Origin: a virus
Lineage: Duplodnaviria; Heunggongvirae; Uroviricota; Caudoviricetes
Virus record (IMG/VR): IMGVR_UViG_2537561824_000013
Direction: 5' to 3' (one strand)
DNA length: 39,229 nucleotides
Part shown: one piece after another, positions 1-39,229 of the stretch
Layout: every line of letters begins with the position of its first letter
Numbering within the stretch: position 1 is the stretch's first letter
The notes under the pieces: model-generated
Seen by the model: only the letters and a program-made list of their open reading frames with translations
Databases searched by the model: none
What the model was told of the DNA's origin: nothing
Translations under genes and position numbers: made by a program

Positions 1-879
1 ATGTTATGTTTTTTGATTTATATCACTCTCCCCTTCATTCAGCTTGTCTATTTCATTTCCTCTGAAAAGAAACTAACTATTCACATTGTGCAGATGTTTC
101 ACTTGTTATCACAGGTATTCTATAATCTCAAAAAGTTTTTAATGATGGATATGCTCGGAGTTGGAGATGCAATTAATATTAATACAAATAAAAATATCCG
201 GCAGGTATGCTAAAAGGATAAATGGCGTTCTCTGTATTTATTCGCAATTATCTGTAGGACAAATATGGAGAGCTTGATGAGTCAGAGCTAAAACAGCAAT
301 TGATAAATAAACATGTTGATTTATTCAAGAAAATGGATGTATTTTAAATATTGATTCTTAATATAACCTAATCAATAGATTATCACGTGAGAGCTGCACA
401 TTATTGGCGGGGCCGGGGGAAACATCATTTTGGGAACAATGAATCAGGTACTCTTACCACTGAAGCAAGATCATCCGGGCACCTGGTGGTGGTGCAGTGC
501 TTTGGAAATGGTCCCCTCGGGGGAATTGTCATTATTTTCTATGCTATTTGCTTATGATATTCATCAGGTGAATTTAATAAATTCCTAATTTGAAATATCC
601 ACTATTAAGCCAGTGTTTAACGACGTTAAGATGGCAATGTGCAGATCATGTTATCAGGGTGGGGCGGTAGCGTATATTCCTTATACAAATCATCATTCAT
701 TTCAATGATTGTTATTGAATTATTTATTGTTGTGAATAAAAAGACATTATGAATATTGGTTTGACTTTGCATATCAGGTTTTTTATTACTCGCTGTAATG
801 TACAGGCAGGGAAAGATCATCAGAAGTTCACTTTTTGTACTAAATAATTCGCATTTTATGTTTAAAAATTGAGATGTTC

Positions 880-2110
880 CTCATTACCTGAAGCTGTTTT
901 TTATTGCTTATACATGATCAAATACTCCTTACATAATTAAGGAGAACAAAATGGAACTTAAAAAATTGATGGAACATATTTCTATTATTCCCGATTACAG
1001 ACAAGCCTGGAAAGTGGAACATAAATTATCGGATATTCTACTGTTGACTATTTGTGCCGTTATTTCTGGTGCAGAAGGTTGGGAAGATATAGAGGATTTT
1101 GGGGAAACACATCTCGATTTTTTGAAGCAATATGGTGATTTTGAAAATGGTATTCCTGTTCACGATACCATTGCCAGAGTTGTATCCTGTATCAGTCCTG
1201 CAAAATTTCACGAGTGCTTTATTAACTGGATGCGTGACTGCCATTCTTCAGATGATAAAGACGTCATTGCAATTGATGGAAAAACGCTCCGGCACTCTTA
1301 TGACAAGAGTCGCCGCAGGGGAGCGATTCATGTCATTAGTGCGTTCTCAACAATGCACAGTCTGGTCATCGGACAGATCAAGACGGATGAGAAATCTAAT
1401 GAGATTACAGCTATCCCAGAACTTCTTAACATGCTGGATATTAAAGGAAAAATCATCACAACTGATGCGATGGGTTGCCAGAAAGATATTGCAGAGAAGA
1501 TACAAAAACAGGGAGGTGATTATTTATTCGCTGTAAAAGGAAACCAGGGGCGGCTAAATAAAGCCTTTGAGGAAAAATTTCCGCTGAAAGAATTAAATAA
1601 TCCAGAGCATGACAGTTACGCAATGAGTGAAAAGAGTCACGGCAGAGAAGAAATCCGTCTTCATATTGTTTGCGATGTCCCTGATGAACTTATTGATTTC
1701 ACGTTTGAATGGAAAGGTCTGAAGAAATTATGCGTGGCAGTCTCCTTTCGGTCCATAATAGCAGAACAAAAGAAAGAGCCCGAAATGACGGTCAGATATT
1801 ATATCAGTTCTGCTGATTTAACCGCAGAAAAGTTCGCCACAGCAATCCGAAACCACTGGCACGTGGAGAATAAGCTGCACTGGCGTCTGGACGTGGTAAT
1901 GAATGAAGACGACTGCAAAATAAGAAGAGGAAACGCCGCAGAATTATTTTCAGGGATACGGCACATCGCTATTAATATTTTGACGAATGATAAGGTATTC
2001 AAGGCAGGGTTAAGACGTAAGATGCGAAAAGCAGCTATGGACAGAAACTATCTGGCGTCAGTCCTTGCGGAGAGCGGGCTTTCGTAGTCTTACCCCGACT
2101 CTCCCCCAGC
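880..2110 (+). mobile_element. ISAs1-family insertion sequence (E. coli H-repeat type); boundaries approximate, terminal inverted repeats not confidently identified
   Basis: Single 378-aa transposase ORF with about 100 bp of flanking sequence each side, as expected for a ~1.3 kb IS; a weak 8-bp match GTGTTTAA at 614-621 vs 2120-2127 would give an element too long to be convincing. Confidence 0.45.
951..2087 (+). CDS. ISAs1-family transposase (H-repeat-associated protein)
   Basis: 378-aa ORF with ATG at 951 preceded by AAGGAGA; product recognisably similar from memory to E. coli H-repeat proteins (YhhI/YdcC-type), e.g. the ...[21 protein letters not shown]... segment. Confidence 0.85.
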
Positions 2111-2128
2111 CTTAAACACAACCCCCAC

Positions 2129-2608
2129 TCACCGCAACCTAAACTCATCCGCATCCTGCCATGCCGGAAACTTTTCTCTATATTCCCGCAATGCCATCAT
2201 CGACAGCTCCGCATCAATGCGCGTTGCCTGATGCGCGTCGGCAGTAGCGATAATCTCGCCTTGTGGATTAATCACCCGGCTGTCACCGCGATAATGGCAG
2301 CCGTTGCCATCGCTGCCGACGCGATTGCATCCCGCCACATACGCCTGATTCTCAATCGCGCGGGCCGTCAGCAATGCCTGCCAGTGCAGAGAGCGCGGAG
2401 CAGGCCAGTTGGCGACGTACAGGGCGAGGTCATAATCGTTGAGATTGCGCGACCACACAGGAAAACGTAAGTCGTAGCACACCAGCGGCAAAATACGCCA
2501 GCCGCGCCATTCCACAATCACTCGCGCATTGCCCGCTTTATAATGTAGATGCTCATCTGCCATGCGGAACAGATGACGCTTATCATAAAAATGTACCGTG
2601 CCGCCCGG
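2129..2608 (-). pseudogene. yafV: 5'-truncated carbon-nitrogen hydrolase (nitrilase superfamily) gene, yafV-like; N-terminal part displaced by the prophage insertion
   Basis: Product contains ...GTVHFYDKRHLF... and the catalytic-Cys context LVCYDLRFP typical of CN hydrolases; the first 16 residues of the track ORF (MPFIAQDRVHLSRGAS) read through the prophage terminal sequence, so the host-derived frame starts near 2608. The yafV name is from memory and unverified. Confidence 0.55.
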
Positions 2609-2686
2609 TGATGCGCCGCGCGATAAATGCACTCTATCTTGTGCGATAAATGGCATCCACGCGGCGTTTCATTATTTGAAAAAGAA
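2609..2686. mobile_element. Prophage terminal region (attR-like end) with candidate transposase-binding repeats
   Basis: Sequence starts TGATGCGCCGCGCGATAAATG at 2609; GCGATAAATG occurs directly repeated at 2620-2629 and 2643-2652; 78 bp separate the end from the invertase stop codon. Confidence 0.5.
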
Positions 2687-3259
2687 TTACATTTCAGGTT
2701 GCGTTATGACAGTCCCAACAGGGTGATAGCGGTAGATCGTTGACAGTCCAATATCATAGATAATTGCCAGCCGCTTTCTGTCATACCCTTTCTGGAGCAA
2801 TCTTGCGATCTGCTCATGCTGCTCCTTCGTCAGTTTCGGGCGACGTCCTCCAACTCTTCCTTGTGCTCGCGCAGCAGCCAGTCCAGCCAGCGTGCGCTCA
2901 ACTATCAGTTCACGCTCCATTTCTGCCAGTGCACCCATCATATGAAAAAAGAACCTTCCCATCGGAGTGCTGGTATCGATTGAATCCGTCAGACTGCGAA
3001 AATTGACACCTTTTGCGCGTAGCTCTTCTGTGAGAGCAATGAGGTGTTTCATTCTTCTACCCAACCGATCCAGCTTCCAGACCACCAATGTATCCCCTCT
3101 TTTAAGGCACTTTAAAGCGCGTTTCAGGCCTGGTCGTTCCGACTTGGTTCCGCTCATTTTGTCCTCAAAAATCTGTTCACATCCTGCGCACATTAATGCA
3201 TTGCGTTGCAAATCTGTGTTTTGGTCATTTGTTGACACACGTATGTAGCCAATCAGCAT
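2687..3259 (-). CDS. gin: Site-specific DNA invertase, Gin/Hin/Pin/Cin family serine recombinase
   Basis: ATG at complement of 3257-3259 preceded by AAGGGAG; product starts MLIGYIRVSTNDQNTDLQRNAL with the catalytic Ser context and ends in an HTH (GLSTIYRY); the 233-aa track ORF starting at GTG 3388 is an over-extension. Confidence 0.9.
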   Translation of the reverse strand: MLIGYIRVSTNDQNTDLQRNALMCAGCEQIFEDKMSGTKSERPGLKRALKCLKRGDTLVVWKLDRLGRRMKHLIALTEELRAKGVNFRSLTDSIDTSTPMGRFFFHMMGALAEMERELIVERTLAGLAAARAQGRVGGRRPKLTKEQHEQIARLLQKGYDRKRLAIIYDIGLSTIYRYHPVGTVITQPEM

Positions 3260-3325
3260 TAAAAATACTCCCTTTTGAGTGGTTAAAGTACTGAGATAAT
3301 GTGGGGAGGATTTGAGAGATAAACG

Positions 3326-3545
3326 TTGGTTTGGGGGAAGGCTCGGCGCTGCCCGTTGGTGTACCTGTTCCGTGGCCCACTGCCACACCGCCAGCAGGCT
3401 GGTTAAAGTGCGACGGGCGCGCCTTTACAAAAGAACAATATCCTGTTCTGGCCAGAGTCTACCCGACCCTCCGTCTTCCCGATTTGCGCGGTGAGTTTAT
3501 CCGTGGATGGGACGACGGGCGAAAAGTGGATACAGGGCGCGATCT
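3326..3545. repeat. Recombination repeat A at the 5' border of fiber cassette 1; inverted relative to repeat C
   Basis: About 220 bp nearly identical to 3765-3985 and, as reverse complement, to about 5150-5370; homology starts at TTGGTTTGGGGGAAGG, which resembles a gix/hix half-site (GGTTT...GGAA). Confidence 0.6.
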
Positions 3546-3759
3546 GCTTTCACGGCAGGATGGTACAAGTTTTTCTCATTACGCAGGTAATTTTGACATT
3601 GGGTCTGGTCATTCAATCAATAACTATGACCAAATCCTTGACAACCAACCTGGATTCTCCCGTTTTTCATTTGCAGGTCCTTCGCGAGGCGATGGGGTTA
3701 ATTATGTGACCATTCGTCCCCGTAACATTGCGTTTAATTACATCGTAAGGGCGGCATAG
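3331..3759 (+). CDS. Alternative tail-fiber C-terminal cassette 1 (promoterless and start-less exon, currently unexpressed orientation)
   Basis: Frame opens at TTG with no ATG or RBS; the first ~70 aa (GEGSALPVGVPVPWPTATPPAGWLKCDGRAF...GWDDGRKVDTGR) are identical to the matching segment of the expressed fiber, then diverge; ends in the conserved ...RPRNIAFNYIVRAA. Confidence 0.6.
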   Translation: MGEGSALPVGVPVPWPTATPPAGWLKCDGRAFTKEQYPVLARVYPTLRLPDLRGEFIRGWDDGRKVDTGRDLLSRQDGTSFSHYAGNFDIGSGHSINNYDQILDNQPGFSRFSFAGPSRGDGVNYVTIRPRNIAFNYIVRAA

Positions 3760-3764
3760 AAACG

Positions 3765-3985
3765 TTGGTTTGGGGGAAGGCTCTGCATTGCCTGTTGGTG
3801 TACCGGTTCCATGGCCCACCGCCACACCGCCAGCAGGCTGGTTACAGTGCAACGGAGCTACGTTCACCAAAGAACAATATCCTGTTCTGGCCAGAGTCTA
3901 CCCGACCCTCCGTCTTCCCGATTTGCGCGGTGAGTTTATCCGTGGATGGGACGGTGGTCGCAAGGTTGATACCGGGCGTGCGCTA
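3765..3985. repeat. Recombination repeat B at the 5' border of fiber cassette 2; direct with A, inverted relative to C
   Basis: Same shared sequence as repeat A, starting AACGTTGGTTTGGGGGAAGG. Confidence 0.6.
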
Positions 3986-4231
3986 CTTTCATTTCAGGAA
4001 GGGACTATCGTATCCGGTTTTGATGATAATGATACCGGAGATATCAGTTCGCTCGGCTCTACACAATACGGATTTGGTGACGCTTTAACCTCTAATCAAC
4101 TGGGGGTCTTAAATGGCAAAAAGTGGATATTTGATGCATCCTCTAAAGGTGCACAAAGATATGACTGGTGGGCTTATGTATCAGCTCGCCCCCGCAATAT
4201 CGCATTTAACTATATCGTGAGGGCGGCGTGA
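3770..4231 (+). CDS. Alternative tail-fiber C-terminal cassette 2 (promoterless and start-less exon)
   Basis: Frame opens at TTG; shares the N-terminal ~70 aa with cassette 1 and the fiber, then has a unique distal domain; same C-terminal NYIVRAA. Confidence 0.6.
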   Translation: MGEGSALPVGVPVPWPTATPPAGWLQCNGATFTKEQYPVLARVYPTLRLPDLRGEFIRGWDGGRKVDTGRALLSFQEGTIVSGFDDNDTGDISSLGSTQYGFGDALTSNQLGVLNGKKWIFDASSKGAQRYDWWAYVSARPRNIAFNYIVRAA

Positions 4232-4237
4232 TACCGT

Positions 4238-4852
4238 TCAGCCGGCAAGCGCCAGTGGCGCTTCCGGCCAGCTGATTTCAGGTGCCTTGCTGATATCCAG
4301 TGCGTTCAGCTCGTCGATATAATCCAGCACGGCGTTCAGTTTTGCCGTTTCTTCTGGTTTCAGACTGCGACCAGCACGCAGTTTGAGGTTGATAAGATCG
4401 ACGGACGCCATCGCCTGTTTCACCCGTTGCTGGCGTTGCTGTCTGGCAACCTCCAGTTCTGCGGCTCGCTGCCGTTCAGTATCGGTTACCCACGCCTCAC
4501 CGTTCCAGGTATCCCATGGCGTGGCTGGCTGTTTTGTGGTGGTGTCCGCCGGGTAATCACCCGGTTGGGTAATCAGAACGGGGTTACCGTTCTCCGTGCT
4601 GTATACCGTCTCGCCGCGGTGATCAGGCACATGCTCCCACCCGTTCAGCGTGGCAGTCCGGCAAACCACGTAACCCGAAATTGCTTCCGGCGGTGCATCG
4701 GCGCACGAATGTGCCGGAGTACCCACCCCAAGGGCGAGATACTCCACAGAGGATGAGGTGTATTCCCGGGTTTCCTCGTCATAGTGATATACAGTGATAT
4801 CGCCCGCTACAGTGGCGATACCGTTTTCATCCAGAACTGCAGTGTTACTCAT
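4238..4852 (-). CDS. Tail fiber assembly protein (Mu U / P2 G / Tfa-like chaperone)
   Basis: 204-aa ORF whose ATG overlaps the fiber stop codon; product has the N-terminal conserved region typical of Tfa proteins; its position right after the fiber gene matches Mu S-U. Confidence 0.75.
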   Translation of the reverse strand: MSNTAVLDENGIATVAGDITVYHYDEETREYTSSSVEYLALGVGTPAHSCADAPPEAISGYVVCRTATLNGWEHVPDHRGETVYSTENGNPVLITQPGDYPADTTTKQPATPWDTWNGEAWVTDTERQRAAELEVARQQRQQRVKQAMASVDLINLKLRAGRSLKPEETAKLNAVLDYIDELNALDISKAPEISWPEAPLALAG

Positions 4853-5149
4853 TAAACTGCCCTCACAATGTAATTAAGTGCAATGCTACGGGGTCTGACA
4901 GTGATACCCTTCGCATACCCGCTTCTGATAGAGGTCAGAATAGTAGCCTGCATACCATTGTCTGACATTGCCACGACAGGATCGCTGAATGTTGTCCCGT
5001 CCGGCATTTTAAAGCTGCCCTCACGAAGGTCTGTAATGGAATCTTCATTGTTGAATCCCATGCCGACTATCCCCGAGGTTCCCGTAGTGTCCTGGTTATA
5101 ATAATCCAGCATTGCTGTTCTTAACAGCGTTGCCCCTTGTGCGGACAGC

Positions 5150-5370
5150 AACTTACGTCCTGTATCAACTTTGCGCCCGTCGTCCCATCCACGGATAAAC
5201 TCACCGCGTAAATCGGGAAGACGGAGGGTCGGGTAGACTCTGGCCAGAACAGGATATTGTTCTTTTGTAAAGGCGCGCCCGTCGCACTTTAACCAGCCTG
5301 CTGGCGGTGTGGCGGTGGGCCACGGAACAGGCACACCAACGGGTAGCGCCGAGCCTTCTCCTAAACCAAG
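5150..5370. repeat. Recombination repeat C inside the expressed fiber gene; inverted relative to A and B
   Basis: Reverse complement reads CTTGGTTTAGGAGAAGGCTCGGCGCT... and is nearly identical to repeats A and B over about 220 bp. Confidence 0.6.
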
Positions 5371-5499
5371 GTAATTGAGGACATCTTTTATACTGCCCTT
5401 AGCGATAATAGCGCGACCAATAGCTGTAAGGGTTGCCAGCTCTGCGCGGTCTGCTCCGGTAAAATAAGGCAACCGATCTGCTGCAGTGGCAAGTCCTGC

Positions 5500-6000
5500 C
5501 AGAGCAGTGAGCGTGGCATCTGCCGGTTGTTTTCCGTTTGCCAGATCGTATGCAGCCTTGACCGCTTTCGGTGTGGCGGCCAGTATTTCAGACGTGCTGT
5601 TGATGGCACTGCTCAATTGTACGGTGCCTTTTGCCGTCAGCGAGGCAGCAGGCACTCCCGTTATCTGACTCCACGGGTGAGTGTGGCTGACGGGCGCCTT
5701 GCCGGCTGCAAGGTCGTATGCAGCCTTGACCGCCTTCGGCGTGGCAGCCTCAGTTTCTGATTGACTGTCCGTGGCGCTGCTCAGTTGTACGGTGCCTTTT
5801 GCCGTCAGCGAGGCAGCAGGCACTCCCGTTATCTGACTCCACGGGTGAGTTGGCTGACGGGGGCCTTGCCGGCAGCCAGGTCATATGCAGCCTTGACGGC
5901 CTTTGGTGTGGCGGCCAGCGTTTCAGAGGTGCTGTTGGTGGCACTGCTCAGTTGGGTGAACCCCTTAGCTGTCAGTGTCGCGTCCGGGTGGTTACGGGAA
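5500..6000. repeat. 168-bp tandem coding repeats (about three copies) in the tail fiber gene
   Basis: Each copy encodes ...SLTAKGTVQLSSATDSxSEtxAATPKAVKAAYDLAAGKAPVSHTHPWSQITGVPA...; the nucleotide copies are nearly identical. Confidence 0.8.
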
Positions 6001-6184
6001 CGTACGTGTTCAGCCAGTGACTGTGCGGCTTCCTCCGTTTTTTTCTTCAGCCATTTCGTCCTGTTTGCCAGTTGCCGGGGGGCTCGATTTGATATCCCGT
6101 CTGCACCACCCAGAACCGGATCTGATGTCTCCAGTTGATAGATATTTTCTTCCCACTTTTCTGTTTCATTCAGGTTTCCCATAA

Positions 6185-6763
6185 TCAACTGCTCCCGTGG
6201 TTATAACTGCCATCATGGATGGCGGTATTGTTATAGCGAATGGCCACAGACTGATACTCCAGGCTGGCCAGATGGCAGCGGGCCGGTGCAAATGCAGCGA
6301 GCGTCTGACGCAGCATCGCGGCCTGATCGTTAGTAATGGGCTGTTTCAGAATAACGCGATAAACTGCCCAGGCGGCTGCATCTCCATGAACAAACAGTCC
6401 GTTATAGCTGCGATTGCCGTCGTAACTGAGACGACCTGTGCCTTCAATCAGATCCACTTCACCAAAGCCAAAACGGCGGATAACTTCCCGGATTGACCAC
6501 GGCGTCCCTTTATACCGGTGCAGTTCGATGGCTGCTTTTATAAGCATGCGGCGAACATCGTCCGATTCCGCCAGCTCCCAGCCATCGCCAGACAGTGAGA
6601 ACTGCTCGCCCAGCCATGGCAGCGCGGAACTGTCGACGATATCGACGAGAAAGACCATCAGTACGCTCAGGTCGATGTTATCCAGCCGTCCTGCCAGTCT
6701 TCCCAGCGTCCTGAGACTGATATCACCCTCAAGCGGTGGCGGGAGTTGTAATGGCTCAGTCAT
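6185..6763 (-). CDS. Baseplate/tail protein (P2 gpI-like, Mu gp48-like)
   Basis: 192-aa ORF, ATG at 6763 overlapping the upstream stop; sits between the baseplate J-like gene and the fiber as in P2 and Mu. Confidence 0.65.
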   Translation of the reverse strand: MTEPLQLPPPLEGDISLRTLGRLAGRLDNIDLSVLMVFLVDIVDSSALPWLGEQFSLSGDGWELAESDDVRRMLIKAAIELHRYKGTPWSIREVIRRFGFGEVDLIEGTGRLSYDGNRSYNGLFVHGDAAAWAVYRVILKQPITNDQAAMLRQTLAAFAPARCHLASLEYQSVAIRYNNTAIHDGSYNHGSS

Positions 6764-7859
6764 CAGACACTCCAGTCATGTTAAGAGTGATTGCCGTACA
6801 GTTTGCCCATTCGTTTTCTGCCACCACCCGCAGTGCCGGTGTCACCAGTTCAACCTGGTACACCCCGGAAACGGACAATGCACTGATAATCTGGCTGGGG
6901 ACAATATCGCGCCCCAGCGTGGCGGCACGTGATGCCACCCAGTTCTGTATGGCGCTGTTAGCGGCATCTTTTACAGACCTGGCATCCTGATCACGATAGA
7001 TCGTAATCTTGGCTTCAATGGTGTAATCCACCTTCACTGGTGTTTTAGCCCGCACTGTATCAGTGAGTGGCCTGACTTTCTCATCAGAGCAGAAACTCTC
7101 TACCAGCGTGAGAACACCGCCGTCCGGCAGACCGGTACTGAGCAGCGGATACAGATCTACGGTCCCGGGAACCGGGGAAAGCACAGCAACATCGACAATG
7201 TTGGGATGGGCCTGCATGGCATGAAAGCGGTATGCGCCACGGCTTCCGGCATTGGTGAATGACTCCGGGGCCAGCCTGATACGCTCCCGGAGCCTGTCAT
7301 CGTCTTCCTGTTCTGAACCGCCGGAACTGGCCGTCAGATTGCTCACCAGCAGGTCGACGTTATCAATCTCATCGAGTAACTGACTGACCTGCGCAGGTTG
7401 CCAGCCGTTACCAGCGGTACCGGGTTCGGTACAGGTGGACGTGACATTGACCAGCAGCAATCCGGCCTTCAGTACCACATCTGTATCGGTGGCAAAAATA
7501 ACGCTGTCGGAAGCGCTGACGCGGGTGCCTGCCGGGATCAGCACATCAATGGCCAGTGCCTCATCTACGGAGAACTGGAGCGTGGTAGTGGCAGGCTGCG
7601 CGGCAAGACGGTATACACCGACCAGTTCACCGAGGTAATCAATCATCGGCTCACGGGCAAAGGCGACCAGATTCTGCTTTGCTGCCTCCTGTACCGCAAC
7701 CCTGACCAGCATTTCGCGATAGGCCCACAGATCAATCAGCAGACGTTCTGCCTGTGCCGGGTACAGCGTTTTGCCGGTATCCGCTTCATACTTCGCAATC
7801 ATTTCTGCCGTGATTTTGTCGGCATCGCGTTCAATAAAATCGGGTTCTGTCAGCGCCAT
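6756..7859 (-). CDS. Baseplate J-like protein (P2 gpJ / Mu gp47 family)
   Basis: 367-aa ORF in conserved synteny; size and position typical. Confidence 0.75.
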   Translation of the reverse strand: MALTEPDFIERDADKITAEMIAKYEADTGKTLYPAQAERLLIDLWAYREMLVRVAVQEAAKQNLVAFAREPMIDYLGELVGVYRLAAQPATTTLQFSVDEALAIDVLIPAGTRVSASDSVIFATDTDVVLKAGLLLVNVTSTCTEPGTAGNGWQPAQVSQLLDEIDNVDLLVSNLTASSGGSEQEDDDRLRERIRLAPESFTNAGSRGAYRFHAMQAHPNIVDVAVLSPVPGTVDLYPLLSTGLPDGGVLTLVESFCSDEKVRPLTDTVRAKTPVKVDYTIEAKITIYRDQDARSVKDAANSAIQNWVASRAATLGRDIVPSQIISALSVSGVYQVELVTPALRVVAENEWANCTAITLNMTGVSDD

Positions 7860-8197
7860 AGCAGCTCCTGAGTCCGGGTCTGTCCGTCTGAGCCTTTCCA
7901 GCTCACCCGGAGCGTAAGATGTTCGCCGTCGACGGCGGGTTTAACTGACATAAGCTGGCAGCGGGGCTCCCAGCGCCGGATGGCATCGACGGATTCGCGC
8001 ACCACATGCGGAATGGCCCGGTCTACAGGCCAGTCGATATAAAGATGCAGATTGCTGCCGAACTCCGGGCGATGCGGGTCGCTGCCGCGGGGAGTCCGCA
8101 GGATAATTTGAATCGCCTGCCGGATATCATCCAGCCCCCGGACAATTTCGCCGGGAGCCTGCAGGGTCGGTTGCCAGAATACTGAGGTTGTTTTCAT
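7850..8197 (-). CDS. Baseplate wedge protein, GPW/gp25 family (Mu gp46-like)
   Basis: 115-aa ORF with ATG at 8197; size and synteny between spike and J-like genes. Confidence 0.7.
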   Translation of the reverse strand: MKTTSVFWQPTLQAPGEIVRGLDDIRQAIQIILRTPRGSDPHRPEFGSNLHLYIDWPVDRAIPHVVRESVDAIRRWEPRCQLMSVKPAVDGEHLTLRVSWKGSDGQTRTQELLWR

Positions 8198-8251
8198 GGG
8201 GGCAGTATTGCCCCCGTGCGGGAACGCTGATATTAAAGGCGTTTAAAAAGC

Positions 8252-8848
8252 TCAGTGGGAGTGGTGGCTGGAGTTTTCGCCATCAGACAACATACTGCCC
8301 GTGGCATGGGCATTCCCTTTAATCTCGATATTGCCATGGATGGTCGCGGTAACACCTTCACCACCAGAACCCGCCATGCCTCCTTCGTAAATCAGCTTAC
8401 CCCTGACACGCAGATCTCCGGTAAGTTCGGTTTCCGGTGCGTCAATCGTGGCTTTCTGTGTTTTCAATACCACATCAGCACCACACTCAATGACAATATG
8501 CTCAATGCCGCCCCGGATGGTCAGAGTGTGCGTCTTCCGGTTGTAGCTGTACTCTGCACCATCAGCAAACCGGGTTCCCCGGATATTTTTGTCACTGAAC
8601 GGTGGTTTATCGACGTCTGAATACACCGCGCCCAGAATAACACCATCCTCGCCGTTGGCATCGAGCAGCACCTCAACCTGCTCCCCCACGTCAGGGAGCC
8701 AGTAATCTTTGTTATCCTGGGTATTGCGCTGCAGCACGTTAAGCCAGTTTGTGCGCAGGTTATCGCATTCAGGCAGACGAACGCGGGCCTGAACCCTGTC
8801 GGCATCAACGGCACTGACCGTACCGACCTGACGAGTGACACCAGTCAT
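8252..8848 (-). CDS. Baseplate spike / assembly protein V (Mu gp45-like)
   Basis: 198-aa ORF with ATG at 8848 overlapping the upstream stop; conserved position; His-rich C-terminal tip (SSHHSH). Confidence 0.75.
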   Translation of the reverse strand: MTGVTRQVGTVSAVDADRVQARVRLPECDNLRTNWLNVLQRNTQDNKDYWLPDVGEQVEVLLDANGEDGVILGAVYSDVDKPPFSDKNIRGTRFADGAEYSYNRKTHTLTIRGGIEHIVIECGADVVLKTQKATIDAPETELTGDLRVRGKLIYEGGMAGSGGEGVTATIHGNIEIKGNAHATGSMLSDGENSSHHSH

Positions 8849-9999
8849 TTTTTCTTCTCCTTAATCACCGTCGATGTACTGCCATCCGGGTGATAAACCG
8901 TGAGTTTCTGAGTTTTTTGTTTTTTCCCTCTTGTGACTGGCCCCCGTGCCACTTCCAGCTCTGTGGTGTAGCCGCTGTTACGGTCAAACGCATGGCGGGC
9001 AGTGGTTATGAGCCATGGCCCGGATAACTGCCCAAAACCCACCAGTTCAATTTTGTTGCCTGCTGTCAGTTGAGGTGTTCCCGTCAGCGTCAGGGAGCCG
9101 TTCTGCTGGTATTCGTTATGTCTGGCCAGTGCTGAATCCGCTTTAATCCGGGCACTGTCCGGGTCGCTGACGCGGCTGTTAACTTTAAGTGAGTCAGCGC
9201 TGGTAACCTTACCACCTTTGAGCTTTTTGTCGCTTTCACGGGTACCACCATCAGCTTCGTAGACGATCAGTTTTTTACTGCTGCTTTTCTGGTGTTTTAC
9301 CTTTGCAGATTTATAGACCCGGTTGATGGTGTCACGCAGGGAAAAGCGGGCCACATCCTGCGGTTTTAACTGCCTGACCGGCTCCTGACTGCGCAGTGTG
9401 GCCAGATGAGAAAAAATCAGCTGGTCACTGACCACTTTCACTGCATAACCATACTCGCTGGCCAGCCGGCGCAGAAAACCCACGTCGGTTTCAGCATACT
9501 GGGTCACCCGGTCGATTCTGATGGACTCAATGCTGCCCACCAGTTTCAGTCGGTGCTTTCTGGCAATCCGCCCCGCAACAGCTGCCAGCGTGGTGTTCTC
9601 AAAACCACGACTGGTTTTAGTCCGCAGGGCACTGTTAACCGAGGTGGCCACCCCACGGATAGAAACAACGGAAGCGGGCGAACTCACTTCGATCTCGTCT
9701 ATAGAGAACGTACCGCAGGACAGCAGCTTCTCGCCCTGATAGCCCATTTTCAGCGTCAGCGTGTCACCCTTGCCCGGATACCATTTATCCAGCCAGCGGC
9801 CATCGGTGTCGTCCAGCTCCACCTCAATGGTATCGGACTCATTTTTGATGTTATCGCTCCAGGTCACACGGGTGACATAAGGCGCGATATCAGAGGTGAT
9901 GTTTTTCTGCAGATACCACAAAGTGAACACCGGTGTCAGCACATCGCTGACGCCGGTTAACGCTGATGTGACTTGCGCAGTGCTGTTTATCTCAGCCAT
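8845..9999 (-). CDS. Tail/baseplate hub protein (P2 gpD 'late control D' / Mu P-like)
   Basis: 384-aa ORF with ATG at 9999; size matches Mu P (about 379 aa) and it follows gpU-like and gpX-like genes. Confidence 0.7.
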   Translation of the reverse strand: MAEINSTAQVTSALTGVSDVLTPVFTLWYLQKNITSDIAPYVTRVTWSDNIKNESDTIEVELDDTDGRWLDKWYPGKGDTLTLKMGYQGEKLLSCGTFSIDEIEVSSPASVVSIRGVATSVNSALRTKTSRGFENTTLAAVAGRIARKHRLKLVGSIESIRIDRVTQYAETDVGFLRRLASEYGYAVKVVSDQLIFSHLATLRSQEPVRQLKPQDVARFSLRDTINRVYKSAKVKHQKSSSKKLIVYEADGGTRESDKKLKGGKVTSADSLKVNSRVSDPDSARIKADSALARHNEYQQNGSLTLTGTPQLTAGNKIELVGFGQLSGPWLITTARHAFDRNSGYTTELEVARGPVTRGKKQKTQKLTVYHPDGSTSTVIKEKKK

Positions 10000-10199
10000 G
10001 GGGCAATATCCTCTTCTGTACGGGCTTCTTCAGCCTCAATCACCGGGATCAGTAACAACAGCCCGGAGGGCAGCACCGGCGTGATGGCCACGTGCGGATT
10101 GGCGGCAATAATCCGGGGATAGCCCAGCGGGTCACCGTAGTACTGCCATGCCAGCGAATCCCAGCGCTCTCCGTCACGGGTAACATGTTCAAGAAACAT
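9987..10199 (-). CDS. Small tail protein, P2 gpX-like
   Basis: True ATG at complement of 10197-10199 forming an ATGA overlap with the upstream stop; 70-aa product with a W..LA..YYGD motif as in gpX. Confidence 0.5.
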   Translation of the reverse strand: MFLEHVTRDGERWDSLAWQYYGDPLGYPRIIAANPHVAITPVLPSGLLLLIPVIEAEEARTEEDIAPWLR

Positions 10200-11083
10200 C
10201 ACACACTCCTCGTCAGTATTCTGGCGGCCATTGCACTTAATTCCGGAGACATGCGGTTGAATGCTGTGCCGGCGGCGTTAAGCTGCCCGGAAACGGTATC
10301 CAGAGCACCTGCAATATTTCTTTTGTCCACACCACTCAGCGCAGACTGTGCCTGCTGTACATACGTGGCTGCTTCGCTGGCTGTTCTGGCCAGACTGATG
10401 GCATCGGGCATGGATTCAGAGAGTGCGTTAAACGCCGGAACACTTTTCCCCAGAGCCCCGGAGATATTACCCAGTCCGCTCATCAGCCCCGGCACACGGG
10501 TCAGTGCGACAACGGGGTTATCCTTCATTTTCTGTGTCACCCGAACGGCGCTGATAGTGGTCTGGAGTACAGACTGCGCCTGTTTCGCATAGTTGACGCC
10601 GTTGCGGATGAACTGCGCCACCCCTGAAGGTGAAGGTATGGCACCGGAGACCGCCCCGACACCCGGGAGCTTCGTGCGTATTGCCGGTGGTTGCAGAGGA
10701 TTTTTCGGGTCACCGGTGTATTCCCGGAGAGACACGGTGGCACTGACAGCCAGCACGTTGCCGGTACTGTCAGTCTGCTCGCTGGTTGCAGTCACATCGG
10801 TAATCACGAACCAGCCGCGATAGTCACCGTTGCCGAAGACCAGCGCCAGTGCCTGATGGGCTTTCATGGCTGTTCGCAGTCTCGCCAGCTCCACATCGGG
10901 TACACAATAATGCTGATGGAAAACCAGAGTTATCTGGATTTCGTCCAGCCTGTCGCCGACGAACTGCAGGCCAGGCTTACCCCCGATGCGGGCATGCTCC
11001 GCATAATCGACGCCGAACGTGGCCTCGAAGCCGTCCCAGTAGGTAATCAGCTCAAACTCAATATCACCCAGTACGGCAAACAT
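10199..11083 (-). CDS. Tail protein (P2 gpU-like / N-terminal-domain-like of Mu N 'DNA circularization' protein)
   Basis: 294-aa ORF immediately after the tape measure, start overlapping its stop; N-terminus MFAVLGDIEFEL...W resembles the gpU/Mu N family. Confidence 0.55.
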   Translation of the reverse strand: MFAVLGDIEFELITYWDGFEATFGVDYAEHARIGGKPGLQFVGDRLDEIQITLVFHQHYCVPDVELARLRTAMKAHQALALVFGNGDYRGWFVITDVTATSEQTDSTGNVLAVSATVSLREYTGDPKNPLQPPAIRTKLPGVGAVSGAIPSPSGVAQFIRNGVNYAKQAQSVLQTTISAVRVTQKMKDNPVVALTRVPGLMSGLGNISGALGKSVPAFNALSESMPDAISLARTASEAATYVQQAQSALSGVDKRNIAGALDTVSGQLNAAGTAFNRMSPELSAMAARILTRSV

Positions 11084-13773
11084 CAGCGGTACTCCTTACG
11101 TTGTTTCTGAGCCAGCAGACGCTCCAGCATTTTTTCCAGCTCATGCAGACTCATATTCAGGGCACCAGTCAGTCCTGCAGGCGCTGTGGTTTCCCTGCCA
11201 TTGAGGAAAAACTGAGGATTAAAGCTGACCTGGATACCACCAGACGTTCCACCGCCGGTTGCAGCTGCACCACGGCCTGAATATCCGGCAGCCAGGATTT
11301 CAGGCGAGGGGATACGGGGAACATCCGGTGTCATCTCATTTGCCAGACGTTGCCCTGGTAAAATCGATGCCCGGGTGGAGAGCGGAATAGCGGGCATGGA
11401 AGACAAACTATTGATTACGGCTCCGATCGCATTTTTAGCAGACGACATAAACCCATTGATATCGGGCAACGGCATACTGAAGCGAACACCTGAAGTGTTA
11501 TCCCGTATTTCTGGCCCCTGGATGCTCACGGGCATTCTGGGGAGCAGTTCACTGGCCATTCGCTGCCCGGCCAGAGCTGCAAGCGGAGTGGTCCGCTGCA
11601 GGCCAATGGCGGCCCCCTGCGCGATATTGTCACCAAAGCCCATAAACACGCGGCTCGGCGAATGAATGCCCAGCTTTTCGCTGAACCAGCCACTGATGCT
11701 GTCACCCATTCCGGTTACACTGGATTTGAGCGACTCCCATTTGTTTTTGATACCGTTAATCAGACCATCGACAAGATGGCCACCGAAGTCGGTAAACTTT
11801 GCCGGCAGATCAACACCAAGATATTTCAGCGCAGCTGCAAAGGCTTTATAGAGCAGGCCTGCCGGCGACCAGTTAATCAGTAACTTACCAATTCCCACAA
11901 TGCCGCCGTTAAAGGCTTCCTGAATGTCTGCCCAGCGCTGTTTAAACCAGCCACTGACTGCCCCCCAGTTGCGGTAGATAAGGTAAGCTGCTGCCGCGAC
12001 AGCGGTGATAACGAGACCGATGGGATTCATCATCAGCGCACGTCCAATCCAGAGAACAGCACGTCCGGCGAGCATAATTCCGCGAACCAGCCCCCCGGAG
12101 AGCACGCCACTCAGTGTTCTGGCTCCTCTGGCGACGGCGCTAAATCCGGTCACCAGCCAGCGGAGCTTACCGCCTTGCCCCAGTGCGAGCGACAGACGAA
12201 GCCAGTTGGCCCGAAGTAAAACAGCATTTTTCCAGACACTTACAAAGGGGGAAATAAGGAGATTCAGCCCCAGTTTGAGACCAACAGTCGCTATCTTAAT
12301 CGCAAGGAGCGCACTGATGAGCTTAAAAGCCCCACTGACAAATTGCGGGTGAGTCGCTACCCAGTGTTTTGCCCCCTGAATGAGTGGAAGCAGTTCCTGA
12401 GTCAAAGAAATAAAAGATGGAGCTAATTGATCGCCCAGCGTAATTGCCAGATCGCGACTGCTGACCATAAGTGTTTTAGTGGCTTCAAGGGGAGATTTCA
12501 GCCGCTGATCATAAGCACTGGCAAGCAAATCGTTATCCGCAGCCCTGAGAGCACCGGCACGGATCTCTCGATATCTGTCCATGTTGGCCAGCATCGGGCG
12601 GATAAATGCCATGACCTGCATATCCGCGAACATATCGCCCAGACCAAAGTTTTTCGCCAGAGCCTGAAGTGCCTCATCTCTTGCCGTATCATTCTTTATT
12701 TTCATGGCTGATTTGAAGCCGGCCAGCGCTTCGGGGCTTTTGGCATTGAGGTAACGTTCTATAACACTCAACATCCCTTCAATCGGAGAGATCCCCGCAG
12801 CTTTATAACTCGCAATAGATCCCTGCAAATCAATACCCAGATCAGCAAACTGTTTCTGAGTATCGCGGGCAAAAATTTTGGTAAGAAAGTTTTTAAAATT
12901 ATTGGCTGCTTCGTCGGTGGAACCTGCACCGATTTTTGCTATCTGGAGACTGGCCCCGATTTCAGCAACAGCCTCTTTTCCACTGGCAATACCCGCCATC
13001 ATTGGGGCCAGGGACTGCATCCACTTGACCTGATCCGGGATTTCAAATGACCCCTGGTCACCGGCATAAGCCATAATATTCTGAACGGCACCAAAATCTC
13101 TGGCCGCACCTTTCAGGGAGTTTTGCCAGACTGCGGCCACTTTTGCCCAGTCCTGAGCAGACGTGCGTGTTGCCGTTGCCGCGCGGGCAATATCCGGCAT
13201 CAGAAAACCGATATCTGACACATTATCAATATTGTCGCTGATGAGTGAACCCACCGCCTCCTGCAGCTCATCCTGATACTGATTGTATTTAAGCGCCCAG
13301 CCTTTTATCTGTCCGGCAAGTCCATCCCGCGTTTTATTGTCATATTTTGCGGTGATCGACATATCAATCATTTTGTCCTGAAAAGACATGGACTGCTGAA
13401 CGGCAGGGGAAACCGTATGATAAACAGTCTGTGCCATGCCATACGCTTCAATCCCCTGACCATACAGCGCCATGCGGTTAGCTTTCAGCGCATCACTGGT
13501 AGCGGATGCCGCTGACAGACGGCGCTGCTGGCGCTCAATTTGCTCCATGGTGCGGCTTACCCGCAGCAGCTCGCTGTTGAGATGCTGCATCCGGGAAGAA
13601 CCCAGTTGACCATAACGTTCTGTTGCACGGGTTAAAGCGTTCTGACGTTCCTGCAGGCGGCGTGAGGTATCGCTCAGGGAATCAAGCGCACGGCGGGTAC
13701 CGCTCATTGCAGAACGGAATGTGCTACCAATCATCCCGCCGATAACAACGCCGACTGAAAACTGTCCCGACAT
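11083..13773 (-). CDS. Tail tape measure protein
   Basis: 896-aa ORF with ATG at 13773; long Ala/Gly/Leu-rich, alpha-helical-looking protein with hydrophobic central segments, located after the tail chaperone genes. Confidence 0.85.
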   Translation of the reverse strand: MSGQFSVGVVIGGMIGSTFRSAMSGTRRALDSLSDTSRRLQERQNALTRATERYGQLGSSRMQHLNSELLRVSRTMEQIERQQRRLSAASATSDALKANRMALYGQGIEAYGMAQTVYHTVSPAVQQSMSFQDKMIDMSITAKYDNKTRDGLAGQIKGWALKYNQYQDELQEAVGSLISDNIDNVSDIGFLMPDIARAATATRTSAQDWAKVAAVWQNSLKGAARDFGAVQNIMAYAGDQGSFEIPDQVKWMQSLAPMMAGIASGKEAVAEIGASLQIAKIGAGSTDEAANNFKNFLTKIFARDTQKQFADLGIDLQGSIASYKAAGISPIEGMLSVIERYLNAKSPEALAGFKSAMKIKNDTARDEALQALAKNFGLGDMFADMQVMAFIRPMLANMDRYREIRAGALRAADNDLLASAYDQRLKSPLEATKTLMVSSRDLAITLGDQLAPSFISLTQELLPLIQGAKHWVATHPQFVSGAFKLISALLAIKIATVGLKLGLNLLISPFVSVWKNAVLLRANWLRLSLALGQGGKLRWLVTGFSAVARGARTLSGVLSGGLVRGIMLAGRAVLWIGRALMMNPIGLVITAVAAAAYLIYRNWGAVSGWFKQRWADIQEAFNGGIVGIGKLLINWSPAGLLYKAFAAALKYLGVDLPAKFTDFGGHLVDGLINGIKNKWESLKSSVTGMGDSISGWFSEKLGIHSPSRVFMGFGDNIAQGAAIGLQRTTPLAALAGQRMASELLPRMPVSIQGPEIRDNTSGVRFSMPLPDINGFMSSAKNAIGAVINSLSSMPAIPLSTRASILPGQRLANEMTPDVPRIPSPEILAAGYSGRGAAATGGGTSGGIQVSFNPQFFLNGRETTAPAGLTGALNMSLHELEKMLERLLAQKQRKEYR

Positions 13774-13848
13774 AGTGGTTAACCTCCGGGGAAGGTGAAA
13801 AGACGTGAGGGGATAACGCAGAACAGCCGCTACTGGCGGCTGTCTGTA

Positions 13849-14266
13849 CTATGATTTGTCGCCGTACTCGCTTTTTATTTGCTCTTCAGCCTGCTCCAGC
13901 CACATCTCCAGATCGTCAGTATCGAGGGCATCAATCTCCCCCGGCTGAAACCGGAACCATCTCGCCAGCAGCCCCTGCGCCTGCGTCAGCGCCCTAGTTG
14001 CTCTCACCCATCCCCGTGATGAGCTGAAATCGTTTCTGTAACTGCAGGTAATCAGCCAGATCCATATTGTCGAGATCTTCCGGGAGAAGACCAGTACTGC
14101 GGGCAATCAGCGGTTCGTCCCAGTCTGCCGGGTTTTTGCTGATTTTGCGCACCTGCTTCAGGTCTTTTACCGTCAGGCGTTTCAGTTCAACCTGCTCAAT
14201 TCTGGTGCCTGCAGCAGTGGTGAAGGGATAAGACAATTTAAAAGTATCGGATGGGGTCTGTGACAT
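13849..14266 (-). CDS. Tail assembly chaperone pair (gpE-like 90-aa product plus candidate frameshift-extended E+E'-like product)
   Basis: ATG at 14266 with AGGAG upstream; a second ORF (13849-14106) overlaps the 3' third in another frame, the usual geometry for a programmed frameshift before the tape measure; no slippery heptamer identified. Confidence 0.5.
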
Positions 14267-14342
14267 GATTGTGCTCCTGTGTAAGTTCAGGGCAGTATGT
14301 CGGGAGAAGCGCGTGACGGATATTAAAGGAGATTAAGAAGAA

Positions 14343-14356
14343 GGGGCCGGAGCCCC
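14343..14356 (-). terminator. Candidate intrinsic terminator on the late strand between the tube and chaperone genes
   Basis: GGGGCCGGAGCCCC gives a 5-bp GC stem with a 4-nt loop, followed on the minus strand by TTCTTCTTAATCTCCTTT. Confidence 0.4.
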
Positions 14357-14648
14357 TGTGATGTCAGCAAGTGCGAAACCCCTTGCAGTTACGCAGGAAA
14401 GCGATGAGAAGCGTCTTTCCCTCAGATTTGCCGGTGCCGGAGAACCAGTGGTCGGGAGGCTCCCATGCTTCAATCAAATCCGCCAGTTTGCGGGCCTTTG
14501 AACGTGTGCAGTCAATCGGGTCATTGGTTTTACGGGTATTAAAAAGGGTTTCCACCCCCCGGAATATCAAGGAGGGTAAACCACGTACCATTTGACATGC
14601 CCAGTGCCGCACATCGTCTTCCTTTATCCGTCAGTTCAACACTCATCG

Positions 14649-15170
14649 TCAGCCCCCGATATTGATACGGTAGTCAGTCAGTTGATCAACACCGCCGACC
14701 CGGAAGATGTTGGCCAGATAGTCCAGTTGCAGCAGCTCTTCACCATCCAGTACCTGTCTGATATACGTGCAGGTGAAGCTACTGGAGAACTCGGCGTTCT
14801 CGTGCTGTTTGAACGTCCCCAGAGGGTTCTTCTTGAACATAATCGTCAGGAAGGTGACCAGCGGGATTTCGTCAATCAGCCCCTGCGAGCTGTAGCGCTG
14901 GACGCTGGAACGACACTGCAGTGCCAGCGACCTGTACGGGTTAGCGGCAGACAGCATCGCATCGCGGTAAAAGCTGTTCCATTTGATTTCGCCTTCCAGT
15001 TTGTCAAAACCAGCCGGGAGTTCCACCTTACCCACCATCCCCAGCGCCTTGTGTTCCTGCATAATCATGGAGACATCGGGGAGTTTAACTTCCTCAGCCC
15101 GTCCCAGCAGGTTAGTACCATCCAGATAGATGTTGGCATTCGTGATGCGGTTTATCTCAATCTTTGACAT
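14649..15170 (-). CDS. Tail tube protein (Mu M / P2 FII-like)
   Basis: 173-aa ORF with ATG at 15170, immediately after the sheath gene. Confidence 0.75.
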   Translation of the reverse strand: MSKIEINRITNANIYLDGTNLLGRAEEVKLPDVSMIMQEHKALGMVGKVELPAGFDKLEGEIKWNSFYRDAMLSAANPYRSLALQCRSSVQRYSSQGLIDEIPLVTFLTIMFKKNPLGTFKQHENAEFSSSFTCTYIRQVLDGEELLQLDYLANIFRVGGVDQLTDYRINIGG

Positions 15171-16597
15171 CAGTTGCCCCCTTTCAGGGTTAACAGGTAT
15201 TCCGAGGTGATCTCAGTCTCAAACGTCAGTCGCTCCAGCGGCGGTGGTGGCGTATATTTGTAGCTCAGCAACAGGTGCCCGGCGGCCAGCTCCGTCTCCG
15301 GATTGCGGGCCGGATCAAACCAGCAACGGAAGCCCAGTACCGCACCATCACCAGTCATTTTGCGACCGTAGGCGTTGACCGACTCCGTCAGTGCATCAAT
15401 CAGCGCCTGAGTAATCGGCATGTCGATGTACTGCTGGCTGAAATAACGAATGGACTCGTTGATCACATCACCGGTGCGGCGAACGTTCTCAAAGTTACGC
15501 ATATGGGTGACCGTTGGCCATGCTGCCGTCCGGTTACCCCACAGACGAAGGCCGCTGCCGTAACTGCTGAATACCGTGGTGATCCCCTGTTCGTTAAGCA
15601 GGTTTACCTCACTCTGCGGGTCATCAATCATCGCGGACAGCTGGCGCTCCACGCCGGTGATCCCCAGAATCTCCTGATTGGAGGATGACCACCAGTAGCC
15701 CTTGTCCAGATCGACTCTGGCACGCAGACCTGCTGCACGCTGGCTGAGCGGCTCCAGACGCTCTGTGTTTGTCACCGGGTCATATACCTTCACATGCGGA
15801 TAGCACAGACGGACGCGGTCGGAGCTGGTATTGAAGTTGATGGTGCCTTCCGGGCCACGACCTGCCAGAGCCTGTGCAAAGGTGGTACCGACAGGCGCAT
15901 CAATGTAGGTTACCGCGCCCAGCTTCTCTGCCATGGCGATAAGCTCAACTGCGACACTCTTCTGGGTGCAGAACACCGGCGCAATCAGAATTTTGGCGAA
16001 ATAGCCGTACAGGTTGAAGCTGTCGTTAAGCAGCTTCATGCCGGTTCGGTTTCCGGCGCTGTTCACCCCGCCGATGATGTCCGCCGCAGTCACCTTCGAC
16101 GGGTCCGCGTACTCATAGCTCACCTTCACGCTGCCACCGGCCTCAATAGCCTTGCCCAGGTTCGTGAGCACACCCGCCTGCGCATCAACACGGTAGTCCG
16201 TGTTCGCCGTGTGGGTGGTGCTGCCTTCACTGTTTTTCACCACCACATTAGCGACAACCGGATGCGCCAGTCTGGCCTGCCCTGTCGATTTGTCAAAGGT
16301 AACCACCTCATCCTCGATCGCCGTTTTATGTTTCGCCGGGTCGAGGACGTTAATGACCAGAACGGTGCCTGCACCATGGTCATAAATCGCATCCAGCGCC
16401 TGCGGAATGGTAAAGCCGGTGAACTGGCTGCCAAATGCCGCTGCGTCTTTCTCAGACAGGCACTGTACCAGCGTATTGACATCCCCCATCGGGGCGGTAC
16501 CAATCAGGCCAATAACGGCAGATTTCACCGTTTTAACCGGGCGGGCTCCGTTTTCCACCTCAATGGTTTCGGGACCATGCAGATAGTTAGCTGCCAT
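15170..16597 (-). CDS. Contractile tail sheath protein (Mu L / P2 FI-like)
   Basis: 475-aa ORF with ATG at 16597; size and position characteristic. Confidence 0.85.
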   Translation of the reverse strand: MAANYLHGPETIEVENGARPVKTVKSAVIGLIGTAPMGDVNTLVQCLSEKDAAAFGSQFTGFTIPQALDAIYDHGAGTVLVINVLDPAKHKTAIEDEVVTFDKSTGQARLAHPVVANVVVKNSEGSTTHTANTDYRVDAQAGVLTNLGKAIEAGGSVKVSYEYADPSKVTAADIIGGVNSAGNRTGMKLLNDSFNLYGYFAKILIAPVFCTQKSVAVELIAMAEKLGAVTYIDAPVGTTFAQALAGRGPEGTINFNTSSDRVRLCYPHVKVYDPVTNTERLEPLSQRAAGLRARVDLDKGYWWSSSNQEILGITGVERQLSAMIDDPQSEVNLLNEQGITTVFSSYGSGLRLWGNRTAAWPTVTHMRNFENVRRTGDVINESIRYFSQQYIDMPITQALIDALTESVNAYGRKMTGDGAVLGFRCWFDPARNPETELAAGHLLLSYKYTPPPPLERLTFETEITSEYLLTLKGGN

Positions 16598-16841
16598 GGG
16601 CGTCCTCCGTTTTCACTTCGCTGTCACTGCTGCTTCTGCGCTTTGGTGACTGCACAGCCGGTGTGACGGCGGGGTTAGTATCTTCTGGTACCGGCGTCAG
16701 ATGCTTCAGCGCCACCAGTACCTTCACGTAGTCATGCTCCTCCGGCAGGGAAACCGCCTTCCCCGGCCAGAGCAGGATTTCGGTTCCGTCCGACAGCGTG
16801 ACGCCGCTGGCCGGGCCGGAATAGCGGTATGCTTTCATCAC
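16587..16841 (-). CDS. Hypothetical phage protein (Mu gp38 position)
   Basis: 84-aa ORF overlapping both neighbours in the head-to-tail joining region. Confidence 0.45.
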   Translation of the reverse strand: MMKAYRYSGPASGVTLSDGTEILLWPGKAVSLPEEHDYVKVLVALKHLTPVPEDTNPAVTPAVQSPKRRSSSDSEVKTEDAHGS

Positions 16842-17302
16842 TCGCTTTCCTCATAGTTCACTTCGGTTAACAGCGGGCCGGACGGTAAATCGCTGTCTTC
16901 GATAAAGATGCTTTCAGTCGCGAAGTCGAGGGCGTATTGCCACAGCCCCCTGACTTCACCGATAAACACCTCGCGGGTCAGCCAGATACGGCGGCGGCAG
17001 CCGGGCGGGGTGTGGCCACCGAGAATGCGGCGGACAGCATCCAGGACATTAATCGCCCCTTTTTTACCGTTGAGCTGGCGGAAGACCACCGTGACGCAGA
17101 GCTGGATAGTCTGAGACTGGATCACCGCACCGGTATCATCCGGCCTGTCAAAGCGCGAACCGGCATAGCTCAGCAGCAACGCGCCAACCGGATGGTTCAG
17201 GCGATATTCAGCCGGTTTCTCCGGGAAGTACTCCACCTGCAGTTGCGGCAGCTTCTCGCGTAACCGGGCCAGTACCGCATCAAGGACGGGCAGAACGTTC
17301 AT
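16838..17302 (-). CDS. Head-tail joining protein (Mu gp37-like)
   Basis: 154-aa ORF in synteny between the head and sheath genes. Confidence 0.55.
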   Translation of the reverse strand: MNVLPVLDAVLARLREKLPQLQVEYFPEKPAEYRLNHPVGALLLSYAGSRFDRPDDTGAVIQSQTIQLCVTVVFRQLNGKKGAINVLDAVRRILGGHTPPGCRRRIWLTREVFIGEVRGLWQYALDFATESIFIEDSDLPSGPLLTEVNYEESE

Positions 17303-17748
17303 CAGTATTTCTCCAGTAAACCGTCACGACCGCCGAAAGTGGCCGGGCGACTGCGTACACGAAACTCGCCAGGCTCAGGCACATCTTTCTGAGTGGACGG
17401 CAGCCCCAGCGTGAGCCTGTTATCACGTAACTCCCTGAGTTGCCGCAGCGCTTCTTTGTGGTCATCCTTCACCGTATCCGGGAGGTCACCTTCCGGGCGG
17501 CGGGCGTAGAGCCGGTAACGGACCAGCGTGATGGCAATGTCCCGCAGAACAGTCGGTATCTCTGCCAGTGGCAGGATATAGCGTCCGCGCAGATGGGCAT
17601 CAATCAGCTCGTCGGCATAGCGGATACAGCTGTCCACCACACGGGTATTCACTGTTGCAGGCGAGTCGAAGTCCATCTCTTCACTGGTGAGCTCGATAAG
17701 CGTCCGCTCCGGCACCTGCGCAAGCAAATCCTCCAGGGTGCAGTACAT
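17302..17748 (-). CDS. Head-tail connector/completion protein (Mu gp36-like)
   Basis: True ATG at complement of 17746-17748, directly after the upstream TGA; product starts MYCTLEDLLAQ; the 202-aa track ORF is an over-extension. Confidence 0.55.
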   Translation of the reverse strand: MYCTLEDLLAQVPERTLIELTSEEMDFDSPATVNTRVVDSCIRYADELIDAHLRGRYILPLAEIPTVLRDIAITLVRYRLYARRPEGDLPDTVKDDHKEALRQLRELRDNRLTLGLPSTQKDVPEPGEFRVRSRPATFGGRDGLLEKY

Positions 17749-17749
17749 G

Positions 17750-18088
17750 TCACACCCCGCGCAGGATACGAATGACGTCGCCTTCACCCCCGGCTTCATC
17801 AAGTGCAATACCACAGGATTTACCGTCGCCGGACTGCGGCACGGCTCTGGCCTGAGCATCTGACTGAACAGCCACACCACGGCTGACAGCGGCCCCGGCC
17901 TCGACAGCAATAATGCCCAGAACGCTCACCGGCGTGCTGTCGCCGGTAACAGCATCCACTTCGGCAACCCCGAGCGCTGCGGCACCGGCTTTACAGGGGG
18001 TATTATCTGCCCCGACAAAACGCTGCTGTGCCAGTGCTGCCCCTGCCGTTACGGTTGTGATCAGAATGACCTGCTGAGTGGTTCCCAT
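17750..18088 (-). CDS. Hypothetical Gly/Ala-rich head protein
   Basis: ATG at 18088 preceded by TAAGGAGG; 112 aa; sits directly after the major head gene. Confidence 0.55.
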   Translation of the reverse strand: MGTTQQVILITTVTAGAALAQQRFVGADNTPCKAGAAALGVAEVDAVTGDSTPVSVLGIIAVEAGAAVSRGVAVQSDAQARAVPQSGDGKSCGIALDEAGGEGDVIRILRGV

Positions 18089-18097
18089 AACGCCTCC

Positions 18098-19051
18098 TTA
18101 TTTACTGATACCGGTAATGAGATACCCGGCATCGCCACCAACCACGGCGACTTTGTAGATATCGGTATAACGGCAGTACTTCACCTTGCCACCGGCTCCG
18201 TCGTATTTGTCGGCAACAGGCATCCCCTTACGACGCAGGGTGTAGCCGAAGGACGGCTCGTTCTCGTCCGCGCTGTCCGCCCCCGGCTGCGGTTTGCCGA
18301 CATAGTGCAGCATCAGATTGTCTCCCCAGATATCCGCCGGCACGCTGTTCTTATCCATTGCCGCTTTCATGGACGGCAGGGAGACTGGGGCACCGATGAC
18401 GATCTCTTCGATCTGAAAGAGGTCCTGCAGGATTTCTGTGGTGATGCGCTTGCGTTCGTTGGCTCCGATGGCGGCCTGAATCGCCGGGTGGAACTTCAGC
18501 AGCGCCATCACGCCGGCCCCCATGGTCATCAGGTTAGGACGCAGCCCCGTGGCCGTACGGACCGCTTCCATACCGGCTTCAATCACCCCGATGGGGTCCC
18601 CCTTACCACCGACCCAGCGATCACTGGCTGTCAGTTTTTTGACGTGCCCGGTACGGTAGACCTTTTCATCCTGAGCCAGACGGGCAGCGATAAGTTCACG
18701 GCGCAGGTTCACGCCATTCGTGGCGCGACGGATGGCCTTGCTCTCTTCGTTAAACATGGACTCCGCCTGCTCGCGATAGTCCACCGGCGCAGCCAGATCG
18801 TGTTCACCCAGCACCAGGTCCAGCGTGCCTGTTTTTTCACGAACCAGAACATTGCTGTCCGCCCCGACGGCACGCTCGGTGTCATATTCCACAAAGGCGG
18901 TTTTCCCGAAGGTCGGTACACGCACGCCTTCCTTGTCCGTCAGCACGACGGGGAAAATACGTTCGCCGATGAATGCGGCATTTTTATAGCCACGGGCGAT
19001 ACTGGTCAGTACCGGATCAACGACACGTTTACCTTTTAAGTAATCAGACAT
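18098..19051 (-). CDS. Major head subunit (Mu T-like)
   Basis: 317-aa ORF with ATG at 19051, following the protease/scaffold gene as in Mu. Confidence 0.8.
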   Translation of the reverse strand: MSDYLKGKRVVDPVLTSIARGYKNAAFIGERIFPVVLTDKEGVRVPTFGKTAFVEYDTERAVGADSNVLVREKTGTLDLVLGEHDLAAPVDYREQAESMFNEESKAIRRATNGVNLRRELIAARLAQDEKVYRTGHVKKLTASDRWVGGKGDPIGVIEAGMEAVRTATGLRPNLMTMGAGVMALLKFHPAIQAAIGANERKRITTEILQDLFQIEEIVIGAPVSLPSMKAAMDKNSVPADIWGDNLMLHYVGKPQPGADSADENEPSFGYTLRRKGMPVADKYDGAGGKVKYCRYTDIYKVAVVGGDAGYLITGISK

Positions 19052-19065
19052 GCTCTCTCCTTAAA

Positions 19066-20181
19066 TTACAGGCAGCGTGCGACAGCAGCCTCATAGCTGA
19101 TGCCTTCTTTTTTGGACAGGGCCACTGCTTTCTGATGCAGGGCCAGACGCTCAGGATCGGCTTCCGCAAACTCTGCCACATCCACCTTCACCGTGTCGCC
19201 GACACGCTCTTTTGTGGCCTGTTCGGCGAAATTCATCACCGGCTCCCCGTCGGAGAGCAATGAACGAAAGGCGGTGGCCAGCGGTGTGCGGCTTTCCCCC
19301 TCAGCAAACTCCACCGGCTTGTCGCCACCGGCGACGGCATCCAGCAGGGCAACCACCACGGAGGAGGCGCGGGGAGCCAGACGGCCCTCTGCGACCAGTT
19401 TTTCTGCAAAGGCCACATTGTCCTTATGCAGTTGCTCCTGTCTGACCTGTGCATCACGCGCATCGCGATCAGCAGCCTGCTGCTTCAGGCGGCGGTTCTC
19501 CTCCTGAAGGGCTTCAATCTCTTCTTTTGTCATCGATGATTCCTCGTTACTTGCGGAAGACGGCACCTGGCCTGTCTCACTGAATTGCGCACCTGCTGCA
19601 TCCTGCGACGGTGTGTCGCGGTACGCCTCTTCGCGCAGATTGTTGAGCTGCCATTCCGGCAGGACTTTTTCTGCTTCGTCCAGACTGAAGCGGGCGATCA
19701 GAAAATCGCGCAGCTTTCCCCACAGGGAGGCATTCGTGATGGCCTGCCAGTCGGCGAACTCCACCACACCTTCTTCCTGCTCACTGAAGGACACCTGTTT
19801 CAGCCCCTTGACGGAAGGTGGCTGTGCCCCGAGAAAGCCCACATGGCGCAGGTAGAGCACGCCGGGCTTCGGATTGGACGGTGAATCCGGGAGGTAGAAA
19901 GAGGCGGACACTTTTTTGAATCGTCCGTCGGTGACCATCTCAGCAAACTGCGGGTCCAGCTGGGCAGGCTCTGCCATCAGATCGACGCCGCTGAGCGACA
20001 GGGCTTTCACCCAGCCCCACGCCGGGTCTTCCGTTCTGGGATGACCAATCACGAGTGGTGCTTCATGGACGGACGGGTCATAGGCTTTCACGCAGGCGGC
20101 AAGATCGTCTGGCGTGAACGGCAGTTTTTTGCCGTGCATATCGGTATGAGTACCGGCTTTAAAAATGTGAATGGCTGACAT
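19066..20181 (-). CDS. Head maturation protease / scaffold (Mu I-like)
   Basis: 371-aa ORF with ATG at 20181; N-terminal domain followed by a charged coiled-coil C-terminus (EEIEALQEENRRLKQQAADRDARDAQVRQEQ) typical of Mu I. Confidence 0.7.
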   Translation of the reverse strand: MSAIHIFKAGTHTDMHGKKLPFTPDDLAACVKAYDPSVHEAPLVIGHPRTEDPAWGWVKALSLSGVDLMAEPAQLDPQFAEMVTDGRFKKVSASFYLPDSPSNPKPGVLYLRHVGFLGAQPPSVKGLKQVSFSEQEEGVVEFADWQAITNASLWGKLRDFLIARFSLDEAEKVLPEWQLNNLREEAYRDTPSQDAAGAQFSETGQVPSSASNEESSMTKEEIEALQEENRRLKQQAADRDARDAQVRQEQLHKDNVAFAEKLVAEGRLAPRASSVVVALLDAVAGGDKPVEFAEGESRTPLATAFRSLLSDGEPVMNFAEQATKERVGDTVKVDVAEFAEADPERLALHQKAVALSKKEGISYEAAVARCL

Positions 20182-20395
20182 TTTGCTGTCCCGCGTTATG
20201 TTGTCGGAGACAGTTTGTGAGAAATGCAGGCCCGGCGATTTTAATCTGCTTTAGAAAACATCAGGGGAGAAGGACAGGGAAAGCAATACGGTGAACCGGA
20301 GGCGGTTATAAAACAGAGGCTGTAAAGCCTTTATAAAGGTAATACAGCCCCTCATTCGCTGGCAATGATAAATCACCCGCCTGAAGAGAGAAAAC
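20182..20395 (-). promoter_or_regulatory. Candidate late promoter region upstream of the protease gene (Mu P_I equivalent) with nested dyad symmetry
   Basis: The only sizeable intergenic gap (214 bp) in the packed late arm; contains GGCTGTA...TACAGCC flanking the perfect palindrome CCTTTATAAAGG (20327-20338). Confidence 0.35.
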
Positions 20396-20854
20396 TCAGC
20401 GACGGGCCGCTGATTCAAGATGGCGGACAATGGTATCGAGGATGGGGATTACCACTTCAGGCTGTAGTTCTCCATCCCCCGTCACCGGCAGGAACGGGCG
20501 GGCCGGAAGTTCAACAGACTCATTACGCCCCGTTTTACCCCCGAACTGGTGAATGGCACCGTAAACAACGTTGGTCCCCACAACAGCCTGCCGGTCGTCA
20601 TGGTCGGTTGATACTGACCCCATCAGACGCCCGGTATCCTGCAGTGTCTGCCCGTCACGCTCTTCCGCTGCCAGCGAGGGCATCCACCCCGGACGCCCCT
20701 CATCAAGAAAGTTAAACTGTGTTTCCGCCAGCAGGGTTCCGGCAATTTTGCGCATCGCGGGCTCCAGGTCTGTGGCAGCAAGATCCAGCGCACGGAGGCT
20801 CCGGCGCAGGGATTTATCGTTAATGGTGATACTGACCAGGTTATCGGAAGCCAT
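20396..20854 (-). CDS. Virion morphogenesis protein (Mu G-like)
   Basis: 152-aa ORF with ATG at 20854, between the F-like and I-like genes. Confidence 0.7.
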   Translation of the reverse strand: MASDNLVSITINDKSLRRSLRALDLAATDLEPAMRKIAGTLLAETQFNFLDEGRPGWMPSLAAEERDGQTLQDTGRLMGSVSTDHDDRQAVVGTNVVYGAIHQFGGKTGRNESVELPARPFLPVTGDGELQPEVVIPILDTIVRHLESAARR

Positions 20855-20856
20855 TG

Positions 20857-21678
20857 TTATCCTCTCAGTTCCTGTTGTGCCAGTGGCTGAAGCGTACCCT
20901 GATAGCGGGCCAGGTCGGGACGGTATGCTGCCCCCGGTGCATAAGACCAGCCGACGTCGGTGATCACCTTCGTGGTGCCGGTATTAAAGGTGGCCACGTT
21001 CCGCATTTCGCCGGTTTTCTCTGAGACCAGTTTCAGTTCCTGGCCCATGGCAGAGCCGGAGCTGATAACCTTCAGGCCACGGGCACGTACATCCGCCGCA
21101 CTCAGGGCAATCACACTACAGCGGCAGCGCCAGCCGTTCGGCGGGTAAAATGCCTGCCAGAACGGGTCATCCCAGCGCAGCACCAGACCATGCAGCGCCA
21201 GATGGCTCCTGCGGGTATGGCTGTCGTTGATGCCGGTATACATCCAGTACGGCCTGTCGTCGACGTTTTCCATCTGTTCCGCCCAACGACCGGCGCTGTA
21301 GAGTACGGACATATTGGTGCGAAAGATGGTATCGAGCCGCCACGGACTGCCCTGCTGAATGGTGACTGGCTCACCCGTTACCGGGTCAGTCGTGTCACGT
21401 GGTCCCCACCATCCCTTACGCTTCAGCACCGGCTCCAGCTCCTGCCGGAACCAGCGATCGGTTTTTCCTTCATCGACAGCCTGCTGCAGTGCCCCGCGAA
21501 TATCTTCCAGGATATCCAGGCGGGTCACTTTAGCAACGGTAAAGGCGCGGGCATGGGCCTCCTGCCACATTTCTTCCCAGTCCCAGGTAATCTGATACCC
21601 TTTGGACTTCAGGTAGTTGATTGCCCGCTTCGGGGGAAGCGTCATGCAGTACGCCAGTTCAGCCGTTGTCACGCTCAT
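20857..21678 (-). CDS. Head morphogenesis protein (Mu F-like)
   Basis: 273-aa ORF with ATG at 21678, directly downstream of the portal gene. Confidence 0.75.
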   Translation of the reverse strand: MSVTTAELAYCMTLPPKRAINYLKSKGYQITWDWEEMWQEAHARAFTVAKVTRLDILEDIRGALQQAVDEGKTDRWFRQELEPVLKRKGWWGPRDTTDPVTGEPVTIQQGSPWRLDTIFRTNMSVLYSAGRWAEQMENVDDRPYWMYTGINDSHTRRSHLALHGLVLRWDDPFWQAFYPPNGWRCRCSVIALSAADVRARGLKVISSGSAMGQELKLVSEKTGEMRNVATFNTGTTKVITDVGWSYAPGAAYRPDLARYQGTLQPLAQQELRG

Positions 21679-23155
21679 GCAGACGCCCCCGGATATTTGT
21701 CACAAAGAGAATGCGGGCCAGCCGCTCCTGCAGATCGTCCGTGTTCATCTGAGGGTAGAGCTCCGCCAGTTCGCCCAGCAGCTCAGACGGGTTAACCCCA
21801 TTTTCGACCCGCCTGAACAGAGGTGCCAGGACGGGTTCCAGCGTGCCATTTAACGCGCCTCCGTTCATCAGAATGTCCAGCGCGTCGTCAAGCTGCTGCT
21901 GAGCCTGAATATCAGCATCAATCGCCTCGGCAAATGACAGCGGCAGCATGTTATTCTGTCGTTCCGACGGTGGTGTCTCGTCAATATCGCCGTCCTGCAG
22001 TTGGTACTCACGCTTGAAGTACTGCGGGGTCAGACGCAGACCCGCCCGGGTGAGTTTTTCGTCGCGGGTGGCACGGGTGTCATCAATGGCCTCCTGTTCC
22101 CACATGGCCCAGACCGGACACGGCACATCGCCGAAGTTCAGGGTGACCACCGTTCTGATGACCTGATTCACTGCCGCCTGAATGATGTCCGCATCCGCAT
22201 CGCGGATATCAGCCGTTACCTCCAGCCCGGCCTGTGCAGAGGCCTTGTTACTGTTCGCTTCCGTGGTCTGATTCTGACCGAGTAATGCAATGGAGATCTC
22301 ACTGCGTGACAGTGTGATCAGCTCGCGGAATACCTCGCTGCTGTCCGCCTTACCATCCGCGGCTTTGAGTTCGATGCTGCTGTCATCGGGGATGGCGGCC
22401 ACCGCGTCCTCCACCATCTGCTCCATGGAGTCCAGCAGTTTTTCAATCTCTGCATCATTTGCACCCCTCGGGTGCTTACCGATCACCCACGGGGAGCCAA
22501 ACTTTTCGGCAAAGCGGAGCCAGAATTTCATCCCGCCTTTCTTGAAGGCGACCGGCCAGAAGCACATGGACAGGTCCGGGAAACCGTAAGGATTGTCATA
22601 CGAGGCATCCTGTGCCGGCACCACGAATTTTGACGGTGACAGCAGCTCACCCTCCACACCCGCATCACGCGCCCGGAAGCGCAGGCAGTTGTCCGTATCA
22701 AACTGAAACCACTCAGGCGGTTTGCCGACAATATCCGTCACCGCCCACGACCTGACCGAACGGCCCCACATGATTTCACAGGGCTGATACCCGTAGAGCA
22801 CGGCATCGCTCATTTCACCGATGATGCGGGACAGATCCAGATCGTCGAGCATGTCGCGGATGAAACGGAAGACCCGGGCAGAGGCGTGACCACGCTCCAG
22901 TCCACGCTCCAGCGATTTAAGCGCTGCTTTACGTCTGCGGATACAGCCCCCGACCAGCGGGTCGGTGCGCAGTTCGCGGTAGATACGGATATCCCGTCCC
23001 TGAGCCTTGAGAATGGGATCAGGATTGGGCAGATACATGCCCAGTCCGTAAAAGTCGATCGCGCGGCTGCGGGAGGCAATCTGCGCGGTCAGTGATTTCT
23101 GAGGCTCAGAAAAAGCAACAAATTCATCGGGTGAAACCCAGATACCCCTCGCCAT
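21659..23155 (-). CDS. Portal protein (Mu gp29-like)
   Basis: 498-aa ORF with ATG at 23155 overlapping the terminase stop; size and position characteristic. Confidence 0.8.
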   Translation of the reverse strand: MARGIWVSPDEFVAFSEPQKSLTAQIASRSRAIDFYGLGMYLPNPDPILKAQGRDIRIYRELRTDPLVGGCIRRRKAALKSLERGLERGHASARVFRFIRDMLDDLDLSRIIGEMSDAVLYGYQPCEIMWGRSVRSWAVTDIVGKPPEWFQFDTDNCLRFRARDAGVEGELLSPSKFVVPAQDASYDNPYGFPDLSMCFWPVAFKKGGMKFWLRFAEKFGSPWVIGKHPRGANDAEIEKLLDSMEQMVEDAVAAIPDDSSIELKAADGKADSSEVFRELITLSRSEISIALLGQNQTTEANSNKASAQAGLEVTADIRDADADIIQAAVNQVIRTVVTLNFGDVPCPVWAMWEQEAIDDTRATRDEKLTRAGLRLTPQYFKREYQLQDGDIDETPPSERQNNMLPLSFAEAIDADIQAQQQLDDALDILMNGGALNGTLEPVLAPLFRRVENGVNPSELLGELAELYPQMNTDDLQERLARILFVTNIRGRLHERDNG

Positions 23156-24750
23156 CAGAATCCCTCCAGCATACGGGCCGCCTGACGACGACGGCGTGAG
23201 CTTGCCTTCACCGGCCCTTTGTTAATTTCACGGCTGGCGAAATACGCCAGCGCCAGTGCGATGGCTGAATCCCCGTGGCGTTTACCACCGTCAGCCTTTG
23301 CTTTTGAGCGTTGCTCCGGTACGCGGGGGACACCGTTCACCACCTGAACGGCCCGCAGGTCATCCAGTGTGTCTTCATCCTTTGGTAAGTCCACCAGGTT
23401 GCCGTCTTCCAGTGCAGCTTTGACCGGAGGCATATGCTCCCGGTACCAGCCTTCGGTTGGCATCACCTGCTGAACCCGGCCGGAGCCGTAGCGCTGCATG
23501 GCGTATTCAGCCAGATAGGCACCATTACCACGGGCATCAAACGCTGCACCCAGCAGACCGGGCAGGCCATCCATCAGATACCAGGTGATTTGCTCCTGCT
23601 GTCTGAACGGCACGTTACGCAGCTCCAGTACGAATGGCACGCGTCGTACCAGGTTCTTCTCCTGCAGCAGGGGATAGTCCACCGACAAATCACCGCTACG
23701 GCCAAAGTCGCGCCCCAGGAAAGAGCGGGCATCAGTGGGGAGTGCCTCCAGCAATGGTTTCAGATACTCATCAAGCCAGTCCTGCGTCTCGCGGAAGCGA
23801 ACCTCATCAGACAGCAGTTCATAACCTTCCTTGCAGGTCAGACGCAATACCGGCGTATCAGCGGACATGCGGGACTCTATCAGGGCACGGGACAGCCAGG
23901 CACCGCCACCGTTGGCCGGAATACAGTCAAGCTCTTCGGATGCGCCGGCACCGTAGAATTTGTACACCGATGCCATCCAGGCCTGCTCGGATGCCTCCGA
24001 CCATTCCTTCCCGGTGCGCAGACAGACGCGCCGGAACAGCCCCTCAGATACGGCTTCCCGGAAAGTGATGCGATGTATGCTGCCTCCCTGACGTCCGGCA
24101 CGGATATCCCCGATAAGCGTATTGAACGGATTGTCGTCACCGTCATGGGTGGAGATAACGCGTACCTTTCCCCCCCAGATAAGCATCGCCAGCGCCGCTT
24201 TCAGCAGTTCGTCCAGTTGCTCATGGAACGCCGCTTCGTCGATAACAATAATACCCTGACGGCCACGCAGGTTAGACGGGCGGCTGGAGAGCGCAACAAT
24301 ACGAAAGCCGGAGTCAGGAAATTTGATGGTGTAAGTCCTGATGTGTTTGTCGTCGTCGTCCTCTTCCCAGAATCCTTCTTCAATTTCACTGGCCGCATAG
24401 TTGAATGCCCGTGCCCACATCGCACACGCCTGAATGTATTCGACGGTCATGTCCTGGTTATAAGCGATGTAATACACATTCATCCCGCCTGCTGGCGCAG
24501 AAGAGGCGGCGGTCAGTACGTTATCGGATGCCTCAGCCCATGTAATACCGGTACGACGGCTCTTTTCTATCACCTTAAGCGGAGAGGTGTCTGCCACCCA
24601 GCGCTGCTGGTAAGGCAACAGAACGGGAGGGGCATCCAGCGCCGAGGTATCAGGCAAAACGGGAGCAAGGTTATTCCTCCCGTCCATGGGACTCATCCCT
24701 TCGGGGCCGCCGCCAGCGGCGTTTAAAATCACTCCGGATGATTTTGTCAT
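23155..24750 (-). CDS. Terminase large subunit (Mu gp28-like)
   Basis: 531-aa ORF with ATG at 24750 in an ATGA overlap with the upstream gene; located before the portal gene. Confidence 0.8.
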   Translation of the reverse strand: MTKSSGVILNAAGGGPEGMSPMDGRNNLAPVLPDTSALDAPPVLLPYQQRWVADTSPLKVIEKSRRTGITWAEASDNVLTAASSAPAGGMNVYYIAYNQDMTVEYIQACAMWARAFNYAASEIEEGFWEEDDDDKHIRTYTIKFPDSGFRIVALSSRPSNLRGRQGIIVIDEAAFHEQLDELLKAALAMLIWGGKVRVISTHDGDDNPFNTLIGDIRAGRQGGSIHRITFREAVSEGLFRRVCLRTGKEWSEASEQAWMASVYKFYGAGASEELDCIPANGGGAWLSRALIESRMSADTPVLRLTCKEGYELLSDEVRFRETQDWLDEYLKPLLEALPTDARSFLGRDFGRSGDLSVDYPLLQEKNLVRRVPFVLELRNVPFRQQEQITWYLMDGLPGLLGAAFDARGNGAYLAEYAMQRYGSGRVQQVMPTEGWYREHMPPVKAALEDGNLVDLPKDEDTLDDLRAVQVVNGVPRVPEQRSKAKADGGKRHGDSAIALALAYFASREINKGPVKASSRRRRQAARMLEGF

Positions 24751-25292
24751 GTGGCAATCCCCAGAATCTCGCGACGAAGCGCCTGTACTGCGTCGCTTGA
24801 CAGTCCCCCCTTACGGGCAATTTTCTCGGCGTTGCTGGCTGCCTGCTGCGCTCTGGCCCGTACTTCAGACTGGAACTTTTTGAGGTTGACGGACGCGCGG
24901 GACAGCGTAGCCACATTCTTCGCCACCTTCGACAGCAGGGCCACGCGTTCTTTAGGATCGACTTCGCCTTCTTCCGCCTCCTGCAACTGGACAATACTCT
25001 CGAACAGCTCGGTCTGAATAAGGGCTATCACAGCCTCCGAACGCGCATCCTGATCGTCTGCTGCGCCTTCGGTCAGCATGCGGGCCGCTTCTGTTGCCGC
25101 ACGGATAGCACCATAGCGGCGCTCAATCTTCTGTCCATAGCGATGGATAGCGGATTTGCTGATGACGTACCCCCGCTCACGCAACAGTGACTCCAGCTCG
25201 TTATACCCGCTGAAGCCGGATTCAGTCAGCGCCCGTTCAAGCCAGCGGCGCACGTCTTCCGGCAGCTTTTCTATTGTGCTGCGTCTGGCCAT
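24747..25292 (-). CDS. Terminase small subunit-like protein (Mu gp27-like)
   Basis: 181-aa ORF with ATG at 25292; charged helical protein immediately upstream of the large terminase gene. Confidence 0.6.
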   Translation of the reverse strand: MARRSTIEKLPEDVRRWLERALTESGFSGYNELESLLRERGYVISKSAIHRYGQKIERRYGAIRAATEAARMLTEGAADDQDARSEAVIALIQTELFESIVQLQEAEEGEVDPKERVALLSKVAKNVATLSRASVNLKKFQSEVRARAQQAASNAEKIARKGGLSSDAVQALRREILGIAT

Positions 25293-25603
25293 TATTCACT
25301 CCAGTACTTTTCCGGGCGGGCAATACCCGGACCACATTCCACGGTGTATTCCACCAGGTCTACGCCGAGGCGGGTCAGGTCAGCAAACCAGTCGCCAGAA
25401 GGTTTTTTCTCCAGCTCAACCATTTTACGGTCAGCCAGATAATCCAGTTCGCGGCGCAGTTCCAGCGGTGTGGTGTCCGGGTAGATGGCACGGGACACAT
25501 CCAGCAGCAGCGTCTCGCTGGCGGTGTAAGGGCGGGTCTTGTTCAGGGCAACCAGCAGACTCCAGCGCAGGGATTCGCGGCGTACCCGGGTAATATCGAC
25601 CAT
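25292..25603 (-). CDS. Hypothetical phage protein (Mu gp26 position)
   Basis: 103-aa ORF with ATG at 25603, translationally coupled to both neighbours. Confidence 0.5.
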   Translation of the reverse strand: MVDITRVRRESLRWSLLVALNKTRPYTASETLLLDVSRAIYPDTTPLELRRELDYLADRKMVELEKKPSGDWFADLTRLGVDLVEYTVECGPGIARPEKYWSE

Positions 25604-25929
25604 TATTGACCTCCGGTATTGCGGTACTGCTGTACCACTTCCAGTTTGTTATAAAGCGCGTCCAGTTTGGCCTCAATGACTGTCTGGCCACGGATATAAT
25701 CCTCTCGACGGACATAATTCAGCGGTAAATCCGCTTTAAATCGCATAAATTCTTTTTCCAGCTCGCCCCAGTTGGAGGCGGATTGTTGCAGGGCCTGTTC
25801 AAGGGAGGCGAATCGTGCCGCCTGGCGTTCTTCTGTTTTACTGAACAACCATTTGGCGAGCCCTCCCACAAACCCCATGAAGGTGAGCAGAAAACTCACC
25901 ACCGTCCAGAATTCAACCTGCAGTGTCAT
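25603..25929 (-). CDS. Small membrane protein with N-terminal TM helix and coiled coil (lysis-associated, Mu gp25 position)
   Basis: ATG at 25929; product starts MTLQVEFWTVVSFLLTFMGFVGGLAKWLF followed by a charged helical region. Confidence 0.5.
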   Translation of the reverse strand: MTLQVEFWTVVSFLLTFMGFVGGLAKWLFSKTEERQAARFASLEQALQQSASNWGELEKEFMRFKADLPLNYVRREDYIRGQTVIEAKLDALYNKLEVVQQYRNTGGQ

Positions 25930-26576
25930 TTCTGTAATCCTTCCCGTTCATCCAGCAGCGCGTTTATCTGGTTCCGCCAGCGACGACATTGCCATGCGTT
26001 GTCGATGATGTTGGCGAGAACGTCACGCTGGGAGACACCCGAATCGCGTAACCGGGTGTCAGTGGTTTCAGGTTGCCCGGTCGCTGTGCCAGAGCGGGTG
26101 CCAGTGGCGGCAACTGAGTCTGAATGACCGGTGTCGACGGATGCGTTGTCATATCCGAGTGCGGCGTTGTACTGGCGCACGAAACCGCGAGTAAACACGC
26201 ACTCAATGGGATGACTCTTACCTTTTTCATCAATCCAGCGCTGTGTGACATCGTTAATTTGCCCCTGTAGTTGTTTGTTCCGGCTCTCCAGTTGAGCAAT
26301 CTGCTCAAGATAACCGGCTTCAGCCCGCTGCCCGGCGGCCACCTGCTCCTGATACCGTCTGGCCCAGGCCCGCAGCGCAGCATTCTCAAGCGTTGCCTGC
26401 TCCGTTTTGTACGCGTCAAATGCTGACTGCAACTGACTTAGCGCGGTATCACCGTCACGCTTTGCAGAGTCATGACCACTTCTGTATCCCATGGCATACA
26501 GGCCGACCAGAAAGGCATTGATAAGAATGGCCAGCAGAATGCCGCGCCACGGCAGCTTTTTAACCAGATGCCACAC
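25926..26576 (-). CDS. Inner-membrane spanin (Rz-like i-spanin)
   Basis: Proposed GTG start at complement of 26574-26576 with GGGAGG 8 nt upstream; N-terminal TM segment (WRGILLAILINAFLVGLYAMGY) then a long coiled-coil periplasmic domain; the 250-aa track ORF starting at 26678 would overlap the endolysin by 119 nt. Confidence 0.55.
   Translation of the reverse strand: MWHLVKKLPWRGILLAILINAFLVGLYAMGYRSGHDSAKRDGDTALSQLQSAFDAYKTEQATLENAALRAWARRYQEQVAAGQRAEAGYLEQIAQLESRNKQLQGQINDVTQRWIDEKGKSHPIECVFTRGFVRQYNAALGYDNASVDTGHSDSVAATGTRSGTATGQPETTDTRLRDSGVSQRDVLANIIDNAWQCRRWRNQINALLDEREGLQK
25964..26230 (-). CDS. Outer-membrane spanin (Rz1-like lipoprotein) embedded in the i-spanin gene in another frame
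   Basis: ATG at complement of 26228-26230; product MKKVRVIPLSACLLAVSC... has a lipobox (LSAC) followed by a proline-rich mature region (TTPHSDMTTHPSTPVIQTQLPPLAPALAQRPGNLKPLTP). Confidence 0.5.
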   Translation of the reverse strand: MKKVRVIPLSACLLAVSCASTTPHSDMTTHPSTPVIQTQLPPLAPALAQRPGNLKPLTPGYAIRVSPSVTFSPTSSTTHGNVVAGGTR

Positions 26577-27300
26577 AACTGCTGCCTCCCCATGTGAGAT
26601 ATCGCGGTGCCAGTTCGCGCAGGATGCGCTGCGGATAATGGCGGTTCTCCCGCCAGCTGGCCGCATTGCGTCCGGCATTCACCGTGGCGACATGTCCGAA
26701 CCAGCGGGTGCTGTCCAGACCTTTCTGTGATGCAAGCCGCCTGTCCCGTTGTACCCAGCCCAGACCACCGTTATAGCCCGACAGTGTCATGGCCATACGC
26801 TCGCAGTCACTGGCGGCGCTGACACGCTGCCACAGCCAGCGGTCATAGCTGACCAGCGCCCGGATAGCCCATGCCGGATTAAACGGCTCACGACTGCTCA
26901 GCATCGGTATCAACTGGCTTATCCAGTCGGCAGTGGCAGGCATGAACTGCGCCAGTCCCTGAGCGCCAGCCGGCGAGATCGCATCAGGTCGCCAGCCGCT
27001 TTCCTGATGCAGTTGCGCGGCGAAATCGGCCACCGGCGCAGACAGTCCCCATTCAAGCCGGGCATTACGGATCACATCATCGCGATACTGCAGCGCAGCC
27101 TGCGGAGGTTGTGCTGCGCATGCCTGGCTGAAAAAGCCGCCACACCAGAGCAACATTGCGACAAAGAATACCCATGCCATATGAACCAGAAAGGTCCCGG
27201 CGCGGACTGACAGGCGTTCGGTTCTGATGAAGACCCGAAAGGCTTCGAAAGCCAGTTTCAGGGACATGCATACAATCCAGGTGATCTGCGGCCAGTTCAT
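26560..27300 (-). CDS. Endolysin, SLT-domain lytic transglycosylase with N-terminal membrane/signal-anchor region
   Basis: ATG at 27300; SLT-type motifs (...ESGWRPDAISPAGAQGLAQFMPATADWI...); hydrophobic N-terminus. Confidence 0.75.
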   Translation of the reverse strand: MNWPQITWIVCMSLKLAFEAFRVFIRTERLSVRAGTFLVHMAWVFFVAMLLWCGGFFSQACAAQPPQAALQYRDDVIRNARLEWGLSAPVADFAAQLHQESGWRPDAISPAGAQGLAQFMPATADWISQLIPMLSSREPFNPAWAIRALVSYDRWLWQRVSAASDCERMAMTLSGYNGGLGWVQRDRRLASQKGLDSTRWFGHVATVNAGRNAASWRENRHYPQRILRELAPRYLTWGGSSCVASG

Positions 27301-27302
27301 GA

Positions 27303-27653
27303 TTAAAGCCCCATCGCAACAGCCAGGCAGACCGCTGCAACAATCAGTGCACGGCGGATTAACGCAGCAGAAAACACCAGGTGAAGGCCGGTCTGTACCG
27401 GGAAACGCCCTTCAGCCATCAGCCTGTCGTCATGTTTCAGGTACTGACCGGGACGGGCTTTGGGGAAGAGCGAACGGTCAAGCCAGTAACCCAGCACTGC
27501 TGCCAGCGTGATGAGTGCCAGCTTGTAGATCACAACAGGCAGCTGCTGTGGTGAGACCAGAGCGATGGTGCCCAGCAACAGCACTGAGGTCAGCAGCCAG
27601 CCGCTGAGGCGAGGTTTTTTAACAGGGGGAATGAATTTTTTCAGTTTTTTCAT
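27303..27653 (-). CDS. Putative holin (small multi-TM membrane protein)
   Basis: ATG at complement of 27651-27653 with AAGGAGA 6 nt upstream; about 116 aa with three hydrophobic segments; immediately upstream of the endolysin. Confidence 0.5.
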   Translation of the reverse strand: MKKLKKFIPPVKKPRLSGWLLTSVLLLGTIALVSPQQLPVVIYKLALITLAAVLGYWLDRSLFPKARPGQYLKHDDRLMAEGRFPVQTGLHLVFSAALIRRALIVAAVCLAVAMGL

Positions 27654-27783
27654 GTGTGTCTCCTTATCTGGTGGAGACAGCATCACAAATACAGGGCGCG
27701 AAGGATTTTAAAGCGCGTTAAGAGAGCCGGGGATACGGGATGTGCAGGATAAACGATGAATTATTCACAGAGGAGAATACGAT

Positions 27784-28512
27784 ATGACGCAGACACTGAA
27801 TCCGGTCATCACTGTCACCGTGTCCGGTCCTGTGGGCAGCGGTAAAAGTTACGTACTGGCGCGAATAGAGGAAGTGGTGAAACAGGAATTCGGAAACAGC
27901 GTCATTGTCGACGCCGCAGACGTGGACGGTGAGCGCCGTATGAGTGGGGATGATCTGAGCACATGGCAGAAACCACGGGCTGGCACAGTGATCAGGCTGG
28001 AGGAATACACGGGACAGGGCCTGTTGTCATACGGCGAGGAGCGTATCTGTCGGACGAATGAGCTGCTGGATGTTATATGCCCCACGGGCCGGCAACCCTG
28101 GATACTGCCCGATGCACTGCATGCCACCATTGCGGCACTGATGACAGTTTACGATCAGGAGCTGCTCATGAAGGAGTTACGTAAACTCACTGGTCAGTCA
28201 ACAGAATGTTGTTCGTCCCCGAAGTACGGCAAACAGGAACACATCCCGATTAACCAGCCTCCCCGGTTCTTCGACGAATACCTTCTGACACCGGAAAATA
28301 AAGCTGAGCATGAAGAGATCAAAGCGGCGTTGTTCCGGGAAATCAGGAAGATTGCTGAAATGCAACTGGAGGGCGGGCTGGACAGAGTGATGGCGAGAGG
28401 AGAATGGGCATCGCTGTTTGAAAGAGTTTCCCCGGAATTACTTCCCCTCGCACTGGCTATCGGGATTATGCAGACAGCGGATAAACCTCACTTACGTTCA
28501 TTAAACACGTAA
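27784..28512 (+). CDS. Hypothetical protein with N-terminal P-loop (Walker A) motif; unknown function
   Basis: ATG at 27784 with AGGAGAA upstream; Walker A-like GPVGSGKS at residues 15-22; the remainder is unrecognisable to me. Confidence 0.6.
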   Translation: MTQTLNPVITVTVSGPVGSGKSYVLARIEEVVKQEFGNSVIVDAADVDGERRMSGDDLSTWQKPRAGTVIRLEEYTGQGLLSYGEERICRTNELLDVICPTGRQPWILPDALHATIAALMTVYDQELLMKELRKLTGQSTECCSSPKYGKQEHIPINQPPRFFDEYLLTPENKAEHEEIKAALFREIRKIAEMQLEGGLDRVMARGEWASLFERVSPELLPLALAIGIMQTADKPHLRSLNT

Positions 28513-28892
28513 CGCATAATCCGGGATACGCATTCAGCGATGACTGCATTTTCACCGGTTTTTACTGCATCCAGAAGTGACTCTTTAAATGGTACGGGCC
28601 GGGGCTGCAGAAAGGTCGGCATGGCATTGAGCAGACAGAGCGTTTTTTCCGTGAGGACGACATCAGCCGCTCCCACAGCCAGCAACTGAGAGTAACGAAT
28701 ATAGCTGTTATCCCGAAGCCATATCAGCGTATCAATAAAACACCGGCACTTTTTCTGGTCGTGATCAACCTGGTCCGGGATATCGAAAAAACCAGAATAA
28801 ATCAAAACCTGAGGTGCCGGATGCGTGTTCAGTAATCGGCAGAATATTTTGCCGGTGAGTACATAAAAATCATCATTTAAGGAGTGCATCAT
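28488..28892 (-). CDS. Hypothetical protein (134 aa), unknown function
   Basis: ATG at complement of 28890-28892 with a weak GGGGA Shine-Dalgarno; converges on and overlaps the 3' end of the P-loop gene by 25 nt; its start codon overlaps the start of the divergent 71-aa ORF. Confidence 0.35.
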   Translation of the reverse strand: MMHSLNDDFYVLTGKIFCRLLNTHPAPQVLIYSGFFDIPDQVDHDQKKCRCFIDTLIWLRDNSYIRYSQLLAVGAADVVLTEKTLCLLNAMPTFLQPRPVPFKESLLDAVKTGENAVIAECVSRIMRYVFNERK

Positions 28893-29106
28893 GAATCCCC
28901 GATTAACGTTAACAGAACATCAGCGCCGTGCTGAAGCAGTGAACAATGTTCTGGAAGATATTATCCGGTTATACCGCGGAGAACTGAGTGTCTGTCGTGC
29001 CGCTTTTCATTTTCAGGGAATACAAAAGCAGTTTGATACTTCTGTTTTTGCAGAAGGTATTACTTATGCCCTGGACCGGATAAGGTCAGAAAATCGCCCC
29101 GGATAA
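28891..29106 (+). CDS. Hypothetical small protein (71 aa), unknown function
   Basis: ATG at 28891 with TAAGGAG 7 nt upstream. Confidence 0.45.
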   Translation: MNPRLTLTEHQRRAEAVNNVLEDIIRLYRGELSVCRAAFHFQGIQKQFDTSVFAEGITYALDRIRSENRPG

Positions 29107-29160
29107 TCCCTAAACCACATTAACAGAAATCCCGCCATCCCTGCCGCATCATGAAAGAAC

Positions 29161-29192
29161 GACCAGCCCGGCACCCGAAAGCCGGGCTGGTC
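29161..29192. other. Perfect 12-bp stem / 8-nt loop hairpin between the 71-aa ORF and the methyltransferase gene
   Basis: GACCAGCCCGGC acccgaaa GCCGGGCTGGTC; not followed by a U-run on the plus strand and only a modest one on the minus strand. Confidence 0.5.
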
Positions 29193-29296
29193 ATCGCCCC
29201 ACAGGAATGCGCTGTGAGCCGACCAAGGTTCAGTCAGTCTCGCGAGACCTGACCAGACTGCCATATTTTTTAATAATTGTAAAAGGCTTGCAGATT

Positions 29297-30061
29297 ATGA
29301 AAATGCAGACATTACCCATCGTGCCGTGGATTGGTGGCAAACGCCGCCTTGCAAAACACATTCTGCCGCTGTTTCCGGCGCATGAATGTTATGTGGAGCC
29401 GTTTTGTGGGGCAGCAGCGCTCTATTTTCTTAAGACACCCGGCAAGATCGAAGTCATCAATGATATCAACGGTGAACTGGTGAATCTGTACCGGGTGGTA
29501 AAGCATCACCTGGAAGAATTTGTCCGCCAGTTCAAATGGGCGCTGGTCAGCCGTCAGATCTACAAATGGCTGCAGATCACCCCGGAAGAAACACTGACGG
29601 ATATCCAGCGTGCGGCACGGTTCTACTACCTTCAGAAGCAGGCGTTTGGCGGCAAGGTGGCAGAGCACAGCTTCGGTACCTCCACCACATCCCCGCCACG
29701 CTTCAACCTGCTACGTATTGAAGAAGAACTGTCAGCGGCACACCTGCGGCTTTCCAGAACAGTCATAGAACACATGGACTGGCAACAGTGCATTGAGCGT
29801 TATGATCGTCCGCACACGCTGTTCTACTGCGACCCACCGTACCTGGGTACGGAAGGCTATGGTGTGGATTTTCCTGAAGGGAACTACTCGCGGCTGGCAG
29901 AGCTGGCCCGGTGCATCAGAGGAAAAATGATAATTTCGGTGAACGACATCCCGCAGATGCGCGAGGTGTTCACTGGACTGAACATACAGACAGTGAATAT
30001 CAACTACAGTCTGGCGGGTAAACCCACGCCGCGCCGTGAACTGCTAATCTGCAACTTCTGA
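29297..30061 (+). CDS. DNA adenine methyltransferase, Dam-like (D12 class N6-adenine MTase)
   Basis: ATG at 29297; product MKMQTLPIVPWIGGKRRLAKHILP... has the Dam-type N-terminus, an AdoMet motif (EPFCGAAALYF) and the catalytic DPPY motif; specificity cannot be read from sequence. Confidence 0.85.
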   Translation: MKMQTLPIVPWIGGKRRLAKHILPLFPAHECYVEPFCGAAALYFLKTPGKIEVINDINGELVNLYRVVKHHLEEFVRQFKWALVSRQIYKWLQITPEETLTDIQRAARFYYLQKQAFGGKVAEHSFGTSTTSPPRFNLLRIEEELSAAHLRLSRTVIEHMDWQQCIERYDRPHTLFYCDPPYLGTEGYGVDFPEGNYSRLAELARCIRGKMIISVNDIPQMREVFTGLNIQTVNINYSLAGKPTPRRELLICNF

Positions 30062-30068
30062 AACAAAA

Positions 30069-30091
30069 CCGGAAAGCACAATGCTTTCCGG
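30069..30091 (-). terminator. Intrinsic terminator for the repressor transcript (also sits just after the methyltransferase gene)
   Basis: CCGGAAAGCA caa TGCTTTCCGG is a 10-bp stem; on the minus strand it is followed by TTTTGTTT. Confidence 0.55.
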
Positions 30092-30177
30092 TAAACCAAA
30101 CAACTTCCACTATGTCACTGGCGATGTTTTCTGAAAGCATCCAGATCAACCACCTGTCCTTTGTGTCCGGGTCAGTA

Positions 30178-30534
30178 TCAGCCTGCGATTTTTCCTGGTT
30201 TTGGCTGAGTATAGAATCGCCCAATCTCAAGAAATGAGCGTTGTTGGTCTGGTGTCATGTCGTCAAAAGTATCTATTAGTTTTTGTTTTTCTGGGGAAAT
30301 TTGATTCTGGTTTCTAGTCATACCATCTGTGCTCATTCCAGTGAGCAACCAATTTACATCAACATTAAACTCTTGATGCATCTTTAACAGAAACTCCCCT
30401 CCAGGCATCGCCTTTCCATTTTCAATCTGACTGATACCACCATTAGAAATACCTAAACGAGCTGCAAATTCTCTCTGGTTCAACCCTGCTTTCTTCCTCA
30501 CAGAAATAACGCGCTCTCCTATATCTTTGCTCAT
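30178..30534 (-). CDS. Prophage immunity repressor, XRE-family HTH protein
   Basis: 118-aa ORF divergent from the early operon; HTH segment LNQREFAARLGISNGGISQIENGK; its start codon lies inside an operator half-site. Confidence 0.8.
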   Translation of the reverse strand: MSKDIGERVISVRKKAGLNQREFAARLGISNGGISQIENGKAMPGGEFLLKMHQEFNVDVNWLLTGMSTDGMTRNQNQISPEKQKLIDTFDDMTPDQQRSFLEIGRFYTQPKPGKIAG

Positions 30535-30575
30535 AAAAGTGAATCTCTATCTTGATATGCTCATAATTATGAGCA
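30528..30575. promoter_or_regulatory. Candidate operator/divergent promoter region between the repressor and the early operon
   Basis: Perfect 18-bp palindrome TGCTCATAATTATGAGCA at 30558-30575 plus an extra half-site TGCTCATAA at 30528-30536 overlapping the repressor ATG. Confidence 0.55.
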
Positions 30576-30627
30576 ATAATCTAACACATATAAGGCAAAC
30601 ATCATTGCATCAACAAAGGAGACAACG

Positions 30628-30816
30628 ATGACTGCAGAACAAGTCAAAGCTCTCTTCCGCCAGCGCGGGATCACTTTCACCCGCTGGGCAGAAGAAAACG
30701 GCTACAACCGCAATGAGGTATACCGCGTTCTCAACGGGCAGACCAAAGCCCGTTACGGTAAATCCCATGAAATCGCCGTGAAGTTGGGACTGAAATCAAC
30801 AGCTCAGGCGGCCTAA
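30628..30816 (+). CDS. Small DNA-binding early regulator (functional position of Mu Ner / lambda Cro)
   Basis: ATG at 30628 with AAAGGAGA upstream; 62-aa product with an HTH-like segment (YNRNEVYRVLNGQTKARYG); first gene of the rightward operon opposite the repressor. Confidence 0.55.
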   Translation: MTAEQVKALFRQRGITFTRWAEENGYNRNEVYRVLNGQTKARYGKSHEIAVKLGLKSTAQAA

Positions 30817-30862
30817 ATATTTTGAGTCTTTGTAAAAGGTTATCACATATCGCAAAAGAGGT

Positions 30863-31177
30863 ATGCAGATGAGTAAGACGAATGTTTCAAGCTCCGGCAG
30901 TCGCATCCTCCGGGTACTCAAAGCGCTGCGCGGTCATGCCCTGAACGGTATTTCTAACGGTGAACTGGCGACAGCACTGCACGAGTCACCGGCAAACATC
31001 AACCGGGCACTCAACACCCTCATTGAAGAAGGGCTGGCTCTGAAACTGGAGAACGGACGTTTTGCACCGGGCATCCAGTTACTGCAGATCGCCATGGCCC
31101 ACAGTAACGAGATGGCACGTGCACAGGATCGTATTAACGAAATTAACCAACGTGTCATTTCAGGTAGTCGTTTGTAA
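30863..31177 (+). CDS. Putative winged-helix DNA-binding protein
   Basis: 104-aa ORF with ATG at 30863; HTH-like segment ISNGELATALHESPANINRALNTLIEEGL. Confidence 0.45.
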   Translation: MQMSKTNVSSSGSRILRVLKALRGHALNGISNGELATALHESPANINRALNTLIEEGLALKLENGRFAPGIQLLQIAMAHSNEMARAQDRINEINQRVISGSRL

Positions 31178-31187
31178 GGAGTAATCA

Positions 31188-32108
31188 ATGGGACGTACCA
31201 AATCACCGATTAACACTGAACTGAACGCCGATGTACCGCTGTCGGATGATCTCAACGTCAGCCTGAATGCCATGACACAGCATCGCATGGAGATCATGCA
31301 GCAGTTTGGTGATGGACTGCCTTATGAACGTGAACGCATCGTTCACGAAGCACGTTTTTATATGGCGCAGAGTGCTGAATCTATGTTGGAAGCGGGTAAG
31401 CGGCTGATCATCTTAAAAGAAAATGAACCGCATGGTGATTTCACAAATATTCTGGAAAACGACCTCGGATTAGCACCACAGGTAGCTCGTCGCATGATGC
31501 AGGCCAGCGTGAAATTTCTCGGCAATGGAGATGAACAGCCAAAACGCTCAGCGCTGAGCGTTTTGGGAAAAACCAAGTTATATGAACTGATGGTTCTGGA
31601 TGACGAAGAACTCGACGCATTAGCTGATGGTGGAACCGTCGCCGGTGCAACGCTTGATGATATTGATCGCATGACCAGCCGCGAACTGAAGGCCGCCCTG
31701 CGTGAAGCGCGCGAAACCAACGCAGCTCAGCAACAGGTGCTTGCCGGAAAGGACGAAAAAATCAACGAACTGGCCACAAAACTGGAGAAGAAATCGCGCC
31801 TGCAACCTCCGCCGCCAGACGAAGAACTGAAAAAATTGCGGGCGGAAGTGACGGCATTAGCGGTTGAGGCCGAATCGGCTATCGCCGTCCGGCTGTCCAG
31901 TGTTTTTGAGACCCTGTGTGAATACTGCACCAAAAACATGATCGATACCCCCAGAGATTTCATGGCCGGTCTGGTCTGCCAGATTGAACGCAGTGTTCAT
32001 GCATTACGTGAGACGTTTGACCTTGAGGCCGCTCCATCGGGTAACGATGCCCCCGCCTGGCTGACCGAACCGGAACCTGAAATCAACCGACCGGAGGATA
32101 TGCAGTAA
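31188..32108 (+). CDS. Hypothetical early protein (306 aa)
   Basis: ATG at 31188 with TAAGGAG upstream; acidic helical protein; no family recognised. Confidence 0.5.
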   Translation: MGRTKSPINTELNADVPLSDDLNVSLNAMTQHRMEIMQQFGDGLPYERERIVHEARFYMAQSAESMLEAGKRLIILKENEPHGDFTNILENDLGLAPQVARRMMQASVKFLGNGDEQPKRSALSVLGKTKLYELMVLDDEELDALADGGTVAGATLDDIDRMTSRELKAALREARETNAAQQQVLAGKDEKINELATKLEKKSRLQPPPPDEELKKLRAEVTALAVEAESAIAVRLSSVFETLCEYCTKNMIDTPRDFMAGLVCQIERSVHALRETFDLEAAPSGNDAPAWLTEPEPEINRPEDMQ

Positions 32109-32425
32109 TGAATACGAATAACACACAAAATACCCTGATGGACAGCCCGGAGGCACTGGGGCACGCACTGTGTAATCTGCTGCCGGAGATGGTGCAGGGT
32201 TTCCGCGTGGTGACCCCTTCCGGTGAAATCTGCGTACCCGCACAGGAGACGCACCCGTTTGTACTGACGATGGAGGTGATGCTGATGCAGCAGATAAGAC
32301 GTCTGCAGAATCAGTCAGCATTACGCCCGGTAGTTGCACCGCAACCGGTAAATACCGTGGTGAAAACCTGCGATGGCGAAACACTGTGCGACCTCGCCAG
32401 AAAAATTGCCGCCAGAATCGGATAA
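32108..32425 (+). CDS. Hypothetical early protein (105 aa)
   Basis: ATG at 32108 in a TAATG overlap with the preceding stop. Confidence 0.45.
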   Translation: MNTNNTQNTLMDSPEALGHALCNLLPEMVQGFRVVTPSGEICVPAQETHPFVLTMEVMLMQQIRRLQNQSALRPVVAPQPVNTVVKTCDGETLCDLARKIAARIG

Positions 32426-32440
32426 CAGGGAAGACAAGCT

Positions 32441-34210
32441 ATGACCCCGGCACTGACTGAAAAACTGGTTGAAACAGCCCGCGCGGCACGTGACGCGGGG
32501 CATGGTAAACGCGGTGCAATATACGACGCTGCCTGTGCTGAACTTGGCATGTCCCGCGCCACTCTGCTGCGCAGGCTGAAGGAGGTATCTGTGACTGATA
32601 AACGCAAAAAACGCGCCGATGCCGGGCGCAGCGCCCTGACCCGCGACGAAGCCGCGCTGATATCTGCCACACTGCGTGAGGCCACCCGCAAGAACGGTAA
32701 GCGTCTCTATTCCATCGCAGATGCAGTGGAAACCCTGCGGGCTAACGGCTTTATCACCGCAGGCAGAACAGATGAAACCACCAGTGAGTTTTTCCCGTTG
32801 TCTGAAGATGCCATCAGCCGTGCTCTGCGTAACTATGGCCTGCACCCGGAACAACTGGATGCCCCTGCACCACATACCGAAGTGGCCAGTCTGCATCCCA
32901 ATCATGTCTGGCAGATTGACGCCTCACTCTGCACGCTTTACTACCTGAGCAATGGACATAAAGGGCTGCAGGTGATGGACAGCGCGAAGTTCTACAAGAA
33001 CAAGCCCGCTAACCTTGCCCGTATCGCCAGTGACCGCGTGTGGAGTTACGAGATTACCGACCATGCCAGCGGCTGGATTTACGTTGAGTATGTGACGGGC
33101 GCGGAATCAGGTGAGAACCTGTGTTCTGTGCTTATCAACGCCATGCAGGAGCGTGGCGGCGCAGACGTGCTGCACGGCGTGCCGAAAATACTCTATCTCG
33201 ACCCCGGCTCGGCAAACACCGCGGGTATGACGAAAAACATGTGCCGCTCACTGGGCATCGACCTGATAGCGCACAAGCCGCATAACGCCCGCGCCACCGG
33301 ACAGGTGGAAAAGGCGCGTGACATTATCGAACGCAAGCTGGAGCCGGGTCTGAAGTTCCGGCCGGTTCACAGTCTGGAAGAACTCAACGCGCTGGCCGCG
33401 AAATGGCGCAGCCACTTTAACGCCACGGCTGTTCACAGCCGCCACGGTAAAACCCGCACGGATATCTGGCTGAAGATTACTGCTGAGCAGCTGAAAAAAG
33501 CGCCTTCCGTTGAGGTATGTCGTGAACTGGCTGTGGCGGCACCAGAACTCCGCAAAGTCACGCCAAAACTTCGTGTCTCGTTCCGGGGCACTGAATTTGA
33601 CGTATCAACGGTACCGGGCGTACTGGTTGGTGAAAAACTGATGATTACCCGTAACCCATGGCGCAGCGATGTGGCACAGGTGGTTCTGACCGGTGAGGAC
33701 GGCCACGAGACGTTCTTCCTGGTCGAAGAGGTCAGAAAGAACGAGTTTGGCTTTGCTGAAGGCGCGGCGGTATTTGGCGAAAGTTACAAAGCCCTGCCGG
33801 AAACCCCGGCACAGATGGCGGCAAAAGAAACCGAAGCGCTGGTTACCGGTACAGACAACGCCGCAGATGCAGCCGCCGCACGCAAGGCGAAGGCGCTGCC
33901 GTTCGGCGGGCGGCTTGACCCGTATAAACATATCGACGACACCACACTTCCGGCCTATATGCCGAAGCGTGGTCAGGCCTCTGACGTACGCGGGCCGCGC
34001 ACTGAACAACGTCCCATGACTCATGTGGAGGCCGCGAAAGCCCTGCGCGATAAGTTCAGCGCCGACGGCCTTACCTGGACGCCGGAACATTACCGCCAGT
34101 TAACGGCACAGTACCCGGACGGCGTACCGGAAGCCGCACTGGATGAAGTCATGGCCACGCTGACCACACCGGCCCGCAGCAGTGTTATCAGCATTGTTAA
34201 CGGCAACTGA
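32441..34210 (+). CDS. DDE transposase (integrase-core/rve-type; functional equivalent of MuA)
   Basis: 589-aa ORF with ATG at 32441; N-terminal HTH, then candidate catalytic triad in ...VWQIDAS..., ...LYLDPGSAN... and ...TGQVEKA... with about 35 aa between the second D and the E; followed by the B-like ATPase. Confidence 0.85.
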   Translation: MTPALTEKLVETARAARDAGHGKRGAIYDAACAELGMSRATLLRRLKEVSVTDKRKKRADAGRSALTRDEAALISATLREATRKNGKRLYSIADAVETLRANGFITAGRTDETTSEFFPLSEDAISRALRNYGLHPEQLDAPAPHTEVASLHPNHVWQIDASLCTLYYLSNGHKGLQVMDSAKFYKNKPANLARIASDRVWSYEITDHASGWIYVEYVTGAESGENLCSVLINAMQERGGADVLHGVPKILYLDPGSANTAGMTKNMCRSLGIDLIAHKPHNARATGQVEKARDIIERKLEPGLKFRPVHSLEELNALAAKWRSHFNATAVHSRHGKTRTDIWLKITAEQLKKAPSVEVCRELAVAAPELRKVTPKLRVSFRGTEFDVSTVPGVLVGEKLMITRNPWRSDVAQVVLTGEDGHETFFLVEEVRKNEFGFAEGAAVFGESYKALPETPAQMAAKETEALVTGTDNAADAAAARKAKALPFGGRLDPYKHIDDTTLPAYMPKRGQASDVRGPRTEQRPMTHVEAAKALRDKFSADGLTWTPEHYRQLTAQYPDGVPEAALDEVMATLTTPARSSVISIVNGN

Positions 34211-34220
34211 GGAGGGAAAC

Positions 34221-35387
34221 ATGCTGGTACTGAAGCAGCAACTGAAAGAGGCCCGTATTCCACAGGCGGTGGTGGCGAGAGCTGTCGATGTTTCTGAGGC
34301 CACGCTGGCCCAGATTGTGAATCATAACGCGTGGCCCCGCACCAGCCCCGGAGAAGTGCGCCGGCGTCTTGCGTCCTGGCTGGAAAGTCAGGGGATTGAT
34401 ACAACGAAGAGTTTTGATGCTGTACAGGGCGCGGCCACGCCCCGTACAGCGGGTACCACAGATAAAACGAGCCTCAGTGAGGAAGAGAATATGTTACTCA
34501 AAAAACAGGTGTTATTTCCAGCAACCAAAAAAGCGTTTGGTCTTTTCCGTGACCCGTTCGCCGACGAAGCCATGCAGGGTTCTGATGATGTGTTCACCAC
34601 CCCGGATATTCGCTACGTGCGTGAGGCGTTGTACCAGACAGCCCGTCATGGTGGGTTTATGGCCGTCATCGGTGAGTCCGGTGCGGGTAAATCCACGCTG
34701 CGCCGCGACCTGACTGAACGTATCAACCGCGAGAATGCGCCGGTAATTGTTATCGAGCCATACATCATCGCTATGGAAGACAACGATGTGAAAGGGAAAA
34801 CCCTGAAGGCAGCAGCGATTGCCGAAGCCATTATCAGTACCATCGCACCACTGGAAAGCATCAGACGCAGTCAGGACGCCCGCTTTCGCCAGTTGCATCG
34901 CGTCCTGAAAGACAGCAGCCAGGCGGGGTTCAGCCACGTTCTGGTGATTGAGGAGGCCCACAGTCTGCCCATTCCGACACTGAAACACCTCAAACGCTTT
35001 TTTGAGCTGGAGTCCGGTTTCAAAAAACTGCTGTCCATCGTGCTGATTGGCCAGCCGGAACTGGCGACAAAACTGTCTGAACGCAATATGGAAGTCCGTG
35101 AAGTCGTTCAGCGCTGTGAGGTGGTCGAACTTCTGCCTCTGGACAATAACCTTGAAGAGTTTCTGACGTTCAAACTGCAACGGGCCGGTAAACAACTGAC
35201 GGACATTATGGACGCCAGCGCAGTGGATGCCATACGTGCCCGCCTGAGCAATCCGGGAAGTCATCGTAAAAATATGGTCAGCCTGCTGTATCCGCTGGCC
35301 GTCAGTAACCTGGTAATAGCCGCCATGAATCTGGCCGCTGAAATCGGGGTTCCACAGGTCAACGCTGACGTTGTCAAAGGGGTTTAA
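34221..35387 (+). CDS. Transposition helper ATPase (AAA+; MuB/TniB-like)
   Basis: ATG at 34221 with GAGGAGGGAAAC upstream; Walker A GESGAGKST and Walker B-like VLVIEEAH; immediately downstream of the transposase. Confidence 0.8.
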   Translation: MLVLKQQLKEARIPQAVVARAVDVSEATLAQIVNHNAWPRTSPGEVRRRLASWLESQGIDTTKSFDAVQGAATPRTAGTTDKTSLSEEENMLLKKQVLFPATKKAFGLFRDPFADEAMQGSDDVFTTPDIRYVREALYQTARHGGFMAVIGESGAGKSTLRRDLTERINRENAPVIVIEPYIIAMEDNDVKGKTLKAAAIAEAIISTIAPLESIRRSQDARFRQLHRVLKDSSQAGFSHVLVIEEAHSLPIPTLKHLKRFFELESGFKKLLSIVLIGQPELATKLSERNMEVREVVQRCEVVELLPLDNNLEEFLTFKLQRAGKQLTDIMDASAVDAIRARLSNPGSHRKNMVSLLYPLAVSNLVIAAMNLAAEIGVPQVNADVVKGV

Positions 35388-35389
35388 TA

Positions 35390-35659
35390 ATGAAATCCAC
35401 CACAGGTATCAACCAGCAAATCAGCAAAGTGCAGTCAGCCATTATGGCGCTTAAGGCGACGAACACGGATGTACAAAGCATCACCATCAGGGGTAACAAA
35501 CCTGTCATCCGCGTTTCCCGGAGTGCGCATTGCATGCGCATGCTTGAGCAGGGAAAGGCCTGTTATCTGTATACCGGTCATGACCACAGGGGACATTTCC
35601 GTCAGGGCGTTTTCGAACTGCACGGCTGTCGCGTCGTGTGGCCGGAATCTTTGTGGTAA
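35390..35659 (+). CDS. Hypothetical early protein (89 aa)
   Basis: ATG at 35390 in a TAATAATG arrangement with the B stop. Confidence 0.45.
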   Translation: MKSTTGINQQISKVQSAIMALKATNTDVQSITIRGNKPVIRVSRSAHCMRMLEQGKACYLYTGHDHRGHFRQGVFELHGCRVVWPESLW

Positions 35660-35686
35660 TCAGCACAACAGGAGGAGTCATAAAAT

Positions 35687-36217
35687 ATGGCAAAAAGTAC
35701 AAAAGGGGCAAAACGTATCAAAGCCGCAGCAGCACTCTGGGTGCCGGGGACACGCGAAGAGGTCATTGAGGGAATCAGACTGCTTGGTGACGCGCAACGT
35801 GAACTGGTCAGGGCTGAAACAGAAATGAATGACACCATTGGCGACATCACTGCACGTTATGCCCCGCTCACCGAGAGCCTGAAAAAACGCATGGCCGAAC
35901 TGCAGTCCGGTATCCAGACATGGTGTGAGGCGCACCGTGATGAACTGACCGGCAACGGGAAGGTGAAGTTCGCTAACCTCACCACCGGCGAGGTGCAGTG
36001 GCGAAACCGTCCGCCGTCAGTCAGCATTCGCGGGGCGGATAATGTCATTGAACTGCTGAGACGTCTGGGGCTTGAGCGCTTTATTCGTGTAAAAGAGGAA
36101 ATAAATAAAGACGCTATCCTGAATGAAAAAGAGGCCGTGAAAAATATTCCCGGTATTTCCATTAAAAGCGACATTGAGGATTTTTCAATAATTCCTTTTG
36201 AGCAGGATGTGCAGTAA
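35687..36217 (+). CDS. gam: Gam-like host-nuclease inhibitor (DNA end-binding protein)
   Basis: 176-aa product closely matches phage Mu Gam as I remember it (e.g. ...WCEAHRDELTGNGKVKFANLTTGEVQWRNRPPSVSIRG... and C-terminal ...DFSIIPFEQ...). Confidence 0.8.
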   Translation: MAKSTKGAKRIKAAAALWVPGTREEVIEGIRLLGDAQRELVRAETEMNDTIGDITARYAPLTESLKKRMAELQSGIQTWCEAHRDELTGNGKVKFANLTTGEVQWRNRPPSVSIRGADNVIELLRRLGLERFIRVKEEINKDAILNEKEAVKNIPGISIKSDIEDFSIIPFEQDVQ

Positions 36218-36314
36218 ACACACCACGTTAATTATTTAATAAAAACATTTTCTTTTTTATTCCGACGTCAGCGCCGCGGGCTTCTGCACGCCGGAAACAG
36301 AGGAGAATTAAATC

Positions 36315-36509
36315 ATGATATTTAAATGTATTCAGTGCGAGAGGGATATAACAGCCCTGCGTTTTCACAGCGCCATCGCCGTGATGTCCGGTAAATACCA
36401 CATCCCTGCGGTACGCGTCACCCTGGTCTGCCCGTACTGCAGCCAGCATTTTTCGGCAGACGTGCCCGTCATGGAATTCTCCCGCCCTGACAGGGAGGAC
36501 TCGCAATGA
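36315..36509 (+). CDS. Small zinc-ribbon protein (CxxC...CxxC)
   Basis: 64-aa ORF with Cys pairs CIQC and CPYC; stop overlaps the next gene's start. Confidence 0.45.
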   Translation: MIFKCIQCERDITALRFHSAIAVMSGKYHIPAVRVTLVCPYCSQHFSADVPVMEFSRPDREDSQ

Positions 36510-36778
36510 TTACCCCACAGGAAGCACGACAGCGCACCCGAACCCTTGTTGAACACTATGTCAACGAGTGTGAATGCCGCGACCTCACCGATGTGAAGCA
36601 CGTCCTGACGGCGCTAATCAGCATGACCGCTCAAGCCATTGTGGCGACCAACGGAAAGGCGGCTGCCCTGCAGGTACTGGTGAACACACTAACCCACACG
36701 GCAGCGCATGAGGTGCCGTACCGGATGGAAACCACTGCAGAAGGCGGCCTGCACATCACCGTCAGCCGGAAGCACTGA
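36506..36778 (+). CDS. Hypothetical early protein (90 aa)
   Basis: Translationally coupled ORF; no motif recognised. Confidence 0.4.
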   Translation: MITPQEARQRTRTLVEHYVNECECRDLTDVKHVLTALISMTAQAIVATNGKAAALQVLVNTLTHTAAHEVPYRMETTAEGGLHITVSRKH

Positions 36779-36787
36779 GGGCGCGGC

Positions 36788-37084
36788 ATGACACGGAACA
36801 CCATACTCACCCGCACCGCCCTCTACCGTCTGGCCCTGCAGCGTTTCGGGCCGGACGCACAGGCCCTGAAACTGACAGAAGAGGCCGCTGAACTGGCGGC
36901 CAGTGCTGCCCGCAATCTGAACGGACAGGGCAGCGAAAGCGACCTCGCGGCAGAGCTGGCAGACGTGGAAATCATGACAGAGCAATTGCGCCTTCAGGGG
37001 ATGGACCGGCTGATTGACTTCCACAAACAGAAAAAACTGGAACGTCTGGCTGCACGACTGGGCGTGATTTACACGAACGAGTAA
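36788..37084 (+). CDS. Possible MazG-like nucleotide pyrophosphohydrolase-domain protein
   Basis: 98-aa product with paired acidic-helix motifs (LTEEAAELAASA ... LAAELADVEIMTEQL) like small phage MazG proteins; assignment is weak. Confidence 0.4.
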   Translation: MTRNTILTRTALYRLALQRFGPDAQALKLTEEAAELAASAARNLNGQGSESDLAAELADVEIMTEQLRLQGMDRLIDFHKQKKLERLAARLGVIYTNE

Positions 37085-37098
37085 CCGGGAGGCATTCA

Positions 37099-37314
37099 AT
37101 GGCTGACATACTCAGGGAAATCACCGCATGGATACTGATTCTTACTGGCCTGGCGACATGCCTCAGTGCGGGGGCAGCCCTGGCTGCCCTGCTGATGCAC
37201 ATAACAACACAGTGGTTATGGGAAAAGCTTAAAGCAGCATACAGCCTGAAAGAGCTGTCCGACGCTGTCCGGGCATGGAAACGGCAGAAAAATACCGGAG
37301 ATACAGAACAATGA
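37099..37314 (+). CDS. Small membrane protein (71 aa)
   Basis: One clear hydrophobic helix (ITAWILILTGLATCLSAGAALAALLM). Confidence 0.35.
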   Translation: MADILREITAWILILTGLATCLSAGAALAALLMHITTQWLWEKLKAAYSLKELSDAVRAWKRQKNTGDTEQ

Positions 37315-37994
37315 CAGACCAGAATAAACACATTGAGAAACTGAAAAAGTTGCTGGCGCTGGCCGCATCCGGCAACCCGCACGAGGCCGCTCTGGCACTG
37401 TGCCGAGCCCGTAAACTGATGGATGTTCACGGCATCACACATTCCGACATTGCTATGAGTGATATTGATGAAACCATCAGTCACTACTGGCCGACAGGCA
37501 GTCTCCGTCCACCGCGCTACATGCTGGGCCTGATGAACATCATCCGCGAGGTATTTGGTGTTAACTCCATCATTCACCCCGGCACGCATCCGTCTGTGGG
37601 GTTCTACGGCAACCGGGAACGTGCGGCACTGGCTGCATACACCTGGGAAGTGCTGGCCCGTCAGCTGAAAAAGGCGCGTCAGCAGTATATCAGTGCACAG
37701 AACAAAAGAATAAAAACCGCCACCCGCACCAGCCGTGGAGACCAGTTTGCCGAAGGCTGGGTGCTGGCCGTTATCAGTGAAATACAGTCCTTTGCCCTGA
37801 CCGATGATGAGCGTGAACTGATGCAGCAGTGGCTGGAACATAAATACCCGCAGACGCAAACCACCAGGGCGCGTAAACCGGGAAGAAGCCGCAATGGCGA
37901 CGCCTCGCGCTATGCGGGGTTTCGTGAAGGGCAGAACGTCAGACTGCACCGCCCGGTCAGTGGGCAGGAACAACAGAAACTGGAGGCCAGATGA
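37311..37994 (+). CDS. Hypothetical early protein (about 227 aa)
   Basis: ATG at 37311 (product starts MTDQNKHIEKLKKLLALAASGNPHEAA); the track start at 37275 overlaps the preceding ORF. Confidence 0.5.
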   Translation: MTDQNKHIEKLKKLLALAASGNPHEAALALCRARKLMDVHGITHSDIAMSDIDETISHYWPTGSLRPPRYMLGLMNIIREVFGVNSIIHPGTHPSVGFYGNRERAALAAYTWEVLARQLKKARQQYISAQNKRIKTATRTSRGDQFAEGWVLAVISEIQSFALTDDERELMQQWLEHKYPQTQTTRARKPGRSRNGDASRYAGFREGQNVRLHRPVSGQEQQKLEAR

Positions 37995-38221
37995 TTACGC
38001 TATCAGGTAAAAGCCGGAAATTAAAAGCCTGCCGAATATCTGCCAGATACCTTTTTGCCCGCGCCTTTTTTAAGAACGTCAGGCCGGGGATCACAATTGG
38101 TGTTATTGCCGGACGCGAACAGGTTGAAAAATACATGTCAGGTGCATGGTGGAATAACGACCCTGTCATTGCTGCCCGTAATATTCATATCGAATGGGGA
38201 GGTATTCAGAATGACTACTGA
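37991..38221 (+). CDS. Hypothetical early protein (76 aa)
   Basis: ORF with an ATGA-type overlap to the preceding gene. Confidence 0.35.
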   Translation: MITLSGKSRKLKACRISARYLFARAFFKNVRPGITIGVIAGREQVEKYMSGAWWNNDPVIAARNIHIEWGGIQNDY

Positions 38222-38417
38222 AACCATTGTCTGTTTTCTTTTCTGGTATATGTACGCAGGATCATGCAGCGCAAGACTTCATCGTTCCCTGGGCTATGGC
38301 AGGCACTACGACACCGCGCATTACATCCTGTACATGACCGCCGTCATGTTGTTCTGGCCAGTCACCCTGCCAGCTGCAACCGACATTGTTGCCGACAGAC
38401 TGAAAAAAAGGAGATGA
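38211..38417 (+). CDS. Small membrane protein (68 aa)
   Basis: ATG at 38211 with GGGGAGG upstream; two hydrophobic segments. Confidence 0.4.
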   Translation: MTTETIVCFLFWYMYAGSCSARLHRSLGYGRHYDTAHYILYMTAVMLFWPVTLPAATDIVADRLKKRR

Positions 38418-38418
38418 T

Positions 38419-38868
38419 ATGCAGAAAAAACGCCTGATACAGCTTATCCATATTGCCCGTAATGAACTGGGTATGGATGAAGACACCTACCGCCAGATGT
38501 TACAGGGGCTGACCGGTAAAGCCTCAACCAAAGGAATGGATACCACACAACTAAACTGCGTGCTGGAATCCATGAAAAAGAAAGGCTTTCGCGTTAAACC
38601 AGCCAGAAAAGCCAGCTCCGGTTTACCGCTGGATAACCATCCGCAGTCCAGGAAAATTCGTGCGCTATGGCTTGAAATGGCTGCTGCCGGCATTGTTCGT
38701 GACCGTTCAGAAAATGCATTAGCGAGGTGGATCAAGCGGGAAACGGGCATCAGCGCCCTGCGCTGGCTCAGTACTGAACAGGCAAGCAGTGTTATTGAGA
38801 AACTGAAGAAGTGGCAGCGCAGAGCTGCGGGAGTCAAACATGAGCGACCTGAATCAGTTTCGAAGTAA
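38419..38868 (+). CDS. gemA: GemA-like early regulatory protein (Mu gp16 family)
   Basis: 149-aa product starting MQKKRLIQLIHIARNELGMDEDTYRQ, resembling Mu GemA; lies immediately upstream of mor as in Mu. Confidence 0.7.
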   Translation: MQKKRLIQLIHIARNELGMDEDTYRQMLQGLTGKASTKGMDTTQLNCVLESMKKKGFRVKPARKASSGLPLDNHPQSRKIRALWLEMAAAGIVRDRSENALARWIKRETGISALRWLSTEQASSVIEKLKKWQRRAAGVKHERPESVSK

Positions 38869-39229
38869 GGGGCCGGAACTCCTGGTGGAACTGGCACAGC
38901 ATCCCTCTGAGACCGTTCGCGAGATTATTGATATTGAGCCCGAAGTTGCCGACCAGATTGGTCAGGCCGTCGCGAACCGAATGATGCAGGTCTGGGGCGG
39001 GCAAAACGTTTATTTCCCGATGGGCATGGTATGGAAGGTCAGTCAGCGCGACCGGGAAATCTTCAGGGAGTTTAACGGACGCAACCACCACGAACTGGCC
39101 CGCAAATTTGGTGTTTCGCTTCAGTGGGTCTACAGCGTGGTTAAGCGGGTAAGAAAAGAAGAACTGGATCGGATGCAGGGCAAGCTATTTGCTGATGAAC
39201 CCGATGCAGATACGGAGAAAAAAGAGTAA
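38840..39229 (+). CDS. mor: Mor-like middle transcription activator
   Basis: 129-aa product, the same length as Mu Mor, with a C-terminal HTH (HHELARKFGVSLQWVYSVVKRVR); the stop codon is the last three bases of the window. Confidence 0.8.
   Translation: MSDLNQFRSKGPELLVELAQHPSETVREIIDIEPEVADQIGQAVANRMMQVWGGQNVYFPMGMVWKVSQRDREIFREFNGRNHHELARKFGVSLQWVYSVVKRVRKEELDRMQGKLFADEPDADTEKKE

Follow-up and report, generated by a model that had tools for sequence, protein, structure and literature searches.

An ordinary semi-essential early block of nine small genes between the B-like ATPase and GemA genes of a BcepMu-type prophage

Positions 35390-38417 of the DNA studied here (a 39,229-nucleotide stretch from a member of the Caudoviricetes, IMG/VR record IMGVR_UViG_2537561824_000013, hereafter the window) make up an early gene block of the ordinary "semi-essential" kind in a BcepMu-type prophage. 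In our assessment this region is very probably the distal accessory part of the BcepMu-type early operon, the counterpart of the semi-essential kil-gam-gemA region of Mu, with small proteins that would condition the host. These results leave the current picture of Mu-like phages unchanged, and their outcome is a list of candidates rather than a discovery.

RefSeq annotation and a match of 98.6% identity with Escherichia phage PhiKM, of the genus Bcepmuvirus, assign the window to a BcepMu-like transposable prophage. The cluster was carried by 629 of 5426 complete E. coli genomes, or about one in nine, and the copies examined lay at differing chromosomal sites, two of them adjoining truncated host genes. 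The prophage is very common among clinical E. coli, ST131 lineages included. With a frequency of ~12% among complete E. coli genomes, its early genes would be expressed in a substantial share of the induction events of pathogenic E. coli.

The original prediction, made from the letters of the window, had described a cluster of ten small early genes between the B-like ATPase and GemA. The coordinates given for it span exactly the genes between these two boundaries (Table 1), but a search for a tenth gene in the cluster found none; there are nine plus-strand genes, and RefSeq likewise has nine. Each of the nine is preceded by a GGAG-type Shine-Dalgarno site and belongs to a PHROG family (E 1e-34 to 1e-77). 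The tight coupling that had been proposed was borne out by four overlapping junctions, g3/g4, g6/g7, g7/g8 (ATGA) and g8/g9 (11 nt). In addition, non-synonymous change was well under synonymous change in eight of the nine genes, each of which has a diverged homologue; g6, without a diverged homologue, fell outside this comparison. Together, the ribosome-binding sites, overlapping junctions, family memberships and purifying selection established that the nine genes are real. The AT-rich intergenic gap contained no ORF, Rfam match, or called promoter or terminator, and scanning the cluster for Rfam families and repeats returned nothing. Scans of all nine proteins against NCBIfam and PADLOC gave nothing useful, and PDB sequence and profile searches with g1, g3, g4, g5, g7 and g8 gave no significant match. 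The longest ORF for the B-like ATPase begins at 34182.

Table 1. Features of the early region discussed in the text, with window coordinates.
Feature	Coordinates	Strand	Description
Candidate early promoter	30552..30580	+	sigma-70-like, TTGATA-17-AATAAT; 10/12 matches; between repressor gene and first early gene
B-like transposition ATPase (ExeA family)	34221..35387	+	upstream boundary; homologue of BcepMu gp08
g1, 89 aa	35390..35659	+	probable remote Mu Kil homologue; RefSeq 'HI_1482 family', phrog_2041
g2, 176 aa, Gam	35687..36217	+	Pfam PF07352, E 1.9e-40, 138.7 bits vs cutoff 28.3
Intergenic gap, AT-rich, 97 bp	36218..36314	.	sole sizeable non-coding stretch of the cluster
g3, 64 aa, four-cysteine zinc ribbon	36315..36509	+	C5, C8, C39, C42; phrog_3401
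g4, 90 aa, orphan	36506..36778	+	phrog_3691
g5, 98 aa	36788..37084	+	putative single-domain MazG-like all-alpha NTP pyrophosphohydrolase; fold and acidic motif
g6, 71 aa, single-pass membrane protein	37099..37314	+	phrog_3958
g7, 227 aa	37311..37994	+	DUF2786 N-terminal helical hairpin, DUF7168 KH-like core (predicted), basic helices
g8, 76 aa, basic orphan	37991..38221	+	phrog_3681
g9, 68 aa, probable two-segment membrane protein	38211..38417	+	phrog_6436
GemA (Mu gp16 family)	38419..38868	+	downstream boundary; Pfam PF06252, E 8.3e-41; RefSeq annotation
Mor	38840-39229		after GemA

The arrangement of the region is that of an operon, on a single strand with good ribosome-binding sites and overlapping stops and starts. 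The only plus-strand promoter-like site within 30500-39229 lies just beyond the repressor ORF (30178-30534, minus strand) and is a candidate early promoter for the whole operon including the cluster. Counts of promoter- and terminator-like sites in the scan were at or under shuffle expectation, with no internal excess.

The start codon of g1 is 3 nt past the stop of B, and in related loci with a g1-like gene this gene comes first or second after B. A family profile built from 68 members aligned with Mu Kil over 70 of the 74 Kil residues (hhalign probability 79.7%, E 1.5e-5), and the Kil families phrog_2743 and phrog_6381 were matched by six (best E 3.9e-5) and five (best E 1.3e-5) of the 68 members, respectively. 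The reverse match, of Mu Kil to phrog_2041, was weak (E 0.2), and identity between g1 and Mu Kil is ~19%. In a search of the profile over the 351 ORFs from four Mu-like phages, BcepMu gp07, Mu Kil and JBD24 gp10 took the first three places; the first two are encoded directly after B in their own genomes, and the third a short way ahead of Gam. These findings point to g1 being a homologue of Mu Kil, through a relationship that is remote but consistent. Expression of Mu kil has been described as producing spherical cells, in a passage that cites Waggoner 1989 (PMC3961180), and the link thus gives the widespread orphan 'HI_1482' family a testable phenotype. Gam, which the original prediction had called recognisable, was confirmed: residues 23-169 of g2 cover positions 1-148 of the 149 in the PF07352 profile, and g2 is 61% identical to Mu Gam. 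Its dN/dS is 0.02-0.04. By family, g2 would be a DNA-end-binding inhibitor of the host nuclease RecBCD.

The statement that the remaining proteins could not be recognised was too pessimistic, as g5 and g7, in addition to g1, could be placed in families. The 64-residue CxxC...CxxC protein was found as described, and all four cysteines of g3, together with P40, are invariant among 13 diverse homologues. Its dN/dS is 0.12-0.30. In the minimal Photorhabdus prophage that was checked (L034), g3 is the sole gene between B and GemA. Two candidate identities for g3 were not supported. Homology to Mu gp6 (phrog_3786) was suggested only weakly, by an hhalign P of 4e-4 over 38 columns, a match driven by the Cys knuckles, and phrog_3786 was matched by none of the 13 members of the g3 family. 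The idea of a Com-like translational activator was dropped, as no Com-family model was among the Pfam matches.

For the possible MazG-like domain, now located in g5, the fold and the motif held up and the Pfam threshold was not reached. The predicted fold of g5 is the all-alpha fold of MazG. Members of the MazG family carry an acidic metal-binding motif, E-E-x-x-E ... E-x-x-D, which is intact in g5 (E31, E32, E35, E56, D59); among 26 homologues E31 is invariant, conservation of E35 and D59 is 90% or higher, and E56 is more variable. The best match in each curated collection was under threshold (PRA-PH in Pfam, 14.5 bits vs 21.3; hisE in NCBIfam, 14.3 vs 42.7). We accordingly place g5 in the MazG-like superfamily, at the superfamily level only and with a putative activity. 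Structures have been solved for small stand-alone MazG proteins from Sulfolobus (SSO3215, 1vmg), an integron (iMazG, 2q5z) and B. subtilis (YpjD, 2gta), and g5 had no sequence-profile match to any PDB chain. The protein could manipulate nucleotide pools or alarmones.

In g7 the Pfam domains DUF2786 and DUF7168 were over threshold and in their usual order, PF10979 at residues 20-56 (39.3 bits vs 23.9) and PF23771 at residues 58-201 (90.3 bits vs 25.5), numbered on the long ORF. The core is predicted to have a KH-like beta-alpha-beta-beta-alpha order, where KH type I has beta-alpha-alpha-beta-beta-alpha. A GXXG was absent between the strand at 52-57 and the helix at 69-82 (sequence HYWPTGSLRPPRYM), and an alignment of 29 sequences had no conserved Gly pair at the GXXG position. 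The protein is rich in conserved basic residues. Its architecture is widespread, occurring also in virulent, non-transposable phages of many phyla. We found only incidental mentions of DUF2786/DUF7168 function in the literature, and DUF2786/DUF7168 belongs to the phage domains of broad distribution that await a role. A 22-nt repeat common to g7 and gemA, which encodes IEKLKK in both, is probably due to chance.

Of the two small membrane proteins that had been proposed, g6 is clear (Kyte-Doolittle 19-mer mean 2.02, with a hydrophobic stretch at residues about 8-33), and g9, with a mean of 1.52 and two hydrophobic segments, is no more than probable. These two and the orphans g4 and g8 are restricted to certain lineages or change fast. 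Homologues of g6 were found in none of the 75 loci from other species, and the gene is present in 533 of the 629 cluster-bearing E. coli genomes and cleanly absent in strain 510016. The g9 gene occurs in 14 of the 75 loci; its allele is present in 464 of the 629 E. coli copies and is replaced in about a quarter. Only one of the 75 loci has g4, yet the gene is in 612 E. coli genomes, where it is the most divergent gene of the cluster (87% nucleotide identity), one allele being an intragenic chimera. Its dN/dS is 0.3-0.5, and it matched none of the Mu early proteins. Homologues of g8 were found in 3 of the 75 loci, with a dN/dS of 0.18 against the Klebsiella homologue. The annotators of KP12 equated a g8 homologue with S. 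Typhi STY1594.

In 75 related prophages from other species, the interval from the B-like ATPase to GemA ranged from 309 to 5362 bp in length and contained about 98 protein families. This variation in length and number of families identifies the interval as a mosaic accessory slot, a hot spot of gene turnover like the kil-gam-gemA region of Mu. Within the slot Gam and DUF3164 are mutually exclusive alternatives, and nucleotide enzymes, either MazG-like or YfbR-like, recur.

Based on these findings, we propose the following sequence of events, in which the timing of expression and the protein activities are inferred. Upon derepression, transcription from the early promoter would cover the transposase, the B-like ATPase and the cluster, and the nine small proteins would prepare the host for replicative transposition. 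The Kil homologue g1 would perturb host growth or shape, and Gam would protect DNA ends from RecBCD-type nucleases by capping them. The putative pyrophosphohydrolase g5 could hydrolyse nucleoside triphosphates or alarmones, such that the nucleotide pool is reshaped or sanitised. Binding of nucleic acid or a protein partner by g3 and g7 might serve a conserved accessory step, g6 and g9 would insert into the inner membrane, and g4 and g8 may be lineage-restricted add-ons.

The original prediction regarded the cluster as candidate host-takeover or anti-defence cargo, and the host-takeover part was partly supported, for the Kil-like g1 and Gam, and plausibly for g5. The anti-defence part, which overlaps our preferred explanation, would make the cluster an island in which several ORFs, most plausibly g4, g6, g8 and g9 together with g5, inhibit E. 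coli defence or nucleotide second-messenger immunity; we regard this as possible but rather unlikely. Counter-defence genes are typically expressed early, and an island of this kind would agree with the placement of the cluster in an early operon. It is also favored by the fast turnover of the slot, between species and within E. coli (the g6 indel, the g9 allele swap and the divergent, chimeric g4), and by Gam, an anti-nuclease by family. A precedent exists in Atd1 of Pectobacterium phage PcCB7V, a phage MazG-like protein shown experimentally to degrade ppGpp and to protect against TIR effectors (bioRxiv 10.1101/2022.06.09.495361). Both Atd1 and g5 are small phage-encoded single-domain MazG-like proteins with twin acidic motifs. 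However, in an indirect check by tblastn of a phage collection that may or may not include PcCB7V, g5 had no match to any Pectobacterium phage, so g5 would be related to Atd1 at most at the superfamily level. No PADLOC defence profile matched any of the nine genes better than E 0.026, and, Gam aside, PHROGs, Pfam and NCBIfam gave no match to a named anti-defence protein. Comparisons with diverged homologues gave dN/dS values below 1, with no sign of an arms race bar seven substitutions in g8. Further, the broad conservation of g1, g3 and g7 among transposable phages, and of g7 far beyond them, fits accessory functions better than lineage-specific counter-defence cargo.

Another explanation is that g3 and g7 are not directed at the host and serve as dedicated cofactors in transposition, in DNA replication or in the regulation of middle genes, a role that g8 and g9 beside GemA might share. 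Homologues of g3 in 29 related loci (by family clustering) and its retention in the minimal Photorhabdus interval are consistent with this, as are the predicted KH-like fold and conserved basic residues of g7, whose homologues lie shortly before GemA even in such distant phages as JBD24 and one of Pasteurella. Against it, g7 is missing from 50 of the 75 related loci, neither gene is universal, and BLAST found no homologue of either in BcepMu or Mu; moreover, the occurrence of the g7 architecture in virulent non-transposable phages indicates that it is not specific to transposition. We regard such a role for these genes as likewise possible but rather unlikely. Very unlikely, in our view, is that the small membrane proteins and orphans are lysogenic-conversion morons, expressed from the prophage to the benefit of the lysogen, for example by superinfection exclusion. 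Small membrane proteins such as g6 and g9 are a common form for exclusion proteins, and the frequency of the prophage in clinical E. coli would suit a beneficial role. The early operon nevertheless encloses these genes, which share its strand, have stop and start codons that overlap and lack promoter- or terminator-like sites of their own, so they should be repressed in the lysogen. Tentatively, at least one of the uncharacterised proteins (g4, g6, g8 or g9, or g5 with an immune nucleotide or an alarmone as its target) might be a new host-directed factor; a variant of this idea is that g7 is a general nucleic-acid-binding phage factor.

The equivalence to the semi-essential early region of Mu that had been suggested was upheld by position and by partial homology, with a Kil homologue right after B, Gam, and GemA and Mor at the end. 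In Mu (kil, gp6-gp9, gam, gp11-gp15, gemA, mor), as in the cluster, small coupled genes on the early strand lie between B and gemA/mor. There are no detectably shared genes beyond Kil, Gam, GemA and Mor; unlike the cluster, Mu has no MazG-like or DUF2786/DUF7168 gene, and only in the cluster does Gam immediately follow Kil.

The equivalent slot of BcepMu, gp03-gp07, extends from the ExeA-type B protein (gp08) to GemA (gp02), so that the genus-level architecture is common to both. Its gp07 is a member of the g1/Kil family (hhalign probability 95%). By annotation gp06 is a MazG-type pyrophosphatase, of a different MazG subfamily from g5; a relationship between the two by sequence was considered and rejected, as there was no detectable similarity. 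DUF3164 replaces Gam in BcepMu, which additionally has HU and a further small protein, gp03, and lacks g3, g4, g6, g7, g8 and g9. The Pseudomonas Mu-like phages (JBD24, D3112 group) are a siphovirus lineage with another transposase and B type, and their remaining small genes are unrelated. They share Gam (67% identical), preceded by the Kil-family gp10, and the gene directly ahead of their GemA is a homologue of g7 (36% identical).

In the window, a complete BcepMu-type transposable prophage comes after a stretch of host DNA (uspC, otsA, otsB). Its structural genes are minus-strand, and a plus-strand early operon lies at its right end. The original prediction of a cluster of small early genes held, although with nine plus-strand genes (g1 to g9) between the B-like ATPase and GemA rather than ten; RefSeq has the identical nine.

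Coordinates of the small early genes, their boundary genes and the Dam-like methylase gene
Feature	Position	Strand	Length (aa)	Remark
Dam-like DNA adenine methylase gene	29207-30061	+		just past divergently transcribed repressor gene, outside cluster
B-like ATPase, ExeA family	34221-35387	+		upstream boundary of cluster
g1	35390-35659	+	89	
g2	35687-36217	+		
g3	36315-36509	+	64	
g4	36506-36778	+		
g5	36788-37084	+	98	
g6	37099-37314	+		
g7	37311-37994	+	227	
g8	37991-38221	+		
g9	38211-38417	+		
GemA	38419-38868	+		downstream boundary of cluster

A GGAG-type ribosome-binding site precedes every one of the nine genes, and all nine matched PHROG families (E 1e-34 to 1e-77). There are ATGA overlaps at g3/g4, g6/g7 and g7/g8, an 11-nt overlap at g8/g9, and gaps of 2 nt from B to g1 and 1 nt from g9 to gemA. 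In the promoter and terminator scan, neither promoter-like nor terminator-like sites were overrepresented inside the cluster, and the sole plus-strand promoter-like site (30552-30580) is in the space separating the repressor gene from the first early gene. On this basis, the simplest reading is that the cluster forms the distal part of the early operon. An Rfam scan of the cluster gave no family matches. The 97-bp AT-rich stretch that separates gam from the zinc-ribbon gene (36218-36314) is non-coding and had no Rfam, promoter or terminator call; in a Photorhabdus relative (L034, 8174-8597), approximately 430 bp of AT-rich non-coding DNA lies ahead of the zinc-ribbon homologue. A 22-nt direct repeat, 91% identical, in g7 (37332-37353) and gemA (38794-38815), either copy of which encodes IEKLKK, is probably due to chance.

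The RefSeq label of g1 is "HI_1482 family". An exhaustive profile search with g1 produced 85 cluster representatives (E <=1e-3), and an alignment of 68 of these members matched Mu Kil over 70 of its 74 residues (hhalign probability 79.7%, E 1.5e-5), with a P-x-I strand and a C-terminal G-C-x-[VI]-[VI]-W common to both. Mu Kil phrog_2743 was matched by six of the 68 members (best E 3.9e-5) and Kil phrog_6381 by five (best E 1.3e-5). When all 351 ORFs of Mu, JBD24, a Pasteurella Mu-like phage and BcepMu were searched with the g1 profile, the top three were BcepMu gp07 (2.8e-5), Mu Kil (1.9e-4) and JBD24 gp10 (2.6e-3), with the fourth at 0.27. BcepMu gp07 and Mu Kil are encoded directly 3' of B, and JBD24 gp10 directly before gam. 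Based on these matches, rankings and gene positions, we read g1 as a putative remote member of the Kil family. Expression of Mu kil makes E. coli spherical, as PMC3961180 relates in citing Waggoner et al. 1989.

The g2 product is Gam (PF07352, 138.7 bits; 61% identity to Mu Gam). Gam and DUF3164 (PF11363) did not co-occur in any of 75 related prophages, and whichever is present lies just 3' of the Kil-like gene; this mutual exclusion in one slot suggests that they are functional alternatives. C5, C8, C39, C42 and P40 of g3 were invariant across 13 diverse homologues, the pattern of a predicted zinc ribbon. Clustering placed g3 homologues in 29 related loci, and in the minimal Photorhabdus prophage examined the B-to-GemA interval retains the g3 homologue alone. 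A weak link of g3 to Mu gp6 was not backed by PHROG cross-hits.

The g5 product is a predicted MazG-fold protein, which fell below Pfam and NCBIfam thresholds and for which no sequence relative was found in the PDB. Residues E31, E32, E35, E56 and D59 fit the MazG metal-binding motif, and E31 and E61 were invariant across 26 homologues. The family is large (1842 matches, E <=0.01), and some members bear the source name "NTP pyrophosphatase (non-canonical NTP hydrolase)". The g7 product has DUF2786 and DUF7168, each above threshold. Its predicted model (pLDDT 86, pTM 0.77) combines a helical hairpin at the N terminus with a beta-alpha-beta-beta-alpha core and long helices, and its conserved basic residues include R117, R123, K132, R133, K135 and R142. 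This architecture is shared with unnamed proteins of many unrelated temperate and virulent phages, including Sinorhizobium phiM12, Delftia PhiW-14 and Mycobacterium, Gordonia and Bacillus phages; our literature search on DUF2786/DUF7168 found no paper giving a function. Hydropathy identified g6 as a clear single-pass membrane protein, and g9 has two hydrophobic segments slightly under the usual threshold. No relatives of known function were detected for g4 or g8.

With the B-like ATPase as bait, we collected 80 related loci in other species, drawn from the Enterobacterales, Pasteurellaceae and Burkholderiales (B proteins 53-94% identical to the query); GemA was found in 75 of them, and these supplied the interval statistics. 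The B-to-GemA interval ranged from 309 to 5362 bp and held approximately 98 protein families. Within it, tblastn found g1 and Gam in 31 of 75 loci each, g7 in 25, g5 in 16, g3 and g9 in 14 each, g8 in three, g4 in one and g6 in none, and the complete E. coli gene set was not found in any other species among the 75. Nucleotide-pool enzymes recur in this early slot, the g5-type MazG among them. BcepMu gp06 (L007, 2668-3105) is another, different MazG-like pyrophosphatase, and a YfbR-like HD 5'-deoxynucleotidase occupies the slot in five Pasteurellaceae loci (L049, L052, L057, L058 and L087).

The cluster (35390-38417) is 98.6% identical to that of Escherichia phage PhiKM, a member of the genus Bcepmuvirus that came from a uropathogenic E. 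coli, and was carried by 629 of 5426 complete E. coli genomes, with at least 80% of the interval covered in 619. The prophage copies examined occupy differing chromosomal sites, and two adjoin host genes that are truncated (paaZ and one for an arylamine N-acetyltransferase), as would be anticipated for a transposing phage. In strain TUM1857 (NZ_CP135709; L001, 4833-5998, and L089) the cluster matches the window at 100% identity, and RefSeq flags a frameshift or an internal stop in the genes for the B-like ATPase and the portal and in two tail genes; some copies are thus decaying with the small early genes still intact. Among the 629 genomes, g6 was present in 533, with a clean absence in strain 510016, and the window allele of g9 in 464. 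The most divergent gene within E. coli was g4 (87% nucleotide identity). In strain 510016, g4 (L090, 2617-2889, versus 36506-36778) is chimeric within the gene, with an N-terminal half like that of the Phi06_2974B allele and a C-terminal half like that of the window allele, and identity drops from 99% to 87% between neighbouring cluster genes. Together, the chimera and the abrupt jumps indicate frequent recombination.

Synonymous change far exceeded non-synonymous change in comparisons with diverged homologues: dN/dS was 0.13 for g7, 0.14 for g5, 0.18 for g8, 0.30 for g3 and 0.36 for g4, and pN and pS were 0.19 and 0.80 for g1 and 0.40 and 0.80 for g9. No diverged homologue was found for g6. 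Within E. coli, g8 had 5.8 non-synonymous and 1.2 synonymous changes, numbers too small to interpret.

The proposal that the cluster is host-takeover cargo was right in kind. Such a role is directly supported for g1 and g2 by their family membership. It is plausible for g5 because Atd1, a MazG-like protein from a phage, breaks down ppGpp and confers protection from TIR effectors (bioRxiv 10.1101/2022.06.09.495361), although a tblastn search of the phage collection with g5 gave no Pectobacterium phage match, so the relationship to Atd1 is at the superfamily level at most. The broad spread of g3 and g7 argues for conserved accessory functions, and the patchy, fast-changing g4, g6, g8 and g9 are better candidates for host-specific cargo.

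Outside the cluster, the Dam-like methylase is an anti-restriction candidate at least equal to the small ORFs, since protection from host restriction is a known activity of phage DNA methylases. At about 2690-6000, an invertase-type recombinase gene adjoins tail-fibre and tail-fibre-assembly genes and several tail-fibre fragments, an arrangement resembling an invertible G-segment-like host-range switch.

The cluster is ordinary. Its genes already carry hypothetical-protein annotations in RefSeq and PHROGs, and the gains in annotation are modest: the Kil link of g1, the MazG fold of g5 and the KH-like DUF7168 of g7. The suggested equivalence to the semi-essential early region of Mu was borne out, as the cluster is the BcepMu-lineage counterpart of that region, with a common Kil ... 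Gam ... GemA-Mor frame that is here filled with mosaic accessory genes.
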